Positions 1-64,000 of a stretch of DNA of 64,000 nt are shown here, piece after piece. Origin of the DNA: Vampirovibrionaceae bacterium NZW_1234 (lineage in GTDB: Bacteria > Cyanobacteriota > Vampirovibrionia > Vampirovibrionales > JAGQHJ01); NCBI GenBank assembly GCA_041697335.1, contig JBGUGD010000004.1, positions 64,001 to 128,000 of the forward strand. Reading direction: 5' to 3'. Positions within the stretch are counted from its first letter, which is position 1. Every line of letters starts with the position of its first letter. The notes beneath the pieces are model-generated. The model saw nothing but the letters and a program-made list of their open reading frames with translations. It had not been told where the DNA came from and did not search any database. The position numbers were made by a program, and so were the translations under genes.

Positions 1-315
1 CGCTCGGACCTGCAAACGGCAAATTTGGCCACTCTCGGTGAAATTAAGCAAGCCCTGCGCTCTGTGTCTCAAAGTATGAGCAATTTGAACCCCAGCCAAC
101 GGCCCATTGGATACCAGGGTGCCTTGGAGTCGGTTCGGGATCAAACTCGTCTGTTGGAGCAACGAACGGAACAATGGGCTGGCAATGCCGATAATTCTGT
201 AGCGGGCTATCAGTCTAAAATATTGAAGCAAATGGTTGATAAAGCTGTCCGTTTAGTCAATTACACGACATATCAGCTCTCGGAAGTGCCTGCTTTGCAA
301 GCTCGTCAGGAGTAA
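1..315 (+). CDS. hypothetical helical protein, 5'-truncated by window edge
   Basis: Frame is open from base 1 to TAA at 313-315; no recognisable motif. Confidence 0.55.
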   Translation, partial: RSDLQTANLATLGEIKQALRSVSQSMSNLNPSQRPIGYQGALESVRDQTRLLEQRTEQWAGNADNSVAGYQSKILKQMVDKAVRLVNYTTYQLSEVPALQARQE

Positions 316-359
316 GTGGGTATGTTTCAGATGTCCTTCGCTGTCATATTGATGCGGTA

Positions 360-944
360 GTGCATCCCATGGACACAACATCACCGGATCTGATGCATCT
401 CCATCGCCACGCCATGGTGACACTGGACAGTCAGCTAGGCCCTTTACAAGCCCAGTATCAACCCTATCTGGCCTGTCGTAAAGGCTGTTTCAGCTGTTGT
501 GAAACCCAGTACAAAATCCGTTATAGCGAAGCTGTATTTTTAGTGGAAGGGTTTCAACAAGCTCCTAAGGATGTTCAGGAACAAATCCGAGCGAATTTGA
601 GAGGCGAGGGGCCTACCCCAGTTAGTTACTGTCCTGTTCTGATTGAGGGTGCCTGCTCCCTGTATGAGCATCGCCCAGCCTTGTGTCGAGCCTATGGGTT
701 GGTACTGAAATTGGGTCCGGATTTATCGACATGCCCCTTAAACTTTAACGGGTTGCCGCGTCAACACCTTCAGGTTTTGGACATCAACCCCTACTATGAG
801 TTACTCGATGAGTTATCGCAGCGGCTTTGGGCTGAATGTTCCGAGAGTGAACCCGCAGAGAATAACGTAGCTCCGAACCTCAGTATTCGGGATTATTTGG
901 ACCGGATGCTCCATCCTGGCTCGTCATCATCTGAAATTGTTTAA
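360..944 (+). CDS. YkgJ-family cysteine-cluster protein (start may be ATG 369)
   Basis: CxxGCxxCC...CPVL...CSLYEHRPALCRAY signature. Confidence 0.85.
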   Translation: MHPMDTTSPDLMHLHRHAMVTLDSQLGPLQAQYQPYLACRKGCFSCCETQYKIRYSEAVFLVEGFQQAPKDVQEQIRANLRGEGPTPVSYCPVLIEGACSLYEHRPALCRAYGLVLKLGPDLSTCPLNFNGLPRQHLQVLDINPYYELLDELSQRLWAECSESEPAENNVAPNLSIRDYLDRMLHPGSSSSEIV

Positions 945-1429
945 AACCGCTCTTCGCTGCCAGGAGAATACACATCCACGGATTCGGCCTCCCCACCTCC
1001 GCCGACATAAGGTGCTAATGGCTTTGAAGATTGCCATAGTGTACGCAGATCCTTCGGGAGTTGCGCGGCCACATCGTTGGCTTCCCCTTCCGTGAGCTGT
1101 TGCTGTAACGCGTAGAAAACGGCTTGGGTCAGTTTTTCACCGGGGACGTTCAAACGGCTGCCTTCTTGTTCTACCGCATCGACAAACTCAATCCGGGTTT
1201 CTTTGCTGGGGCGGCTGAAGGGCTCTTTAAGCCTTTCCAGCAAGGGGTGTTGTCCTTTCCATAATTTCTTTAAGGCAGTCGGGAGTTGGGCATCTACATC
1301 CTCGGCTTCGTCTTTGGTAATCCGATGGCTCAGGTGGCGAAATACAATTTCCGTGGCGTGCTTGGCCTCTTCCAAGTCATTTAGACCCGCTTCTTCCTGA
1401 ACAATCCGAAAAAACGTGTTGGGATGCAT
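941..1429 (-). CDS. DUF2267-type protein, two tandem repeats
   Basis: Duplicated AVFxxL...EAxDVxAQLPxxLxxLW motif; GGAGG-type RBS upstream. Confidence 0.8.
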   Translation of the reverse strand: MHPNTFFRIVQEEAGLNDLEEAKHATEIVFRHLSHRITKDEAEDVDAQLPTALKKLWKGQHPLLERLKEPFSRPSKETRIEFVDAVEQEGSRLNVPGEKLTQAVFYALQQQLTEGEANDVAAQLPKDLRTLWQSSKPLAPYVGGGGEAESVDVYSPGSEERF

Positions 1430-1607
1430 AAGATCGCCCTCCTCTATGATGTGAGTGGATTATTGTAGCCGGTTATCAACCCTGCATCTGAGTATCGCGT
1501 GTTGTTACTTGAAGATAATCTAGTCAAACAGGTAACAAAAATTTTCCACAACTGGATAATTTTTTCACGGTGCCGAATAATAGACACAACCGTGTGGAGT
1601 TGAATCT

Positions 1608-2735
1608 GTGGATCCGATGCAGCCTCGAGACCCGGAAGTCTCAATGTTTGAATCGAAAAGACCCTTGCCAGCCGCTGAGCGCGATGGGTTTCGACATCGA
1701 GGATTTAGCTTTCGCAAAAAAGCCGGGACCACCCGGACGCATCTCTCAAAGCTGATGTGGCAATCACATCAGGATTGGTTGCGCTTGGGGACGAGCTGTC
1801 TGGTTCGTCAGTTTCCAAAGTTAGGACCGAAGCCAGTGCCGGATGATGGGCGTGGCTATCAGTATTCACCGTCGGTATCTGATCCGGACGATTTTTCGTT
1901 TATTCTCGTAGGCGATACCGGCATGAACTCGCCCGGCCAGTATCTCGTCTCAACGGCCATATCGCACCAGACGGTTTATCCCAGTGACTTTTGCCTGATT
2001 TTGGGCGATGTTATGTATCCGGCAGGGGGTGCTGAAGGCTATCGTTATGGTTTACTGGAGGCATTTCGGCATTATAAAAAACCTATTTTGGCTGTTCCAG
2101 GGAATCATGATTGGTATGATCAGTTAGAGGCCTATCGCCGCTTTTTTATCTCTGGAGATATCCCCTCACACTTAAGCAGTGAGTATGCTTGGGCTTCACC
2201 TCAATTGCCCAATTGGTATTATTATATGGACTTTGGCAATGCGCTTCGTGTGATTTGCCTGGATACCGGAATTTCGGGTGAGTTGGCCCAAAACCAAGAA
2301 GCTCAATTAGATTGGTTGGATGGGCTCTTGGAAACAGCCGGCCCTCGCAAGGTTATTTTGGTAACGCATCACCCTCTGTATTCATTGACACAACGGCCAC
2401 ATGAAAGACGTTTGCGTCAATGGCTTCTTCCCCGCTTAAAGAAAGCGAATGTTGTGGCTGTTTTCTCTGGTCATGATCACAGTTATCAGAGACATGTGGT
2501 GGCGGGGTGCCATCATGTTGTCCAAGGGGCAGGCGGGGCCAGTCTCCATCCTTTGCCGGATTCAGCGATTGTGGTTAACCCCGATGGGACCAGGACAGTT
2601 CTTCAGAAGCAATCCGCCTTCTGGGACAAGCATTATTCGTTCATTCATTGCCAGTATCGTTCAGGGCAATTAACTTGCACGACTCTTTCGGCCCATGAGG
2701 TTCCAGGGTATAGACTCGATCGGTTCGTGCTCTAG
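1608..2735 (+). CDS. calcineurin-like metallophosphoesterase (purple acid phosphatase-like)
   Basis: GDTG, GDVMY, GNHDW, HHP and GHDH motifs. Confidence 0.9.
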   Translation: MDPMQPRDPEVSMFESKRPLPAAERDGFRHRGFSFRKKAGTTRTHLSKLMWQSHQDWLRLGTSCLVRQFPKLGPKPVPDDGRGYQYSPSVSDPDDFSFILVGDTGMNSPGQYLVSTAISHQTVYPSDFCLILGDVMYPAGGAEGYRYGLLEAFRHYKKPILAVPGNHDWYDQLEAYRRFFISGDIPSHLSSEYAWASPQLPNWYYYMDFGNALRVICLDTGISGELAQNQEAQLDWLDGLLETAGPRKVILVTHHPLYSLTQRPHERRLRQWLLPRLKKANVVAVFSGHDHSYQRHVVAGCHHVVQGAGGASLHPLPDSAIVVNPDGTRTVLQKQSAFWDKHYSFIHCQYRSGQLTCTTLSAHEVPGYRLDRFVL

Positions 2736-3635
2736 AGCAAGCCAAGGCGGAGCCATTACCCGCAATTTCTCAGGGTAGATGCCAATTGTCATCTTGCGAT
2801 AAAAGGTGTAAATGTCGCCGTCAACGTCCACATCAACGGGAGTTTTCAGGCGGATTTCAATGGTCTTAAGTTGCTGATGGTGGATTTCTTTACACAACGT
2901 GTGGTCGTGCTTTTTTAAGAACACGCGAACGTAGAGCTTCGGGATCTCCCACCAACGCCGCCAGCTGAGATAGTACAGATCGAGCCAATGACTTTTTAGA
3001 TGGGCCTTTGGGGCAATGGGAAAGCCACCGCCGTGGTATTTGGCGTTCCCCACAACCAAGTGTGGGGTCCGAATCTTTTTGGGGGGCTGATCATCAATCT
3101 GAATGCTCAGGCTGTGACGGGGTTTTTTTCGAAAAAGGTAGGAAAACGCACCCCAATATAGTGCTCCTCTGCCGAATAGTGATTTTAGAGAGCGCTTGGC
3201 GGTTTTCGTTACCTCGGGACCAAATCCCATACTTGTTGCACAGGTAAAGCAGATACGCTGGTTGATTAAGCCCATGTCAACGGCGTGTATGTGGCCTTCA
3301 AGCATGGCTTTTAATGCCAGTTGCGGGTTTAACGGTATTTCTAGGGAGCGGGCAAAGTCATTGCCTGTGCCGACGGGGATAATTCCAAAGGTAAATAAAT
3401 GCAGATTCCGATGGCCGATGGCGTTGAGAATACGGTGCAAGGTTCCATCTCCGCCGATGAGAATAAGGTATTGGTGCTGTTGGTTTTTGGTGGCGCACTG
3501 AACCAGTGAGGGCAGATCCTCCAAGGTTACCCATTCATAAGTCAGCCCCAATTCTTCTAAAACACGGGCCAATTCGACTTTAGATACCCCTTTGGCATTG
3601 CCTGCCGCCGGGTTTACAAGCAATTTTATGACCAT
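2670..3635 (-). CDS. diacylglycerol/lipid kinase (YegS/BmrU family)
   Basis: NPAAG, GGDGT, GTGNDFAR, GGG and DGD motifs. Confidence 0.9.
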   Translation of the reverse strand: MVIKLLVNPAAGNAKGVSKVELARVLEELGLTYEWVTLEDLPSLVQCATKNQQHQYLILIGGDGTLHRILNAIGHRNLHLFTFGIIPVGTGNDFARSLEIPLNPQLALKAMLEGHIHAVDMGLINQRICFTCATSMGFGPEVTKTAKRSLKSLFGRGALYWGAFSYLFRKKPRHSLSIQIDDQPPKKIRTPHLVVGNAKYHGGGFPIAPKAHLKSHWLDLYYLSWRRWWEIPKLYVRVFLKKHDHTLCKEIHHQQLKTIEIRLKTPVDVDVDGDIYTFYRKMTIGIYPEKLRVMAPPWLALEHEPIESIPWNLMGRKSRAS

Positions 3636-3786
3636 AAGAAAAATCTCATGAGTCTTGTGCGTTCTCTGTCCCTGCTGGTATGTTAGCGAACAAACCCGTT
3701 ATGGGTTATTGCCTACTCAGGTAGTGGTATCAAGGCCCTGGCGAGCGCATTGTGAACGGGTTTTTCCGTGAAAGGCTCGGGGGCTG

Positions 3787-3817
3787 TTGCATCGGAATTT
3801 TATTGGTGGTATAAAAT
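3787..3817 (+). promoter_or_regulatory. putative sigma70 promoter of rpsT
   Basis: TTGCAT-N17-TATAAA(AT). Confidence 0.5.
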
Positions 3818-3874
3818 GTTATCCATAATTTACGATGCAGTCGAATGCATGACCAGTTAAAAGGAGTGTCCCCG

Positions 3875-4141
3875 GTGCCCAATATCAAGTCCGCCAAAAA
3901 ACGTGTTGACGTTGCTGAGCGTAATCGTCTTCGGAATCAAGCTTACAAGTCGGCCATTCGGACGTCCATTAAGCGTGTTCTGGAGTCTGTGCAAGACAAG
4001 GCAGACGCTGCGCAGATTCAAGAGCGTTTGGCCAAGGCCTACAGCTTGATTGATCGGGCCATTTTGAAAGGTATTCTCCACAAAAATACCGGTGCCCGCT
4101 ACAAAGCTCGCGTGGCTAAAGCGGCTAACAAAGCAGCCTAG
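3875..4141 (+). CDS. rpsT: 30S ribosomal protein S20
   Basis: PNIKSAKKR...RNRLRNQAYKS...KGILHKNTGARYK; AAGGAG RBS before GTG 3875. Confidence 0.97.
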   Translation: MPNIKSAKKRVDVAERNRLRNQAYKSAIRTSIKRVLESVQDKADAAQIQERLAKAYSLIDRAILKGILHKNTGARYKARVAKAANKAA

Positions 4142-4162
4142 TTGGTTTTTTAAGTTGTTTTC

Positions 4163-4203
4163 AAAGCACCCTGGTCGTTTCGGTCTGGGTGCTTTTGAGT
4201 TTT
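4163..4203 (+). terminator. intrinsic terminator after rpsT
   Basis: AAAGCACCC...GGGTGCTTT stem followed by T-rich tail. Confidence 0.75.
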
Positions 4204-4247
4204 GAACCTCAAAATTAGGCAGCCCAAAGAGACTCAGAAAATTTGAC

Positions 4248-4333
4248 AAAAAAAACTCTCTGAATCTTCGAAAATACGAGAATGCAGAGAGTCGATAGGA
4301 ATTGAGAGTTAGGAGAAGAAAGTGATGTTTTGT
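4248..4333 (-). ncRNA. candidate trans-acting sRNA with anti-Shine-Dalgarno seed
   Basis: C/U-rich 5' part (CUUCUCCUAACUCUCAAUUCCUA), then an ACUCUCUG/CAGAGAGU stem and U-tail; promoter-like motif at 4339-4368; 5' end estimated. Confidence 0.65.
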
Positions 4334-4338
4334 ATATA

Positions 4339-4368
4339 TATAAAAACGATTTTTTTAGGGCCTGTGCC
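4339..4368 (-). promoter_or_regulatory. recurrent promoter-like motif, copy 1
   Basis: GGCA-N16-CGTTTTTATA. Confidence 0.55.
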
Positions 4369-4530
4369 GAAGTTTAAATAAATGTAACAGTCCGAATACT
4401 GGAATTAAGGATTCCTTAAGGATTTACGCCGAGGGAGGCATGCAAGAGGCTAAACTTTCCAAGCCTTTGGCCGATAAGGGTAGAGAGCCCCAGAGCCAGT
4501 TCAATAGAATAAATCGTGTAGGGAACCAGG

Positions 4531-5106
4531 GTGTTGAAACCAGTCAAGGCCAAGCAATCGGGATTTACGTATTTTGAGGCCATTATTGCCTTAATTTTCA
4601 TTGGTATTGTGGCCATGTTGACTTTGCCTGGCATGATTTTCACCTCATCTAATAGCACTGCGCTTTATCGCACCAAGAACATGGCTGCTCAAATCCAGGA
4701 GGTCTCTATGGGGGGACGTTTTGGCTGGTCCATTATGGAAAAGCTCAAGTATGTGAATAAAATTTCTTCTGGCAATGTCAATATCAGCCTCAAGCCCTGT
4801 ACCGGGCAACAGGCGAGTACCTGTTGTACCACCATGAATCCCTGTTATCGTTTCTCGGACGGGGGGATTTTGCGCTATGATGGCTACAGTAACTCTGCCG
4901 GGGGGCCTGGTGGGATAGTATATGTCAATACAATGTCCTATTCTTACGATCCCGATGGGGCTGGTGTCATCAAGCCGGCAGAGTTGGTGTATCTTCACGC
5001 TACAGGCCGAATTGTATCTCGAGAAGTCTATTGGAAAGATGTCATCGGATCGACCAATGCAGGGTATAAAGATCCAGCCTATTTGAAGCCTTGGACCAAA
5101 TACTAG
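4531..5106 (+). CDS. type IV pilin / pseudopilin-like protein
   Basis: Class III signal KQSG|FTYFE followed by a hydrophobic helix; YDPDG and DPAY C-terminal motifs. Confidence 0.8.
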   Translation: MLKPVKAKQSGFTYFEAIIALIFIGIVAMLTLPGMIFTSSNSTALYRTKNMAAQIQEVSMGGRFGWSIMEKLKYVNKISSGNVNISLKPCTGQQASTCCTTMNPCYRFSDGGILRYDGYSNSAGGPGGIVYVNTMSYSYDPDGAGVIKPAELVYLHATGRIVSREVYWKDVIGSTNAGYKDPAYLKPWTKY

Positions 5107-5351
5107 GCACTTTACCTCTTTTGGATTCTGCTCTGAAACCAGATACGGTGCTAAATTTTTCATGCAACTCGGTGAAACATGCCATGTCGGGCTTTGTAGT
5201 GAGCTTGTATCCAGGCTAAAAGCCTGAAAATAAGACTTTACAAGCGGTCATGGTTTCAATATGATTCTTAACCAAATATAATCAACGAGAGGGGGCAACC
5301 CGGTTCGGGGGTTATATGGGTTGTGTAATTTACTGAGAAGGAGGCAGGTAT

Positions 5352-6833
5352 ATGTCCAGCACAGTGGCCCAAAAAACGGTTTTTAAGAATCTGATTGATG
5401 GTGTTTGGGTGTCCAAGGACACCACATTTGCGGTTGAGAATCCCGCAACCAAAGAAATTATTGCTGAGGTTCCCCGGTGTACCAAAGAAGATGTGGATCA
5501 GGCGGTTCGAGGCGCTCGTCTGGCCTTTGAAAGCGGCAAATGGTCTAAAATGTCCGCCAGTGAACGGGGGCGTTTGCTGTTTAAAACGGCTGAACTGATT
5601 CGTGCCCATGCCGATGAACTGGCTGAATTGGAAACCCGCTCTAACGGCAAACCCATTCGGGAGACCCGATTCGTGGATGTGGTCCTGGCAGCCGATTGTT
5701 TTGAGTACTATGCCGGTATGGCCAACAAGATCCACGGGGAAACCATTCCGGCCCCCGGAAACACGCTGAACTATACACTGCGTGAGCCGCTAGGGGTAGT
5801 GGGTCAAATTATCCCCTGGAATTTCCCGTTGCTGATGGCTGCCTGGAAAATTGCCCCTGCCCTGGCGGCAGGCAACACCGTGGTGTTAAAGCCAGCCTCG
5901 GTAACGCCCTTAAGTGCCCTTCGTTTAGGTGAACTCTTGATGGAAGCCGGTGTACCCGGTGGCGTGGTTAATATTATCACTGGCCCCGGTGCCGAAATCG
6001 GTGAGTATCTGGCCAATCATCCTGGGGTAGATAAGGTCGCCTTCACGGGTGAAACCGAAACGGGTCGCCTGATTATGCAAGCGGCCTCCAAGACCATTAA
6101 AAACGTGTCTTTGGAGTTGGGCGGCAAGTCCCCGAACATCGTCTTTGCCGATGCAGATTTTGATAAGGCCATTGAAGGATGTTTGTTCGCCATTTACTTT
6201 AACCAGGGTCAGGTCTGCTGTGCCGGTAGCCGTCTCTTTGTGGAAGACAGCATCTACGACAAATTTGTAGAGACCTTTGTTCAGCGGGCCAAGCAAATCC
6301 GGGTTGGTAACCCCTTGGAGACCGATACCCAAATGGGTGCTTTGGTCAGTAAGGACCAAATGGAAAAAGTCTTGGCATACATTGAAAAAGGTCAAAAAGA
6401 AGGCGCAAAACTGCTGACCGGTGGCAAACAGCGCACGGATCTGCCAGGCTACTTCATTGAGCCCACCGTCTTTGCGGAAGTCAAGAATGATATGTGCATT
6501 GCCAAAGAAGAGATCTTTGGACCTGTGGTCAGTATCATTCGCTTTAAAGGTGAAGAAGATGTGGTACGCCAAGCAAATGATACCATTTATGGCTTGGCTA
6601 GCGCTGTTTGGACCCGTGATCTGACCAAGGCTCACCGTGTTGCCCGGGCCATCCAGGCAGGAACCGTTTGGGTGAATTGTTACAACCAATTGCCCAACGA
6701 GTCTCCTTTCGGAGGCTACAAGCAGTCCGGCATTGGCCGTGAGTTGGGCATCCATGCGTTGGAGCTGTATACCCAGGTCAAAAACGTTTACGTGGATTTG
6801 AACGAAAAACCGATGAACTGGTACAAATCCTAG
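5352..6833 (+). CDS. NAD(P)-dependent aldehyde dehydrogenase
   Basis: PWNFP, LELGGKSP, catalytic QVCCAG, EEIFGP, PFGGYKQSG; AAGGAGG RBS. Confidence 0.97.
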   Translation: MSSTVAQKTVFKNLIDGVWVSKDTTFAVENPATKEIIAEVPRCTKEDVDQAVRGARLAFESGKWSKMSASERGRLLFKTAELIRAHADELAELETRSNGKPIRETRFVDVVLAADCFEYYAGMANKIHGETIPAPGNTLNYTLREPLGVVGQIIPWNFPLLMAAWKIAPALAAGNTVVLKPASVTPLSALRLGELLMEAGVPGGVVNIITGPGAEIGEYLANHPGVDKVAFTGETETGRLIMQAASKTIKNVSLELGGKSPNIVFADADFDKAIEGCLFAIYFNQGQVCCAGSRLFVEDSIYDKFVETFVQRAKQIRVGNPLETDTQMGALVSKDQMEKVLAYIEKGQKEGAKLLTGGKQRTDLPGYFIEPTVFAEVKNDMCIAKEEIFGPVVSIIRFKGEEDVVRQANDTIYGLASAVWTRDLTKAHRVARAIQAGTVWVNCYNQLPNESPFGGYKQSGIGRELGIHALELYTQVKNVYVDLNEKPMNWYKS

Positions 6834-6871
6834 GATAGGCTTTTTTCCAAGTCACGTTCTAACGTAAATTA

Positions 6872-6901
6872 AAAGAGGCGTTGAAAAACGCCTCTTTCTT
6901 T
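6872..6901. terminator. bidirectional intrinsic terminator
   Basis: AAAGAGGCGTT-GAAA-AACGCCTCTTT between convergent genes. Confidence 0.85.
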
Positions 6902-6937
6902 GTCTGCTGTATGATTGATGGTAGAGAAAATAACGTC

Positions 6938-7120
6938 TCAGGACGCCCAGAAGTTATCCCAATCTTCAATATCGCTCGTATCAAAGTGGCTGCGAGTCAG
7001 AGCACGGAGCTGTTCCTGTTCTCGATGCCGGTTCTTTATCGAGGGTGGCTTTTTGCCATGGGGCTTTCGATCGTCTTCTCGGCTGTGGTTGGTTTTCGGT
7101 TTGGTGAGTTGTTTTTGCAT
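6938..7120 (-). CDS. small hypothetical protein (60 aa)
   Basis: GGAGG 4 nt before ATG; ends just before the terminator; basic N-terminus and acidic/aromatic C-terminus. Confidence 0.6.
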   Translation of the reverse strand: MQKQLTKPKTNHSREDDRKPHGKKPPSIKNRHREQEQLRALTRSHFDTSDIEDWDNFWAS

Positions 7121-7421
7121 GGGTCCTCCAGAATTTGTACCCCCCTGAGCTCACTGTGAATTCTACATGGATTTGAAATAAGGGCCATCACCTAAGTGGT
7201 GGGATTCCAGTCAAGGTCCTGGATGAATGGATTTCCCAATATGAAACATGTTTTTATCCAGAGGGAGCCCGACTAACAAGGGTGCTAATAGAATCCCGAG
7301 AGACGTGAAAAAAACAGATAGTAATTCAAATTAAAGATGAAATAAGTGCTGATATTTAATATTTGGTTACAATTTGTGGCCTTGCCTAGCAACTTTTTTT
7401 TTGAGAAGGTTTAATCTGAGT

Positions 7422-7490
7422 ATGAAAGACATTGTTCTAAACGTCGCTCAAGCGAACCATCATCATCAGCACCATCCCATAAGGAGATGA
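7422..7490 (+). CDS. His-rich leader peptide MKDIVLNVAQANHHHQHHPIRR
   Basis: 22-codon ORF with 5 His in 6 codons, embedded in attenuator hairpins. Confidence 0.65.
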   Translation: MKDIVLNVAQANHHHQHHPIRR

Positions 7491-7575
7491 TGGTCGCATC
7501 ACGTGCTGTTTAACAAGATTTGCTGAAGCCACTGTCATCTCCCTTCCGGAACCGACAGTGGTTTCTTCTTTGCTT
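7452..7575 (+). promoter_or_regulatory. ribosome-mediated transcription attenuator
   Basis: 1:2 stem 7456-7464/7486-7494; antiterminator 7483-7494/7531-7542; terminator 7525-7536/7554-7565 plus TTCTTT. Confidence 0.65.
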
Positions 7576-7624
7576 GAATTTTTCCAAGGTTACCCCCGTT
7601 CTATCTACTCTGAGACCCTGATTT

Positions 7625-9316
7625 ATGACCCTTATCACTCCGAGCCAACGCCCCATAAATCTTCAAAGCCAGTCGCTACGATTTGGCAGTGGGATGGCTG
7701 CGCCTGCCAAAAAGGGGTCTTCCGTGGGGCAATTCCTGAAAGAGCTGCACAGCAATCGAGCCACCGGGATGATCATTGAGGACATCTTTGGCTTTGTCAT
7801 TTTCCGTACTCTATTAGACCTGTATCGCCAATATTTCTTCGAGAAAACAGAAGATAATCAGCCTAAGCTCAATTTGCCTGCGGCAAAAGAGCGTTTGTAT
7901 CGGGAATTTGCATCTATTTTTACGGATAACTTTATGGGTGGGATCTTGGCTTATACCATTGGTGCCGGTGTTACACGCCTAGGATCCCGTAATGTCGCTA
8001 ACCAGTTTATTTCCCACGAAACCCTGGAACTCTTCCAAAAAGTGGTTGGCAACGGCAAGACGATCCGGTCTAGCGGTGACTTCATTCGCCAGCTGTGTAC
8101 CCACTTATATGGCCAGGGAGCCACAAGTGCTGATGTGGCGGCCATGATGAACAAGGTCATTTATCCTCAAAGTAAAGCCGATTTAACGAAGAAAGCCATG
8201 GAGATTGCTAAAAAGCTGGGCTTGAAGACCATGGATATCCCCGGCAAGCCGTATACCGTCAACGGGATCATGGACGATGCCTCGTTGTTTATCAAACAGA
8301 TGGGCAAGAATAAGTCTGTCTGGGCAAAATCTGGCTGGGGAGTTGAGGCCAAATCGGTTCTTGCCAATACAGCAAGGTTAAACAAATGGCGAATTCCCAT
8401 CAGTATTGGGGCCGCGATGGCGCTGACTTTTGCTGTGCCCTATGTCATTCGGGCCATGACTCGAAAGGAATATGGGATTGACAGTTATCCTGGAGAGATG
8501 GGGTTACGTCAACTCAAGAAAGTAGATAATCAGGCCCAAGAGAAGAAGACCTGGTTACAGAATGCCTTTCCTTATCTCAATGAAAGCCTGAAGAATGGCA
8601 ATCCGGTTCCCTTGTTACTCTCGTTGGTTCCTTTGCCATTTGCGGCTGGGCTCATTAATTCAACCAACCTTTCGAATGGAGTGTGGAATAAGGTATTAAA
8701 CCTGCCTGGAAAAGGTTTTCTGGAACGTCTGACCAAGATGTTTCAGTTTGGCAAGGGCTTTCCCTTTACTACGCAACAACAAATGGCGTCATGCTTTGCG
8801 TTTCTGATAGCCTCTCGTCTGATGACCTCGCGAAGTGACATTGAATTTCGGGAGCGAATGGTAGACTCCTTCCTGGGCTGGTCCGTGTGGATTCTGGCAA
8901 CGCCGATGCTCAAGCGAATGTTTGCCCAATGGTGGGATAAAACCAACAAGACACAGCTCACCAAGACGGTTGGCAAACAGGTGATGCTCCGGACCGAAGC
9001 CGAGATTGCCATGTTGCCCAAAGCCATTCGAGGCGTCACCTCTCGTATCTTTACCCGGATGAACTGGGTGACCTTAGGAATTACTGTGGCCATGCTTGGG
9101 ATTGTAGAGCCATTGATCGGCATTAAGTGGACAGAATGGCAGGCCAAGCGCGACAAAAAGAAGCAGGCCGCTCAAGCTGAGGCAAGCCAAAAGATGCAAC
9201 CAGCGATTGATTTGGAGATTTTAATGAAGCAATTGCAAGCTCGCCAGAAGCTGCAGACCAGTCTTGTTGGCAATCGCTTCTTCGCTGCTGGCAATACTGC
9301 ATCAAATCGGGCGTAA
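7625..9316 (+). CDS. uncharacterised multi-pass membrane protein
   Basis: 563-aa ORF with several hydrophobic segments; similar 'ERLYREFASIF' and 'EFRERMVDSF' halves hint at internal duplication. Confidence 0.8.
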   Translation: MTLITPSQRPINLQSQSLRFGSGMAAPAKKGSSVGQFLKELHSNRATGMIIEDIFGFVIFRTLLDLYRQYFFEKTEDNQPKLNLPAAKERLYREFASIFTDNFMGGILAYTIGAGVTRLGSRNVANQFISHETLELFQKVVGNGKTIRSSGDFIRQLCTHLYGQGATSADVAAMMNKVIYPQSKADLTKKAMEIAKKLGLKTMDIPGKPYTVNGIMDDASLFIKQMGKNKSVWAKSGWGVEAKSVLANTARLNKWRIPISIGAAMALTFAVPYVIRAMTRKEYGIDSYPGEMGLRQLKKVDNQAQEKKTWLQNAFPYLNESLKNGNPVPLLLSLVPLPFAAGLINSTNLSNGVWNKVLNLPGKGFLERLTKMFQFGKGFPFTTQQQMASCFAFLIASRLMTSRSDIEFRERMVDSFLGWSVWILATPMLKRMFAQWWDKTNKTQLTKTVGKQVMLRTEAEIAMLPKAIRGVTSRIFTRMNWVTLGITVAMLGIVEPLIGIKWTEWQAKRDKKKQAAQAEASQKMQPAIDLEILMKQLQARQKLQTSLVGNRFFAAGNTASNRA

Positions 9317-9507
9317 TCGGGCATATGGTAAAATCAACATGGGTGATGGGGATGACTCCAAAGGACCCTGCTTCATTGCAGCATAAGAACGCAGCAAATT
9401 ATTAACAATTGTGAAGAACGTCCCGGAAAGCTATCACAAAACCGGCTTGAGGGGAGTTTATGAACTATCTTTAGAACACAGAACGATGTTGAGGAGGAAA
9501 CCCGTTT

Positions 9508-10044
9508 ATGGTGCTTCAGGCGCAAATTGCGCAACAGTTGGAGCAAGGTCTGGTAAAGCATGGCCCCGAAGTGATGGCTAAGCTTGGCCTGTCTCGTTTC
9601 ATTCCGGCAGCTGTCTTAACGACGTTTTTGACGACCATCGCCACCCCCATGGTGTTGGATCTATTTCACAAGCTCTTTAAAGTTGTCTCTTCGATTGTGA
9701 CCTATCCCTTTCGGGCCTTTAGTAACAAGGTTGAAGAGACAATAAAGAAACGGGAAAAGCCAACGAAACCCGTGGAAGATGATACAGACATTGGCGATGT
9801 GGAAACACCCGCCGGTGGTAAGTTGGATGTTCTGGATGGGAAGCTTGATGAGATCGCCAACAAGTTGGGACGTTTAAATACCATTTCCAAACGTCTGGAT
9901 GCCTTAGAGAAACGGGTTAAAGCCGTTGAAGGACTCGAGGCTCCCGAGCAGCAAGGCAAGGTCAAAAAGAGTGCCCACCCGGATGTGGTGCGGCGGGCCA
10001 TTGCCGATCCTGCGCGTCGGGATCGCCTGTTCTCCAACAACTAG
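9508..10044 (+). CDS. hypothetical protein, N-terminal hydrophobic helix plus coiled coil
   Basis: GAGGAGG RBS; heptad LDGKLDEIANKLGRL...LDALEKRV. Confidence 0.75.
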   Translation: MVLQAQIAQQLEQGLVKHGPEVMAKLGLSRFIPAAVLTTFLTTIATPMVLDLFHKLFKVVSSIVTYPFRAFSNKVEETIKKREKPTKPVEDDTDIGDVETPAGGKLDVLDGKLDEIANKLGRLNTISKRLDALEKRVKAVEGLEAPEQQGKVKKSAHPDVVRRAIADPARRDRLFSNN

Positions 10045-10193
10045 GCATTATCATTTGTCCCGTTTGATGAGCAGGACAGTGCGCTTGCTTGCCAAGCCAG
10101 GTTTAAAATGCCAACGTTGTGGGAATAATAGTCAAAAAACGCCACCAAACGGGTGTGTTCCCCGGTACATCTCGTAAAACGAATCGTTTGCTT

Positions 10194-10375
10194 CGTTAAA
10201 GCGCGACAAATCTCGACAAAACGCGTCGAAACCCCTGTTTTTTTAAGTGTTGTTCCTGGAAATCCTTGCTATTAAGGCGTCTTCCCTGGTTAATGTTTTG
10301 GAATTGACGCGAAACCGACGCGCAAGTGTCGATCCGCTGTCGATCGACTGACGTGATTCTGTCGCATGAGTGTCG
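10194..10375. repeat. two inverted arrays of helically phased YGWCG pentamers
   Basis: YGWCG at 10305, 10316, 10327, 10338, 10349, 10360, 10371 (11-bp period); inverse CGWCR at 10204, 10214, 10224 plus CGTTA at 10194 (10-bp period). Confidence 0.8.
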
Positions 10376-10555
10376 ATTCCAGAGGTACTCTGCTGAGGCC
10401 ATGGGTGTTACGGCAAGAAGCCCCTCTGACAACAATCAGCGGCAGGTATCACCAAGCCCTTAGGGGTGTCGTCATGTCAGGCAGAGTTTACGTTTGGTTA
10501 CGAAACCTTGACCTGAAGCCTGGATATGAGACAATTCTAAACTTGTTGTAGTAAT

Positions 10556-11650
10556 GTGTTGGGACTGAGGATGAGAACGGAGCGAACGGCCTGGCCTACT
10601 GTGCGAATGGCTGGAACAACCAAAACAGCGGCGGGTTCTGGTGTTATAAACCCCTTGATAGGTATTAAGCAACTTGCCCGTACGGTTTCCTGGAAACCCC
10701 AGGAGGCTGAGCCAGTAAAGTCCTCTTCGATTCTTCTGCCCACGGATATTCCCAAAACACGAACCCCGGAGCAGTTTATCCAACATAGTCTTGTAGATGG
10801 TGTGATTGCTTACTACCAGACGATTCAGGAGGCGTTGAAGCCTCTGGAGAGTACTTCAAAAACACAAGGGGGCATTCATCAGGTACCCAAGTTAGGTTTA
10901 TCTGTTCTCACGGATGATCGGTTGACGAAACTGGAGCAGGCCCGTAAGGCGTTTCAGGAAGTGCGTCTGGATATGGAAATTCAAGGGATTCACCAATTAG
11001 ACATGCCCTCTTTAGCGACCAAGACGTTACCGGCTGGGCCTATTTCCCAGCAGCGTGAGGCGTTTCTAGAAATGGCAATTTCGGAGGAGGGGCGTGAGTG
11101 GTTATGGCAGACCGCCCATCGTTTATTCCGTATTTCCCAATCATTAGCCCCAGAGATACCCATCTCCGATGTGCCCTCTTCAGACTCTCAAGATAAAGGT
11201 GATTCGTCTCACACGACGGTTCAGGCCTACCTGGACCGGGTTAAACAACTTTCCTCCAGAACGCCCGAGTGGTATGAATCCCGAGGGACTGCCAAAGCCA
11301 TATTGTCTTACTATCGGCGCTTGGAAAAAGTTTTATCGCTCGATCCTATCCAACTGATGAAATCATCTGCAGCGACAGCGACTTGGATTCCGGGTAAGGG
11401 GTTACAGACGCATGGTGTCGCTGAGAAGTCGGTTGTGATGCCTCAGGTTTCTTTGCCCAACCTGTTGGCTGCTTCGAAAACCTTTGAGGCACTGCAGGCT
11501 TCGCCGCTGCTTGCTCCTTTAAAGGATAAGCCTGTAAAACAACAAGTATCATACTTGCTGAATCAGGCTTTAAAACAGCCTCATACGGCAAAGCATACAG
11601 CAACACAGCTCTTCGAATTGCTGGATTCATTAACTATGCCTAAGCTTTAG
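10556..11650 (+). CDS. hypothetical protein (start uncertain, possibly ATG 10571)
   Basis: 364-aa ORF; no family motif recognised. Confidence 0.7.
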   Translation: MLGLRMRTERTAWPTVRMAGTTKTAAGSGVINPLIGIKQLARTVSWKPQEAEPVKSSSILLPTDIPKTRTPEQFIQHSLVDGVIAYYQTIQEALKPLESTSKTQGGIHQVPKLGLSVLTDDRLTKLEQARKAFQEVRLDMEIQGIHQLDMPSLATKTLPAGPISQQREAFLEMAISEEGREWLWQTAHRLFRISQSLAPEIPISDVPSSDSQDKGDSSHTTVQAYLDRVKQLSSRTPEWYESRGTAKAILSYYRRLEKVLSLDPIQLMKSSAATATWIPGKGLQTHGVAEKSVVMPQVSLPNLLAASKTFEALQASPLLAPLKDKPVKQQVSYLLNQALKQPHTAKHTATQLFELLDSLTMPKL

Positions 11651-11668
11651 GGGCAGGGCTGCGTTCGA

Positions 11669-12631
11669 TTAGAAATGCAGCTGAAGCACTCGATTATCGG
11701 CTTCGGTACGCATATCCACCGGCGTCAGTTTATTGGCAAATTGAACAACCACGCGTACTGTGGACTCGTCAAATTGGCCCGCTTTGCAGCTTTGAATGTT
11801 AGGGTTGTTCTGAGGAATAGCCCGCATCAAGGATTTGGAAGCCAACACCGCCGGGGAAATATCGACCACATAGCGGTCAGGTTCACTCAGGGTAAAACTC
11901 TTTTTAACTGATATCGGGGTCTTGGCCGAAACCAATGTCAGCGTGTTTTCGTCGAAGTATATGTCATGAATGACACTTAAGAGTGAATTTGAAACAGGGC
12001 CCAGTACTGAATCCACTGTATCCGAGGAGCTATGGGTTGAAGGGGTGGCGTTACGCGGGTCTTCAGCTGTCCTAGAGGGGGGCTGAGAGGCAGATGATCT
12101 GAGTGGGATAGCGTCCGTATCTGCCGATTTTTCGCTGCTGGATACCCCATTCGCTTCGGCTTGGAGGCTTGGGGATTGGACAGCCCCTGCAAAAAACACT
12201 CGAGGGTTTTTCGCTCGTAAAAACACGATTTTTAGACCTTTAGTATCGGCCTCCGTGGAAATCGGTATGGTGGGGGCGGTTGAATAGAGGTCTACGTCGA
12301 CTTTGACGGCAGGAATTCCTTCAATGGCTCGCTGGTTGAGGGTAATGCTTTTAACGATAGGGTCATCCTGAATCGGCAGGGTTAGGGGAGTAGGTTGCAG
12401 TGTGGTATTCGGGAGCAAAAAGGAAACTTGTCTGAGTCGGGTGTTATGGCTTAATTTACTCGGTTCAAATGGAGCTTGAGTGGTATTTTCTATCAATAAT
12501 TCCCCGTTCAGCGAGTCGTATTGGATTTGTTTAATCAGTTTACTGGGAGTATCGCTCCAAGCAGCAGGGACCAAGGTGCTAATACCTAGAAATAAAGATA
12601 GACAAACAGCTGTCATCTTGGGTAAGTGCAT
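11669..12631 (-). CDS. secreted AMIN-domain protein
   Basis: Signal peptide from MHLPKM; C-terminal FTLSEPDRYVVDI...GQFDESTVRVVV AMIN motif; no amidase domain. Confidence 0.8.
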   Translation of the reverse strand: MHLPKMTAVCLSLFLGISTLVPAAWSDTPSKLIKQIQYDSLNGELLIENTTQAPFEPSKLSHNTRLRQVSFLLPNTTLQPTPLTLPIQDDPIVKSITLNQRAIEGIPAVKVDVDLYSTAPTIPISTEADTKGLKIVFLRAKNPRVFFAGAVQSPSLQAEANGVSSSEKSADTDAIPLRSSASQPPSRTAEDPRNATPSTHSSSDTVDSVLGPVSNSLLSVIHDIYFDENTLTLVSAKTPISVKKSFTLSEPDRYVVDISPAVLASKSLMRAIPQNNPNIQSCKAGQFDESTVRVVVQFANKLTPVDMRTEADNRVLQLHF

Positions 12632-12889
12632 TTGCCGCTCCCTTCGAACCATTTAAAACACGTATTGCTATATGATAACAGCTGAATCGGCTTTTGCGCC
12701 AACCCATATCGATGCTGTGGAAAACCGGGGCGGTATCGTGTGGGTTAAGTCTGGATGCTTCATAGGCCACTATGTGGAGGATATTGCAAAAATTTACAAG
12801 ATTTACTCACAGTTTTTGGGGAATCAACCGATACTTCCGCATTACTGTACATTGGTCCACATGGGTGGCCACTGGAGGAAAGACATCCT

Positions 12890-13594
12890 ATGCGTCGTGG
12901 AGTCGCAGGCTTTACACTTGCCGAACTTTTGATTGCGCTGGCCTTGCTAGGGGTCATTGCAGCCTTTACCATTCCTAAGGTCTTGCAGACATCGGGAGTC
13001 CAGGAAGCAACCGCAAAAACCGTGGAAGCCATTGCAACACTGGAGCAGGCATTTTATATTTTGCGCCTTCAGAATGCCGTGGATCCGGAAAAAGACCTCT
13101 ATGGCAATCTGAACCCTATCCTGAACTCAATAGCAGGCTCACCCGAGGCTGCAGATGCAGCCAATGGACCCTATGGGGGTTCAGAGTTTCAGGGGCAGAA
13201 TGGAACCCCACACCCCTGTACCAGCTCCGCCCTGAGCGGGAAAAAAGGATGGATCGTTCTGCCCAGCGGGGTGGTCATTTCCGGTTTGGCGGAAAATGAG
13301 CTGTTAACCGAGCCACCTCAAAATAACGGCACGCAACCGAATGTGAATGTATGTTTTGACTATAACGGAGCCAAGCCCCCTAATCGGGTGGGTAGTGATG
13401 TCTTTGTGGGCACTTTTAATCAGTGGGGTGACTTTGATGTGGGGCAAGGCACGGCATTTACCCCAAGAGATGGTCAGAAAGCGTTTTATTGGGGGAATAA
13501 CCAGGAAATTGTTTTTGGCCGTAATGGTGCACGTTTAGATACCGCTCCCTGGAATACCACGCTGGGCAGTGCCGGGAATGTTCTGGTTCGATAA
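12890..13594 (+). CDS. type IV pilin-like protein
   Basis: GGAGG RBS; MRRGVAG|FTLAELLIALALLGVIAAFTIPKV; DYNGAKPPNRVGSDVF motif. Confidence 0.9.
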   Translation: MRRGVAGFTLAELLIALALLGVIAAFTIPKVLQTSGVQEATAKTVEAIATLEQAFYILRLQNAVDPEKDLYGNLNPILNSIAGSPEAADAANGPYGGSEFQGQNGTPHPCTSSALSGKKGWIVLPSGVVISGLAENELLTEPPQNNGTQPNVNVCFDYNGAKPPNRVGSDVFVGTFNQWGDFDVGQGTAFTPRDGQKAFYWGNNQEIVFGRNGARLDTAPWNTTLGSAGNVLVR

Positions 13595-13610
13595 AATAGT
13601 TTGAAATACG

Positions 13611-14450
13611 TTACACAGGGCGAGATAAGCGGCCACGTACCAAATCCGCAGCAGTAGTTAATTCTTCCACTTTGGTTAAGTCCATTGTGGGGCGAAGGTC
13701 TTGCGTCGTTACCGGAGACTTTTTCAAGGTCTGAGAAACGACCAGGCCATCTGCAGCTTCAAGATACAAGCTTGAATCGGCAATTAACTGGTTAAATTCA
13801 TAGAAAACAGGAGCATCAATGCCCTGAGAGACCTGTTGAATCTCTTGTGGTGACAGATGAGTGTCTTTCAGGATGATGCCGTCAGCGCCTCCGGGTTCAA
13901 GGGCCTGAAGCGCCAAAGATTTCAGTGAGAGCTGGTCGGAGTGCTCCAGATGACTCATTTTAGGAACCATCCGGTCGAGAGACACATCCGCATAAATGGC
14001 AATGTCTTCCACCTGAAGGCTATGTTTATAGGCCAACAGATCGCGATACTTGCCTTCCAGAAGTCCGGCATCGGAAATGCCCACCCCCGTAAGAAGGTTC
14101 ACCCGGATGAATTTAGCGCCAACGTTCATGGCAATGGCCAGGGCTGTTTCCGGGTCGTTGCGAAGCACATTAATGCCAATGGGCAAGTGAGTAAAGTGCA
14201 TAATTCGGCGAATAATCAAGCCCATGGCAATGGCGCCGGCCATATCCATGCGCTCGGCAGCATAGGGGGCATCAAAGGTATTTTCCACAAGAATGCCATC
14301 CACACCCCCGGTGGCCAAAGCAGTGGCCTCCTGTTCTGCCCGGGCAATCACCTGATCAATACGCCCATTCCACCCGATGGAGCCGGGGAGGGGAAGAAGT
14401 TGCAAAACACCGATAATGGGTTTTGGTTTATCAAAGACTTTTGAATTCAT
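13611..14450 (-). CDS. btpA: BtpA/SgcQ-family TIM-barrel protein
   Basis: KPIIGVLQLLPLPGS, GVDGILVEN, PIGINVLRND, GAKFIRVN. Confidence 0.85.
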   Translation of the reverse strand: MNSKVFDKPKPIIGVLQLLPLPGSIGWNGRIDQVIARAEQEATALATGGVDGILVENTFDAPYAAERMDMAGAIAMGLIIRRIMHFTHLPIGINVLRNDPETALAIAMNVGAKFIRVNLLTGVGISDAGLLEGKYRDLLAYKHSLQVEDIAIYADVSLDRMVPKMSHLEHSDQLSLKSLALQALEPGGADGIILKDTHLSPQEIQQVSQGIDAPVFYEFNQLIADSSLYLEAADGLVVSQTLKKSPVTTQDLRPTMDLTKVEELTTAADLVRGRLSRPV

Positions 14451-14494
14451 ACTGTTTATTTTAATCTGTCATTGTAGAAAATAAAGAGGGAACG

Positions 14495-15850
14495 ATGCGC
14501 CATCCGATAGTTGCCATTGTAGGTCGGCCCAATGTGGGAAAATCCACCTTGGTAAACCGAATTGTTGGGTCTCGACAAGCGATTGTCGATGACCTTCCTG
14601 GGGTTACACGAGATAGGGCCTATTATGACGGTGAATGGCTTGGAAAGCGTTTTGTGCTCGTGGACACAGGTGGCTTAGCGCCTGGAGAAGAAGATTTATT
14701 TGCCAGTAAGGTCAACGAACAGGTCGTCGTTGCCTTGGAAGAAGCCGATGTCGTGGTCTTTGTTGTCGATGCGGTCACGGGGATTACGGAAACCGATCGG
14801 GAAGTGGCGCGCTTGCTCAGAAAGTTTGACAAGCCCGTTCTCTTGGCCGTCAACAAAGTGGATACCAAAGCCCAGTTAGGTGATGCCGCTGAATTCTATG
14901 GTTTGAGTCTTGGAGATCCTTTGCCCATCTCTGCCATGCATGGCACGGTGGGCGTGGGTGATATGTTAGACAAAATCTTTGAGGCCATCAAAACCTTACC
15001 CTATTTCGATGATTTGACCTTTGCAGAAGAAAACCCCAAAACCCTCCGTTTGGCCTTTGTGGGGCGTCCCAATGTGGGTAAGTCGTCCCTGGTAAACCAA
15101 TTGATTGGTGAAGAGAGAACCATTGTGAGTGATGTGGCAGGCACGACACGTGATGCCATTGATACTGATGTCGAATGGCATGACTACACCTTTACCTTGG
15201 TCGATACGGCCGGGATTCGTAAAAAGGGAAAAGTGTCTTATGGCGTGGAAATGTTCTCTGTGGATCGGGCCATTCGCTCGTTAAGAAGAGCGGACATTAC
15301 CGTTTTGGTGATTGATGCTACCGAAGGTGTCACCGATCAGGACAAGCGCATCATTGAAACCAGCAATAAGGCCGGTAAAGGCTTACTGTTGGTGATGAAC
15401 AAATGGGACCTGATTCCCGAGAAGTCGACCAAGTCCACCAAGGAGGCAGAGAAAAAGCTTTACGCTGAAATCCCCCATGCAGCATTTGCGCCGGTCATTT
15501 TTACCAGTGCCATCACCAGACAGCGTGTCGAGCGGATTTTCGAGATGGCCCTGAAGATACACGAGAATGCCCAACGACGGATTCAGACCAGTGTCGTCAA
15601 TCAACTTCTGCTGGATGCCTATACCTCTTCTCCGCCACCGCCCTTCAAGAACAAGCGACTTAAGATTTATTACGGCACTCAGGTCGATGTCTCTCCTCCC
15701 ACGTTTCTCTTATTCGTCAACAGTGATAAACTACTCAAGGATTCGTACAAGCGCTATCTTGAAAATCGAATCCGCGCCAACATTGAGTTCATGGGAACCC
15801 CGTTGGTGCTTGCATGTCGCAGCAAGGATGAGAAGGATACCAAGGGATGA
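14495..15850 (+). CDS. der: ribosome biogenesis GTPase Der/EngA
   Basis: Two GRPNVGKS G-domains and KH-like C-terminus. Confidence 0.98.
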   Translation: MRHPIVAIVGRPNVGKSTLVNRIVGSRQAIVDDLPGVTRDRAYYDGEWLGKRFVLVDTGGLAPGEEDLFASKVNEQVVVALEEADVVVFVVDAVTGITETDREVARLLRKFDKPVLLAVNKVDTKAQLGDAAEFYGLSLGDPLPISAMHGTVGVGDMLDKIFEAIKTLPYFDDLTFAEENPKTLRLAFVGRPNVGKSSLVNQLIGEERTIVSDVAGTTRDAIDTDVEWHDYTFTLVDTAGIRKKGKVSYGVEMFSVDRAIRSLRRADITVLVIDATEGVTDQDKRIIETSNKAGKGLLLVMNKWDLIPEKSTKSTKEAEKKLYAEIPHAAFAPVIFTSAITRQRVERIFEMALKIHENAQRRIQTSVVNQLLLDAYTSSPPPPFKNKRLKIYYGTQVDVSPPTFLLFVNSDKLLKDSYKRYLENRIRANIEFMGTPLVLACRSKDEKDTKG

Positions 15851-16446
15851 CCTTGAACGCCATACTCTACATTCTGTTTGCTTATCTTGTGGGGGCTGTC
15901 CCATTTGGGTACATCATTGCGAAACAGCTAAAAGGAATTGATATCCGAGAGCATGGCAGTGGCAATGTGGGTGCAACCAATGTCAAACGGGTTGTGGGGA
16001 ATAAAGCAGGCTTGGCAACGTTGGTTTTGGATGGGTTGAAAGGGGCACTGGCGGTTTTAGGAGCAAAGCTTCTGTTCCCCGTCTCTGCCGATGCTTATGA
16101 ATTGGTTCCGGTTTTGGCGGGGGTGGCCGCTATTTTAGGACACAGCAAGTCGGTCTTTATTGGGTTCAAAGGGGGGAAATCGGTGATTACCAGCCTTGGG
16201 GTCATTGTGGTTTTAGAGCCTTTGGTAGCCTTGGTGGTGGCACCCATTGCCATTGGCGTCATGAAGCTGACCCGTTATGTTTCTGTAGGGTCTATGCTTG
16301 GGGCGGTCTTGGCCCCTATTGCTGTGTGGTTCCTCCATGGGCCCTTAAGCCATTTGGTTTTGTTTACATTTATGGCGCTCTATATTGTCTATCTGCATCG
16401 AAGCAATATTCAACGGCTGCTTCAGCACCAGGAGAATCGGATATGA
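15847..16446 (+). CDS. plsY: glycerol-3-phosphate acyltransferase PlsY
   Basis: DIREHGSGNVGATN, GH and FKGGK motifs; ATGA coupling to der. Confidence 0.96.
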   Translation: MTLNAILYILFAYLVGAVPFGYIIAKQLKGIDIREHGSGNVGATNVKRVVGNKAGLATLVLDGLKGALAVLGAKLLFPVSADAYELVPVLAGVAAILGHSKSVFIGFKGGKSVITSLGVIVVLEPLVALVVAPIAIGVMKLTRYVSVGSMLGAVLAPIAVWFLHGPLSHLVLFTFMALYIVYLHRSNIQRLLQHQENRI

Positions 16447-17477
16447 AGATAGGAGTCTTAGGCGCAGGCAGTTGGGGATTAACGTTATCATGGCTTTGGG
16501 CGAATCCACCTGCTGCAGTGCACGGCAAGGTGGTCGAGTCCGCCGATGTTTGGCTGTGGGATCGAAAGCTGGAGAAGATTCAGGCCATTTCCCAAAACAG
16601 GCACCTAACCTTTCCGCTGGAAATGACCCTACCGGATAATGTGATGCTCGTTGAGAATCTTGCCCAAGAGTTGAAAGACACCAAAGTAGTGGTCTTGGCG
16701 GTGACAGCCGAAGGGACGCGTGATGTGTGTCGCCAGCTGGCTGAAGCCGGATTACCCAGAAGCGCCATTATTGTAAACACCTCAAAAGGTATTGAGCTGA
16801 CCTCGTTGAAGCGCTTGTCTCAAGTGATTCAAGAAGAGCTGCCCCGCAATCCCCAGGCCGTGTTATCGGGGCCTACGTTGGCAAAAGAAATGTTGCTGGG
16901 GCTACCCACAGCCGCCTCTATTGCCTCTGAAGACCTCGATATTGCCGAGCAACTCCAAACCTGCTTAACTCGCGACTACCGTCTTCGGCTATACTCCAAT
17001 CCCGATGTCACCGGCGTGGAGTTGGGCGGTGCCTTGAAGAACATATTTGCCATTAGTAGCGGTTATATTTCTGGGAAAAATCTGGGTGACAATGCCCGAG
17101 CAGCTTTGTTAACTCGAGGGCTTGCTGAGATGACTCGCTTTAGCCTTCGTCTGGGAGCTCAAGAGATGACTTTATATGGCTTAAGCGGTCTGGGTGACCT
17201 TTTGGCAACCAGTAACAGTCCCTTGAGCCGGAATTTTCAGGTCGGGCACATGTTGGCTCAAGGCAAAACCTTGCCTGAAATTCTGACCGAGATCAAGGTG
17301 GTAGCTGAGGGCGTGCAGACGGCACAGGCCGTCAATCGTCTCGCTCAGAAACTGGATTTGGATATGCCCATTGTGCATGAAATCAACCGTGCTCTCTTTG
17401 AATCCCCGTCCGAGGATCTGTTGATTCGAAGCCTGATGAGCCGTAAATTGAAATCCGAGAAGGTTTCCACCGTCTAA
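16443..17477 (+). CDS. gpsA: NAD(P)H-dependent glycerol-3-phosphate dehydrogenase
   Basis: MKIGVLGAGSWG, GVELGGALKN, SGLGDLLAT, SRN. Confidence 0.96.
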   Translation: MKIGVLGAGSWGLTLSWLWANPPAAVHGKVVESADVWLWDRKLEKIQAISQNRHLTFPLEMTLPDNVMLVENLAQELKDTKVVVLAVTAEGTRDVCRQLAEAGLPRSAIIVNTSKGIELTSLKRLSQVIQEELPRNPQAVLSGPTLAKEMLLGLPTAASIASEDLDIAEQLQTCLTRDYRLRLYSNPDVTGVELGGALKNIFAISSGYISGKNLGDNARAALLTRGLAEMTRFSLRLGAQEMTLYGLSGLGDLLATSNSPLSRNFQVGHMLAQGKTLPEILTEIKVVAEGVQTAQAVNRLAQKLDLDMPIVHEINRALFESPSEDLLIRSLMSRKLKSEKVSTV

Positions 17478-17658
17478 ACTCTTATGCTGGTTTCAGCGAA
17501 TCAGGCTTTCTAATTTTGAGTCCCAGTACTTGTGACCGGTAATTGTCGAACGTCAGGTTTCAGCAATGGCGTTTGAGGCCGGATGAATACTGCCATGGAA
17601 TTGCCCTCTGTACAAGGTGGCTCCCGATGTTGGATGATAATGGAAGCTCGCAGTTGGA

Positions 17659-18897
17659 ATGAGAATTGGAACAGGAATGAACACCGGTGATATTGCTTGG
17701 GTTTTAATGTCGTCGTGTCTGATTATGCTAATGACACCCGCGGTTGGCTTGTTTTATGGCGGCATGGTGCGTCGTAAAAACCTGCTATCGACGATTATGC
17801 TTAGTTTTTCTGTTTTGATTGTCATTACCCTGCAATGGGTTCTCTTCGGCTATAGTTTGTCGTTCGGGCCCGACAAAGGGCACCTGATTGGCGGTTTGGA
17901 GTGGTTTGCGTTAAACGGCGTGGGCGAAATGCCTCATGCCGTTTATGCTGCGACGATTCCCCATATGGCGTTTATGATGTTTCAGATGAAATTTGCGGTC
18001 ATTACGCCAGCACTCATCTCAGGGGCTTTTGTTGAGCGAGTGCGTTTCAGTGCGTTTTTAATTTTCATGGTGCTGTGGTCCACCCTGGTGTATGACCCCA
18101 TGGCTCACTGGATGTGGGGCGAAGGCGGCTGGCTCCGAAATTTGGGGGCCCTTGATTTTGCGGGTGGGACCGTCATTCATATTACCTCGGGTGTGGCTGC
18201 GCTAACGGCAGCACTTGTCATTCGAAAGCGAAAAGGCTATGGGCGCATCAATTATGAACCCTACAGTATTGTCTTAACCCTTTTGGGCTCTATTTTATTG
18301 TGGTTTGGGTGGTTTGGCTTCAACGGTGGCAGTGCTCTGGCCGCCAATGGTGTGGCTGTGCATGCCATTATCACCACCAATGTGGCGGCAGCGGCCTCGG
18401 CACTTACATGGATGATTATCAGTTGGCGCTCCCATCGGCCCGGCGTCATGGGCGTTGCCACGGGTACTGTTGTAGGTTTAGTAGCCATTACACCAGCATG
18501 TGGCTATGTGGGCATACTGCCTGCCATTATTATTGGTATCGGCGGCGCTCTGACATCCTATAGCTGTATTTTGCTTCGGAATAAATGGAATATTGATGAG
18601 ACCCTGGATGTGTGGGCCTGTCATGGGATGGCCGGGACCTGGGGGGCTATTGCAACGGGGATATTCGCAAGTAAGGCCATCAATCCCAATGGAGCCGATG
18701 GCTTAATGTATGGCAATGTCAATCTGTTTTTGGTCCAGTTGGCCTCGGTTGTCGTGGCCTGGGTCTTTTCGGCGGCGATGACCTTTCTGATTGCCAAAGC
18801 CATCAGCAAAACATGGGGCTTAAGTGTGGGTGAGGCCGAGGAAGAAGTGGGCCTGGATATTTCCCAACACGGTGAAGAAGCCTATGCAAGCGTCTAA
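17659..18897 (+). CDS. amtB: ammonium transporter (start may be ATG 17677)
   Basis: DFAGGTVIH, LWFGWFGFNGGS, second conserved His in ACHG, GLDISQHGEEAY. Confidence 0.96.
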   Translation: MRIGTGMNTGDIAWVLMSSCLIMLMTPAVGLFYGGMVRRKNLLSTIMLSFSVLIVITLQWVLFGYSLSFGPDKGHLIGGLEWFALNGVGEMPHAVYAATIPHMAFMMFQMKFAVITPALISGAFVERVRFSAFLIFMVLWSTLVYDPMAHWMWGEGGWLRNLGALDFAGGTVIHITSGVAALTAALVIRKRKGYGRINYEPYSIVLTLLGSILLWFGWFGFNGGSALAANGVAVHAIITTNVAAAASALTWMIISWRSHRPGVMGVATGTVVGLVAITPACGYVGILPAIIIGIGGALTSYSCILLRNKWNIDETLDVWACHGMAGTWGAIATGIFASKAINPNGADGLMYGNVNLFLVQLASVVVAWVFSAAMTFLIAKAISKTWGLSVGEAEEEVGLDISQHGEEAYASV

Positions 18898-18915
18898 TAG
18901 GGAGCATCGACCGCA

Positions 18916-19275
18916 ATGAAGAAGATCGAAGCCATTATTAAAGAAGAAAACCTGGATGCCGTGAAAGACGCCCTTGAGGCAGCAGGTTTTATTGGGATGA
19001 CCGTCTATTCCGTCAAAGGTCGGGGAATGGGCGGGGGGATCACCCTGGAATGGCGAGCCGGGACCTACAAAGTGGATTTCCTCCACAAGATTATGCTGAT
19101 GATTGTTGTTCCCGAGTCGGACTATCAGAAGGTGGTGGATATCATTGTCGAGATTTGCCGGGCTGATGTTGCCAGCGGGGCTGGAAAAATATTTGTTTCC
19201 ACCGTCGACGAGGTTATTCGCATTCGGACAGGGGAGCGTAACGAGGCTGCGTTGACCGGCAGCTCCAGGGCATGA
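18916..19275 (+). CDS. glnK: nitrogen regulatory P-II protein (amt-linked, GlnK-like)
   Basis: MKKIEAII...GAGKIFVS...RIRTGE; directly downstream of amt. Confidence 0.9.
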   Translation: MKKIEAIIKEENLDAVKDALEAAGFIGMTVYSVKGRGMGGGITLEWRAGTYKVDFLHKIMLMIVVPESDYQKVVDIIVEICRADVASGAGKIFVSTVDEVIRIRTGERNEAALTGSSRA

Positions 19276-19406
19276 TTGTCTAGAGCGTTTTTCAAATTTG
19301 TTCTATGGGGATGAAACGGCAGATTCTGCCGTTCCTCGCGTCTGGGCAATCGGTATGTATGGATGGAGGTCAAAGGGTCAAAAGGCGACTTTTTTAGGGC
19401 CTTGTC

Positions 19407-19441
19407 AAAAACCGCCCGGAGAAAAGTATCCGAGCGGTTTT
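19407..19441. terminator. bidirectional terminator
   Basis: AAAACCGCCCGGA...TCCGAGCGGTTTT. Confidence 0.7.
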
Positions 19442-19463
19442 AATATGATTTATTTGGAGTGGC

Positions 19464-20948
19464 TTAGCCTTCGTCATCCGTTTGCGGAGGCTCGGCTTGA
19501 GTTTGAGCTTCGCTTTGAGGAGCTGCATCGGCTGCTGTGCCACCATTGGTTGCGCCGCCTTGACCACCCGTCACGTTGAGCGCATATAAACCGAGGTTTT
19601 CGACTTTGCCGGTCTCTTTGTTACGCTTTTCGAAGGTGGTGTCGGCTTGACTCAACAGATCGTTGCCACGACCATCAAAGTTGCGCCGTAAGCTTTTAGC
19701 ATCATCACCCACGGTCATCTTGATGATACCGGCTTGGGATAAGCTCATAGCTGTTGAGTTAAAGCCACTGGTCTTGATTTTTAGACCGTAGTCTTTCTCG
19801 AGTTTGGCCAGATCTTTTTCATCCAAGACATCATCTTTGTCCGAGATGAGATTTTCTTTCTTTGCGATGGCTTTAAGGGCATCATAGCCATCTTTAATAT
19901 TGGCATTGGTAATGCCGAACTTTGACAGGTCCGTGTTGACCCCCAGGGTTTCTGTGAGGTTTTCACCGGAGATACCGTCTTTATCAGCATCAATGACCAG
20001 TAGACCTTGACCATTGGCAATATCGTTTAAGGTCACTCGGTTCTGGTTGTTGCGATCGGTGGCAACTTGAACCGACTTATCGCTGGTAAGTTTGCCATCT
20101 TTTTTCAAATCCAGGACCAAGGGCGTGCCACTGGGCTCTTTTGGCTTGGGTGGCGGGGTTGGGCCAGGTTTTGGACCGGGCTTAGGACCGGGTTTCGGTT
20201 TTTCCTCTTCCTCATCCTCCATCAAGGTAATGAGGAGGGCGATTAGAGCAAAGAGGAATTGCGGATTTTGTTGCTGCGGCTGCGGCTTCGGTTGCGGTTG
20301 AGGTTGTGGAAGCGGCATTGGCATTGGCGCCGGAGTGGGTACCGGAACAATGATGGGTTGAATAATGGGTTGCTGGGGTTCAGGGGTGGGTAAGCCTACA
20401 GGGAAGCCACCTCCTGGGAACCCTCCAGGCGACCATCCACCTGGAAATCCTCCGCCCGGGAACCCTCCAGGTGACCATCCACCTGGGAATCCTCCACCTG
20501 GGAATCCTCCACCCGGGAATCCGCTACCAGGGAAGCCTCCTGGGAATCCTCCGCCTGGAAAACCACCGCCGGGAAAACCACCGGGCATACCACCGCCGGG
20601 AAATCCACCAGGCATACCGCCACCTGGAAATCCTCCGCCGGGGAAGCCGCCACCCGGGAACTGACCACCGGGAGCACCTCCGCCAGGGAACTGACCGCCA
20701 GGAACTTGGCCACCCGGTTGTTGACCACCAGGTTGTGGGCCGGGCATAGGCTGGGGTTGTTGAGGAGCTGAGAAAGGCTGATTAAAGCCACCAAACGTAG
20801 AATCCACACCGAGTTGGGGGCCACCAATCATTACCGAATAATTGAGATTCTGCTGGTTATTACCATCGTAATTAACCATATTCTGGCTAAACGTTTGGTT
20901 AAACGAATAGCTATTATTGCTCGTAAGCTGGTTATTACTATTAAACAT
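19464..20948 (-). CDS. Asn/Gly/Pro-rich protein with a C-terminal FrpC self-processing-module-like domain
   Basis: N/Q-rich N-terminus, GGFPG repeats, one hydrophobic helix, then TPLVLDLKKDG...GLLVIDADKDG...DGYDALK. Confidence 0.8.
   Translation of the reverse strand: MFNSNNQLTSNNSYSFNQTFSQNMVNYDGNNQQNLNYSVMIGGPQLGVDSTFGGFNQPFSAPQQPQPMPGPQPGGQQPGGQVPGGQFPGGGAPGGQFPGGGFPGGGFPGGGMPGGFPGGGMPGGFPGGGFPGGGFPGGFPGSGFPGGGFPGGGFPGGWSPGGFPGGGFPGGWSPGGFPGGGFPVGLPTPEPQQPIIQPIIVPVPTPAPMPMPLPQPQPQPKPQPQQQNPQFLFALIALLITLMEDEEEEKPKPGPKPGPKPGPTPPPKPKEPSGTPLVLDLKKDGKLTSDKSVQVATDRNNQNRVTLNDIANGQGLLVIDADKDGISGENLTETLGVNTDLSKFGITNANIKDGYDALKAIAKKENLISDKDDVLDEKDLAKLEKDYGLKIKTSGFNSTAMSLSQAGIIKMTVGDDAKSLRRNFDGRGNDLLSQADTTFEKRNKETGKVENLGLYALNVTGGQGGATNGGTAADAAPQSEAQTQAEPPQTDDEG
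20400..20735 (-). repeat. coding tandem repeats of GG(G)xP-type units
   Basis: About 23 Gly-rich Pro-terminated 4-5-residue units (mostly GGFPG). Confidence 0.9.
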
Positions 20949-21012
20949 GAGGCGAAACTCCTAACTCATCAAATCACAGAGAGAAAAATACACTCAATGT
21001 CTTACCTATGTG

Positions 21013-21042
21013 TATAAAAACAATTAATAAAATGTTTATGAT
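21013..21042 (-). promoter_or_regulatory. recurrent promoter-like motif, copy 2
   Basis: ATCA-N16-TGTTTTTATA upstream of the 20948 gene. Confidence 0.55.
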
Positions 21043-21124
21043 ATATTGCAAACAATTGTAAATATTTTATTAATATTGGGTGCTTTCCTAAGCTACTACG
21101 GCTTTTCGGGATTTGAAGTCGGAC

Positions 21125-21165
21125 AAAAAACGAGCCCCCTCGATCGGTTCATGGATCAGAGGGGG
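21125..21165 (-). terminator. intrinsic terminator
   Basis: CCCCCTC..GAGGGGG stem followed by TTTTTT on the minus strand. Confidence 0.65.
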
Positions 21166-21227
21166 AATACTAGTTTGACTGGGGCAGTTGATGATTAAAG
21201 CCCGTTAAGGGCTAAAATAAGTCTTGC

Positions 21228-21551
21228 TTAACAAGCCAGAGGTGATTTGGAGGCCCCTTCTTTTTTATTCATTAAAAGGGTCATCAGCACCATCATCAAC
21301 ATTATCATAAGGTTATTGTTGCTGTTTTTGGGCGCATCGGTTTTTGGGGCTTTAGGGGTTTCAGGCAATGATGGAGGAGATATCACAATCCCTGGGAGCG
21401 TCACAATGGGAGGGAGAAGACGCGGGTTCGATTCGGCCAGGGGGTTACGAAACCCTTCGACACCATTATTACCAATGATCAAGTTGCTGTTTACCACCGG
21501 CAGTCCGGCAGCCATAATATTGCGAGGTGTAAGATTTGCAAGCGAAAACAT
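21228..21551 (-). CDS. small Pro-rich protein with a C-terminal Met/Leu hydrophobic helix
   Basis: TTAGGAG RBS before ATG 21551 (MFSLAN...); NNNNLMIMLMMVLMTLLMNKK. Confidence 0.7.
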   Translation of the reverse strand: MFSLANLTPRNIMAAGLPVVNSNLIIGNNGVEGFRNPLAESNPRLLPPIVTLPGIVISPPSLPETPKAPKTDAPKNSNNNLMIMLMMVLMTLLMNKKEGASKSPLAC

Positions 21552-21618
21552 ACACAGAACTCCTAACACATCAAACTGAGCACGAGAAGAACAAAGCGAT
21601 ATAATATTGTCTTGTAAA

Positions 21619-21669
21619 TATAAAAAAACAATAAAAAAGGTTTTTGATGCATTGTTACATCATGTAACA
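21619..21669 (-). promoter_or_regulatory. recurrent promoter-like motif, copy 3, with upstream palindrome
   Basis: ATCA-N16-TTTTTTTATA (21619-21648); TGTTACAT-C-ATGTAACA at 21653-21669. Confidence 0.55.
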
Positions 21670-21731
21670 GCGTGGCCCTTAAGACAGTGCTCCAGAGCAT
21701 TTGATTGAAATGCGTCGGTTAAGGATTAGGT

Positions 21732-21887
21732 TTAAACTTCTCGGCTGGAAGGAGAGTAGGTATCTGCAGCAGGTTGGCCGGTATTGAAGGTAAAGGTGCG
21801 AAATCCGTCCATCCAGGATTCCATAAGACGTTTTCGGTTTTGAGAAAGCTCAGCGGCAATCATTCCGGTCCAGAACTGCAGCATCAT
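21732..21887 (-). CDS. small hypothetical protein (51 aa), not in the ORF track
   Basis: CAGGAG RBS; MMLQFWTGMIAAELSQNRKRLMESWMDGFRTFTFNTGQPAADTYSPSSREV. Confidence 0.55.
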   Translation of the reverse strand: MMLQFWTGMIAAELSQNRKRLMESWMDGFRTFTFNTGQPAADTYSPSSREV

Positions 21888-21985
21888 GGTGTAAAAAATC
21901 TCCTGATGTCCGTAGTTTTAGGATACCGCAGTTGGAAGGCATTGGCTATTAACGCAAGCTTAAGATTGTCGATGTCGTTATGGGA

Positions 21986-22090
21986 CAAAAATAAATTAGC
22001 GCAGGCCCGGCTTGTTAAAGAGTCGCACATCGTCAATACAGCGCATTAAGTGTGGGACTCGCCTGGGCCTGCGCTAAATTTGAATTCTGT
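21986..22090 (-). ncRNA. candidate structured RNA or leader
   Basis: 13-bp perfect outer stem 21996-22008/22065-22077, inner GAGUC/GACUC stem, then UUUAUUUUU; starts just after motif copy 4. Confidence 0.5.
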
Positions 22091-22095
22091 ATTTG

Positions 22096-22125
22096 AATAA
22101 AAACATGCTTGACCCAAAAATTGCT
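22096..22125 (-). promoter_or_regulatory. recurrent promoter-like motif, copy 4
   Basis: AGCAATTTTT-N10-TGTTTTTATT. Confidence 0.55.
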
Positions 22126-22257
22126 GACACATTTTGTTGTCTAGGGAAGTCGGTAAATGAGACAAAGCTCCTGACGTTTGGGGTGTTGGGAATTTGATTC
22201 GACCATGTGAGAATCTGGGAAAGAAGGTTATGGAAAACGAGGGAGGTGAAAACAAAG

Positions 22258-22605
22258 ATGAGGGTCCACGCAGGCATGCCAAGGATGGGTTATCGCTTTG
22301 AGGGCAGTCGACCTAGAGTCAGGGTTTCTGAAGAAGCATTTCAGCAGATTAAAGCTCGGGTTAACACGGCACTGGGTGTAACGGTAGTGACGGCCGAAGA
22401 GAAAACTCCCAATGGCAAGCACCTGTATACCACCTACAGTACTCTGGGAGAGCGAGACACCTTGTTGGCCAAGCTGAAGACTCTGGGGGCCAAAAAAATT
22501 CCAAAATCTCCATATGAATCCCAAGGCTTTATCAAGCTAAAGCTTGAGGGTGTGGTCATCAAACTGGTTGATTACACCGATTATGTTGAAATGATGGGTG
22601 GCTAG
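22258..22605 (+). CDS. hypothetical protein
   Basis: GGAGGTG RBS before ATG 22258; terminator follows. Confidence 0.7.
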   Translation: MRVHAGMPRMGYRFEGSRPRVRVSEEAFQQIKARVNTALGVTVVTAEEKTPNGKHLYTTYSTLGERDTLLAKLKTLGAKKIPKSPYESQGFIKLKLEGVVIKLVDYTDYVEMMGG

Positions 22606-22617
22606 GGAACAACGAAA

Positions 22618-22647
22618 AAGAGCGGCCTCAAATCAAGAGCCGCTCTT
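22618..22647. terminator. bidirectional terminator
   Basis: AAGAGCGGC...GCCGCTCTT between the CDS and the tRNA. Confidence 0.75.
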
Positions 22648-22667
22648 GTCAAAAAATTAAAGATAGA

Positions 22668-22751
22668 TGGTGCCGAGGACAGGACTTGAACCTGCACGAG
22701 TCTCCCCACGTGCACCTGAAGCACGCGTGTCTACCATTCCACCACCTCGGC
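22668..22751 (-). tRNA. tRNA-Leu(CAG)
   Basis: GCCGAGG acceptor stem, anticodon arm CGTGC-TTCAGGT-GCACG, long variable arm, GGTTCAAGTCC T-arm, encoded CCA. Confidence 0.97.
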
Positions 22752-22828
22752 ATAACCGGTAGGGCTTACTGGAAGCTTTGATATCTTACATCAAGAGGGT
22801 TGCCAAATGCAAACGACAGTAAACAGGC

Positions 22829-22945
22829 AAAAAAAACCCTCTCCGATTGGGAGAGGGGATTCAATTTTAGGTTGGGAGTGAGGGGGAAAATAAACTTAGT
22901 AATGCGGGGTTGTGTGTTGCAGTTCGTATTACTTACTGTTGATAG
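22829..22945 (-). ncRNA. candidate C-rich sRNA
   Basis: TTGTGC-N16-TAAAAT promoter (22950-22977); C-rich tract; CCCTCTCC/GGAGAGGG stem plus U8. Confidence 0.5.
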
Positions 22946-23394
22946 TAGTATTTTAGATCGAAAAGTGATGAGCACAACCCTAATTGAGCAGAAGGTTTAC
23001 AAATTGTTACATGTGTCTTTTGTAGAATGCCTGTCAGGACACCATTTTTTGCCACTGGTGAGGAAAAGTTTTGAGGCCGTTATCTTCGTAATGGAATTAA
23101 ACACTGTTTTAATTTGTGTTGTAATTTTTCTACTAATTTTGTAATGAATAAAAAGCAGAGTTCAGCCCAGGGCTTTGGCCCTGCCGCTTTTTATTGGGTA
23201 TATCGTGGAAACTCAGGGATGAAGTGAAGAGAAGCCTTGACGCTAAGCATAATTCTATGGGCTTCAAGGAGAATTATTCCCATTTATCTCAAAAGCGGGT
23301 ATCCCAGCGGACGAATTTCACTTGTTCGAAGGATTCGACGGTATGACACCGATATTTATAATGTGATATAAAGCAACCGATAAGGTACATTCCC

Positions 23395-24429
23395 ATGATT
23401 TCGGATTCCATTTTGAATACGGTGCGGCAGTTACAGATGTTTTTAGAGGGGTTTGGTGAAGCTACACAAGCGTATTCCATAACAGAACAGCGGCTGGAAG
23501 AAGGTATTCTTTTGGCCCATAAACTGAAAACCCGAGCCGCTATGGCCAGTGTGGCCCATGTACAGCAATATGCTGCACAAATCGAGCAATTGCTGAACGC
23601 AATGGCTATGCAGTCTCAGGTGGCTATTCAAGGGATGATTTTTGAGGCTGAGTACCCTCGCATCTACAATGCCTTTTGTCAGGCGTCAGAGGCTTACCAT
23701 AAAGCTCAAGACCAACGCAAACCGGAAGGTACGTTGGTAAATTTGGTCCATGACCTGTATGACTTGCAACGCGATGAAGAAATGGATGAGCCGGAATTGC
23801 TTTCACCCTTGCTCACTTTTTCATCCCGGCGTGCCAAAGTAACGCTATCGGAAAAGGCTTCACTGGCTCAGTTGGGTCGAAGTTTTATGCCCTGGGTGGT
23901 TCAGGCGGCCTCAGAAAATGGGAAACACATTTCAGCCCAGTTTTCTCTGCCACAGACGCTCATGGTTCGTGACGAGATCATGGATTCACTTCAAACCATC
24001 CTGATCCATTTGTTTCGAAATGCCGTGTTTCATGGGATAGAAGCCCCCGAGGATCGGGTTCAGCGGGGGAAATCTGAGACCGGTGTCATTCGTCTGAGTG
24101 CAGATGTCGAGGGGGACCATGTGATTTTGACCCTGGAAGATGACGGAAGAGGCCTATCTTCTCGCAATCCGGTGAAGACCCCCGATCTGTTTTCCTTGGA
24201 GTCAGAGCCAAGTGACCGGGTCACTGAAAATGCGGCCCTGGAAACCTCGATCTATGCGACAACAAACGTCCAAACGGGCTTGGGAATTGGCCTGCATATT
24301 GTCCAATCAAAAATGAGTCAACTGAGTGGAAGTATTGAAATAAATGCTCAGGAAAATCAAGGAACCGCTGTTGTCTTACGGCTGCCACGCTGTCATTTCC
24401 TGCATTTGGACGAGGCTATGGGCGCCTAA
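23395..24429 (+). CDS. minimal CheA-like histidine kinase (Hpt-like + HATPase)
   Basis: AHKLK Hpt-like helix; HLFRNAVFHGIE..R...GK...G, EDDGRGL, GLGIGL, QGT; no CheW domain. Confidence 0.8.
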   Translation: MISDSILNTVRQLQMFLEGFGEATQAYSITEQRLEEGILLAHKLKTRAAMASVAHVQQYAAQIEQLLNAMAMQSQVAIQGMIFEAEYPRIYNAFCQASEAYHKAQDQRKPEGTLVNLVHDLYDLQRDEEMDEPELLSPLLTFSSRRAKVTLSEKASLAQLGRSFMPWVVQAASENGKHISAQFSLPQTLMVRDEIMDSLQTILIHLFRNAVFHGIEAPEDRVQRGKSETGVIRLSADVEGDHVILTLEDDGRGLSSRNPVKTPDLFSLESEPSDRVTENAALETSIYATTNVQTGLGIGLHIVQSKMSQLSGSIEINAQENQGTAVVLRLPRCHFLHLDEAMGA

Positions 24430-24533
24430 GCGCTGTTGGTTACTGATGATGAACCTGCCCAAGAGGCTAGAAAACATTTTGTATTCAAGGTATAATATAA
24501 ATGTAAATACCAAATTAGGGATGTTATAACGGA

Positions 24534-25196
24534 TTGGTCACTACAAACACAACCGTCACGAATATAAATGAACAGGGCTTGCAGAGCTGGCTGCAGCAAC
24601 GGTTGAGTGAGCAGCGTTACCAACATTCCCTTGGGGCACAGCAAAAAGCGATTGAAATTGCCCGTAATTTTAAGCTTTCAGAGTCCATTGTTGAAAAAGC
24701 CGGTTTGGCTGGTCTTTTGCATGATGCTGCAAAGCTGTCTTCTCCTGCCGAGTTGCTGGAGATGGTAACGATGTTTAATATTGACATTTCTGATGCCGAG
24801 CGGGAGTCGCCTCAGGTGCTGCATCCCTTTGTTGGGGCGGAGTTGGCGCGATGGGAATTGAATATTCAGGACGAGGACGTCTTGAACGCGATTCGCTATC
24901 ACACCACTGGGCGTGCCGGTATGTCTGATGTGGAGAAACTGGTTTATCTTGCCGATAAGATTGAGGGAAACACTCGAAACCCCCTGTATACTCAGAAGAT
25001 TACGTCCATTTTGAATTACCAGGATCCCACGACCTTGGACAAAGCCGTTCTTTACATTATGGATTCCACAATTACGTTTCTCATCGAAAAAGGCCAGGTT
25101 ATTCATCCCAGAACCGTGGAAGCCCGAAACGACCTGGTAAACAAGCTTAAATCGGCCCAGGATATGGGTGGTTTCCCCGAAGTCACTAGAAAATAG
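24534..25196 (+). CDS. yqeK: HD-domain Ap4A hydrolase YqeK
   Basis: RYQHSLG, LLHDAAK, LH, AIRYHTTG, YLADKIE; adjacent to rsfS. Confidence 0.92.
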   Translation: MVTTNTTVTNINEQGLQSWLQQRLSEQRYQHSLGAQQKAIEIARNFKLSESIVEKAGLAGLLHDAAKLSSPAELLEMVTMFNIDISDAERESPQVLHPFVGAELARWELNIQDEDVLNAIRYHTTGRAGMSDVEKLVYLADKIEGNTRNPLYTQKITSILNYQDPTTLDKAVLYIMDSTITFLIEKGQVIHPRTVEARNDLVNKLKSAQDMGGFPEVTRK

Positions 25197-25207
25197 GAGG
25201 ATTATTT

Positions 25208-25594
25208 TTGGAAAAACAACAGCTGACATCTTTTGAGACCGCCGCTCTTGCCGCAAATTGGGCGGAAGATAAGAAGGCAAAAGATACACTGGTGTTAAAA
25301 ACCGATCATGTTTCCACATTGGCAGATTATTTTGTGATTGCATCGGTCGAAAGCCGTACCCAGATGGTGGCTTTGGCCGATTATTTGTTGAAATCATTTA
25401 AGCAGGAGAAGATTGAAACGGTTGGGTATGAGATCGATAAGGGCGGCCGTTGGACGCTGTTAGACTTTGGTGATGTGGTAATCCACCTGTTTCATCACGA
25501 AGATCGCGCCTTTTACAAGCTGGAGCGCTTTTGGAATCATGCAACAGAGGTTCCTCGGGCCATGTGGTATCAGGAAACCCGTCAGGCCTCCTAA
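25208..25594 (+). CDS. rsfS: ribosome silencing factor
   Basis: DKKAKD, ADYFVIAS, WTLLDFGDVVIHLF, RAFYKLERFW. Confidence 0.96.
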   Translation: MEKQQLTSFETAALAANWAEDKKAKDTLVLKTDHVSTLADYFVIASVESRTQMVALADYLLKSFKQEKIETVGYEIDKGGRWTLLDFGDVVIHLFHHEDRAFYKLERFWNHATEVPRAMWYQETRQAS

Positions 25595-25621
25595 AGGCAA
25601 GCTAAACTGGAACTTCAACAA

Positions 25622-25651
25622 CAATCCCCATCCGAAACCGGGTGGGGATTG
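25622..25651. terminator. terminator between convergent rsfS and bfr
   Basis: CAATCCCCA...TGGGGATTG stem. Confidence 0.7.
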
Positions 25652-25676
25652 AATTGTATTCCGAAAAAATGAAGTG

Positions 25677-26141
25677 CTAATGGGCAGCCACTGCTGCGGT
25701 CATAGCAGGCTTTCGCATCATTTTGCGGACTTCGCCAATGTGTTGCTCTTCTTCGGCAATCATACGGCGAGCATATTCTTCAAACATCACGGACTTGTCT
25801 TTCACCAAGTTCAGCAGCACCCGGTAGAGTTCCATTTGCATTTCCTCATGCTCCAGAGACTCTTCCAGAATATTGTAGATGTCGTGCTGGTGGGTTTCCA
25901 AGAGAGGCCCAATGCTTAAGGACGGGTGATCGTCCAGGTGTGTAATCAACTCACCGGCTTCTTGGCTATGACGCAGCGATTCTTCGGCTTGGCCACGGAG
26001 CCAGGAGGTGATAGGAATCCGATTAGGGCCATAGATCATCAACGAATAGTGAGTATAACGGACCACGCCAGCCAACTCGGTTTCCAGAATCTGATTGAGA
26101 ATATTGACGACTTTGGCTTGATCAAAGGAGTATTCGGGCAC
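25677..26141 (-). CDS. bfr: bacterioferritin / ferritin-like protein
   Basis: LNQILETELAGVVRY, EESLRH and EEEQH ferroxidase-type motifs. Confidence 0.85.
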   Translation of the reverse strand: MPEYSFDQAKVVNILNQILETELAGVVRYTHYSLMIYGPNRIPITSWLRGQAEESLRHSQEAGELITHLDDHPSLSIGPLLETHQHDIYNILEESLEHEEMQMELYRVLLNLVKDKSVMFEEYARRMIAEEEQHIGEVRKMMRKPAMTAAVAAH

Positions 26142-26269
26142 GATGGATTACCTCATGTGACTTCATTTTTAACCATCAACGATGTTATCTCCTTATTTAA
26201 ACATAGGTTGCGTAAGATGCGTATGCACAAAGCACAGGAATCCGTAATGCCTGAGGTGGAAAAGGGAAA

Positions 26270-26677
26270 TTAGCCTTGAAGCCAGAGCTTGCGTTTCTGT
26301 TTATCATCCGCCAGGCAACCATTACAACCCTTATGGCAACATGACTTGAGCGATTTGTCCTTAATCTCCAGTTCAATGCATGGCCCTAAGGCCGGGGTCA
26401 GAATCTCCTGAAGCCATCCTTTAAGTGCTTTCCAGTCCAGGGTTTTGGGTGCGTCTGTTGTGTCTAGCTTAAGAACCAATTTATTTTTTTTCGCTCGGAT
26501 GGTCCACAGGCGGACGCCCCAATCAGCTTTGAGCTTGTCTGGTGTCGCTCCGGATTGGATTAGGACTTGCTCAGCGAAGGCTTGTAATGTTTTTTTGTCT
26601 TTATCCTGACCAAATAAAGGTAAGTCAGGTTTGGAAGCCTTTGGGAATGAGGAAGATAAGATGGGTTTGGTATTCAT
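26270..26677 (-). CDS. hypothetical protein with C-terminal CCxxGCxxC motif
   Basis: ATG 26677 overlaps the upstream stop (ATGA); KSCCHKGCNGC. Confidence 0.7.
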   Translation of the reverse strand: MNTKPILSSSFPKASKPDLPLFGQDKDKKTLQAFAEQVLIQSGATPDKLKADWGVRLWTIRAKKNKLVLKLDTTDAPKTLDWKALKGWLQEILTPALGPCIELEIKDKSLKSCCHKGCNGCLADDKQKRKLWLQG

Positions 26678-28065
26678 GCCCAAGGACTCCGGGCTGAAGG
26701 GAGAGTATACGGTTGACCATAACTGCCATAGAATGCTGGAGACCATGTCGGGAGCGGTGAAAAGGCTCCCAAGGTGGGTTGAGAGAAGGATGTGTTTGAA
26801 GAGGCCACCCAGGCTGAAGAGGGCATGAAGGCAGGTATCCCCCATGACTGTTGTAGAGAATGGGGTCTTGCCTGTGTTTTGCGAGTATTGGCGGTTTCCA
26901 TTTCCAAGGGATCAGAAGCCTGAGCCAGTTGGGCAAACAGGGCTTCCAAGTTCGGTCCTGCATTCTGAGAGTCATTTTCTCCGGAGAAATTTGCAGTCTT
27001 CCTCAAGACGGCTTTTGGTTGGGTATCGGTGCCATTGCGATACCCAATGCCGGCACGATATCCGGAGACACTATATAAAAAGGCCAGTGCTGGAACAATC
27101 CACTTTAACCCGGCTAAAACGCCAACTGTGGCAACATCATCAATATGGAGACCGACATCCAGTAACTCCGGGTGTCGTTCGTCGTTGAGATTTTTAAAGA
27201 GGCTGCCGACACCATGTTTGGAAACGTTCTGTTTTAGTTCACCGAAAGTTTGGCTGAAGCCCTTGTCGAACAAGGGGTTAAAGAAATTTTTGCCAAAGAA
27301 GTTAGCAATGCTGCTTCCGCCAATGACCCCGAAGGCTGCAATGCCCACCATCATGCTGGCAACCCGAGCGAGCTTGTTTTTGCCAAAAGGGGTCTTTTCC
27401 AGTCCGAAAAGGCACAGAGCCGCTCCGACGTTACACAGTACGATGTTCGATAAATACTGATAAATCCCCTCTTTGGCCTGATTTTTGAATTCTTTTTTCC
27501 AGCGATCGCCATTGAGAACATTACCCAACACACCGCCTAAAACCCCACCTACCACTGGGAAAAAGCCGAGCATGGAAAGGTTCCAAATTTCCCGAAACAT
27601 TTTGGCAGCCCCTTCATTAACCGGAGGGGGGATAATGATGTTTATTAACTTGCTTTGCTGCGCTTTACCAAGGGGAGCGAAGTGCTTATAGAGTTGACCC
27701 ACTTCGCTGGGCTTGAGAATGCGGGTTTTTGATTTATTCAGCAAGGCGTCGAGTGCGGATGAGACGGTAATTTTTTGTTTAGTTAATAAGTCACGGACCG
27801 TTTTAGCAGCTCGGACGGCATTATGAGGTTCAAGAACAGCAAATTTTCGGGTGGCAAACAGGGCGGCCGCGACAGTGGCTGCCATGACGGAGCCAATTTT
27901 GATGAAGCGTTTTCGACGTTCGTCTGCAGGAGCTCTCAACGTTTCGTAGGCGACATACCCGGCCCCGGCTAAGGGAAGAAGGATAGGGGTTGCGCTGTTA
28001 AGGCGCCGCAATAAGAGCGGTTGGTCCAAGTATTTGGCGAAGGTATGAAGAGAGCTAACGTTCAT
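26674..28065 (-). CDS. uncharacterised multi-pass membrane protein
   Basis: Several Gly-rich hydrophobic helices; ERHPELLDVGLHIDD motif; low-complexity C-terminal tail. Confidence 0.8.
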   Translation of the reverse strand: MNVSSLHTFAKYLDQPLLLRRLNSATPILLPLAGAGYVAYETLRAPADERRKRFIKIGSVMAATVAAALFATRKFAVLEPHNAVRAAKTVRDLLTKQKITVSSALDALLNKSKTRILKPSEVGQLYKHFAPLGKAQQSKLINIIIPPPVNEGAAKMFREIWNLSMLGFFPVVGGVLGGVLGNVLNGDRWKKEFKNQAKEGIYQYLSNIVLCNVGAALCLFGLEKTPFGKNKLARVASMMVGIAAFGVIGGSSIANFFGKNFFNPLFDKGFSQTFGELKQNVSKHGVGSLFKNLNDERHPELLDVGLHIDDVATVGVLAGLKWIVPALAFLYSVSGYRAGIGYRNGTDTQPKAVLRKTANFSGENDSQNAGPNLEALFAQLAQASDPLEMETANTRKTQARPHSLQQSWGIPAFMPSSAWVASSNTSFSQPTLGAFSPLPTWSPAFYGSYGQPYTLPSARSPWA

Positions 28066-28211
28066 AATCCCTGCTGGTTTGGTGTTAATAGCGGGCTATA
28101 CTTGGCTCAGAAACAAGGAATGGGACAAATTGGTGATAAAGCAAGAATCGTAAAGAGAGAGTGAGAAGAACACGGTCTGAGCCAATCCTGAGGACGTCAG
28201 AATATCTCTAT

Positions 28212-28282
28212 TTGAGAATAATTCTCATAAAGCTTATGAGAATTATTCTCAATTGTCAAATTGTTATTGATAATGATTCTCA
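28212..28282. promoter_or_regulatory. three Fur-family-like 7-1-7 boxes
   Basis: TGAGAAT-A-ATTCTCA (28213), TGAGAAT-T-ATTCTCA (28237), TGATAAT-G-ATTCTCA (28268). Confidence 0.8.
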
Positions 28283-28388
28283 TTTTCACTTATCCTAGCC
28301 TTCAGTATGATGTGAATAAAGTCCGTAAAGATGGCGGGTTTCTGAGGAGACAAAAATCGATGCATCAACGTACGGGGAAGACACTTTG

Positions 28389-29000
28389 ATGAGCTTAGTT
28401 TCAACCACCACTCCCGGGGCTATGCTAAGACCAGTAAGGCCATCTATGCGGTTTTTAGGTCATGAGCGGCAATCTCACTATTTAAATAAGTTTCATACAT
28501 TTGACACAGGCAGCAGCGATGCCTTTAAACGGATTTACCAACTGGCCCATCACCCTCAAGGCCTGGGTTGGCACATTATTTTGGCCTATGTCGAAGCGGC
28601 CAAGCATCCGCCTCTTTTGCCTTTGGTCATTGAAAACTTTTCTCTTCAAGTATTGCTGTCCAAGGCTCGTCGGCGTAAAGATCAAAGTGTGATCGATACG
28701 ATCAAGGAACGCTTGGAAGACTTTCATGTGGCGACTGAAGCCTTTGTGACAGGCAGGCCCATTGAAGAAGTGGCAAAGAAGCGCCAAGAGGATGTTTTGG
28801 CCAAGACCAAACATGAACTTCCTTTTGACCCAGCAACGCTGCCCGAACGACTAGAGTTCAGTGAGGAAGAGCATCAACTCAAAAAAAGCTCGGTACGGAT
28901 TCTGACTAAGGTATTTCAAAAGATGCGCGCTAGTCTCATGCGGCGTTTTCCAGAGCAGCAACCTGAAAAGTCATCTGAAACCAAACCTCAACAAGCTTAA
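28389..29000 (+). CDS. hypothetical protein
   Basis: ~203-aa ORF divergent from the Fur-like boxes. Confidence 0.7.
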   Translation: MSLVSTTTPGAMLRPVRPSMRFLGHERQSHYLNKFHTFDTGSSDAFKRIYQLAHHPQGLGWHIILAYVEAAKHPPLLPLVIENFSLQVLLSKARRRKDQSVIDTIKERLEDFHVATEAFVTGRPIEEVAKKRQEDVLAKTKHELPFDPATLPERLEFSEEEHQLKKSSVRILTKVFQKMRASLMRRFPEQQPEKSSETKPQQA

Positions 29001-30133
29001 GCCGGATGAGGCTGTGGCTGAGATAAGGTTCTTTTTACCGCTTCAAAGACCTGGTCTGGTGTAATGGCCGCCATACAAGCCATAGTCCCTAAAGGGCACT
29101 CGGTTTGGTTACATGGTTGGCAATCCAAGGGCGGCGTAGCTGAAAGCAGAATACCTTGTTCATTGTACCGAGGGGGAGGGGTTCGTAAATATCCTGTAGC
29201 GCCATAGAGACCAATTAAGTGGGAGTATCCCATCGCTCCAGCCAGATGAAGGGGAGCACTGTCTGGTCCAATCAAGGTATGAAGTCGAAGGCATAAAGCT
29301 TTGAGCGTTGCCAGATCGGTTTTCCCGGTTAGGTTTTTCAGGCGGGTTTTATAGGCGGGATGTTGGCTTTCTATATCTGCAACAAGCTCTTGACTTCGTG
29401 CAACATCATTTGGCCCACCTAAAAGAACAATATTGGTATTGGATTCTTTCAGAAGTCGAAGGATGAGCACTTTCCAGTGGGAAAGAAGCCAATGCTTGCT
29501 TGCCCAGGTCGTTGCCGGCGCCATAGCGACGATAGGAGTATCCGGAGACCAGTCCGAAAGAAGGGATTGAGCTTGGGCCATGGTGGCCTCGGTTACAGGT
29601 AGGGTAGGGAAGGGTATAGTAGTGTTGACATCAGTGTTGCAGCCGGCGGCAAAGAGCAAGCGCTTGAAGTGTTGGAGGATAGGGACGCTTTGAGTAAAAA
29701 ATCCTTCAGGGGAGGCCACAGATTGGGTGTAGAACAAGCTTGCCATTTCTCTGGCGCTGGCAAACCCAATACGCTGAGAAGCGCCAGAAAGATAGGTCAT
29801 TAAGCCACTTTTAAACAGCCCCTGAAAGTCCAAGGCAAGATCATAATCTTGTTGTCGAAGCTCTGCTAAAAAGATGCCTATTTCCTGAAGGGTTTGTTTC
29901 CATAATCCAGGCCGAGACATCGATTTCAGCCATCGTTTCCGATGAGAGATGTGAATGACATCAATTTCGGCGATTCCTTCCAAAAGTACGGCGGCATCTG
30001 TCTCCACCATCCAGCCGATTTTTGCGTGGGGATAGCTTTCTCGGAGCAGGGGCAAGATGGGCAGGGTTTGGAGAACATCTCCTAACGCACTGAGACGAAC
30101 CACTAAAATCTTCTCAGGATACGCTTTCTGCAT
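28997..30133 (-). CDS. LPS heptosyltransferase (GT9, WaaC/WaaF-like)
   Basis: ILVVRLSALGDV, DFQGLFKS, WASKHW, DSAPLHLA. Confidence 0.92.
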   Translation of the reverse strand: MQKAYPEKILVVRLSALGDVLQTLPILPLLRESYPHAKIGWMVETDAAVLLEGIAEIDVIHISHRKRWLKSMSRPGLWKQTLQEIGIFLAELRQQDYDLALDFQGLFKSGLMTYLSGASQRIGFASAREMASLFYTQSVASPEGFFTQSVPILQHFKRLLFAAGCNTDVNTTIPFPTLPVTEATMAQAQSLLSDWSPDTPIVAMAPATTWASKHWLLSHWKVLILRLLKESNTNIVLLGGPNDVARSQELVADIESQHPAYKTRLKNLTGKTDLATLKALCLRLHTLIGPDSAPLHLAGAMGYSHLIGLYGATGYLRTPPPRYNEQGILLSATPPLDCQPCNQTECPLGTMACMAAITPDQVFEAVKRTLSQPQPHPA

Positions 30134-30226
30134 TAGTTTTGAATCGATAAACTTTTATATAATGAATTCATGGGGCTTTTGCAGGCCTATGCATTGCATA
30201 ATGCTTCTTCATTTTACGGAAGGTTT

Positions 30227-31573
30227 ATGCCAGGAATCAACTCGTCGACCTATATTTATTTGTTGGTACTGGGGTTATTAACCCTCATTGCCGTAGGAAT
30301 TGTTGTTGCGATTTTAAAAGTGCAGCAGGGCCGGTCCGGATCTGGCGTACCTCGTCTGAGTTATCGAGAGCATTTGAAGGAAGCGGATCAGCTTTATAAG
30401 CAATATCATTATGCCGAGGCACTGCAACACTATCTGGCCGCAATTCGAATTAGCAATAAAGACCACATGGTGCACTACCGTATTGGGCGAGTTTATATGA
30501 TGCTGAAGGATCTGTCGGGGGCTGAGCGTGCCTATTTAAACGTCTTACGCCTGGCACCTGATTTTAGCGAAGCCCTGTATGAACTGGCTCAAGTGTATTA
30601 TCGCCATAAAAACCCGAAAATCGCTCTCAGCTATGTTAATAAGCTTTTATTACAGAGTCCCTCCCATATTCCGGGGTTAAAGCTAAAAGCCCATATTTTG
30701 GCCGAGTTGGAAGAGTTTGATCAATCGGCGGCGCTCCTCAAAGAACTGGTTGAGCAGAATCCGAATAACGCCGATTTGGTACTCTTATTGGGATCGGTTT
30801 TGCACAAGGCTGGCAAATGGCAGGAAGCCCTGCAAACTTACCAGACCTTGTTGGATTCAGACCCCTCTGATTCAAAAAACGTTCGCTTCCAGATCTACCA
30901 AGTCTATGTGGATGAGGGAATGTTTGAGAAGGCTATCGCCACGCTCAATCAAATCTTGACGGAGGAAACCGGAACCATCAGTCAAACTAAGTTGCGGACG
31001 GAAATGGCGAACTGTTATTGCCGAAAAGCCGATGACTCATTTGAACGCGGTTTACTCAACGATGCGATGGAGTCTTATAACAAAGCGAAGGAGTGGGATG
31101 AAAACCACCAGGGCATTTATATGGGCTTAGGTAAGCTCTACTGTCAGCAGGAGGACTATGATAAGGCTTCAGAAGCCTATAAGCGGGTAATGGACCTTGG
31201 TGTCGCTGATGAATCCCTCTATCTAGAGATAGCGTCAATTTATGAGCGAATGGATCGCTTTGATGAGGCCATCTCCTATCTGAAATCAATAGAGCGCACC
31301 AACCCATCTGCCCAGATATTCTATTACCTGGGTACGTTGTATGGGTTAAAAGGGGATATGGAAAACTGTATCGATTATCTCAACAAGACTATTCATCGTT
31401 CGCCCCGTTTTGTTGACGCCTATTACAACCTAGGTGTTGCTTATGAGCAACACAAGCGTATTAAAGAGGCCATCAACATGTACAAAAAAGTCTTAGAGCT
31501 CGACAGCAGCCACGAAGAGGCTAAGGCCAATCTCAAGTTTCTCAAGTCAAAGCAATACAAGCCCTCAGTCTAA
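30227..31573 (+). CDS. membrane-anchored TPR protein
   Basis: N-terminal TM helix then multiple TPRs (e.g. DAYYNLGVAY); start 30227 chosen for its RBS. Confidence 0.88.
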   Translation: MPGINSSTYIYLLVLGLLTLIAVGIVVAILKVQQGRSGSGVPRLSYREHLKEADQLYKQYHYAEALQHYLAAIRISNKDHMVHYRIGRVYMMLKDLSGAERAYLNVLRLAPDFSEALYELAQVYYRHKNPKIALSYVNKLLLQSPSHIPGLKLKAHILAELEEFDQSAALLKELVEQNPNNADLVLLLGSVLHKAGKWQEALQTYQTLLDSDPSDSKNVRFQIYQVYVDEGMFEKAIATLNQILTEETGTISQTKLRTEMANCYCRKADDSFERGLLNDAMESYNKAKEWDENHQGIYMGLGKLYCQQEDYDKASEAYKRVMDLGVADESLYLEIASIYERMDRFDEAISYLKSIERTNPSAQIFYYLGTLYGLKGDMENCIDYLNKTIHRSPRFVDAYYNLGVAYEQHKRIKEAINMYKKVLELDSSHEEAKANLKFLKSKQYKPSV

Positions 31574-34446
31574 GCTGAAATGGCCTGGATGCAATGCTCA
31601 CAGATTTCTGGATGTGCCGGTGTCTTGCCAACCGAGGGTAGGTATTTCCAGCATCGGATGCATTTTGCACCTACCGCTTTTGTGACATAGACTTGAACTG
31701 GCGTATCTGTTCCAATTCCAGAAGAGCCAATTACACTCTCTGGTGGGGATGAGGCTAGTTTGACACCAGAGGTAATGAACAATGTCGCCAGCTCTGAGAG
31801 CGGGATGTGTTGGAGTAAGCTGGCTTGGGGCTCTACCAGAGCAACCAACGTGATTTCAGCTTCCAGTGAACTGCCAATGGTCCCTTCGGAACGAGGCTTT
31901 TCCAGGGCCAAGTTCACCATTTCCTTCAGTTGCATTAACTGTTTAAAGTCATTCTCAACGGCCAGATTCATCATTTGAGCATTGACCGTGGGCCATGGGG
32001 CCATCAGGATGCTTAAAGGTGGGGTCTCCGCACCGAAGGAAGGTTTGTGTGTATCGGGAATGTTGAGCCAGATATCTTCAGCCAAGTGAGGCATCACCGG
32101 TACCAACATCGGAGTCAAGGTACTGAGCAAGTGATGCAGGACGGTTTGAACCCCTTGGCGCTCTAGAGATTTCTTGCCCGAAGTGTAGAGAATGTCCTTG
32201 GTTACATCGAAGTAGAGGGAGCTCAATTCGGTGACGCAGAAATTTTGAAGCACCTGATAATAATGGTGAAACTCATAAGTATCAAAGGCCTCGGTCAAAG
32301 CCTCAACCACCTGCTGCAAGCGATGCAGAATGTACTGATCCAAGCGGGAGAGTTGCTCGTAGGGCACCAGATCCGTTTGAGCATTAAATTCCGAAAGATT
32401 TCCCAGGATAAAGCGGATGGTATTTCTCACTTTTCGGTAGACTTCGGTAAGTTGGTTGATGATTTCCTTGCCAATCCGAACGTCATTGGTGTAGTCAACA
32501 CTGGCCACCCAAAGCCGCAGAACATCAGCCCCCAGTTGCTGGATAACATCCAGAGGGTCAACGACATTGCCAAGGCTTTTGCTCATCTTGCGCCCATCCT
32601 GATCCAGGACAAAGCCATGGGTTAAGACACTTTTATAGGGACGTTCACCCCGAACGGCAACACTGGTTAGCAAGGCCGACTGGAACCACCCCCGGTGTTG
32701 ATCGGAGCCTTCCAGATAAAGCTCTACAGGCAGATGGCCAAGCTCCTCAGAACGGGCTTCAACCACAGCTGTATGCGTTACGCCACTGTCAAACCAGACA
32801 TCCATGATGTCCATTTCTTTTTCAAACTCACCATGGCCACACTGACTGCAGGTATAATCCTTGCCTAGAAGAGTTGCCGCATCGTACGCCCACCAGGAGT
32901 CGGATGTCTCTGCTTCAAATCGAGTCGCAACGGTATCAATGATGGCCTCGTTCACTAGGGGTTCACGGCATTGGGTGCAATAAAACACCGGGATGGGGAC
33001 GCCCCAGACCCGCTGACGGCTAATACACCAATCCGAACGGTTTTCGACCATGCTGGTAATCCGGTGCTCACCTCGGGCTGGGACCCAGGCGACTTTCTTG
33101 ATTTCTTCCAGTGCCTTTTGACGGAACCCATCCACGCTGATGAACCATTGCTCCGTTGCCCGAAAGATGACCGGGTTGTGGCATCGCCAGCAATGCGGGT
33201 AGCTGTGATTAATCTTGGAGGCACCCAAAAGGGCTTTGGCTTCATCGAGGGCTTCAATCACAACAGGATTAGCTTTTTCATAGAAGAGCCCTGCAAATCG
33301 TTCGCCTGCTTCTGCGGTGAAGACCCCACGATTATCAACCGGCGATAAAATGCCGAGATTGTACTTCTGACCGACAAGGTAGTCGTCATGCCCGTGGCCA
33401 GGAGCGGTATGGACCACACCGGTTCCTGCATCAGCCGTAACATGGTCGCCTAAAACCGTCCGGCTGGGCCGATCGTAGAGAGGGTGTCTTGCCTTTAGAT
33501 TTTCTAGGGTTGTTCCTGGCGTTTTAAAGATAATTTCGTAGTTTTCCAAGCCTGTTTTTTGCGCAAAGTCTTCCAGAAGGGCTTCGGCTAGAATTAATGT
33601 GCCCCAATGAGCAGTCTTTACAAAGACGTAGGTCATCTCAGGGTTCAAGGCCAGGCCCAGATTCGCCGGAATGGTCCAGGGAGTTGTTGTCCAAATCACG
33701 AAGTAGGTGTCCGGCCAGTCTCGGTTGACTTGAGCAGGAAAGTCCGGTGAAGAGAACTCCCATGCTTGAAATCGGATATAAATGCTGTTGGAGGTATGGT
33801 CCTGATACTCCACTTCAGCGTCTGCCAATGCGGTTTCGCAGTGAGAACACCAGTAAACAGGTTTGAGTCCTTTGTATACGTAGCCTTGTTCGTACATTTT
33901 TCCGAACAAGCGAATTTGGGTGGCTTCAAAAGGGCCATCAATGGTGACGTAAGGCTGAGACCAATTTCCCCAGACTCCAAGGCGTTTGAAGTTATTTTCT
34001 TGACCTTGCAGGTTTTTCAAGGCAAAAGCTCGGCACTGCTTGCGAAGTTCCACCTCGGAAACAGCAGATCTTCCTCCTTTGATGGATTTTACGACAGCAT
34101 TTTCAATGGGCAACCCGTGGCCGTCATACCCAGGAACATAGGGTGAGTAAAACCCTTGCTGGGATTTGTATTTTGTCACAATATCTTTCAAAATCTTATT
34201 CAGGGCGGTACCAATGTGGATCTTGTCAGAACTCAGGTACGGTGGGCCGTCATGAAGGAGAAAGCGCTTGGACTTATCGTGTTTGGCCTGGACTTTTTCG
34301 TAAACCTGATGCTCTTCCCAAAACTGCTCCAGTTCAGGTTCACGGGTGGCCGCGCCGGCTTTCATTTTAAAATTGGTCTGAGGCAGGTTGAGGGTGTCTT
34401 TATAATCCACAGGAGTGTTCGAGGGGGCAGAAGAACTTTGCGACAT
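31570..34446 (-). CDS. ileS: isoleucine-tRNA ligase
   Basis: LHDGPPY, HIGT, WTTTPWT, EGSDQHRGWF, KMSKS, C-terminal Zn finger. Confidence 0.99.
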   Translation of the reverse strand: MSQSSSAPSNTPVDYKDTLNLPQTNFKMKAGAATREPELEQFWEEHQVYEKVQAKHDKSKRFLLHDGPPYLSSDKIHIGTALNKILKDIVTKYKSQQGFYSPYVPGYDGHGLPIENAVVKSIKGGRSAVSEVELRKQCRAFALKNLQGQENNFKRLGVWGNWSQPYVTIDGPFEATQIRLFGKMYEQGYVYKGLKPVYWCSHCETALADAEVEYQDHTSNSIYIRFQAWEFSSPDFPAQVNRDWPDTYFVIWTTTPWTIPANLGLALNPEMTYVFVKTAHWGTLILAEALLEDFAQKTGLENYEIIFKTPGTTLENLKARHPLYDRPSRTVLGDHVTADAGTGVVHTAPGHGHDDYLVGQKYNLGILSPVDNRGVFTAEAGERFAGLFYEKANPVVIEALDEAKALLGASKINHSYPHCWRCHNPVIFRATEQWFISVDGFRQKALEEIKKVAWVPARGEHRITSMVENRSDWCISRQRVWGVPIPVFYCTQCREPLVNEAIIDTVATRFEAETSDSWWAYDAATLLGKDYTCSQCGHGEFEKEMDIMDVWFDSGVTHTAVVEARSEELGHLPVELYLEGSDQHRGWFQSALLTSVAVRGERPYKSVLTHGFVLDQDGRKMSKSLGNVVDPLDVIQQLGADVLRLWVASVDYTNDVRIGKEIINQLTEVYRKVRNTIRFILGNLSEFNAQTDLVPYEQLSRLDQYILHRLQQVVEALTEAFDTYEFHHYYQVLQNFCVTELSSLYFDVTKDILYTSGKKSLERQGVQTVLHHLLSTLTPMLVPVMPHLAEDIWLNIPDTHKPSFGAETPPLSILMAPWPTVNAQMMNLAVENDFKQLMQLKEMVNLALEKPRSEGTIGSSLEAEITLVALVEPQASLLQHIPLSELATLFITSGVKLASSPPESVIGSSGIGTDTPVQVYVTKAVGAKCIRCWKYLPSVGKTPAHPEICEHCIQAISA

Positions 34447-34498
34447 CAGCGTCCCGTCCTAATCAATACTGAGTACTCATCCCATTATTGAACTGGAA

Positions 34499-37400
34499 CT
34501 AGCTGACTTTTTCAAGTTTTGTCAAATTCGGATCCAACAGGCGTTTGCCAATGCCCTCAAAATTAATGTTGAGGATCACCTGATCGCCATCCATGGTGAT
34601 AACTCGCTTAATAACGCCCTGGCCATAGCGGGTATGGTAGACCTGCTCACCAGGATGGAAATGTGCTTCGGTAAGTTGTGCCACCACATTTTTGTAGACC
34701 GGAAGCGTGCCATCAGCCGAATCGCTTCCGCTGGTGCTGGCTGATGCCGCCACGGCAGGTTGTCCATCCAGGGTAAAGTCAAGATCCAAGCTCAGCGGAA
34801 TGTCACCCAAGGGAGTGGCTTCGTGGAATTCGGTATCGACTACACCCAAATCAAAGGAGGGCAAAGGTTCATCAGGTCCAAACAATAGATCCAGTGATTC
34901 GTCGTTTGGGGTACTTGTTGCGGGTTCGGATGCAGCAGGGAGCTCTAGGTCGAGAGGAAGTTCCAGGTCATCCAGTACAAAATCCAGGCCGTCTGCGCTC
35001 ATAGTGGTTTTTTCAGAGCTTGGTGACGCTAGAGAAGCCAGGCTTTCAGACAATTCCAGCAGATCTAAATTATCTTGAGCACTCGTCGGTGCGGCGAGAT
35101 TGAGATCCATATCGGGTAAAACTGATAAGTCGAGGTCGAGTGGCTCTTCCGGGTTCATGTTAGCCATCAATGGGTCAGTCCTGTGATCAGCCTCAGGGGC
35201 AATTTCGGCTGGCATGTCCAACGCGGCCGTTAGGTCACCAAAGTCAAATTCGGCTTCTGATAGGCCCAGATCCACTGCCAGTGAAGGCTCTTCCAAGGAA
35301 GGCGTAGCCAGGGGAACTTCCGTATGAGCGGAGGCTTCTATCATCAATTCATCCAAATTAAGTTCCAAGCCTAATTCACCCAAGTCTGATGTTGTTGCCG
35401 ATATCTCCTGGGCTGGCCCCATTTCGACCACGGGTTCGCCTTGCGGTGTGGGACTGACAGAATCAAAATCGAAATCCCCCATATCCAGCTCCAGGCTACC
35501 CAGGATGTCATCGCTCGTAGGAATGGCTTGGTCTTGTGCCATGGAGGGGTTGGATGGGGCTGACCCAATAAGGTCATCCAGGGAGAGATCCAGGTTAAGG
35601 TCATCTCTCAGAAGATTAATTTCTGGTGTTGGCTCAGAAAGGGTCTCTGGTGCTGTCGGTGCAGGTAGCACTGATTCAGGGAAGTCCTCGCTGAAGGAGA
35701 AGGCTTCCCAGTTTTCTGGCACGTTGGATGTTGAGGTCTCTTCGGCAAAGAAATCCGAGGTATCCAGATTAGTATCATTAAAGAAGTTAATTTCCTCAAG
35801 TAAAGCGTTTGTGTCGCTATTGCTGGAAGGAATTTCGGCAGGATGCTCGGGAACATCTTCTGCCATCAGATCAGTGAGTTGCAATTCTTCCGGTATATGG
35901 GTGAGGCTATCGGGCGTTAGTATCTCTGGTAACTCGACTTCCAACGCAGTTGGGTTGTTCAGCCCTTGATTGGTGAGCAGGGTTGTGGGAGGCTCACTGG
36001 GGTCGCTAATGGGACCTTGATCCAAGGCAAATACGGCCTGATTGAGCTCATTGAAATAGGCGGCTTGGGAAGGCTCATCGTTGGTAGCTTCGTTCTGAGG
36101 TTGAAGGGTAATCTCGTCATCCAGTTCCAGGGAAGCAAAGATGTCCATGGGTTCGGCATTGGGGTCGCCATTCGCGTCGACTACGGATTGCTCCAATCCC
36201 AGAAGCTTGCCGAGTTCCTCGCTATCAAAAAGCTGTTCTTCTTCTGATTCCAGAGGGGAAGCCAAGTGTGCTTTCTGCACCACACCCAGTTCCCATTGAT
36301 GCGTGTCTCCTAGGGCATTATTGTGTTCAGATGGAGAGGGCTGGGTATCGGCAGAGTCTTCTTTCGCTTCGGCTGAAGGTTCAAAACGGGACTCTCCGGC
36401 TGAGTGATGAGTGTCTGGGCTCAAATGAATTTGTTCTGTGTCCTCACCTTCTTTTAGTAGGGCATGGAGCTGATCGAATTCCCATTCGCCCGAGGGTGCA
36501 TTCTCCTGGTAGACCTTCTCATAGATCCGAGTTGTGCCGATTTCCATTTCCGCTTCCAGAGACAACTTTTCAGGGTCGGCTTCCAGGTTCTTCTCGTTAA
36601 CGGTTTCCAGAAGGTCAGGGGCCATGGTCGACAAGATGCCGTCTTCCATTTCCAGGATGGTCATATCCCATTCCAGGCTCATATCGGCACTGGTTTCCAG
36701 ATCAGGCAGCATTTCCATGCCTTTGGTAATATTGGGAATCTCTTTTTCTAACAGGCGGTAGAAGCCGGATTGATCGCCCAAAGAGGATTCCATATTGCCA
36801 AACTCGAGATTCCATAAACCTTCCGCATCATCTGTTAATAGATTCAGCTCAGAGTCAATTTGATAGGCTTCACCTGATTCTTCGAGGGTGCTGGGCACTT
36901 GGTTCTCAATCTCAGACGGTTGAGGTGTTGGGGCCTCGTCGTCCAATTCCAAAAGTTGAAAGGGATCAGTCGTGCTGGAGGCAGCACTGGGAGCATCTTC
37001 AGCAATTCGCCAGTCAATACTCAACTCATCCCATTGCTCTGGATCAATTACTTCGGAGGTGGGAAGTGCTGCTGTAGCTTCCGTAAGAGTAGACTCTTGT
37101 GACGGAGTCAAGACAGTAAAGCTGTCTGGATTACTTTCATCACTGGGTAGAAATGAGCCGCTTTCCAGAGATAGAATGGAGTTTTCGGAACCCATTTCCG
37201 ACGACGGGTTAGAGACAATGTCCAAGCTTAAATCGCCGGACATATCTAAGGGAGCTAGAGAAATAGGTTCCAGGGCGTTTAAAGCCTCTGGTTGATATCC
37301 TTCGTGAACCCAGCGGGATTCTAAATCCCCAGTTTCAACCTGTTCAATGGATAAATGCTCCGGTAACTCAGACGGAACAGCTTCATCTGTCATGCTGAGT

Positions 37401-39370
37401 TGAGACTCTACCGGGCTGAGTGTCTCTGGTGACGTTTCCTGAGCCGGTGAGGAACTTCTGTCGGCAAAACCCAAGGGTAGGCTGATGTGATAGTCAAAGA
37501 GATCAATGAAATTGAGTTCACCATGAAGTGCATTCTCTTGTTCATGAAGCTCTCCTGAGGAAACTTCGTCCACCACCTCAGGTGGAATCAGTAACTCCTC
37601 GGGTGGGGGGGCTTCTACAGCCTCAAGTTGGGTGACTGCTGGTGTTAAGAGATTTTCGTAATTAGTATCAGGTTCTACAAACTCGGTTTTCGACTCCAGC
37701 GGTAGTGCACTCAAATCAGGATCTGCTGTCTCAATGGGGGCCAACAGTTGAGGTTCCAATTGCGGTGTTAGAGCGAGATCGTCAAAGCCATTGAATTCAA
37801 TTTCAAGGCCGGATAAGCTGAGTTCTTCCAGGGTAGTAGCTTCTGATGAACCGTCGTGTTGGTGGGCTTCGACCTCAAGCGTTGATTCGGATGCCTCTAC
37901 AAGTGGCTCAACCATAGGATCATCAAGGAGAGGGGCTTGCGCCTCACTATTCTCTTGGATATCAGGGGTGTCCGAGGGAGGGACTAGCTCAGGGAGCGCT
38001 AACGTCGGTTCTTGGTGAAGCAATTCATCGAAGGACAGATCAGGTTGTAAGAAATCATCGGTAAATGAGGACGTATCTTCGTGAACCAAGGGTTCGGCGT
38101 GCTCAGTGGAGAGAGGGCTTGTTGAGGCTATTTCTTCTTCTGGTTCATGGTGATCGGGTATGTCTACCAAGGTCTCTGGTTCAAAAACCGCATGCTCAAG
38201 CATTTCGACCAGTTCCGAGGTAGATGCCTGATCTGGAACGGCGTCAAGGGCCGGCAAGACCTGTTGTGGGATCTCCTGAGGCAGAGGTGCCATTAATGCG
38301 GATTCTGGGATAAACATACTCAGCCCATCCAGCATGGTGCCATGCATGACAATGCCTTCTTCACCAAATTGACGCTGGGACTGCCAATGATCAGTAATCA
38401 AATCTTTCCAGGGCTTATCCGTGGAGCTGATTAGAAAGCTTCTGTATGAGGTTCGCTGTAAAAATTCCGTTAAGTAATGGGACTCGACCTCGGGAGAAAT
38501 AAGCATAATTTGTAGGGTTTGGGGCATTACCTGCCGAGAAACCATTTTCAAGATTCCTTCGTAGGCAATGGGTAAGAGTTCTGGGGGAAGGCCGGAAAAA
38601 TCGATGTGCCAAGCTCCTGAGAACTGCTTTAAAGTTAAGGCTTTATCCGGTGTCGAGGCAAAGAGCCGGTTTTTGTGAAAACTAAAGAGCTGATGCAGGA
38701 TAGCGGCGGAGAGCGGGTGATCTTTGAGCAGCGGGTGGTTCACAAAGTATTGGATTGGAATGAAGCTTGGTGTTGGAGGGACCAGGCTTAAGAGCAGTTC
38801 GGATGCCTGGGCTTGAATGGGTTTTGGGAGTCCATTAATAACCGATTCCAAAAAGGCTGTAATCCCGATTTCCTGGATGGAGAGCTGGGTATTAGAACCA
38901 ATCTTCAGATGGGCAGCCTCTAAGTCCAGGCCTAAAGGGTCCAGAATCAGCATGGGGGTGGAGGCTGCATGAAAGCTGTTAATCAGTCGGCGGTGCAGAC
39001 GATATTCGTTCTGCTCAACAAAGACTACCCGGCCCAGTTTAGACAAATCAAATACCAGAGTGTCAAATGACATGGGGGTTTTAACAGGGATGTGCTCGTA
39101 GATCGAACGATAGAAATCTTGTTGGGAGAGTTGACGCGAGTTCACCACACGCGTGTCCGGGCTTCCAGACACCGGAAGTAAGACGAGCTTCAGGACCTTG
39201 TTATTTCCTGGAACGGGCATTACGGAGTCAATCTGGGTATAAAACCGGCTCCCCATTTCAGTCTCAAATTCAATGAAGTGGCCCGGTTTTGGAAATTCGC
39301 TCCAGTCTGTACAGCTGCCCTCTAGCCTATCCTTCGTCAGTTGGTCAATTGTGACATGTAACGCGGTCAT
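34499..39370 (-). CDS. 1623-aa acidic low-complexity protein with folded N-domain and C-terminal Tudor-like (PcrA/UvrD CTD-like) domain
   Basis: ~1200-aa D/E/L/S/P-rich middle; C-terminus FHPGEQVYHTRYGQGVI...INFEGIGKRLL. Confidence 0.8.
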   Translation of the reverse strand: MTALHVTIDQLTKDRLEGSCTDWSEFPKPGHFIEFETEMGSRFYTQIDSVMPVPGNNKVLKLVLLPVSGSPDTRVVNSRQLSQQDFYRSIYEHIPVKTPMSFDTLVFDLSKLGRVVFVEQNEYRLHRRLINSFHAASTPMLILDPLGLDLEAAHLKIGSNTQLSIQEIGITAFLESVINGLPKPIQAQASELLLSLVPPTPSFIPIQYFVNHPLLKDHPLSAAILHQLFSFHKNRLFASTPDKALTLKQFSGAWHIDFSGLPPELLPIAYEGILKMVSRQVMPQTLQIMLISPEVESHYLTEFLQRTSYRSFLISSTDKPWKDLITDHWQSQRQFGEEGIVMHGTMLDGLSMFIPESALMAPLPQEIPQQVLPALDAVPDQASTSELVEMLEHAVFEPETLVDIPDHHEPEEEIASTSPLSTEHAEPLVHEDTSSFTDDFLQPDLSFDELLHQEPTLALPELVPPSDTPDIQENSEAQAPLLDDPMVEPLVEASESTLEVEAHQHDGSSEATTLEELSLSGLEIEFNGFDDLALTPQLEPQLLAPIETADPDLSALPLESKTEFVEPDTNYENLLTPAVTQLEAVEAPPPEELLIPPEVVDEVSSGELHEQENALHGELNFIDLFDYHISLPLGFADRSSSPAQETSPETLSPVESQLSMTDEAVPSELPEHLSIEQVETGDLESRWVHEGYQPEALNALEPISLAPLDMSGDLSLDIVSNPSSEMGSENSILSLESGSFLPSDESNPDSFTVLTPSQESTLTEATAALPTSEVIDPEQWDELSIDWRIAEDAPSAASSTTDPFQLLELDDEAPTPQPSEIENQVPSTLEESGEAYQIDSELNLLTDDAEGLWNLEFGNMESSLGDQSGFYRLLEKEIPNITKGMEMLPDLETSADMSLEWDMTILEMEDGILSTMAPDLLETVNEKNLEADPEKLSLEAEMEIGTTRIYEKVYQENAPSGEWEFDQLHALLKEGEDTEQIHLSPDTHHSAGESRFEPSAEAKEDSADTQPSPSEHNNALGDTHQWELGVVQKAHLASPLESEEEQLFDSEELGKLLGLEQSVVDANGDPNAEPMDIFASLELDDEITLQPQNEATNDEPSQAAYFNELNQAVFALDQGPISDPSEPPTTLLTNQGLNNPTALEVELPEILTPDSLTHIPEELQLTDLMAEDVPEHPAEIPSSNSDTNALLEEINFFNDTNLDTSDFFAEETSTSNVPENWEAFSFSEDFPESVLPAPTAPETLSEPTPEINLLRDDLNLDLSLDDLIGSAPSNPSMAQDQAIPTSDDILGSLELDMGDFDFDSVSPTPQGEPVVEMGPAQEISATTSDLGELGLELNLDELMIEASAHTEVPLATPSLEEPSLAVDLGLSEAEFDFGDLTAALDMPAEIAPEADHRTDPLMANMNPEEPLDLDLSVLPDMDLNLAAPTSAQDNLDLLELSESLASLASPSSEKTTMSADGLDFVLDDLELPLDLELPAASEPATSTPNDESLDLLFGPDEPLPSFDLGVVDTEFHEATPLGDIPLSLDLDFTLDGQPAVAASASTSGSDSADGTLPVYKNVVAQLTEAHFHPGEQVYHTRYGQGVIKRVITMDGDQVILNINFEGIGKRLLDPNLTKLEKVS

Positions 39371-39445
39371 GGAAATGAATTGTGTAACAGCTCTTTTTAC
39401 TATTTTATACTGTTATCGGTAAAATCACGGGAACTTGAATGGGCA

Positions 39446-40687
39446 ATGACGAATCTGTTGGATTTGCTGGGCGACAAGCATCGTAAGGTTCCGCTGGCCG
39501 AAAGGCTTCGTCCCAAGTCGTTAGCGGAATATGTGGGGCAAATGTCGGTATTGGGTGAGAATGCCCCTCTCAGAAACCTGATTTTGTCGAAGAGTTTAAC
39601 CTCCTTGGTCTTCTGGGGGCCGCCTGGGGTTGGTAAAACCACCTTGGCCCGGTTGATTGCAGAAAATTCCAATGCCCTGTTTATCGAGTTGAGTGCCGTT
39701 TCTTCAGGAATTGCTGAACTTCGTAAGGCAGTGGAATCTGCTAAAGAGGCCCTCAATATGACTCAACGCCAGACGGTGCTCTTTATCGACGAGATCCATC
39801 GCTACAGCAAGACCCAGCAGGATGCTCTATTACCCTATGTCGAGAACGGAACCTTTATTCTGATCGGTTCAACCACTGAGAATCCAAGCTTTCAGGTAAT
39901 TCCGGCCTTGTTGTCTCGGGTATTGGTTGTGCGCCTGGGCTACCTGGAGCGAGTAGAGATTCTTACCTTGTTAAACCGAGGTGTGAGTGAGCTTGGAAAT
40001 CTTTCCATAGATGAGGCGGCCTTATCTTTTGTTGTAGACTATGCCAATGGTGATGGGAGAAGCGCCCTTAACCTATTAGAAACAGCCTACCTGTGTGCCC
40101 CAATCCAAGGCGAAACCAGGCAGGTTGAATTGCCCTTTCTGGAAAAACTGGTTCAGCAGAATCGCTTAAACTACGATCGGGGTGGAGATGAACACTATGA
40201 TCATGCCTCGGCTTACCAAAAAAGTATGCGAGGCTCCGATGCGGATGCCGCCATTTATTGGCTAGGAAAAATGATTTCAGGAGGCGAAGATCCCCGGTTT
40301 ATTGCACGTCGCTTGCTCATCACAGCCGCCGAAGATGTGGGGAATGCAGACCCCATGGCCTTTGTTTTAGCTTCTGCCGCGGCAGAGGCGGTGGATCGCC
40401 TTGGTTTGCCTGAGTGTCGCATCCCGCTGGCGCAGGCGACTATTTATGTGGCTCAGGCCAAGAAGTCCAACCAATCCGTTGTGGCCATAGATGCTGCGAT
40501 GAGTGACATCCAGCACCGGGGAAAGAGTTTTTCAGTCCCGCCACATCTGAGAGATGCGCATTATAAGGATGCTAAAAAGTATGGTCACGGGGTGGGCTAC
40601 ATTTACAGCCATGAGCACCCGGAGCAGCCCCAGACGTTTCTACCCGACCCGTTGATTGGAACAAGCTATGTGGACGAAATTCCATGA
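39446..40687 (+). CDS. rarA: replication-associated recombination protein A (MgsA)
   Basis: PLAERLRP, GPPGVGKTT, FIDEIHR, TTENPSF, KSMRGSD, EDVGNADP. Confidence 0.96.
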   Translation: MTNLLDLLGDKHRKVPLAERLRPKSLAEYVGQMSVLGENAPLRNLILSKSLTSLVFWGPPGVGKTTLARLIAENSNALFIELSAVSSGIAELRKAVESAKEALNMTQRQTVLFIDEIHRYSKTQQDALLPYVENGTFILIGSTTENPSFQVIPALLSRVLVVRLGYLERVEILTLLNRGVSELGNLSIDEAALSFVVDYANGDGRSALNLLETAYLCAPIQGETRQVELPFLEKLVQQNRLNYDRGGDEHYDHASAYQKSMRGSDADAAIYWLGKMISGGEDPRFIARRLLITAAEDVGNADPMAFVLASAAAEAVDRLGLPECRIPLAQATIYVAQAKKSNQSVVAIDAAMSDIQHRGKSFSVPPHLRDAHYKDAKKYGHGVGYIYSHEHPEQPQTFLPDPLIGTSYVDEIP

Positions 40688-41319
40688 GGAGCCCGACTGT
40701 GCAGGAAATTGCCATGACTGAGTTAACCCCAAAGCAACAAATGAAAACCATTATTCTGGCCTCTGGCTCTCCCCGGCGCCGGGAATTGTTAGCGTCTCTT
40801 GGTATTGATTTTGAGGTCATTCCGCCACAGGTGGATGAAAAGAGCTATGATGTAACAGGATTGTCCCCCCGAGAGAAGGTGTTGCACCTGGCTCGGTTTA
40901 AAGGTCAGTCTGTGGCGAGTCAATATCCGGATGCGATCGTCATCTCGGCAGACACCTTAGTGGTTCTGAATGACGAAATCTTGGAAAAGCCTACGGATGA
41001 AGCCGATGCTTTTTCCATGTTGTCCCGTTTGCAGGGGCAGGTTCATACGGTGGAATCGGCTATTGCGGTGTTCTCCAACGGAGAAGTTTATCTTGAGGCC
41101 CTCTCGACCCGGGTCAAAATGCGTGCCCTGACAGAATCTGAAATTCGAAATTACATTGCCACCGGCGAGCCCATGGATAAAGCCGGAGCCTATGCTATCC
41201 AAGGCTACGGCAGTGTTCTGGTGGAGTGGATTGAGGGGTGTTACTTTAACGTGGTGGGGATGTCTATGGTGTTGTTGAACCAGTTGTTTCGCCAAGCAGA
41301 TCTCCGTCTGGTTCTCTAG
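40684..41319 (+). CDS. maf: Maf/YhdE nucleoside triphosphate pyrophosphatase
   Basis: ILASGSPRRRELL, ADT, KP, DKAGAYAIQG. Confidence 0.95.
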   Translation: MRSPTVQEIAMTELTPKQQMKTIILASGSPRRRELLASLGIDFEVIPPQVDEKSYDVTGLSPREKVLHLARFKGQSVASQYPDAIVISADTLVVLNDEILEKPTDEADAFSMLSRLQGQVHTVESAIAVFSNGEVYLEALSTRVKMRALTESEIRNYIATGEPMDKAGAYAIQGYGSVLVEWIEGCYFNVVGMSMVLLNQLFRQADLRLVL

Positions 41320-41336
41320 TTTGGGATTATCTGTAG

Positions 41337-42098
41337 ATGCCTATGCGCTTGGTATCCACCTCCCCCGACAATACGGAAATCCTGTGTGCTTTAGGATTTG
41401 AAGCATCTTTGGTTGGGATCAGTCGGCATTGTGACTATCCACCGGAACTCCAGGACCGTATTGCCGTGGTCTCAGATTTTGCCAAGGCCGATGTTGCCAT
41501 AGTGGAAGCCCTTAAGCCAGATTTAGTGTTCTGTTCTACCTATTACCAGGCTCCCATGGTAGAAGCCCTCGTCTCAGCCCATTGTCGGGTTTTTGTCAGT
41601 CAGCCCAGCTCGATTGCGTCCATTTATGACAATATTCGCTATATTGCCAATCTGTTGGGTGTGCCTGAGCGCGGGTATACTCTTATTGACCAGATGCGCC
41701 AAGGGATGCCGATTCGGCCCAAAACGGGTATTCGGGTGTTTGCCGAAGAATGGGGCGATCCCATCGTACATGCGGCCCCTTGGATTCAGGAGATGGTTAT
41801 GTTGGCAGGTGGGGAACCGGTTCTTGCCGATCGGATGAGTCAGACCCATACCAATGGCCGCATTGTTAGCGCCGAAGAGGTGGTTCAAGCCCGGGCTGAT
41901 ATGGTGCTTTTAAGCTGGTGTGGGGTTCATGGGCGGATTCCGCTGGACAAGGTTCGCCAAAGAGCCGGTTGGGATCAGTTGCCGGCCCTGCAAAAAGGCC
42001 AGCTTTTTCCAGTGGATGACACGTTCTTTGTGCGCCCTGGTCCCAGGTTAGTGGAAGGCTATCAGATGTTGGTCAAACTCTTGGAAACGTGCTCTTAA
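41337..42098 (+). CDS. BtuF-like cobalamin/metal-chelate binding protein
   Basis: RLVSTSPDNTEILCALG, CDYPP, LKPDLV, RPGPRLVEG; no clear signal peptide. Confidence 0.82.
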   Translation: MPMRLVSTSPDNTEILCALGFEASLVGISRHCDYPPELQDRIAVVSDFAKADVAIVEALKPDLVFCSTYYQAPMVEALVSAHCRVFVSQPSSIASIYDNIRYIANLLGVPERGYTLIDQMRQGMPIRPKTGIRVFAEEWGDPIVHAAPWIQEMVMLAGGEPVLADRMSQTHTNGRIVSAEEVVQARADMVLLSWCGVHGRIPLDKVRQRAGWDQLPALQKGQLFPVDDTFFVRPGPRLVEGYQMLVKLLETCS

Positions 42099-42108
42099 CG
42101 CGCAGCGC

Positions 42109-42354
42109 TTATTTGCCCATCAGAAAGTCGCCGTAAAACCCGGTAATGGCCGAGACCAAAAAGAAAAAGCCAACAACCCAAGCTGTTAGTTTCGTTAAGC
42201 CTTCTTCGGCACCACGCTGGCTACTAAACAGCTGTGCAGCGTTCCCAATACCACCAATCCCATCACCTTTTGGTGAGTGAATCAAGACAAGACCAATAAT
42301 AGCAACACTGAGAAGGGCTTGAATGACTTGGAGGATGGTGAGAATCATGAACAC
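42109..42354 (-). CDS. secG: preprotein translocase subunit SecG
   Basis: VLIHSPKGDGIGGIG...FSSQRGAEEGLTKLT. Confidence 0.92.
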   Translation of the reverse strand: MFMILTILQVIQALLSVAIIGLVLIHSPKGDGIGGIGNAAQLFSSQRGAEEGLTKLTAWVVGFFFLVSAITGFYGDFLMGK

Positions 42355-42506
42355 AGCTCCTGTGGTGAAAATGTCTGATCAGGGACTTCTTGGGTATTTA
42401 ACCACAGAAATGAGGTGACGGGAAATAATCCTCGTAAATTTTGCCAGGTTTCGATACAATAAGGCCTACGAGCACACACAAGATCATGGTGGAGGTTCAG
42501 GAAGCG

Positions 42507-43166
42507 ATGTTGAATTTCAGAAAATCTCAAGTGATGGCGGCGTTCGCGTGTTCCGTAGCATTACTAGGTTTGTTGGCTTTGCCCTCGGCTCAGGCCTTGA
42601 AATTAAGTGATTTGGTGAAACAACAACCCCTGATTTATCTCCCCAGCCAGATTATTCCTGGTCGTTCGGCAACTTTTACCGTTAAAGGCAGGCCCGGACA
42701 TCATGTGCGGTTATTTTTATCTTCCCAGTCTAAAGGAAAGGTTCTCAACAACGGTGTTGAACTGAGAGTCGGGAAGCCTACCCTGGAAGCCGAGGCCGTG
42801 ATCCCGGCTAGTGGGGTTGTGGACATTAGGGTTGAGATCCCCAAAAAACTCGAAGAGATCGCAGAAAAACAATATGTTGATGCCATGGTCTGGAGCGATC
42901 CGAGTGAAGTTGATGCTCAAGGGGCTGATGTGTTTGATAGTACCGGTGTAGCCGAAGGTAAAAACATTGTCATGATTGGGCAGGAAGCAGATCCCGGGAG
43001 CACATTGATTATTCCGGGCGAGGGCGATGCTGTTGGCTTGATGCGCTCTTTAGGTCAGCTCAACGATGTGAAGGGCGATCCTCGCAAAAAAGCTTTGATC
43101 GATACGGGGAATATCAATCAGGAACGTCAGCTGGATAAGACTCTTGGTGTTCGAGGCGGTCGATAG
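42507..43166 (+). CDS. secreted hypothetical protein
   Basis: Signal peptide ending AQA; beta-rich mature region. Confidence 0.75.
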   Translation: MLNFRKSQVMAAFACSVALLGLLALPSAQALKLSDLVKQQPLIYLPSQIIPGRSATFTVKGRPGHHVRLFLSSQSKGKVLNNGVELRVGKPTLEAEAVIPASGVVDIRVEIPKKLEEIAEKQYVDAMVWSDPSEVDAQGADVFDSTGVAEGKNIVMIGQEADPGSTLIIPGEGDAVGLMRSLGQLNDVKGDPRKKALIDTGNINQERQLDKTLGVRGGR

Positions 43167-43383
43167 CGTATTGACAGCTTTATATTGTCTTGCGAGTTAT
43201 AAGATATTGCCAGGCAAACCTTTGAACCAGGTGCTCTAAAGGCTCCGTATCAGTTCCCCTTGTCCACACGCTGTCTAGCCCACACGTCACATAACAAGAA
43301 AAGTGGTATACCTGCCATTCAAAGGCACTGTTTGGAAGTATTGGGCAACGCGGATCTTTAAGAGGGCGAGCCAATGACTGAGT

Positions 43384-45318
43384 CTAGCGATAGTTGGCGT
43401 AGGCTGCGTACGGATGGGTATAACCAGTTGCCGTAGGATAATACTGGGCTTGCTGCTGAGCAAAGGGATTGCTGGCAATAGCATAGGTTGAGGATTGAGG
43501 GCCATATGCGGCGTATTGGTAATTGTAGGTCGCATAGGCTGTATTAGCATAAGGGGTGTATCCCCAGGGCTGAGGAGCTTGCCAGGTTTGTTGTTGTGAA
43601 TAGGTCTGTCTTGGGACAGCGTAACCGGCTTGCCAATTGTACATTTGGGGCATAAATGCCGGTTGCCATTGCGGCTGCCAGTGTGGCAAGGGGGACTGTT
43701 GCTGGGCCAATGCCGGTTGGGTCAACTGAGGTGCAACGTCGGCGGAGGGTTGTTGAGCTTCTTGTTCCTGCAGGATTTTTTGGTATTCGTCCAAGAAGGC
43801 TGGTTGCTCTTTGGCCGGTACCGTTGAGATCAGTTGAAAGCGCTTGCTATCAGACTCATCCGGCAGGAAATACTGGTTATTCAGCTTGGAATTGATGTCG
43901 TTCCAGATTTTTTGAGCTTGTTTGACTGGGAACCCAGCGTGATGAATTTTGGGGACAATTTCACTGGCGCGGCGCTGGACCAGATTCGGGTTGTTGTCAT
44001 CACTGTCAGCAATATTAAAGATGACTTCCCCGGTTTTAGCGTCTTTGGTGTAGCCAACAACGTTTAATTCGTGTCCCATATTAATGCGTCCGGTGGTGCC
44101 AGAGCGGTCCGTATCGGTAATGCCAATAATGACCTGTTCACCGGCATCAATTGCGCTGATTAAATCTTGTGTGGTTTCTTCAAAGCTGCGGTAGTAGCCC
44201 ATCAGGTAGGGTTCGTTGTCGCGATTTGAGGCAGTGAACTGGTAAGTAACGGACATGACACCGCCATTATCCTTAATGATGCTTTCCATCAAGGTTTTGC
44301 GATCTTCTTCCAGGCCCTTGGAGGGATCGAGGGTACCATCCGGGTTGACCCGCATATCGAGGCCCGGATCATAGGAGCGAACCACCAAATGAGTCAGTGC
44401 TCCTTGGTAAGCCGCTTCAACCACACCCCGGCTCCCGGATTCACGAGAACCTTGCTGGTTAACGGCCCGAACCAGACCGCTGTAAGGCAGGTTAACCTTG
44501 ACAATGTACTGCGTATTGTTGGTACCGGAGATGGGGGCAGCAGGAATACCATAATCATTTAGCTTTTTGGCAGCTTGGCTTGGATCTTCGGGAGAAATTT
44601 CAGCCAGGTTGGCTTTTTCGTTAAACGCTAAGCTTGGGCTGGTTAGTTCTGCAATGTGACGGGAAAATTCGCTGGGGCACTTGGATACCATATAATACAT
44701 CAGGCTGGAAGCCACGCAGGTCGCACTGGCATTGACACGAAGGGTATTAATGTCGATGGGGCTGGTAATTTGGGGACCTTGGCCGCTGTGGTAATACTGC
44801 ATTAATGCCTGCAAGTTGGCGTCTTTGAGAGTCCCAAATTTTTGTGTAATGGTTTGTGGGGCATTCATCAACCGCAGTACATCTTCCAAGATGACGTCGC
44901 CGTCAAGGCCTTTAGCACGGGGGGTGGCAATGATGTTAAACAAATGGGTCAATGTGGACCGGTTGTTGTCTGCTTTGGTGTCCGTTAAACGTCCTTGGAG
45001 CAATTGCTGGTACAGATTGGCTTTGCCCTTGGTGGATAGACGTGACTTAATGGCTTTGTACATAGCCAAACGGGTACCAAAACTTTCACCAGGAGCCATA
45101 TTGGTTTTTAAAAGGCTGGAAAGCTTGTAGCTTTCAATGGGATGGGTAACCCAGTCCAGAAGCCCAAGGCTGGTAGGCTGTGGTGAAACCGGAGCAGAGA
45201 CCGTGTCAAACTGGACGGTGTCAGCAAGAGACTGGCCAGCAGGTGCAATGCTCCTGGCGTTTTGAAGATTTGGAAGGCTAATGGGTGCCGATTGAACTGG
45301 ATTGACAGTATTAAGCAT
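43384..45318 (-). CDS. hypothetical protein, candidate papain-like cysteine peptidase with Q/Y/A-rich tail
   Basis: SATCVASSL...GHELNVVGY...NIADSD; GAGGGG RBS before MLNTV. Confidence 0.7.
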   Translation of the reverse strand: MLNTVNPVQSAPISLPNLQNARSIAPAGQSLADTVQFDTVSAPVSPQPTSLGLLDWVTHPIESYKLSSLLKTNMAPGESFGTRLAMYKAIKSRLSTKGKANLYQQLLQGRLTDTKADNNRSTLTHLFNIIATPRAKGLDGDVILEDVLRLMNAPQTITQKFGTLKDANLQALMQYYHSGQGPQITSPIDINTLRVNASATCVASSLMYYMVSKCPSEFSRHIAELTSPSLAFNEKANLAEISPEDPSQAAKKLNDYGIPAAPISGTNNTQYIVKVNLPYSGLVRAVNQQGSRESGSRGVVEAAYQGALTHLVVRSYDPGLDMRVNPDGTLDPSKGLEEDRKTLMESIIKDNGGVMSVTYQFTASNRDNEPYLMGYYRSFEETTQDLISAIDAGEQVIIGITDTDRSGTTGRINMGHELNVVGYTKDAKTGEVIFNIADSDDNNPNLVQRRASEIVPKIHHAGFPVKQAQKIWNDINSKLNNQYFLPDESDSKRFQLISTVPAKEQPAFLDEYQKILQEQEAQQPSADVAPQLTQPALAQQQSPLPHWQPQWQPAFMPQMYNWQAGYAVPRQTYSQQQTWQAPQPWGYTPYANTAYATYNYQYAAYGPQSSTYAIASNPFAQQQAQYYPTATGYTHPYAAYANYR

Positions 45319-45482
45319 AATGGCTTCCGTATCCCCTCTGACACACTTTAAAAACCACTGAACCAAAAAACATGCCGGAAGCCTATGGGAATTTAACGAT
45401 TCTTAACAATGCCAAAGCTCAGTCAAGGAACTGGATTTGGAGAGTCAGAACCTTAAAAAAACGAGAATGCCCAACATCAGGA

Positions 45483-47255
45483 TTATGGACGCAAAGAGGC
45501 GTCCAGTTGCTTTTGCAGGGAGGCCACTGTTTCGGCATCCGACTCTGGAAGATCAAGAGCTTTGGCCGTTCGAAGTGCCTGGCGGGCGGCTTGAATTTTA
45601 TCTTGTCCCAGATAAGCCTGGACTAGGCGGAGGTAAATGCGGGCAGAGAACGGAAAATAAAACCGAGCCTGTTTTAAGCTTTTTTCTGCTTCCCCATAGC
45701 GTTGAGCATCTAGATTTTGGCGAGCCTGCAGGAGTGACTCATCTGCCTGTTGCTTTTGTCCCCGGGACCAGTTGCCAACCCAGGAAGCCAAAGGGGTTGT
45801 GGCATCCACGGATTGTTGAGCCCAGGGCCAAGCTCCATGAAGAACAAGCATTTGGGTATCATATCCTTCTACTGTTTGGTTCAGCACCGCATTTTGAAGA
45901 CGAAGTGCCTCGACTGGACGATGTTGAATAATGCGAGCATAGGCCTGCGTCAATGGGTCACTGTTATCCTGGGCTATGGATTCCAGTACCTGTTCTAACC
46001 CCGGGTGAAAACCGTTGTTTCGGATGACTTGAATTTTCAGATCGGCAAGCTGCAAGGCCGGTGAGAAGGAGTCTCGACTACGAATGTCACTGGCTAATTT
46101 GTCTAACAAAATGGGGGAAGGCGGCTTATTTTCCTGCCACAGACGGAATGCCATAGCCGCCATGAGGGTTAGTAATTGAGGATTCTCCGGGGTAATACGA
46201 TACAAACGCTGATAGTCTGGGAGGGTTTCTGCCAGACCTTTGGTCCAAAAGGCTTCTGTGGCTTGGTCTACCAGTTTGGTAAGGATGCCCGGGTCTAAGG
46301 CATAGGCTTTGCGATAGGCATTAATGGCCTTATCTTCCTGATTGAGTGTATCCGAGAGCTGGGCATATTTCACCCATAGGTCGCTTCGATTGGGCATGAC
46401 CTCCAGGACGGTCCTATAGCTTTCCGAGGCATCTTCCAACTGGCCGAGTTGGCGCTGAGCGTCAGCCAAAACCAATTGGCGTTTGGGCCGCTCTCGTAAA
46501 TCTTGGGTGCGGGATTCTTTTAAGTAGATCAGTCCTTTCTCCGGGTCACCCTTTTGAACAAAAACTTTACCCAGAAGATAAAGTGTGTCCACATTGTGCG
46601 GGTCCTGCTCAATGGCTTGAAGCAAAATGGGAATTGCCAGACGTGGCTGCTCCTGCTCGCTATACATCTCCACCAAGGCATGTTGGGCTTTGATGTAATT
46701 TGGATCTTGGTTCAATGCCCTGAGGAAATAGGTTTCCGCTTCCGGAGGCAAGCTATTGAGAGATGCGATGACCCCTTTGATATAGAGTGTGGTCGGGTCC
46801 AGTTCGTTGATAGCGGCGGCTTGAAGGGCCAGTCGGTTCAGCTGGGCAAGGGTGGATTCTTTTTTTTCTGGGGTACGGGTAACCAGTGGGCCGAGAAGCA
46901 CATCACTTTCTAAATCAATGGGTGCAATGGAATCAGGGAATAAAGTGTAGGCGCTTTCTGCCAATTTACGTGCTTCTGCGTGGCGATGTTGGAGCATATA
47001 AAGATGAATCAATCGGCGGCGAATTTCTAAATCCGAGGGACTTTTTACCAAATGGGCTTCCATAAGTGAGCTGGCTTGACTCCAGTGACGCTGTTGCAGT
47101 AAGGTATCAACGCGGGTCACGATATCCGATTCTGGACGTTCTGCCTGCGCCCCAACAGGAAGGATTATGAGAGTAGTGGCTAAAAACCACGTCCAAACCC
47201 AGCGATTGATCGTTTCGTGTTTTTGTTTTTTCATGCTCATAGTTCGATCTTCCAA
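45483..47255 (-). CDS. exported TPR protein
   Basis: Signal peptide (AQA) and multiple TPRs. Confidence 0.85.
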   Translation of the reverse strand: MEDRTMSMKKQKHETINRWVWTWFLATTLIILPVGAQAERPESDIVTRVDTLLQQRHWSQASSLMEAHLVKSPSDLEIRRRLIHLYMLQHRHAEARKLAESAYTLFPDSIAPIDLESDVLLGPLVTRTPEKKESTLAQLNRLALQAAAINELDPTTLYIKGVIASLNSLPPEAETYFLRALNQDPNYIKAQHALVEMYSEQEQPRLAIPILLQAIEQDPHNVDTLYLLGKVFVQKGDPEKGLIYLKESRTQDLRERPKRQLVLADAQRQLGQLEDASESYRTVLEVMPNRSDLWVKYAQLSDTLNQEDKAINAYRKAYALDPGILTKLVDQATEAFWTKGLAETLPDYQRLYRITPENPQLLTLMAAMAFRLWQENKPPSPILLDKLASDIRSRDSFSPALQLADLKIQVIRNNGFHPGLEQVLESIAQDNSDPLTQAYARIIQHRPVEALRLQNAVLNQTVEGYDTQMLVLHGAWPWAQQSVDATTPLASWVGNWSRGQKQQADESLLQARQNLDAQRYGEAEKSLKQARFYFPFSARIYLRLVQAYLGQDKIQAARQALRTAKALDLPESDAETVASLQKQLDASLRP

Positions 47256-47313
47256 CTGTTGGTATAATACCAGGATTGAAGAGATTTATTTGGCGATGGG
47301 AATCTGAAAAGCT

Positions 47314-47673
47314 ATGTATACACAAGGATTTGGTGTTCTTCTAGTTCTATTTATCTGCTCCCTGCTATTTGCCTTAAGCACCATTATTGCTTCGTTTGTG
47401 GTAAGTGCCAAAGCTCCCAACCCGCTCAAGCAGACAGCCTATGAGTCTGGGATGACACCCTATGGTCAGGCACAAATCAAGTTTGACGTGAAGTTCTATT
47501 TGTATTCATTACTCTTCATCCTGTTTGATATTGAAGCCATTTTCCTGTTCCCATGGGCGATTGCCTTTATGAAGGTGGGGCTCTTGGGGCTGATGGAAAT
47601 GCTCTTGTTTTTGACTATACTATTTATCGGGTTAGTCTACGCTTGGCGCCGTAAGGCCCTTGAGTGGCAATAA
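47314..47673 (+). CDS. nuoA: NADH-quinone oxidoreductase subunit A (NdhC)
   Basis: [26 protein letters not shown]. Confidence 0.96.
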
Positions 47674-47711
47674 TTGACATCGGGTCATCAGCATCACTAG
47701 GAGGCACAATC

Positions 47712-48419
47712 ATGTCTAATTTAAAGTTACCCGATCTTGGCGAACTGCTGGAGAGTAGCGGTATTATTTTGGCCAGCGTGGATATGCTGTATAACTGGGC
47801 TCGTTCTAACTCGGTGTGGCCTTTAACTTTTGCTACATCTTGTTGCGGGATAGAGATGATGTCCACCAGTGTTTCCAATTTTGACATCTCACGCTTTGGA
47901 TCTGAAGTTTTCCGGGCAACTCCCCGTCAGGCTGACTTGATTATTACGGCGGGCACTATTACCCATAAAATGGCACCGGCTTTGGTTCGCTTGTATGAGC
48001 AAATGCCTGAGCCCAAGTATGTTATTGCCATGGGTGCCTGTACCGTGACGGGTGGGATGTACGAAAATGACACCTATTCAGTGGTACGAGGTGTTGACCG
48101 GTTAATTCCGGTTGATGTGTACGTACCTGGCTGTCCGCCTCGTCCGGAAGCGTTGCTGGATGCTTTAATTCAGCTTCAGAAAAAAATCCGTAAGGAGTCT
48201 TTGAAAGACAGAATGGCTCGTATCGCCACCCACCGTCCACGGGTGAAGTTGGGGCCTGGGGAAGTTCTCCTTCCGAATGAAGAGTTCCCCGATTATGTTC
48301 GTTGGGGTGTCCAGCGTGATGCCTATGAGTTGGACGATTTAGAAATGGTCAGAGGTAATATAAGGTTCCGTCATGAGCAACGAGAACGAAATCGACAAGC
48401 CGCAGCCCGCCAGCAATAA
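47712..48419 (+). CDS. nuoB: subunit B (NdhK)
   Basis: [36 protein letters not shown]. Confidence 0.96.
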
Positions 48420-49038
48420 CGAACCTGCTGCCGAAGCTAAAGCTGCTGAACCGAAAACAGCTGAAGCCAAACCGTCTGAAGAAGGCGCTGAGAAACCAAA
48501 ACCTGTTGCTGCTAAAGCGGCCGCTGCCGAAAAGCCAGCTGCGCCGAAAAAAGAAGAAACCCCTCCGCCGCCCCCTGAGCCAGGTCCTTATGCGACTTTG
48601 CTTGGTAAGCTGGGCTTTTCTCCGGCCCCATTGGGTAAGGATGCTACTGGCATGGAGATGATCGAGTTAAAGTCCTCAGAATTTCTGAATGCAGCAGTGG
48701 CGTTACGTGACAATGCCGAAGCCCAGTTTGATCTGTTGGTTTCTGTTTCGGGCGTGGACTGGAAAGACCGTCTGGAAGCGGTATACCACCTATACTCCAC
48801 CAAGACCTTTGATCGTCTGGCCTTGAAAGTTACGGCCGTGGATGAAAAAATTCCTTCGGTGGTGTCGGTCTGGCAAACGGCGGATTGGCATGAGCGTGAG
48901 ACCTATGACCTTTTTGGCATCGTCTTTGAAGGTCACCCCAACCTAGAGCGTATCTTGATGCCCGTTGATTGGATCGGACACCCGATGCGCAAGGATTACA
49001 AGGTAGAAGATCCCAGATTAGTATGGAATGAGCGGTAG
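48373..49038 (+). CDS. nuoC: subunit C (NdhJ) with A/E/K/P-rich N-extension
   Basis: [28 protein letters not shown]. Confidence 0.94.
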
Positions 49039-50266
49039 CGATATGGCGACGACAATCACTCCCCCCGAAACAGCTCAAGGCGTTTATTTTGAAAAGGACA
49101 TTGACACCAATGATATGGTAGTCAATATCGGCCCGCAGCACCCTAGTACCCACGGGGTTTTGCGTCTCATCACCACGCTGGATGGCGAGTTGGTGAAATC
49201 CATGGAGCCGGTAATTGGTTATTTGCATCGAAGCAAGGAGAAAATGGCCGAATCCCGGTCTTTATTCCAATACCAGCCCACCATTGACCGGGTTGAATAT
49301 CTTTCTTCCTTCTTCGATCATTATGTATTCGTGTCTAACGTCGAAAAAATCTGTGACATACAGGTTCCTAAGCGGGTTCAATACATTCGGATGATTACGA
49401 TGGAGTTGAACCGCATTACGTCCCACTTGCTTTGGTTTGGGACGTTTTTGTTGGATTTGGGTGCGACCAGCCCCATGTTCTACGCCTTCCGGGATCGGGA
49501 AAAAATCTTCAAGCTTTTTGAAGATTTGACCGGTGCTCGGATGATGTACAACTACTATCGCTTTGGCGGGGTGATTGCCGATATGCCTGAAGGCTGGCTG
49601 GACAAGGTCCGTCTGGTCATTGATGATTTGCCCAAGCGCTTTGACGAATACGAAGCTCTGGTTAATAAAAACCCCATCTTCCTGGATCGCACCATTGGGG
49701 TGGGCTATCTGGATCCGCAGCAAGCCATTCAGTATGGGGTTACCGGTCCGACCTTGCGGGGTTCCGGAATTGCTTTGGATCAACGCAAAACCAACCCCTA
49801 CCTGTGCTACGACGAAGTTGAGTTTGATGTGCCGGTGGGCAAGAACGGCGATTGTTACGATCGCTACAAAATCCGTGTTCAGGAAATGCGGGAATCGATT
49901 CGCATTATTCGCCAATGTATTGAAAAAATGCCTGGCGGTGATACGGCTGAGCTGAATCGGCGTCGCAAAGCTGGGGACGAAGATGCCCTGAACAACCCGG
50001 ATTATCAAATTACCGGTAAAAAAATCAATCTGATTACCTTTAAGCCCAACAAAGGTGAGGCTTTCACGACGGTAGAGTCTCCCCGAGGCTTTTTAGGGTG
50101 TTATATGATTACCGACGGCACCCCAAAAGCCTATCGGGTCAAGTGGCGTGGTGCGTCCTTCTCCAACCTGAGTATTCTGCCACCCTTGATGGAAGGACGT
50201 TTATTCCCAGACCTGATGGCCATTTTTGGAAGCATTGACGTTATTCTTCCGGAGGTCGATCGATAA
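49028..50266 (+). CDS. nuoD: subunit D (NdhH)
   Basis: NIGPQHPSTHGVLRL, GYLHR, EVDR terminus. Confidence 0.97.
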   Translation: MSGSDMATTITPPETAQGVYFEKDIDTNDMVVNIGPQHPSTHGVLRLITTLDGELVKSMEPVIGYLHRSKEKMAESRSLFQYQPTIDRVEYLSSFFDHYVFVSNVEKICDIQVPKRVQYIRMITMELNRITSHLLWFGTFLLDLGATSPMFYAFRDREKIFKLFEDLTGARMMYNYYRFGGVIADMPEGWLDKVRLVIDDLPKRFDEYEALVNKNPIFLDRTIGVGYLDPQQAIQYGVTGPTLRGSGIALDQRKTNPYLCYDEVEFDVPVGKNGDCYDRYKIRVQEMRESIRIIRQCIEKMPGGDTAELNRRRKAGDEDALNNPDYQITGKKINLITFKPNKGEAFTTVESPRGFLGCYMITDGTPKAYRVKWRGASFSNLSILPPLMEGRLFPDLMAIFGSIDVILPEVDR

Positions 50267-51508
50267 ATGAAAGATTTTCTCTATAAACTGCTGATGGACT
50301 TAGGGTTGCCCCCGGAACTCATTTTTTTCATCTGGGCCGGCTTGATGTTTGTGGTCATTTCCCTTGTGGGGCAGGCTGCAGTTGTCTTTATGGTTTTGAT
50401 GGAACGTAAAATTTTGGCTTGGTTAACCCAGCGCAAAGGCCCCAACCGTGTTGGTCCTTGGGGGTTGTTGCAAACGGTTGCCGACGGGGTGAAGCTCCTT
50501 TTTAAAGAAGATGTTATGACCCCGGAGCAGGACAAATTGCTCTTTACCATGGCTCCGGTATTGTTCTTCCTGCCGACCTTTGTTATTTACGGCTTGATTC
50601 CGTTTACCAGCGAACTCGTGGGTGTGGATCTGACCTTGGGGCTCCTGATGGTCTTTGCCTTGTCCTCCATTGGGGTTGTTGGTATCGTTCTTGCCGGATG
50701 GGGCAGTAACAACAAGTATTCGCTGATTGGTGGGATGCGTAGCGCCTCTCAGGCCATCAGCTATGAAATCCCCTTGGTGATGTCGGCCCTGGGTGTGGCC
50801 TTGGCCTCTGGTTCCTTGAACCTGAAGGAAATTGTTGAAGCCCAGAATGCAGGCCAATTTGGTGCCTTTTCCTGGTATTGGCTTAGCATTTTGCCCTTGA
50901 GCTTTGTTATTTTCTGGATCTCGTCCATTGCCGAGGTCAACCGGATTCCCTTTGACTTGCCTGAAGCCGAAAGCGAATTGGTCAGCGGGTATAATACCGA
51001 GTACTCCGGTATGAAGTTTGCCTTGTTCTTTCTCGCCGAGTATGCCAGCCTCTTTGGGATGAGCGCCTTGATGGTTGTCTTGTTCTTTGGTGGGTATTAT
51101 TCCCCCATTGGCGGGCTGATCCTCGAAAGACTTGGTTTTAATGAACCCTTGTTGCTGCAATTTGAGATGGCAACCTGGCTTATTCTCAAGACTTACGTCT
51201 TTATTGCTCTTGCCATGCTGATTCGGGGAACGCTACCTCGCCTTAAACCGGATCAATTGATGGGCTTCAGTTGGAAATTTTTGATTCCATTGTCTCTGGT
51301 GAACTTATTGCTGATTGCGATGTTGAAGATCTCCTGGTCTCTTGAAAGCACAGCGGTCATTTCTCTCGGGGCGTTCTCCATTAGTCTTCAGTATGCGGTG
51401 ACCTACCTCTTAATGGCTCTTGCACTGTTCCTGGTGCTGATGGCCTTCGGAGCGCTCTTTAAGCGTAAGGTCGTTACCCGCATCCAGATGCAGCAAAGGA
51501 CGGTATAA
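50267..51508 (+). CDS. nuoH: subunit H (NdhA)
   Basis: ERK, GPNRVGPWGLLQ, PFDLPEAESELVSGYNTEYSG. Confidence 0.97.
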   Translation: MKDFLYKLLMDLGLPPELIFFIWAGLMFVVISLVGQAAVVFMVLMERKILAWLTQRKGPNRVGPWGLLQTVADGVKLLFKEDVMTPEQDKLLFTMAPVLFFLPTFVIYGLIPFTSELVGVDLTLGLLMVFALSSIGVVGIVLAGWGSNNKYSLIGGMRSASQAISYEIPLVMSALGVALASGSLNLKEIVEAQNAGQFGAFSWYWLSILPLSFVIFWISSIAEVNRIPFDLPEAESELVSGYNTEYSGMKFALFFLAEYASLFGMSALMVVLFFGGYYSPIGGLILERLGFNEPLLLQFEMATWLILKTYVFIALAMLIRGTLPRLKPDQLMGFSWKFLIPLSLVNLLLIAMLKISWSLESTAVISLGAFSISLQYAVTYLLMALALFLVLMAFGALFKRKVVTRIQMQQRTV

Positions 51509-51510
51509 CC

Positions 51511-51996
51511 ATGGGAATTACAGATAATAAAGTTATCAGTGGTGCCATTGAAGTTGGTCGGGGCATGGGTGTGGTTGCCAAGCACCTGTTTCGTCCGCCC
51601 GTAACATTGGAATATCCTGAAGTGATGCCGGATCTGAGCGAACGGTTTCATGGAAGGCTCTGCTTATTGACCAAATCCAGCGGTGAGGATCTGTGTATTG
51701 GTTGTCAAGCCTGTGCTCGGGTTTGCCCTTGTGGAGACCTGATTCAGATTGATATGCACCGTGATGAGAACAAAGTTCCCGTCATCGACCGTTTTACCAT
51801 TGACTTAGGTCGATGCATTTTTTGTGGTAATTGTACAGAAGTCTGCCCGGTTGACTGCATTAAAATGCTTCCGGACTTTGAGCTAGCTGATTATGACCGG
51901 CGCGCCCTTGTTTTAGACAAGTATGCGTTGGCTTTAAGCGGCGAAGAGTCTGATCAATATCGGTTGCAGCACGGTTTGGAGCCTCATGTAGAATAA
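51511..51996 (+). CDS. nuoI: subunit I (NdhI), 2x[4Fe-4S]
   Basis: CIGCQACARVCP and CIFCGNCTEVCP. Confidence 0.96.
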   Translation: MGITDNKVISGAIEVGRGMGVVAKHLFRPPVTLEYPEVMPDLSERFHGRLCLLTKSSGEDLCIGCQACARVCPCGDLIQIDMHRDENKVPVIDRFTIDLGRCIFCGNCTEVCPVDCIKMLPDFELADYDRRALVLDKYALALSGEESDQYRLQHGLEPHVE

Positions 51997-52718
51997 TGGA
52001 TACATCGCCGTTTTTATATAATCTCAGCTTTTGGGCCTTTGCAGCTCTGATGATTGGCGGCGCCTTGGGCGTTGTTCTTCATCGCAGTATTGTTTATAGT
52101 GCCCTGCTGCTTTTGGTGACCTTTCTGTCTATTTCGGCCATTTTTGTACTGCTCAATGCGCCGTTTATCGCCGCAGCGCAAATTCTGGTCTATGCCGTGG
52201 GCCTTACCATCGTGTTGATTTTCGGGATTATGTTAACCGGGGACAAACCCTTTGTTGACCCCGTGGGTCAAGAACGCCCTAAACGCTTCTGGATGATTCC
52301 GGCGGCGGTTTCTGCAGCGACGCTAGGCTTTTTGGTCTGGGCCTTGATGGCACCCAATCTGGTGGCCAATACTATTTCCGGGTTGTTTATTCAACAAGTT
52401 GATCCGGCTACGGCCTCCTCGCTGGCAGGCGTTCAGGCCATTCAAACCGATGCCGGCTTGAGCCATATTGGGCAGCTTCTTTTTTCCAAATATTTGATTC
52501 CCTTTGAGTTGGCCTCTATTTTATTGCTTTTAGCAATGATTGGCGCCATCATCTTGTCGAAACGCCAATTCCCTGAGGAAGAAGGGCAACTTACCGCCCT
52601 CGTTGGAGAATCGGATCAACAAGATGCCTTAAACTCCCCAGATATGATGCAACCTCTGGGAGTGCCGGGATCGTCCGATTCCTCACAAAATGAAAAAGAA
52701 GTCTTAGGAGTCCACTAG
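51996..52718 (+). CDS. nuoJ: subunit J (NdhG)
   Basis: AAQILVYAVG, PFELASILLL. Confidence 0.94.
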   Translation: MDTSPFLYNLSFWAFAALMIGGALGVVLHRSIVYSALLLLVTFLSISAIFVLLNAPFIAAAQILVYAVGLTIVLIFGIMLTGDKPFVDPVGQERPKRFWMIPAAVSAATLGFLVWALMAPNLVANTISGLFIQQVDPATASSLAGVQAIQTDAGLSHIGQLLFSKYLIPFELASILLLLAMIGAIILSKRQFPEEEGQLTALVGESDQQDALNSPDMMQPLGVPGSSDSSQNEKEVLGVH

Positions 52719-52722
52719 TCTG

Positions 52723-53037
52723 ATGTTTGAAGTCGGTTTGTATCATTATCTCGGGTTGACCGTGATTCTTTTTTGCATTGGGCTGTATGGTGTCATGTCG
52801 AGCCGCAATGCCATCCGTTTGTTGATGTGTATCGAGTTGATGTTGAATGCCGTCAATATCAACTTGGTAGCTTTCAATAACTACGTCAACATGAATGACC
52901 TTAGTGGTCAGATTTTCAGTATTTTTATTCTTACCGTTTCCGCAGCCGAAGCCTCAGTGGGTCTCGCCATCCTTATTGCCTTGTATCGCAAACGGGTGAG
53001 CGTGGATATGGAGCGCTTCAATTTGTTAAAGTGGTAG
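52723..53037 (+). CDS. nuoK: subunit K (NdhE)
   Basis: RNAIRLLMCIELMLN, SAAEASVGL. Confidence 0.96.
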   Translation: MFEVGLYHYLGLTVILFCIGLYGVMSSRNAIRLLMCIELMLNAVNINLVAFNNYVNMNDLSGQIFSIFILTVSAAEASVGLAILIALYRKRVSVDMERFNLLKW

Positions 53038-53058
53038 AGCACTACTAAGGAGAGCAAG

Positions 53059-54957
53059 GTGTCGGATCTCATTCATAACTGCATCTGGTTGATACCGGTA
53101 TACCCCCTGATTGCCTTTATCTTGATCGTTCTGGGGCGTTGGACTGGAATTATGCCTCCCAAAAGCGGCAAATCGTTGGTGATTGCGTCGACCTTTTTGG
53201 GATTGGTTCATACATTGTTGTTCTGGGCACAATGGGGCCCGGGGTATTCTCCCGTTGAAGTCAACTGGAACTGGCTGCAAGCCGGTCCCTTGCAGTTACC
53301 TATGGGTTACTATATTGATTCTGCCGGGATGATGATGCTCCTGGTTGTGACTTCAGTCAGCATGCTCATTCAAATTTACACCCACGGCTATATGTCCCAC
53401 GATCCAGGCTATAGCCGTTTTTATGCCTATCTGGCGTTGTTCAACTTCTCCATGCTCTCCCTGGTTCTTAGCTCTAACCTCTTCCAGATGTATGTGTTCT
53501 GGGAATTGGTCGGGGTTAGCAGCTTCTTGCTCATCGGCTTCTGGTTTACTCGTCCTTCGGCTGCAGCGGCGGCTGTTAAGGCCTTCCTGATGAACCGAAT
53601 TGGTGACTTTGGGTTGCTGGTCGGGATTTTGACGTTGCTCTACTTCAGTTGGGATTACTGGGCCGGCCCCGTGCTGACCTTCTCCCACATGGGTGGAGCC
53701 GCTCAAGTGGCGTTAGCTGCAGCCGGTCCGATGGCTTTTACCATTATGTGCCTGCTAGTCTTTCTGGGGCCTGTTGCCAAGAGTGCCCAGTTGCCCCTAC
53801 ATACCTGGTTGCCTGATGCAATGGAGGGTCCGACACCTATTAGCGCCCTCATTCACGCAGCGACCATGGTTGCTGCCGGTGTTTTCCTGGTGGCTCGGAT
53901 GTACCCGGTCTTTACCCTCTCTCCTACGGCAATGACCGTTATTGCCTGGGTGGGTGCACTGACGGCCTTTGTCGCTGCTACCATTGCCTTGACTCAGGTT
54001 GATATTAAAAAGGCCCTGGCCTACTCCACCATGTCCCAGTTGGGGTATATGGTGATGGCGATGGGGATTGGTGCTTTCTCGGCTGGGTTGTTTCACCTGA
54101 TGACCCATGCGTTCTTTAAGGCGATGTTGTTCTTATGCTCTGGTAGTGTGATTCATGGCTGCCACGATGAGCAAGATATGCGTCGGATGGGCGGCTTATG
54201 GAAGTACATGCCCATTACAGCGGCCACCTATTTAATCGGGACCGTCGCCATTACCGGGGTACTTCCCTTTAGTGGCTTCTGGTCGAAGGATGAAATTATT
54301 GCCGCCACGGCCAGCTACCCGCTGCTGTTTGGGTTGGCGGTAGCTACGGCTGGTATGACGGCGTTCTATATGTTCCGGACCTACTTTATGACCTTCCATG
54401 GCAAGTATCGGGGTGAAGGTCATCCTCACGAGTCTCCTGCCGTCATGTGGGTCCCCTTGGCCGTTTTGGCTGTGCCGTCGATCCTAATCGGCGCCATTCT
54501 TTCAGGGCAATTTGGTTTCCCTGGCTTCGGCGAGTTGGTCTACTTCGGTCATCACCCTCATCACGAAGAGTTGAACCTAGCAGTGATGGGCCTGTCGGTC
54601 TTTATTGCCCTCGGTGGCTTGGCTACGGCATGGCTGATGTATGGTGGTCCTAACGTGATCAGTCCTGACTGGTTCCGCAAGACCTTCCAACCGGTCTACA
54701 CGCTTTTGTGGAACAAGTGGTTCTTTGATGATGCTTATACAAGCATTGCCACCAAAATTTATTTGCCTTTTGCTGCTCTGTCCTCCTGGTTTGATCGGAC
54801 AGTGATTGACGGTCTGGTAGGCTTGTCGGCCAGCACCGTCAATGTCAGCGGCAGTGCAATGAGAACGTTACAGAGTGGACGGGTACAGACCTATGTGGCA
54901 CTGTTTGTGGCAGGCCTTCTGGTATTGGCCCTGGTCCTTTGGAAATGGATGGTATAA
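53059..54957 (+). CDS. nuoL: subunit L (NdhF)
   Basis: KSAQLPLHTWLPDAMEGPTPISALIHAATMV. Confidence 0.97.
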   Translation: MSDLIHNCIWLIPVYPLIAFILIVLGRWTGIMPPKSGKSLVIASTFLGLVHTLLFWAQWGPGYSPVEVNWNWLQAGPLQLPMGYYIDSAGMMMLLVVTSVSMLIQIYTHGYMSHDPGYSRFYAYLALFNFSMLSLVLSSNLFQMYVFWELVGVSSFLLIGFWFTRPSAAAAAVKAFLMNRIGDFGLLVGILTLLYFSWDYWAGPVLTFSHMGGAAQVALAAAGPMAFTIMCLLVFLGPVAKSAQLPLHTWLPDAMEGPTPISALIHAATMVAAGVFLVARMYPVFTLSPTAMTVIAWVGALTAFVAATIALTQVDIKKALAYSTMSQLGYMVMAMGIGAFSAGLFHLMTHAFFKAMLFLCSGSVIHGCHDEQDMRRMGGLWKYMPITAATYLIGTVAITGVLPFSGFWSKDEIIAATASYPLLFGLAVATAGMTAFYMFRTYFMTFHGKYRGEGHPHESPAVMWVPLAVLAVPSILIGAILSGQFGFPGFGELVYFGHHPHHEELNLAVMGLSVFIALGGLATAWLMYGGPNVISPDWFRKTFQPVYTLLWNKWFFDDAYTSIATKIYLPFAALSSWFDRTVIDGLVGLSASTVNVSGSAMRTLQSGRVQTYVALFVAGLLVLALVLWKWMV

Positions 54958-54969
54958 GGAGTTTTATCA

Positions 54970-56580
54970 GTGGAAAACATTCCGATTCTCTCAATTCTGA
55001 TTTTCCTGCCAATCGTGTATGCACTGATAATTCCGTTCCTACCGGATGACAACAAAGTGCTCAACACCTTTAGTACGGTTGGTTCCGGTTTGTTATTTGT
55101 GTTGTCTGCCTTGTTTTGGTGGCTTTCTGCTGGGCACGCCCCGATGGAAACCCGGGCTTGGTTGCCGCAACTCCATATTAACTACAGTGTGGGCGCAGAT
55201 TCCCTAAGCTGGTTGTTGGTGGTCCTCACCACCTTCCTACTTTTTATGGCTGTGATTGCCAGCTATACTTCGATTCATAAGCGTCTCAAGCTGTATTATT
55301 CGATGATTTTCGTGCTGACGACCTCGATTCTTGGGGTTTTCCTGGCTCGAGATCTCTTCTTGTTCTTCCTGTTCTGGGAATTGGAACTGATTCCCATGTA
55401 CCTGCTCATCGCCATTTGGGGCGGGCCTCGTCGTGAATTTGCTGCTATTAAGTTTGTGTTGTACACCCTTTTTGGCAGTATTTTTATGTTTGCTGCGATT
55501 TTGGGTGCGTTCTTCTTGGCTGGAACCTTTATGGGCCAAAATACCTTTGCCTTCGATCAACTGGCAAACCTCTCCGGCAGTGGTGTTGCGGTCACGGCAC
55601 AGATCCTCTTGTTTCTGGGCTTTTTCCTGGCCTTCGCCATCAAGTTACCGATGGTGCCGTTTCATACCTGGTTGCCCGATGCCCACGTTGAAGCTCCAAC
55701 CCCGATCAGTATGCTTCTGGCAGGCATATTGCTGAAAATGGGTGCCTACGGGATGGTTCGTTTCTGCTTTGGCTGGTTTCCCCAGGCCGCCGAAATCCTG
55801 GCGCCCTACCTGGTGCTGTTGGGCATGATCAATATTATCTACACGGCCGGAGTTGCCATGGTTCAGGCGGATCTCAAGAAGCTGATTGCCTATAGCAGTG
55901 TCAGCCACATGGGTTTCGTGCTTCTGGGCTTAGGGGCCTTGAATGCCGTTGGGATTAAAGGTGCCATTTTCCAAATGATAAGTCACGGCCTGATCAGTGC
56001 CGGACTCTTTATGATTGTGGGCACGTTGTACAACCGCACCCATACCCGGATGATTGCTGAAATGGGCGGCTTTGGGAAAAACTTGCCGACGATTTATTTC
56101 TTTGCCTTATTGATTGCCTTGGCCAGCTTGGGTTTACCTTTGTTGGCGGGCTTTCCGGCAGAAACCCTGGTCTTCTATGGTGCGTTTCTGTCCAAGGCCT
56201 TTGATGTTATTCCCTGGTTTGGTGGCGCACAGCTGAACTTGTCCATCCAGACTCTTACCGTGATTTCGGCTGTGGGTGTTGTTTTGGGCGCCGCTTATCT
56301 TTTGTGGATGTTACAGCGTGTCTTTATGGGCCCGCTTTTCCCCAAGTGGGGCGATCTCAAAGATGCTTCCGTCAGCGAGGTCTTTGTTCTGTCTGGGTTG
56401 GCCCTGCCCATTCTGATCTTTGGGCTGGTTCCCGGCTGGATTGCCGACCCCTTGGAGTCGGTGTCGGTGGACTTAAGCAAGCCCTTTGGCGTTCAGACTG
56501 AAGCGGTCTTGCCTCCAGCCAAACCCAACTACGTTTCCACTGCCGCCTTGGCGGATCAGCGTGAAGGAGAATCACACTAA
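54970..56580 (+). CDS. nuoM: subunit M (NdhD)
   Basis: KLPMVPFHTWLPDAHVEAP, AYSSVSHMG. Confidence 0.97.
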   Translation: MENIPILSILIFLPIVYALIIPFLPDDNKVLNTFSTVGSGLLFVLSALFWWLSAGHAPMETRAWLPQLHINYSVGADSLSWLLVVLTTFLLFMAVIASYTSIHKRLKLYYSMIFVLTTSILGVFLARDLFLFFLFWELELIPMYLLIAIWGGPRREFAAIKFVLYTLFGSIFMFAAILGAFFLAGTFMGQNTFAFDQLANLSGSGVAVTAQILLFLGFFLAFAIKLPMVPFHTWLPDAHVEAPTPISMLLAGILLKMGAYGMVRFCFGWFPQAAEILAPYLVLLGMINIIYTAGVAMVQADLKKLIAYSSVSHMGFVLLGLGALNAVGIKGAIFQMISHGLISAGLFMIVGTLYNRTHTRMIAEMGGFGKNLPTIYFFALLIALASLGLPLLAGFPAETLVFYGAFLSKAFDVIPWFGGAQLNLSIQTLTVISAVGVVLGAAYLLWMLQRVFMGPLFPKWGDLKDASVSEVFVLSGLALPILIFGLVPGWIADPLESVSVDLSKPFGVQTEAVLPPAKPNYVSTAALADQREGESH

Positions 56581-58124
56581 TGTTTGATATGAGTTTGAGT
56601 CAACTGGGGCAACAGAACCTCATTTATCTCTTGCCGGAAGGCATCTTAACCCTGGGGTTGATGCTGGTCATTGTTCTGACGGTGGTTTCTCATCAGAAGA
56701 CAGTGCAGGAAAATGACGCATTAATGCAGACCTCCCTGGTCACTGTCTTGTTGTCCTTGGGGGCGCTGGTATGGACTCATGTGAATGCACCGCTCACCAC
56801 GGCTCAGTCTGTGGCGTTTGGCAGTTTGACGGCAGATTTGCTTGGGGTGCTTGTGCGTGCCGTTTTATTGGCCGGTGCTGGTATTACGATTGCCATTTCC
56901 CATCGATTTCTGCAGCAAAACACACGAATCATCAGTGACTTTTATGTCTTGATTATGGGAGCCACCCTGGGTGGGATGGTTCTGACGATGGCTTCGGACT
57001 TGATTGCTGTCTTCGTTGCGCTGGAGACCATGAGTATTACCTCCTTCATCTTGGCCGGGTATTTGCGCAAAAATAACCGCAGCGCCGAAGCATCTTTTAA
57101 ATACCTCATTTACGGTGGCGTGGGCACAGCGGTCTTTCTCTTTGGCTTGTCTTTGATCTACGGTCTGACGGGCTCTACCAATTTCTCTGAAATTGGCATG
57201 GCCATGGCTCAGTACCAAGGGGTCGCTCATCCGACGCTGGTGGTCATTATGCTGATGGTGGCTGCTGCCTTGGCTTACAAGCTTTCGATTGCCCCGTTCC
57301 ATATGTGGGCGCCTGATGTGTACGAGGGGGCTCCTACTCCCGTATCGGCCTTCTTGTCTGTGGTGTCTAAAACGGCCGCCTTTGCCGTGACCATTCGGTT
57401 GCTGGTCATCATCTTTTCCGGCTTTGCCGCCTGGCCATTGTTATGGGGCATTCTTGCGGTCTTGTCCATGACGATTGGAAACTTCGTGGCCTTGAAACAA
57501 ACCAACATTAAGCGTCTGTTGGCATACAGTACCGTGGCCCATGCCGGCTACATGCTTTTGGGCTTGGTGTCCGGAACTACTGTTAGCGTGGGCAGCATCC
57601 TGTTCTATTTGGTGACCTATCTGTTTATGAACCTGGGTGCCTTTGCTTCAGCCATTGCCTTTAGCAATATGACCCATACCGATGAAATCAATGCTTACCA
57701 GGGCTTGGTTTACAAACGTCCTGGTTTGGCCTTGGGGCTTAGCCTGTGTTTGCTGTCCCTGACTGGGATCCCCATTACGGCGGGTTTCTTTGCCAAGTTC
57801 TTTCTCTTTCAGGCCGTTGCCATGTCGGGGCCAATGTACTTGTGGTTAGTGGGCATTGCCTTGGTCAACAGCACGGTGTCGTTAGCATACTACATCAATA
57901 TCATTCGTCTGATGGTCGTTAAAGAGCCTTCAGATGCGGTTAAGGCGATTCCCGATGCGGCAGATAACCAAGCCTTATTGGAAACCACTTTGGCCGTCTG
58001 CGTGGTGATGACCCTGGTGTTGGGTATCTTTGCTTCACCGGTACTTGAATTCAGCAAGAATTCTATTGAGCAACTGGCGCAAGAGCGTCCGACGGTTGTC
58101 GGCCTAGCACCGGTGTCGAAATAA
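56580..58124 (+). CDS. nuoN: subunit N (NdhB)
   Basis: PFHMWAPDVYEGAPTP, KRLLAYSTVAHAGY. Confidence 0.97.
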   Translation: MFDMSLSQLGQQNLIYLLPEGILTLGLMLVIVLTVVSHQKTVQENDALMQTSLVTVLLSLGALVWTHVNAPLTTAQSVAFGSLTADLLGVLVRAVLLAGAGITIAISHRFLQQNTRIISDFYVLIMGATLGGMVLTMASDLIAVFVALETMSITSFILAGYLRKNNRSAEASFKYLIYGGVGTAVFLFGLSLIYGLTGSTNFSEIGMAMAQYQGVAHPTLVVIMLMVAAALAYKLSIAPFHMWAPDVYEGAPTPVSAFLSVVSKTAAFAVTIRLLVIIFSGFAAWPLLWGILAVLSMTIGNFVALKQTNIKRLLAYSTVAHAGYMLLGLVSGTTVSVGSILFYLVTYLFMNLGAFASAIAFSNMTHTDEINAYQGLVYKRPGLALGLSLCLLSLTGIPITAGFFAKFFLFQAVAMSGPMYLWLVGIALVNSTVSLAYYINIIRLMVVKEPSDAVKAIPDAADNQALLETTLAVCVVMTLVLGIFASPVLEFSKNSIEQLAQERPTVVGLAPVSK

Positions 58125-59475
58125 GATACTGATTCAACGCTTTTTCTGCATTTTCTCTGAGCCGTTCATTGCGAACGGCTCGGTCTTTTATGGGGGGCTC
58201 CAAGGCCGGTAAGATGCCCCAATTGCTGTTAATGGGTTGAAAATGCTTGACCCCAGGGCGGGTAATATACTCGAACAGGGCTCCCATCATGCACTCTGTG
58301 GGGTAGGGTGTCGGGGATTCCCCATGCAAGGCTTGAACTACGCTGAGGCTGGCTCGAAGACCTGAGGCAATGGATTCGGTATAGCCTTCCACACCTGACA
58401 GTTGTCCTGCGATGAGAATATGAGGGTAAGTCCGAAGTTGCATGGTCGGGTTCAAAACCTCGGGGCTGTTGAGGAAGGTGTTCCGATGCATGACCCCGAA
58501 TCTGACGACTTCGGCCTGTTCCAAGCCCGGAATCATCTGGATCATTTCTTTTTGCGGCCCCCACTTGATGTTGGTTTGAAAGCCGACAATGTTATACAGG
58601 GTCCCAGCCAGGTTGTCCTGTCGAAGTTGAATAACAGCATAGGGACGCTTGCCAGTTCTGGGGTCGACAATGCCGACAGGTTTCATGGGGCCGTAGCGAG
58701 GGGTGTCTTTCCCCCGTCGAGCCAACTCTTCAATGGGCAGACAGCTTTCAAAAAAGCGGGTGTCTGAGGCCTCAAAGTCTTTCAGCTCGGATTTTTCCGA
58801 ACTCAGGATGAAGTCAATGAGAGCCTCGTATTGGGCCTTATCCAAGGGGCAGTTGATGTAGCTGCCTTCATCATCTCTGGGGCTCTCTTCTGTGGAGCCT
58901 TCAGTCTGGGCGGATTTGTTGTAGCGGTTTTGGTAAAAGGCAATATCAAAGTTGATGGAGTCGCGGACAATAATGGGGGCTGCTGCATCAAAGAAATACA
59001 GCTGCTTTTGGTTGAGAAGGCGTTGTAGCGTGTCTACCAGGCCTGGCGAAGTCAGTGGGCCTGTGGCAATAATTACATAATCCGCATCTGGTGGGATGTC
59101 TGTGATATCAGCGGATTCTCGCGTAATCCAAGGGGACTCGTCAACGAGGCGGGTGACTTCCCGGGTAAACTGATCCCGGTCCACGGCCAGGGCATTGCCC
59201 GCGGGAACCGCAATACGATCGGCCAACTGAATCAACTGGCAGTCGAGGGTCCTTAGTTCCTGCTTCAGCAGGCCGCTTGCGGTTGAGGGTTGCAGGTTTC
59301 CGAAACTGTTGCTGCAGACGATTTCGGCAAGAGTATCCGAGTGATGGGCAGGCGATCGTTTAAGGGGTTTCATGTCGTAGAGAGTTACCGGAATGTGGCG
59401 TTTAGCCAGTTGCAGGGCTGCTTCCGAGCCGGCGAGGCCTCCGCCAATGATGATGATCTTAGGGTGTTGCGACAT
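58063..59475 (-). CDS. trmFO: tRNA (uracil-54) folate/FAD-dependent methyltransferase
   Basis: GGGLAGSEAA, AEIVCSNS, FFDAAAP, GFQTNIKWG, GVMHRN, GVEGY. Confidence 0.96.
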   Translation of the reverse strand: MSQHPKIIIIGGGLAGSEAALQLAKRHIPVTLYDMKPLKRSPAHHSDTLAEIVCSNSFGNLQPSTASGLLKQELRTLDCQLIQLADRIAVPAGNALAVDRDQFTREVTRLVDESPWITRESADITDIPPDADYVIIATGPLTSPGLVDTLQRLLNQKQLYFFDAAAPIIVRDSINFDIAFYQNRYNKSAQTEGSTEESPRDDEGSYINCPLDKAQYEALIDFILSSEKSELKDFEASDTRFFESCLPIEELARRGKDTPRYGPMKPVGIVDPRTGKRPYAVIQLRQDNLAGTLYNIVGFQTNIKWGPQKEMIQMIPGLEQAEVVRFGVMHRNTFLNSPEVLNPTMQLRTYPHILIAGQLSGVEGYTESIASGLRASLSVVQALHGESPTPYPTECMMGALFEYITRPGVKHFQPINSNWGILPALEPPIKDRAVRNERLRENAEKALNQYLISTPVLGRQPSDALAPVAQ

Positions 59476-59650
59476 CCGGGATTCATCTCCTGATTGTGTG
59501 ACACGACATCTGTAAAGCTGATTGTAGCGCAATTGTCTTAGACTGAAAATCACAACAGAAAGATGAGAGGCCAACTTCAGGCCGTCTTTTCTGAGGCATT
59601 GCCCATCAAGAGGCGTTTACCACAAATATTAATAAAATCTTAGGATCACT

Positions 59651-59680
59651 AGCACAAAACCTTAAGAAATTGTTTTTATA
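59651..59680 (+). promoter_or_regulatory. recurrent promoter-like motif, copy 5
   Basis: AGCA-N16-TGTTTTTATA. Confidence 0.55.
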
Positions 59681-59787
59681 TAAATAAGTTAAATTCTCTC
59701 TTCTTCAGTTTAGTTTGTTATCTCTTTTTTTAAATATCTCTCTTTTAGGTACTTCTTGTTAGGAATATTGAGTTAGGAGTTGCTTCG

Positions 59788-60123
59788 ATGAGTTTCGCTG
59801 CATCGGTTGCACGCGATTTGCTGCTGACGGCACGCAATGCGGATCTGGAATTTCAAATCAATTTGCTGAGTGAAAATCTTCAGCAGTTAACGGCAGTCGC
59901 CGCCAGTTTATTTTCACTGGCTGCAAACATCCAGCCGGGAAGTCCGGAATCGCAATTATTGTCGGTTCGCCAAGCACAGTTAGCCCAGGTCGAAAAAGGG
60001 ATTGAAATCCAGTTGGACAAAGTTCGGTCGCAACAAAAAGCGGTTGCGGCAGAGATTGAAGCCGTTCGTAAGACCATTACGGATGACATCAATCGCTCCT
60101 TCAAAACCTTTGCCAACGCATAG
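59788..60123 (+). CDS. small helical-hairpin / coiled-coil protein
   Basis: GAGTTAGGAG RBS; two amphipathic helices around a PGSP turn. Confidence 0.8.
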   Translation: MSFAASVARDLLLTARNADLEFQINLLSENLQQLTAVAASLFSLAANIQPGSPESQLLSVRQAQLAQVEKGIEIQLDKVRSQQKAVAAEIEAVRKTITDDINRSFKTFANA

Positions 60124-60212
60124 AGTTCTCTTTTTCATCAGGTTCAACAGTCGCATCGCACACAGAAACGATTTATAATAACCCCATCCACATTGATGAG
60201 GTCAGCCTGCCT

Positions 60213-61100
60213 ATGCGGATTGGGTATCTTGGCCCCGCGGGGTCCCATTCTCAAGTCGCCGCTGAAATGTTTGCTCAGCGGTATGTTTCACATGGAGACA
60301 ATACCTCTCTTTTACCAGTACCGATGATGAGTTTCCGGCAGATTTTGGATGCCGTGGATGAAGGTGCCCTGGATTTGGCCTGTGTCCCTGTTGAGAATGC
60401 CCTGGAAGGGTCTGTGGGAGAAGTCTTGGACAGTTTGGCGTTGAAGCTGTCACGAACCCAGATTGTGGCCGAGTTTGTGATGCCTATCCAGCATGCATTG
60501 ATTCGAAAGTATGAGTTCATGGAAGGCATTGCCTTTGTTCATTCGCATCCGCAAGCCATCGGGCAATGCCGGGATGCCGTGTATGAGCTGTTCGGCACCG
60601 ATGTGAAATTTATTCCTGCTGCATCTACCTCCGAGGCGGTTAAAGCGTTGTTAACGTTGGATGAAACCCATGCGGCCATTGGCTCCTGTAAAGCGGCACA
60701 GCATTACGGCTTGGAAGTGTTGATTGAAAATCTTGGAAACAACACCCGAAACGCCACACGATTTCTGGTCCTTTCCAGTCAGTCCCCTCAGTCCTTGGCA
60801 CACTTGGAGGCAGGGCCTGGTATGATGAAAACATCCTTGTGTCTTGGAATGCATGAAAACAAGCCAGGCGCCCTTTTAGAGGTGCTCATGCTCTTTGCCG
60901 AGCATCAGTTGAACATGTCTAAGATCGAGTCCCGACCCGCTAAAAAAAGTCTGGGTGACTATTTATTTTATGTCGACATTGAAGGCACGGTGCCGGTCGA
61001 GGTTATGCAAAAGCTGGAGGCAAAAACCTCGTTTTTGCGCTGCTTAGGGGTGTATCCTTCCTTAGGTCAGCTGAGCGTGGATCTGGAATCATCACTTTAA
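60213..61100 (+). CDS. pheA: prephenate dehydratase with ACT domain
   Basis: YLGPAGSHS, PVENALEG, SHPQAIGQC, TRF, KIESRP. Confidence 0.95.
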   Translation: MRIGYLGPAGSHSQVAAEMFAQRYVSHGDNTSLLPVPMMSFRQILDAVDEGALDLACVPVENALEGSVGEVLDSLALKLSRTQIVAEFVMPIQHALIRKYEFMEGIAFVHSHPQAIGQCRDAVYELFGTDVKFIPAASTSEAVKALLTLDETHAAIGSCKAAQHYGLEVLIENLGNNTRNATRFLVLSSQSPQSLAHLEAGPGMMKTSLCLGMHENKPGALLEVLMLFAEHQLNMSKIESRPAKKSLGDYLFYVDIEGTVPVEVMQKLEAKTSFLRCLGVYPSLGQLSVDLESSL

Positions 61101-61120
61101 TCGTGCGAGGGCTACAAAAT

Positions 61121-61153
61121 AAAAACCGCCGATTCCGTGAGGTCCTGGCGGGT
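61121..61153 (-). terminator. putative terminator
   Basis: CCGCC...GGCGG stem with T-run on the minus strand. Confidence 0.55.
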
Positions 61154-61209
61154 AGGGTCGTATGTGTGTAGGGATGTGTATTGAGTTAAAAGTAGGTGGG
61201 TTTTGATAT

Positions 61210-61761
61210 CTAGTGTTGCGGATCCTGATAAATGGCGTGGTATATCTCCGATTTCAACCGGGCTAGTGTCTCGGGTGATTCGATGGGCCATGGTGTGCTA
61301 ATAATCACCACAGGGCCACTTGGGCGCCAACAGACACGATGGGCAATGGCAGAATTTGCCAAGGGGTTGCCGACGGTGCCGTTTTTCAGGATGTAGGGGA
61401 TGGCAAGTTTCGGGGTTCCTCCTTCAAAATAGGTATACAGACGTGGAAAGGTCACGTCGCATGCATCACTCTCGAGGCTACTATGGGCAGCCAGCGAGTC
61501 TGGAATGGTCATGCCAGAGGGGTTGCCATAAGCGCCCAGCGTCGAGTGGCGGTGTTTCCGGCGAGTATCGACACCACCCAAAGGACGGTGAAATCCTTGC
61601 CCGGAAAGACGTTTCGATCGGATGGACGGGGTTCCCATTCCGTGATGGTATGGGGCAACACCGATGGATGTGGGAGAGTTCGTTGGAGACAAATCCGCTG
61701 AGATCGGTGTGGTGACCGAGTCGTCACAAGATGTGTTCACAAATTGAGAATGCGGATGCAC
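61210..61761 (-). CDS. hypothetical protein (reading frame uncertain)
   Basis: GTG start after a GA-rich RBS; motif copy 6 upstream; terminator downstream. Confidence 0.45.
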   Translation of the reverse strand: MHPHSQFVNTSCDDSVTTPISADLSPTNSPTSIGVAPYHHGMGTPSIRSKRLSGQGFHRPLGGVDTRRKHRHSTLGAYGNPSGMTIPDSLAAHSSLESDACDVTFPRLYTYFEGGTPKLAIPYILKNGTVGNPLANSAIAHRVCWRPSGPVVIISTPWPIESPETLARLKSEIYHAIYQDPQH

Positions 61762-61832
61762 TGAACTCTCTCTCCCTCAAAAATCTATGGCTTCTCTCTC
61801 TCGTTGCTTTCCAATCATTCGCTTTACTCCAA

Positions 61833-61862
61833 AATAAAAACAAACGCGCTGAAAAAATTGCT
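61833..61862 (-). promoter_or_regulatory. recurrent promoter-like motif, copy 6
   Basis: AGCAATTTTT-N10-TGTTTTTATT, with the same flanking 10-mers as copy 4. Confidence 0.55.
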
Positions 61863-61960
61863 AGCTCGATCCAAATCTGATAAAAAATATTCACAAAAGA
61901 TAAAGAAAACGCTCAAAAGCCGCACAGGGCTTCAAAAAGCGAAATCACATCAACGGGGTG

Positions 61961-62899
61961 TTAAAACAAGGCTTCGGGAAGCGTGGTGTTGGAGGTCGTA
62001 GTCGGAAGGGTATAAACCCCATCAGTATCGGCTTTAACACTGACAATCTTACAGTGTGAGAGTTCGGTTACCGTTTTTAAGCGCTCAAAGCACTGATGAT
62101 GACTCACAGAGCTTGGGGTAAAAACGGCCAGGGTTGAGCCAGAGCCGCTAATCACTGAGCCCATGGCTGTAGTTTGGCTTAAAGCCTCTTTTAAAACAGG
62201 CCATTCCGGTATCAAAGCGCCCCGAGCCGGTTCATGAATGGTGTCAGATTGCAGGGCCTCCTGAAACAGACTGGCATCCTTGTGTTCTACGGCGTAGATC
62301 CATGCGGCCATGCCACGAAGGTTTGCAACTGCCTCTTGGCGCGAGTAATGGTCTGGCAGAATGGTTCGGGCTTCATTGGTATGGAGTTTGGTGGGCGGAA
62401 TAATGAGGATGATACCCCATTCCGACGGCCACACCAGCGAGATGCGATGATCCTCACTGACACAACACTGTACTCCACCCAGTAAGGCCGGAACCACATT
62501 GTCCGGATGCCCCTCCAGCTGGATAGCCCACGGGACCAGCTGGGTCTTGGGCAGGGGATCGGGGTGCATGTGATTGGCCAGTACAAGACCAGCGACAATG
62601 GCACTGGAGCTGCTGCCCAGTCCTCGGGAAAGGGGTATGTGCCCTTCAATCACCAGACGAGCCGGAATCGGTGTTTCCTGGCGAAACTGAAAGTAAGCCG
62701 AATAGGCTTTGGCCAGCAAGTTTTCCGAGGGATCCAGAGAGAGCCCGTCTGTCTCAATACAGGTGTGTTTGGACAGTTCCACACTTAAGGTCTCGGCAGG
62801 CGCCACTTCAAAATGATTGTAGAACTGCAGGGCCATCCCCAGGGTATCAAATCCCGGGCCCAGGTTGGCCGAGGTGGCAGGAACTCTAATGCGTATCAT
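61961..62899 (-). CDS. thrB: homoserine kinase
   Basis: VPATSANLGPGFD, PLSRGLGSS, EGHPDNV, SGSGST. Confidence 0.97.
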   Translation of the reverse strand: MIRIRVPATSANLGPGFDTLGMALQFYNHFEVAPAETLSVELSKHTCIETDGLSLDPSENLLAKAYSAYFQFRQETPIPARLVIEGHIPLSRGLGSSSSAIVAGLVLANHMHPDPLPKTQLVPWAIQLEGHPDNVVPALLGGVQCCVSEDHRISLVWPSEWGIILIIPPTKLHTNEARTILPDHYSRQEAVANLRGMAAWIYAVEHKDASLFQEALQSDTIHEPARGALIPEWPVLKEALSQTTAMGSVISGSGSTLAVFTPSSVSHHQCFERLKTVTELSHCKIVSVKADTDGVYTLPTTTSNTTLPEALF

Positions 62900-64000
62900 C
62901 GTGTGCTGTTTCCTTACGCACCGCCTTGGGAGCCACTACGGTGACGACCTTGGGTTGGCTGAAGATCTGCTGGGCCACCCGTTGGACATCTTCCGAGGTT
63001 ACTTGTTCCACCAGTTTTGGGTATTGATGATCAAAGCCATAGCCCACACCCATGGTCTCGTAAAACCCTTGGTAGAAGGCTTGGTTGGCATTGGATTCAT
63101 GGGCTAGCGCAAAAGAGCCGATCAGCTTGCTTTTAACCGCTTCAAGCTCTTCAGAGCTCACCGATTCGGTTTGAAGCCGGCTGATCTCTTTCTGGAAGCC
63201 TTCTTCTACTTTAGGCAGGTTCTTGGGATCGGTGCCGATGTACATCACAAAGTTACCGGTCTTCAGCATGCTGGGGAAGGTGGAGCTGACGTGATAGGCT
63301 AAGCCTTGTTTTTCCCGCAGGTTTACGAAAAGCCGAGAACTCAGCCCTGAGCCCAGAAGCGTGTTAATGACTTTCAGGGTAATGTAATCCCGGTCGGTAG
63401 AAATTCCCGGGGCATGCCAGCCGTAAGCAACCCAGGTAGCGGCTTGTTCTGGTTTTTGAGCCATCACGGTAATATCCTGGGCCAAGGGTTCAACATTGGG
63501 GAAGGGTGTCTTTGGCAATGGTGTTGCAGCCACTTTTTGTGGCTGATCTTGGAAAGGTATGGCCGTCAGAATTTGTTGAAAACCGGATTTTACCCGCTCC
63601 GGATCAAAACGTCCCACAACCGAAATAACCAGGTTGTCCGGACGAAGGCTGTGTTGGTAAAAGCGCACCAAATCGTCGCGGGTCAGCGTCGGCAAGGATT
63701 GCTCCAGGCGACTGCCGACGGCGCCGTAGGGGTGGTTCGGATAGAGCGCTTCAGTGAGTTTTTCAAACATCAGATTGCTCGGTTGATCCCGGCTGGTTTG
63801 AATCCGTTGCAGGGATTCGGCCCGCTCTTTCTCCAGTTCATCCTGTGGAAAGGTGGGGTTCGTCAGCACATCTTGCAAGATGAGCATCAAGGAATCCACG
63901 TCACTGCTCAGACCGGAACTCCGGATTTCCAGAAAATCTTCGTCACTGGAGCTGGACAGTGATAAGCCCTGGCGTTCAAGTTCTTCACTCAGTTGGGCAA
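62886..64000 (-). CDS. M16-family (pitrilysin-like) zinc peptidase, C-terminal part; runs off the window
   Basis: HPYG, SSRLFVNLREKQGLAY; frame open to the window end. Confidence 0.9.
   Translation of the reverse strand, partial: AQLSEELERQGLSLSSSSDEDFLEIRSSGLSSDVDSLMLILQDVLTNPTFPQDELEKERAESLQRIQTSRDQPSNLMFEKLTEALYPNHPYGAVGSRLEQSLPTLTRDDLVRFYQHSLRPDNLVISVVGRFDPERVKSGFQQILTAIPFQDQPQKVAATPLPKTPFPNVEPLAQDITVMAQKPEQAATWVAYGWHAPGISTDRDYITLKVINTLLGSGLSSRLFVNLREKQGLAYHVSSTFPSMLKTGNFVMYIGTDPKNLPKVEEGFQKEISRLQTESVSSEELEAVKSKLIGSFALAHESNANQAFYQGFYETMGVGYGFDHQYPKLVEQVTSEDVQRVAQQIFSQPKVVTVVAPKAVRKETAHDDTH

What the first reader, a model, noticed from the sequence alone, without database searches (positions are those of the whole stretch)
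4248..4333. Unannotated sRNA antisense to a ribosome-binding motif shared by three distant genes
Seen: the minus strand reads promoter motif, then a single-stranded C/U tract CUUCUCCUAACUCUCAAUUCCUA, then an 8-bp stem (4285-4292/4255-4262) and U-tail. The tract is complementary to the 5'UTR of the 59788 gene: TAGGAAT-att-GAGTTAGGAG (59760-59779) versus TAGGAAT-tga-GAGTTAGGAG (4296-4315), 17 of 20 positions. It also matches the 20948 gene (GAGTTAGGAG 10/10 at 20958-20967, extending over TTGA with a bulge) and the 21551 gene (GTGTTAGGAG 9/10 at 21560-21569). All three targets and the sRNA carry the same upstream promoter-like motif. Established: seed-plus-terminator sRNAs repress translation by occluding the SD. 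Inference: an undescribed alternative-sigma regulon with an sRNA arm (feed-forward loop) controlling lineage-specific, possibly exported proteins. The pairing extends well beyond the generic AGGAG.
Basis: partly seen in the sequence, partly recalled or inferred. Interest (0 to 1): 0.9.

Follow-up and report, generated by a model that had tools for sequence, protein, structure and literature searches.

The report
Regulon-linked anti-ribosome-site small RNA
A short, conserved, probably non-coding RNA gene in an uncultured predatory relative of cyanobacteria carries the exact complement of a ribosome-binding "tag" shared by many orphan genes that use the same unusual promoter, so it probably holds back their translation.

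Summary
On the minus strand of window 4248-4371 lie a promoter of a genome-wide class, a 39-nt G-free unpaired tract and a hairpin with a U8 tail.

- **Conservation:** the unit occurs in 4 of 5 genomes of this Vampirovibrionales family, each a different genus. A 29-nt tract is identical in all four. The hairpin sequence differs but still pairs.
- **Promoter class:** about 171 sites match in this genome, against 7 in a reversed-genome control. Its core is over-represented in all 49 genomes of the order.
- **Target motif:** the most enriched words in the leaders behind these promoters (GAGTTAG to TTAGGAG, 50-58x) are the exact antisense of the RNA's seed. GTTAGGAG-type ribosome sites occur at 13 of 38 regulon sites against 10 of 849 others.
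- **Shuffle control:** the seed pairs better with regulon start regions than 100 shuffled seeds on the stronger measures.
- **Clade pattern:** the promoter-then-tag arrangement is nearly confined to the genomes that carry the RNA.

My best reading (0.6) is an Hfq-independent base-pairing sRNA that occludes the ribosome site of a tagged subset of its own regulon.

No transcript evidence could be obtained. It matches no Rfam family, and four literature searches found nothing on it. I class it as a new member of a known kind.

The parts
4248..4332 (-). Predicted sRNA transcript, about 80-85 nt. The 5' end is inferred from the promoter and the 3' end from the U8 tail.
   Evidence: Covariance model R1 matches 68250-68332(-) of contig C7, which is window 4250-4332, at 89.6 bits. 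No RNA data exist.
4332..4371 (-). Regulon-class promoter. The core TCGTTTTTATA lies at 4349 to 4339, followed by TATATAC. The upstream box is GGCACAGG.
   Evidence: PWM score 28.9; the reversed-genome control has 7 hits at 22 or above and 1 at 28 or above. Conserved in G003 and G004, but not in G001.
4294..4322 (-). Invariant 29-nt G-free seed, 5'-CUUUCUUCUCCUAACUCUCAAUUCCUAUC-3'. Its core CUCCUAACUCUC is the antisense of the regulon leader tag.
   Evidence: Identical in 4 of 4 homologues. Unpaired in all four folds. Its k-mers are enriched 57-155x in regulon leaders.
4248..4293 (-). Intrinsic terminator: stem 4285-4293 paired with 4254-4262, an inner stem, and a U8 tail at 4248-4255.
   Evidence: 9 consensus pairs, 2 of them with changes on both sides. 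Hairpin sequences and loop lengths differ among the four genomes, but all end in a U run.
4371..4420 (.). Conserved upstream control region shared with the divergent pilin-like gene. It holds GTTACATTTATTTAAACT (4388 to 4371 on the minus strand) and the direct repeat CTTAAG-N5-CTTAAT (4420 to 4404).
   Evidence: Alignment A2. The likeness to OmpR/PhoB-type or RpaB-type sites is recalled, not tested.
4325..4381 (+). 18-codon plus-strand ORF after AGGAG (rival reading).
   Evidence: It is 18 codons long in G000, G003 and G004. Its C-terminal halves differ, and it is absent in G001.
59648..60123 (+). Target 1: promoter (core 59670-59680), leader site 59760-59779, CDS 59788-60123 (111 aa, orphan multi-copy family).
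   Evidence: (duplex -25.1 kcal/mol over both half-sites).
19464..21045 (-). Target 2: promoter (core 21023 to 21013), tag 20958-20967, CDS 19464-20948 (494 aa, no family).
21228..21653 (-). Target 3: promoter variant TTGTTTTTTTATA (PWM 29.5), tag GTGTTAGGAG at 21560-21569, CDS 21228-21551 (107 aa).

Best explanation
Window 4248-4332(-) encodes a trans-acting, base-pairing small RNA of about 80-85 nt (65-72 nt in relatives). It is transcribed from a promoter of the same class that drives about 170 mostly orphan genes.

Its 5' 39 nt carry no G and are unstructured. The invariant 29-nt seed pairs with the leader tag (A)GAGUUAGGAG, which contains the Shine-Dalgarno sequence. In many targets it also pairs with a second half-site, GGAAUUGA or UAGGAAU, just upstream.

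Pairing across the ribosome site should block 30S binding and lower translation of the tagged subset of the regulon. Because RNA and targets share a promoter class, the circuit would be an incoherent feed-forward or threshold device that delays or ranks expression within the programme.

**Shown:** sequence anatomy, conservation, complementarity, and enrichment.
**Inferred:** transcription, strand, repression, and circuit logic.
For: **Conservation**
- A 29-nt tract is identical in four genera, while flanks and hairpin diverge. The hairpin is kept by pairing.
- All four fold as an open 5' tract plus hairpin plus U run, z -3.3 to -4.3. The plus strand gives z -1.0.
- The model finds it at 82-91 bits only in these four genomes of the 49 in the order.

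**Promoter**
- PWM score 28.9.
- The class has 80 exact cores against 5 for the reversed pattern.
- There are 171 non-redundant PWM sites, mostly 20-80 nt upstream of ORF starts.

**Target motif**
- Of the 12 genomic GAGTTAGGAG sites outside the sRNA locus, 9 show the promoter core TTGTTTTTAT within the 120 nt printed upstream. A tenth has it 316 nt upstream.
- GTTAGGAG or longer occurs at 13 of 38 regulon AGGAG sites against 10 of 849 others, Fisher p 1.5e-13.
- 14 of the genome's 50 GTTAGGAG copies lie in 13.9 kb of regulon leaders.
- The four most widespread enriched 7-mers of 165 leaders are all antisense to the seed.

**Pairing**
- 24 of 113 regulon start regions pair at -18 kcal/mol or better. 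For 100 shuffled seeds the mean is 8.6 and the maximum 21.
- The top-10 mean is -24.2 against -22.3 for the best shuffle.
- Duplexes cover the SD and use both halves of the seed.
- The three window leaders are no more structured than shuffles.

**Clade pattern**
- Promoter-N28-58-GTTAGGAG counts are 7, 8 and 3 in G000, G003 and G004.
- Only 4 of 44 genomes of the two other families have it, once each. Controls are 0.
Against: - **No expression data.** No RNA run was listed, so strand and ends rest on sequence signals only.
- **Weaker pairing measures.** 40 start regions pair at -15 or better against a shuffle mean of 29, and 13 of 100 shuffles reach 40. With the full 40-nt tract many unrelated purine-rich start sites also score well, and only about 9 of the top 30 are regulon genes. 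My gene calls are crude ORF calls.
- **Unexplained tag sequence.** The conserved TTTCG that follows the tag in many mRNAs is not complementary to the RNA. The tag is therefore also under another constraint.
- **G001 exception.** It keeps the seed but lacks the regulon-type promoter and has none of the promoter-tag arrangements.
- **Partial target conservation.** In orthologues of the 111-aa gene, G003 keeps TAGGAA and TTAGGAGA. G004 does not keep the tag.
- **One clade.** The clade pattern amounts to a single evolutionary event.
- **Possible other reader.** CsrA is encoded and could be the real reader of the GGA-containing tag.
Confidence: 0.6

Rival explanations
1. The RNA is real, but its main partner is a protein. 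One version has a C/U-rich RNA titrating an RNA-binding protein. Another has it competing with CsrA for the GGA-containing tag on the mRNAs, so that it relieves rather than causes repression.
For: - fliW-csrA is present and no Hfq was found.
- The tag and its upstream half-site each contain GGA.
- Several other C/U-rich terminated RNAs use the same promoter, and C/U tracts also occur inside regulon leaders.
- TTTCG after the tag is conserved without being complementary to the RNA.
Against: - The flagellin leaders, the expected CsrA targets, carry GGA repeats but neither the tag nor the promoter.
- An exact 11-12 nt antisense match to the most enriched leader word is not needed for protein titration.
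- The transcribed strand has no G in its first 39 nt, so it cannot itself be a GGA sponge.
Confidence: 0.12
2. The conserved element works on the plus strand. It would be a regulon-type leader with a strong ribosome site driving an 18-codon micro-ORF, or a GGA-type decoy. The minus-strand signals would be incidental.
For: - The plus strand reads TAGGAAT-N3-GAGTTAGGAG-N7-GTGATG, the same layout as the 59788 leader.
- An 18-codon ORF is open in G000, G003 and G004.
- TTGACA lies at 4244-4249.
Against: - No plus-strand promoter is called, and the TTGACA is not conserved in G003.
- The plus-strand PWM score is 10.3.
- The ORF is absent in G001, where the seed is intact. The peptide's C-terminal half is not conserved.
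- The equal ORF length follows from the indel-free spacing between promoter and upstream box.
- The U run follows the hairpin only on the minus strand.
- The plus-strand fold is no better than shuffles, z -1.0.
Confidence: 0.08
3. The invariant tract is a DNA operator for a regulator of the programme, and it is also present in the leaders as a DNA site. No RNA pairing would be involved.
For: - The tag sometimes lies directly after the promoter, at positions 18-23 in 5 leaders. That is a typical operator position.
- The tract lies about 10-40 bp downstream of the sRNA promoter.
Against: - In most genes the tag keeps a fixed distance to the start codon (5-11 nt) and a variable distance to the promoter (37-111 nt). 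That points to an RNA or translation role.
- It is in the opposite orientation at the sRNA locus.
- The conserved terminator is unexplained by this reading.
Confidence: 0.05
4. There is no functional RNA. The locus would be a decayed remnant of a regulon gene's leader, lying head-on to a stray promoter-like AT-rich sequence.
For: - The plus strand resembles a regulon leader (17 of 20 to the 59788 leader).
- The AT-rich promoter core is partly palindromic, and one site (C23 140249/140266) scores on both strands.
- There is no expression evidence.
Against: - 29 of 29 nt are identical across four genera whose S20 proteins are only 70-82% identical to the window's.
- The terminator is maintained structurally.
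- Synteny with the divergent pilin-like gene is kept in G003.
Confidence: 0.07

Closest known systems
RybB and MicA, the sigma-E-dependent sRNAs of enterobacteria (recalled, not fetched)
   Same: An RNA of about 80 nt that consists of a conserved single-stranded 5' seed and a Rho-independent terminator. It is transcribed from a regulon-type (alternative) promoter and acts on many mRNAs by pairing.
   Different: - Those RNAs need Hfq. No Hfq gene was found here in a 94.75%-complete genome.
- Their targets (porin mRNAs) are not driven by the same promoter.
- There is no sequence or Rfam similarity.
- Here the seed covers the Shine-Dalgarno sequence itself.
RsaE/RoxS and LhrC1-5, the C/U-rich anti-Shine-Dalgarno sRNAs of Firmicutes (recalled)
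   Same: G-poor, C/U-rich unpaired motifs pair with ribosome-binding sites and work largely without Hfq. Sibling copies exist. Here a second C/U-rich family from the same promoter is multi-copy.
   Different: - Their C-rich motifs sit in hairpin loops and are short (UCCC or CCCC). Here one linear 29-nt 5' tract is used in two halves.
- No Rfam match at E up to 10.
- The regulators differ.
Sigma-28-dependent flagellar sRNAs (MotR and FliX in E. coli; CJnc230 in Campylobacter) and the Spot 42-CRP feed-forward loop (recalled)
   Same: An sRNA made by the same transcription signal as the genes it then regulates, giving feed-forward timing inside one programme.
   Different: - Those RNAs are mostly UTR-derived and Hfq-dependent.
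- Their targets do not share a long common leader tag.
- The regulon here is not flagellar. The flagellin genes lack both the promoter and the tag.
CsrB/RsmZ-type protein sponges
   Same: A small RNA linked to ribosome-site recognition. CsrA is encoded in this genome.
   Different: The defining repeated GGA loops are absent from the transcribed strand, which has no G in its first 39 nt.

Membership tests
Any Rfam 15 family | Match to a curated covariance model | tested here: not met
   At gathering threshold the window holds only a tRNA. With E up to 10 over 4150-4450, only chance-level hits of at most 18.7 bits appear, against cut-offs of 33-70.
Trans-acting base-pairing sRNA (seed plus terminator type) | Own promoter, no ORF, intrinsic terminator | tested here: met
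   Promoter PWM score 28.9. Hairpin plus U run in 4 of 4 homologues. The only minus-strand ORF starts after the terminator and is antisense to rpsT.
Trans-acting base-pairing sRNA (seed plus terminator type) | Conserved, unstructured seed complementary to several mRNAs | tested here: met
   29 nt invariant and unpaired. Complementarity is enriched in regulon leaders and beats shuffled seeds on the stronger measures.
Trans-acting base-pairing sRNA (seed plus terminator type) | Detected transcript and a regulatory effect on targets | not testable with these tools
   No RNA holder was listed.
Hfq-dependent sRNAs | Hfq encoded by the host | tested here: not met
   PF17209 has no match in the 94.75%-complete genome. 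The control search rang in 5 known genomes.
CsrB/RsmZ-type CsrA sponge | Several GGA motifs on the transcribed strand | tested here: not met
   No G in the first 39 nt of the minus-strand RNA in all four homologues. The plus strand has two GGA motifs but no promoter or terminator support.
Cis-antisense RNA | Overlaps a gene on the opposite strand | tested here: inconclusive
   The only overlap is an 18-codon plus-strand ORF, which is absent in G001 and poorly conserved.
Sigma-70 housekeeping promoter | TTGACA-N16-18-TATAAT geometry | tested here: not met
   The consensus scan calls nothing at 4332-4371(-). The PWM shows a near-continuous block with no conserved hexamer 17 nt downstream of TTGTTT.
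Alternative-sigma (ECF-type) regulon | Sigma gene autoregulated from its own promoter class | tested here: not met
   None of the 8 Sigma70_r2 genes has a class promoter upstream on its strand within 60 kb. This does not exclude a non-autoregulated sigma factor.

The most novel reading that the evidence does not exclude
An order-wide Vampirovibrionales programme of about 170 promoters, driving mostly orphan Asn/Gly/Pro/Ser-rich proteins, could be the predation or effector programme. In this one family it would have acquired an RNA layer with three parts.

1. A leader and ribosome-site 'address tag', (A)GAGUUAGGAG plus GGAAUUGA, marks a subset of the messages.
2. An sRNA with an invariant 29-nt G-free seed, made from the same promoter class, reads that tag. 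This would gate or rank translation without Hfq, possibly in competition with CsrA.
3. Sibling C/U-rich sRNAs and purine-rich or tag-bearing short RNAs from the same promoter would act as further regulators or sponges.
Probability: 0.2. Interest if true: 0.8.

Novelty: new member of a known kind. Interest (0 to 1): 0.6.

Why it matters
I found no sRNA or promoter description for Vampirovibrio or Melainabacteria in four full-text searches. These are the non-photosynthetic, partly predatory sister lineage of cyanobacteria.

This locus gives a concrete, testable entry point. It offers a conserved riboregulator, a defined seed, a defined target tag, and a list of about 20 candidate targets. All of these sit inside a very large, sharply defined promoter class that covers about 5% of the genes, most of them orphans.

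If the pairing is real, it shows how a lineage can bolt a post-transcriptional timing layer onto an older transcriptional programme by spreading one leader tag. It would also supply a handle (promoter, tag and sRNA) for working out what the orphan programme does.

Tried and rejected
- **RNA evidence.** The sequencing-run search over 3700-5200 listed 14 runs, none on record as RNA: 'no RNA holder listed'. I did not use read laying because DNA contigs cannot show a transcript.
- **Metagenome scan.** None has the sRNA context. They belong to two unrelated repeat families plus singletons, so they add no homologues, and true ones may have been cut off.
- **Rfam.** Nothing found.
- **Consensus scans.** The sigma-70 and terminator scan calls neither the promoter nor the hairpin.
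- **Window-level count.** The 10-mer count is not significant on its own.
- **Weak model hits.** Hits outside the family are other C/U-rich terminated sequences, not this RNA.
- **Target paralogy.** blastp at E 1e-3 finds no similarity among 16 tagged proteins, so recent duplication does not explain the shared tag.
- **Target protein function.** 18 of 23 regulon proteins have no Pfam family. 0 of 12 have an NCBIfam family. The 111-aa protein has no PDB relative below E 0.1.
- **G-free runs.** 145 runs of 39 nt or more exist genome-wide, so this property alone is weak.
- **Best single target-like site.** C21 15131-15152, 19 of 20 by my reading, is not conserved in relatives.
- **Timing.** timed out. 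I reran it with 100 shuffles instead of 200.
- **Promoter assignment.** I considered sigma-54, sigma-28, ECF and PhoB-box or RpaB-box readings from memory. None fits well enough to assert.

Full report
**Setting.** The window is contig C7:64001-128000 of a 3.70-Mb, 41-contig genome with 50.4% G+C. Relatives of its ribosomal protein S20 carry titles such as Vampirovibrionales, Vampirovibrio and Melainabacteria. The host is therefore an uncultured member of the non-photosynthetic sister group of cyanobacteria.

The finding lies in the 390-bp gap between two plus-strand genes. The first is rpsT (3845-4141), which has its own hairpin and T run at about 4158-4200. The second is an ORF (4531-5106) whose N-terminus looks like a prepilin by my reading; Pfam gave no hit for it.

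**Observation.**
- The minus strand reads TCGTTTTTATATATATAC (4349 to 4332), then a tract without a single G, then ACTCTCTG paired with CAGAGAGT, then U8.
- RNAfold leaves the first 39 nt open and folds the rest into a 9-bp stem with an inner stem: -17.1 kcal/mol, z -4.0, with 0 of 200 shuffles as good. The plus strand gives z -1.0.
- The three quoted complementarities are exact as stated.
- Within the window alone the 10-mer count is not remarkable: 5 found against 2.4 expected, and 9 of 100 shuffles reach 5.

**The promoter class is real and large.**
- TTGTTTTTATA occurs 80 times in the genome, against 5 for the reversed word.
- The sites share an upstream TAnCAnAAA box, a cTTAAGA box and a downstream tatATA, giving about 37 bp of near-continuous conservation.
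- A PWM finds 171 non-redundant sites at 22 bits or more. A reversed-genome control gives 7. The PWM was trained on this genome, so the exact-word control is the independent one.
- ORF starts lie mostly 20-80 nt downstream.
- The sRNA promoter scores 28.9. The three 'target' promoters score 40.3, 38.0 and 29.5.
- The core word is over-represented in all 49 genomes of the order, typically 10-35 copies against 0-8 for the control.
- I could not assign the reader of this motif. It fits no consensus I recall. None of the 8 sigma-70-family genes sits behind it. The sRNA's upstream region carries a conserved CTTAAG-N5-CTTAAT direct repeat and a GTTACATT-N2-TTTAAACT repeat that resemble OmpR/PhoB-type sites; the alignment is and the resemblance is recalled.

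**The RNA gene is conserved as an RNA gene.**
- A DNA search finds it in 3 of the 4 other genomes of the family, each a different genus.
- The fourth genome is 56% complete. It gave only a weak 22.6-bit match to a different C/U-rich RNA.
- In the alignment, 29 consecutive nucleotides (window 4294-4322) are identical in all four. The hairpin differs in sequence and loop length yet pairs in each, with 2 of 9 consensus pairs changed on both sides. Every copy ends in a U run.
- G003 and G004 keep the class promoter. G001 does not.
- A covariance model scores 82-91 bits on these four genomes. It scores at most 32 bits elsewhere in the order, on other C/U-rich terminated sequences.
- The divergent pilin-like neighbour is kept in G003.
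- It matches no Rfam family.

**The seed is antisense to a regulon-specific leader tag.**
- GAGTTAGGAG occurs 13 times in the genome. Of the 12 copies outside the sRNA locus, 11 lie 5-10 nt before an ATG or GTG, by my reading. 9 of the 12 show the promoter core TTGTTTTTAT within the 120 nt printed upstream, and a tenth has it 316 nt upstream.
- Among 887 AGGAG ribosome sites of ORFs of at least 100 codons, the extension GTTAGGAG or longer occurs at 13 of 38 sites behind a class promoter and at 10 of 849 others. The odds ratio is 44 and p is 1.5e-13. Two of the 10 'others' are class genes missed by my distance or score cut-off.
- In 13.9 kb of leaders, the 8-mers from GAGAGTTA to GTTAGGAG are enriched 57-155-fold.
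- In an unbiased count, the four most widespread enriched 7-mers are all contained in antisense in the seed: TTAGGAG in 17 leaders, GTTAGGA in 14, GAGTTAG in 12 and AGTTAGG in 11.
- The tagged proteins are not detectable paralogues, so the tag is not simply inherited by duplication.

**Pairing.**
- On 113 class start regions, the 29-nt seed gives 24 duplexes at -18 kcal/mol or better. For 100 shuffled seeds the mean is 8.6 and the maximum 21.
- The top-10 mean is -24.2 kcal/mol against -22.3 for the best shuffle.
- The looser count at -15 kcal/mol is not exceptional: 40 against a mean of 29, and 13 of 100 shuffles reach 40.
- The best sites are bipartite. GGAATTGA or TAGGAAT pairs with the 3' half of the seed, and (GA)GTTAGGAG(AAG) pairs with the 5' half. 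This explains why the whole 29 nt is frozen.
- With the full 40-nt tract, class start regions pair better than 3232 other crude start calls. The medians are -15.5 and -12.9 kcal/mol, p 3e-9. Many unrelated purine-rich sites also score well.
- The three window leaders are not structured, with z +0.3 to +1.2.

**Clade pattern.** The arrangement promoter-N28-58-GTTAGGAG occurs 7, 8, 3 and 1 times in G000, G003, G004 and G002, and 0 times in G001. It occurs once each in 4 of the 44 genomes of the two other families. Controls are 0 everywhere. In G003 and G004, 4 of 9 and 5 of 9 AGTTAGGAG sites are ribosome sites behind the promoter. So the promoter is old, and tag and RNA go together in one family. 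This counts as a single evolutionary event.

**Mechanism.** The most economical reading is a chaperone-independent anti-Shine-Dalgarno sRNA that represses a tagged subset of the programme from which it is itself transcribed. No Hfq gene was found.

The main complication is that fliW-csrA is present and the tag contains GGA. However, the flagellin leaders carry a different, GGA-repeat design and have no class promoter.

The plus-strand rival is weak. It proposes a leader plus an 18-codon ORF, found in three genomes but absent in G001, with a non-conserved C-terminal half.

**What the regulon encodes.**
- 18 of 23 sampled proteins have no Pfam family. The rest are two C39-like peptidases, a DUF4214 protein, a pentapeptide-repeat protein and one weak sub-threshold hit.
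- 72 of 107 proteins are singletons.
- They are rich in N, G, P and S, and poor in H, C and W.
- Only 10 of 107 have an N-terminal hydrophobic run. Classical export is therefore not supported.

**Literature.** Four full-text searches found nothing on sRNAs or promoter motifs in this group. In the listings I saw only titles and abstract starts.

**Earlier scan note.** e1-1427278 describes sibling G-poor promoter-terminator sRNA genes in another Vampirovibrionales genome, with an OmpR/RpaB-type regulator suggested. I see a comparable multi-copy family here, but I did not test whether it is the same family.

**Verdict.** This is a real, conserved and uncatalogued sRNA gene whose seed matches a regulon-specific ribosome-site tag. 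Transcription and repression remain to be shown.

Noticed in passing
Genome-wide. In the window: promoter cores at 59670-59680(+), 21013-21023(-), about 21619-21631(-) and 4339-4349(-), plus a weaker site near 22128(-).: A promoter class of about 37 bp (TAnCAnAAA, cTTAAGA, TTGTTTTTATA, tatATA) has about 171 sites in this genome. Its core is over-represented in all 49 genomes of the order. It drives mostly orphan proteins that are N/G/P/S-rich and H/C/W-poor. The factor that reads it is unknown.
   Followed up: partly
G000 C37:112813(-) and C37:114584(-) (locus L254): Twin C/U-rich RNAs of about 85 nt, each with a terminator, lie behind class promoters 1.8 kb apart. The family is multi-copy in relatives: 2 in G003, at least 8 in G004 and 1 in G001. 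It may be the sibling family noted earlier in another Vampirovibrionales genome.
   Followed up: partly
G000 C26:143565(+) (locus L255): A third C/U-rich terminated RNA (CUUUCUCCUCUCUUCUC...) lies behind a class promoter. It is conserved at 79% over 147 nt in G003.
   Followed up: partly
G000 C20:6043(-) (L257) and C38:18032(+) (L256): Two terminated short transcripts behind class promoters carry sense copies of what the C/U-rich RNAs would bind. C20 starts with GAGAGUUAGGAAAC. C38 holds GAGAAGAAAAGAGAGAA. They could be targets or sponges. C20 is conserved in G004 (86%) and G001 (78%).
   Followed up: partly
G000 C21:15131-15152(+) (L276 832-853): This is the longest single match to the seed complement in the genome: GGAATTGTGAGTTAGGAGAA, 19 of 20 by my reading. 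It lies in a 700-bp gene-poor stretch before an 81-codon ORF that ends at a terminator. It was not found in the four relatives.
   Followed up: partly
window 4371-4420: Conserved direct repeats lie upstream of the sRNA promoter, between it and the divergent pilin-like gene: CTTAAG-N5-CTTAAT and GTTACATT-N2-TTTAAACT. They look like response-regulator sites, a resemblance I recall rather than tested.
   Followed up: no
G000 C5:229831-230580(-) (L183 1414-2163): A fliW-csrA operon lies next to a class-promoter gene for a C39-like peptidase. Three tandem flagellin genes on C26 have GGA-repeat leaders.
   Followed up: partly
window 59788-60123: The 111-aa helical orphan protein belongs to a family with 3-6 copies in each related genome at 31-66% identity. 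Several copies in relatives are read through one TAA.
   Followed up: no
G000 C23:140249(+)/140266(-): A perfectly palindromic core, TTGTTTTTATAAAAACAA, scores as a promoter on both strands.
   Followed up: no

What the first reader, a model, noticed from the sequence alone, without database searches (positions are those of the whole stretch)
7422..9316. Histidine-codon leader peptide and full attenuator controlling an unknown membrane protein
Seen: ORF 7422-7490 encodes MKDIVLNVAQANHHHQHHPIRR. The His codons (ACCATCATC, 7456-7464) pair with GATGATGGT (7486-7494). That segment can instead pair with ACTGTCATCTCC (7531-7542; 12 bp with 2 GU), which overlaps the left arm of a 12-bp terminator stem (7525-7536/7554-7565) followed by TTCTTT. 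Established: this is the hisL-type 1:2 / 2:3 / 3:4 logic. The unusual part is that the downstream gene is not a his enzyme but a 563-aa membrane protein with no family I recognise. Inference: it may be a new histidine/amino-acid uptake or starvation-induced factor, or the His tract senses metal.
Basis: partly seen in the sequence, partly recalled or inferred. Interest (0 to 1): 0.85.

Follow-up and report, generated by a model that had tools for sequence, protein, structure and literature searches.

The report
Histidine-sensing switch before orphan membrane protein
A tiny histidine-rich reading frame wired to a switchable transcription stop signal sits in front of a membrane protein of no known family in predatory relatives of cyanobacteria that mostly lack histidine synthesis, so it likely turns the gene on when histidine runs short, and the protein is probably a new kind of amino-acid importer.

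Summary
A 22-codon ORF (7422-7490, 5 His in 6 codons), a 1:2 hairpin, a 2:3 antiterminator and a 3:4 terminator precede a 563-aa membrane protein. The device is conserved: 17 of 27 loci with upstream DNA in Vampirovibrionales carry a His-rich leader, plus an 18th genome's second copy. Terminator and antiterminator both show compensatory changes (0 of 500 shuffles). Segment 2 is read in three different frames, so the constraint is on RNA.

The link to histidine is strong. hisD, hisG and hisB were not found in this genome. 14 of 18 leader-bearing genomes lack hisD, and 9 of 9 leaderless ones have it. Leader-controlled proteins hold 0.75% His against 2.4% elsewhere.

The protein matches no Pfam or NCBIfam model and no solved fold (model pLDDT 89). 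Its sister clade sits behind lysine riboswitches in 8 of 8 loci. Distant homologues in the same genome follow Met- and Arg-codon leaders. The likeliest function is therefore histidine uptake, which is inferred, not shown.

The mechanism is classical; the lineage, the target and the protein superfamily are new. This scan noted the same system earlier in another genome (e1-1528825). No RNA data were available.

The parts
7382..7415 (+). Candidate promoter region: TTGCCT (7382-7387), AGCAAC box, and -10-like TTTAAT (7410-7415) ending 6 nt before the leader ATG. It would give a leaderless or near-leaderless leader mRNA (inferred).
   Evidence: Sequence. A -10-like hexamer (TTTAAT, TATAAT or CTTATA) lies 5-7 nt upstream of the leader ATG in most rows of alignment A3, and TTGGCAA or TAGCAAC is conserved about 22 nt further upstream. 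The sigma-70 consensus scan found no site on this strand. No transcript data.
7422..7490 (+). Leader ORF, 22 codons, MKDIVLNVAQANHHHQHHPIRR*.
   Evidence: His-rich short ORFs stand at the same place in 17 of 27 loci with upstream DNA, plus L043.
7458..7475 (+). Regulatory His codons: CAT CAT CAT (CAG) CAC CAT, 5 His in 6 codons. This is the predicted stall site. Segment 1 (7456-7464) lies within it.
   Evidence: In the MFE it pairs with 7486-7494.
7482..7501 (+). Segment 2 (AGGAGATGATGGTCGCATCA). It pairs either with the His codons (1:2) or with segment 3 (antiterminator). It contains the leader stop codon TGA (7488-7490).
   Evidence: The 2:3 columns are 94.7% paired across 17 loci and 4 of 9 pairs show changes on both sides. 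The homologous nucleotides are read in three frames (RMMAYG, DDGLW, RR*) in different loci.
7525..7542 (+). Segment 3: 5' arm of the terminator (7525-7536) plus 7537-7542. It is the alternative partner of segment 2.
7554..7575 (+). Segment 4 (GACAGTGGTTTC, 7554-7565) and U-rich tail (TTCTTTGCTT): predicted intrinsic terminator with segment 3.
   Evidence: Hairpin -21.2 kcal/mol. The terminator columns are 86.7% paired and 8 of 13 pairs show changes on both sides.
7625..9316 (+). Regulated gene: 563-aa membrane protein of unknown family with 3 His in 563 residues, an N-terminal disordered leader holding R19-F20-G21, about six hydrophobic helices and a helical soluble domain (about 120-250).

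Best explanation
This is a leader-peptide transcription attenuator that likely reads histidine supply through ribosome speed on five His codons. The membrane protein it controls is predicted to serve histidine uptake.

Shown by the sequence and by comparison: a 22-codon ORF with 5 His in 6 codons; a terminator hairpin; an antiterminator that uses the terminator's 5' arm; and a hairpin that ties the antiterminator's other arm to the His codons.

Inferred mechanism: when His-tRNA is scarce, the ribosome would stall at 7458-7475. Segment 2 (7482-7501) then stays free and would pair with segment 3 (7525-7542) before segment 4 is made, so the polymerase would read through into the gene at 7625. When histidine is plentiful, the ribosome would run to the stop codon, which lies inside segment 2, and cover that segment. 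Segments 3 and 4 would then form the terminator and transcription would end near 7566-7572.

Inferred function: the 563-aa protein is His-poor so that it can be made during histidine starvation. It belongs to a Vampirovibrionales-specific superfamily whose branches each sit behind a different amino-acid sensor. It is therefore most likely a histidine-specific importer or import component of a new type.

My odds: real His-sensing attenuator about 0.9; role in histidine acquisition about 0.7; itself the importer about 0.5.
For: 1. Anatomy confirmed.

2. Conservation. Of the 30 loci, 29 were analysed; L030, a weak hit, was dropped. 17 carry a His-rich short ORF 100-250 nt upstream, 10 do not, and 2 have no upstream DNA. 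A second copy in G001 also carries one.

3. Structure on 17 aligned leaders (A3). The terminator is 86.7% paired, and 8 of 13 pairs change on both sides; 0 of 500 shuffles reach the paired fraction or the score, and slid controls give 36-51%. The antiterminator is 94.7% paired, with 4 of 9 pairs and 14 cells changed on both sides; 0 of 500 shuffles reach the score, and slid controls give 18-42%.

4. The segment-2 nucleotides are conserved but translated in three frames.

5. Constrained folds. With the ribosome on the His codons and the transcript ending before segment 4, the 2:3 helix forms at -23.4 kcal/mol. With the ribosome at the stop codon, only -2.4 kcal/mol of structure remains.

6. hisD, hisG and IGPD (hisB) were not found in this 94.75%-complete genome, while controls scored 14 of 14. 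V. chlorellavorus is reported to make only 15 amino acids, and histidine is not among them (PMC4451040, passages read).

7. hisD is missing in 14 of 18 leader-bearing genomes and present in 9 of 9 genomes whose examined homologue has no leader. Sister pairs on the tree differ in both traits: L018/L019 and L022/L017.

8. Leader-controlled proteins average 0.75% His (3 of 563 in the window). Leaderless homologues average 2.36%, Lys-riboswitch paralogues 3.15%, and own-genome ORFs of at least 300 aa 2.48%.

9. The sister clade (aLRT 100) carries a lysine riboswitch, RF00168, upstream in 8 of 8 loci at 48.9-93.7 bits.

10. The families behind a Met-codon leader and tandem Arg-codon leaders in the same genome are remote homologues: hhalign 96.8%, E 2.7e-10, and 95.3%, E 2.4e-8.
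Against: - No RNA data. Termination near 7570 and histidine-dependent read-through are untested (one search listed no run).
- The window's U tract is weak.
- At equilibrium the terminator wins in every masked state, so the switch must be kinetic. Before segment 4 is made, 2:3 (-23.4) is also more stable than 1:2 (-12.6), so an untranslated transcript could read through.
- The 1:2 helix is 71.4% paired against 21-43% in slid controls, but its covariation does not exceed the shuffles (52 of 500).
- Four leader-bearing genomes do have hisD (G016, G018, G044, G048).
- The genomes are related, so the counts overstate independence, and several are incomplete (72-87%).
- For the importer reading: the protein has only about six hydrophobic helices and resembles no known transporter.
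- Amino-acid depletion is seen for the His and Met families (Met 0.7-1.1% in 8 of 10, against 2.56%), but not for the Arg or Lys families.
- The expression platform of the lysine riboswitch was not worked out.
Confidence: 0.6

Rival explanations
1. The attenuator is real and senses histidine, but the protein is not an importer. It would be another histidine-starvation factor: a prey-attack or prey-harvest membrane protein, a peptide or protein uptake part, or a sensor.
For: There is no likeness to any transporter fold or family. The protein has only about six hydrophobic helices plus a large helical soluble domain. It carries the N-terminal RFG leader that earlier notes of this scan report on about one protein in twenty of this genome (RFG seen in A1), which could be an export tag. 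The lineage contains a predator of algae (PMC4451040).
Against: Separate branches of the superfamily sit behind sensors for four different amino acids. That fits amino-acid-specific tasks better than a general attack programme. Lysine riboswitches are known (recalled) to control lysine synthesis and transport genes.
Confidence: 0.25
2. The small ORF is an independent gene for a His-rich, perhaps metal-binding, peptide with its own terminator, or the His tract senses a metal through the nascent chain. The downstream gene would then have its own promoter.
For: In family-f3 loci a conserved motif (CCAGAGGTTTTAACCACTACCATG) lies between the terminator and the main ORF. It resembles the motif before the leader ATG in the window's family (GAGAAGGTTTAATCTGAGTATG) and could be a second start signal. 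His-rich peptides can bind metals (general knowledge).
Against: A plain terminator needs no antiterminator, yet the 2:3 helix is 94.7% paired with compensatory changes. Outside the His run the peptide is not conserved, and its 3' part is read in three frames. The presence of the leader tracks hisD absence. The regulated protein is depleted in His specifically. Sister genes use Lys, Met and Arg sensors.
Confidence: 0.06
3. Histidine sparing: the leader switches on a His-poor substitute for a His-richer paralogue that does the same, histidine-unrelated job.
For: Leader-controlled copies hold 0.75% His against 2.36% in leaderless homologues. G001 holds one copy of each kind.
Against: The window's genome has no leaderless copy of the His-type clade. 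Its only close paralogue is the Lys-riboswitch one. Low content of the limiting amino acid is expected for any protein made under starvation.
Confidence: 0.05

Closest known systems
hisL / his operon attenuator of E. coli and Salmonella (Rfam His_leader RF00514)
   Same: A short ORF with tandem His codons, with 1:2, 2:3 and 3:4 alternative helices and an intrinsic terminator. Read-through is expected when His-tRNA is scarce.
   Different: There is no match to any Rfam family in 6800-9500 at E up to 10, apart from chance hits. The target is not a his biosynthesis operon but a single orphan membrane protein. The host genome lacks hisD, hisG and hisB. The leader stop codon lies inside segment 2. 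There is no Shine-Dalgarno sequence, and a -10-like box lies 6 nt before the ATG, so the mRNA may be leaderless (not tested). The phylum is Cyanobacteriota (Vampirovibrionales).
Predicted His-leader attenuators of Firmicutes: Bacillus cereus group, Peptostreptococcaceae, Erysipelotrichales (PMC9413887, abstract and passages read)
   Same: They arose independently of the proteobacterial motif, have 3-5 His codons in a row with terminator and antiterminator, and rest on comparative genomics only. [quoted passage not shown]
   Different: There the targets are his biosynthesis operons or a known ABC transporter in histidine prototrophs. Here the target is a protein of no known family, mostly in genomes without hisD.
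Lysine riboswitch (RF00168) in front of lysine transporter genes (the use of riboswitches to predict transporters is recalled from comparative-genomics work, not fetched)
   Same: The sister clade of this protein sits behind RF00168 in 8 of 8 loci. This is the same reasoning that assigned lysine transporters in other bacteria.
   Different: The sensor is different (metabolite-binding RNA, not ribosome stalling). The regulated protein is unlike the known lysine permeases.
Met-codon and Arg-codon leader attenuators in the same genome (earlier notes e1-8281329 and e1-8281772; located here)
   Same: The same device in the same genome: a short ORF with a run of one amino acid, then a terminator, then a membrane protein. 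The proteins are remote homologues of this one.
   Different: They sense other amino acids. The homology covers only one half of the protein in each case: A4 positions 260-520 for the Met family and 72-297 for the Arg family.

Membership tests
Leader-peptide (ribosome-mediated) transcription attenuator, hisL type | Short ORF with a run of codons for the regulatory amino acid | tested here: met
   5 His in 6 codons. Relatives have 5-11 His codons in 17 + 1 loci.
Leader-peptide (ribosome-mediated) transcription attenuator, hisL type | Intrinsic terminator between the leader and the regulated gene | tested here: met
   Hairpin of -21.2 kcal/mol plus a U-rich tail. The columns are 86.7% paired and 8 of 13 pairs are compensatory. 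The U tract is weak in the window copy.
Leader-peptide (ribosome-mediated) transcription attenuator, hisL type | Antiterminator that shares the terminator's 5' arm | tested here: met
   The 2:3 helix is -23.4 kcal/mol. It is 94.7% paired, 4 of 9 pairs are compensatory, and 0 of 500 shuffles reach the score.
Leader-peptide (ribosome-mediated) transcription attenuator, hisL type | Helix 1:2 tying the antiterminator arm to the regulatory codons | tested here: inconclusive
   It is present in the window's MFE. Across loci it is 71.4% paired against 21-43% in slid controls, but its covariation is no better than shuffles. His codons limit variation, and the register differs between the two groups of loci.
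Leader-peptide (ribosome-mediated) transcription attenuator, hisL type | Read-through rises when the cognate charged tRNA is scarce, and the leader is translated | not testable with these tools
   No RNA run was listed. The organism is known only as a metagenome-assembled genome.
Rfam His_leader (RF00514) | Match to the covariance model | tested here: not met
   cmscan of 6800-9500 at E up to 10 did not list it.
his regulon in the classical sense | The regulated genes make histidine | tested here: not met
   The downstream gene is an orphan membrane protein. hisD, hisG and IGPD were not found in the genome.
Known amino-acid transporter families (APC/LeuT-fold, ABC permeases, YuiF and the like) | Sequence match to a curated family model | tested here: not met
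   There was no Pfam hit above cut-off (the best was 13.7 bits against 27.4, to an unrelated domain) and no NCBIfam hit. The profile of 43 sequences found nothing among PDB sequences at E < 0.36.
Known amino-acid transporter families (APC/LeuT-fold, ABC permeases, YuiF and the like) | Shared fold | tested here: inconclusive
   The model has pLDDT 89. Foldseek against PDB gave 0 hits at E <= 1e-3, with TM about 0.1. VIA-align against 48,161 chains gave a best Z of 6.7, on an 80-residue helical piece only. The model has 563 residues and single domains were not searched.
Vampirovibrionales membrane-protein superfamily under amino-acid sensors (unnamed) | Homology to the Lys-riboswitch, Met-leader and Arg-leader proteins | tested here: met
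   Own paralogue: E 3.6e-37, 30% identity, behind RF00168. Met family: 96.8%. Arg family: 95.3%.

The most novel reading that the evidence does not exclude
Vampirovibrionales carry a new superfamily of membrane proteins with an unseen fold that acquire single amino acids. Each branch is wired to its own RNA sensor: a His leader, a Met leader, Arg leaders or a lysine riboswitch. These proteins bear the lineage's RFG leader tag, so they may even be delivered to the prey interface, letting the predator draw from the alga exactly the amino acid it lacks.
Probability: 0.4. Interest if true: 0.8.

Novelty: new variant of a known kind. Interest (0 to 1): 0.62.

Why it matters
Leader-peptide attenuation is a textbook mechanism, described mainly for biosynthetic operons of Proteobacteria and a few Firmicutes. 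Here it appears in non-photosynthetic Cyanobacteriota, mostly in genomes where hisD was not found, and it controls a protein that no database can name.

Four different amino-acid sensors sit in front of four branches of one protein superfamily. That gives orphan proteins with a confident but unmatched model a testable function: amino-acid-specific acquisition. It also shows how an auxotrophic predator may tune what it takes from its prey.

The proteins can be tested directly by uptake assays in auxotrophic E. coli. The switch can be tested by reporter or in-vitro transcription-translation assays.

Tried and rejected
- Rfam scan of 6800-9500 at E up to 10: only chance hits, and those at 6813-6915 are the upstream gene's terminator.
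- Sigma-70 consensus scan: no promoter on the + strand.
- The search for related loci with the 18-sequence alignment failed because no stretch was conserved enough. It worked with 7 sequences, but its 12 loci duplicated loci already held; their value was the record titles, which name Vampirovibrionales.
- RNA evidence: no RNA holder was listed.
- A second His-rich short ORF (C10, near 6222) lies antisense inside a long ORF that I took for pyruvate kinase, and was rejected.
- Operon partners: the 178-aa ORF downstream (9508-10044) has a weak relative only in L002, the 364-aa ORF has none, so no conserved operon.
- Pattern search CAYCAYCAYCAYCAY in 61 genomes hit 59 of them in all frames and was too noisy to define a regulon.
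- Foldseek against PDB, VIA-align wide, ESM Atlas, NCBIfam and a PDB sequence profile gave no informative match.
- Depletion of the sensed amino acid was not seen in the Lys-riboswitch family (5.8% Lys) or the Arg-leader family (4.4-7.3% Arg in 8 of 9).
- The careful tree search did not finish; the quick tree is reported.
- Sigma-54 reading of the TTGGCAA box: the spacing to a GC dinucleotide is not kept (read by eye).
- A complex prediction of copies of the protein was not sent, because two full copies exceed the size limit and the report does not rest on oligomerisation.
Full report
THE OBSERVATION

- The ORF 7422-7490 encodes MKDIVLNVAQANHHHQHHPIRR, with five His in six codons at 7458-7475.
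- ACCATCATC (7456-7464) can pair with GATGATGGT (7486-7494).
- GGAGATGATGGT (7483-7494) can instead pair with ACTGTCATCTCC (7531-7542).
- GAAGCCACTGTC (7525-7536) pairs with GACAGTGGTTTC (7554-7565), which is followed by TTCTTTGC.

RNAfold of 7400-7630 puts the 1:2 hairpin and the terminator into the minimum-energy structure (z = -2.85; 0 of 200 shuffles fold as well).

The upstream aldehyde dehydrogenase gene (5352-6833; Pfam Aldedh, E 2.5e-197) has its own two-way terminator at 6872-6897. The hairpins at 7525-7565 therefore do not belong to it.

The next gene, 7625-9316, encodes 563 residues.

THE ORGANISM

The window is contig C7 of a 3.7-Mb, 94.75%-complete assembly. Record titles of the nearest public loci name Vampirovibrionales, Melainabacteria and Vampirovibrio chlorellavorus MAGs.

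THE LEADER IS CONSERVED

The protein has homologues in 32 of 61 related genomes, the window's own included. Of the 30 loci returned, 29 were analysed; L030 was a weak hit and fell below my tblastn threshold.
- 17 loci carry a short ORF with 5-11 His codons 100-250 nt upstream of the gene.
- 10 loci have none.
- 2 loci have no upstream DNA.

A second copy in G001 also carries such an ORF (L043).

Outside the His run the peptides differ. The nucleotides after the run (GATGATGGCTTAYGG, or GGAGATGAYGG) are kept, but they are read as RMMAYG, DDGLW or RR-stop in different loci. The constraint is therefore on the RNA, not on the peptide.

THE HELICES COVARY

On the alignment of the 17 leaders (A3):
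- The terminator columns are 86.7% paired, and 8 of 13 pairs change on both sides. No shuffle out of 500 reaches the paired fraction or the covariation score. Slid controls give 36-51%.
- The antiterminator columns (segment 2 with the terminator's 5' arm) are 94.7% paired. 4 of 9 pairs, and 14 cells, change on both sides. No shuffle out of 500 reaches the score, and slid controls give 18-42%.
- An example of the covariation: GGCTTACGG / CCGTAAGCC in most family-f3 loci becomes GGCTTGCGG / CCGCAAGCC in L018 and GATGATGG / CTGTCATC in the window.
- The 1:2 helix is 71.4% paired against 21-43% in slid controls, but its covariation does not exceed shuffles. This is expected where one arm must encode His, but it leaves that helix less well supported.

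HOW IT WOULD WORK (INFERRED)

Constrained folds of the window's leader give the following picture.
- With the transcript ending before segment 4 and a ribosome held on the His codons, the 2:3 helix forms at -23.4 kcal/mol.
- With the ribosome at the stop codon, which lies inside segment 2, only -2.4 kcal/mol of structure remains. Segment 3 is then free for the terminator (-21.2 kcal/mol).
- At equilibrium the terminator wins in every state, so the choice must be kinetic, as in the classical cases.
- One caveat: 2:3 is more stable than 1:2 (-12.6 kcal/mol), so an untranslated transcript might read through.

THE LINK TO HISTIDINE

- hisD (PF00815), hisG (PF01634) and IGPD (PF00475) were not found in this genome. 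Each search scored in 14 of 14 control genomes.
- Soo et al. 2015 report that V. chlorellavorus makes only 15 amino acids, and histidine is not among them (PMC4451040, passages read).
- Across the 61 genomes, hisD is found in 0 of 4 of the window's family, 19 of 19 of family f2 and 12 of 25 of family f3.
- Of the 18 genomes with a His leader, 14 lack hisD and 4 have it (G016, G018, G044, G048).
- All 9 genomes whose examined homologue has no leader have hisD.
- On a quick maximum-likelihood tree of 36 proteins (the careful search did not finish), all 18 leader-controlled proteins lie in one clade of 22 (aLRT 90). The four leaderless rows inside it include L019 and L017, each next to a leader-bearing row from a genome without hisD (L018, L022).
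- The genomes are kin and some are incomplete, so these counts are an association and not a test.
- Leader-controlled proteins hold 0.75% His on average, and 3 of 563 residues in the window. Leaderless homologues hold 2.36%, the Lys-riboswitch paralogues 3.15%, and ORFs of at least 300 aa in this genome 2.48%.
- The four leader-bearing proteins from hisD-positive genomes lie in the upper half of their group (1.0-2.6% His); L010 and L020 are the two richest.

THE PROTEIN

It matches no Pfam or NCBIfam model. A 43-sequence profile finds no relative among PDB sequences.

Only 113 cluster representatives among 1.84 billion proteins match at E <= 1e-3. The ESM Atlas lists only unnamed Melainabacteria clusters.

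An AlphaFold2 model built from the 43-sequence alignment is confident (pLDDT 89, pTM 0.84). Residues 1-29 are disordered and hold the conserved Arg-Phe-Gly. The rest is all-helical with about six hydrophobic helices and a helical domain at about 120-250.

Foldseek against the PDB gives no hit at E <= 1e-3. VIA-align against 48,161 chains gives at best Z 6.7, on an 80-residue piece. Single domains were not searched, so I do not claim that the fold is new, only that it was not matched.

THE RELATIVES TELL THE FUNCTION

- The only close paralogue in this genome (C34; E 3.6e-37) has a lysine riboswitch (RF00168; 81.7 bits, gathering score 30) ending 95 nt before its start codon.
- All 7 further loci of that subfamily that I fetched, from three families of the order, carry RF00168 on the gene's strand at 48.9-93.7 bits. 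The subfamily is one clade (aLRT 100).
- A genome-wide scan for short ORFs with a run of one amino acid, then a terminator, then a long ORF gave 17 candidates. The credible ones are this His leader, two tandem Arg leaders and a Met leader (MKFTVINVTAMMMCPML...). Earlier notes of this scan had pointed to Arg and Met leaders in this genome.
- The protein family behind the Met leader matches the C-terminal half of this family: hhalign 96.8%, E 2.7e-10, 242 columns.
- The family behind the Arg leaders matches the N-terminal half: 95.3%, E 2.4e-8, 202 columns.
- The Met family is Met-poor (0.7-1.1% in 8 of 10, against 2.56%). The Arg and Lys families are not depleted.

Four amino-acid sensors in front of four branches of one superfamily point to amino-acid-specific tasks, and uptake is the simplest. 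This is inference.

COMPARISON WITH WHAT IS KNOWN

The logic is that of hisL, but there is no Rfam match, and the target is not a his operon.

His-leader attenuators have been predicted in Firmicutes, before his operons and, according to one passage, the hisXYZ transporter (PMC9413887, passages read).

Searches for 'leader peptide' + 'attenuat' + 'Melainabacteria' (0 papers), 'riboswitch' + 'Vampirovibrio' (2 papers, unrelated by title and abstract) and 'leader peptide' + 'Vampirovibrio' (2 papers, unrelated by title and abstract) found nothing on this system in the library searched.

This scan itself noted the same system earlier in another genome (e1-1528825, a 631-aa protein, the length of the L026 protein). 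It also noted Trp and Met leaders before membrane proteins in gut Melainabacteria.

VERDICT

The attenuator is real, at odds of about 0.9, and is a new variant of a known kind. The regulated protein is the more interesting part. It belongs to an unnamed superfamily with an unmatched model, and its regulation predicts amino-acid acquisition.

Not shown: transcription termination, leader translation, the transcription start, and any transport activity.

Noticed in passing
L046:686-879 (G000 contig C34, about 120285-120478; outside the window): A lysine riboswitch (RF00168, 81.7 bits) lies 95 nt before a 645-aa paralogue of the finding's protein. The same riboswitch stands before all 7 other loci of that subfamily that were fetched (L049-L055).
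   Followed up: yes
G000 contig C29, 117394-117477 (L047); G000 contig C37 minus strand, about 101127-101308 (L048, L056): A Met-codon leader (MKFTVINVTAMMMCPML...) with a 14-bp terminator precedes a 429-aa RFG protein. Tandem Arg-codon leaders (..QQQQRRRR..) with terminators precede a 502-aa membrane protein. Both proteins are remote homologues of the finding's protein.
   Followed up: partly
window 7679-7687 (R19-F20-G21 of the 563-aa protein): The protein starts with a disordered, acid-poor leader ending in Arg-Phe-Gly. F20 is invariant in alignment A1. Earlier notes of this scan report this tag on about one protein in twenty of the genome. The Met-leader protein (RPRFGG) and an internal site of the Arg-leader protein (YPRFGG) also show it.
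   Followed up: partly
window 7400-7421; L006, L008, L011, L016 and L026 between terminator and main ORF: The motif GAGAAGGTTTAATCTGAGT-ATG before the window's leader resembles CCAGAGGTTTTAACCACTACC-ATG and CTTGAGGTTTAATCCGGTACG-ATG before the main ORF in family-f3 loci. It may be a shared start signal, either a -10-like box of a leaderless mRNA or an unusual ribosome-binding element.
   Followed up: no
A3 columns 21-35 (about 45 nt before the leader ATG); window 7382-7395: A conserved TTGGCAA (family f3) or TAGCAAC (window's family) box lies about 22 nt upstream of the -10-like hexamer. That is too far for a standard -35 and is not spaced like a sigma-54 site. It could be a regulator site.
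   Followed up: no
window 6872-6897: A strong two-way terminator (11-12 bp, GC-rich) follows the aldehyde dehydrogenase gene. It explains the weak sRNA-family hits of the Rfam scan at 6813-6915.
   Followed up: yes
window 4531-5106: A pilin-like ORF (N-terminus ..GFTYFEAIIALIFIG..) has no Pfam hit. It is conserved near the His-leader locus in the two closest relatives (L002 at 31% identity, L003 at 27%).
   Followed up: partly
window 7625-9316 (alignments A4, A6): The protein looks built from two related modules (..AAxERxxRE + hydrophobic helix.. near residue 86, and ..EFRERxVDSxLGW + helix.. near residue 407). The Arg-leader family shows the same motif twice (GRERxIEEF and ExxIRESS), which suggests an old internal duplication.
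   Followed up: no
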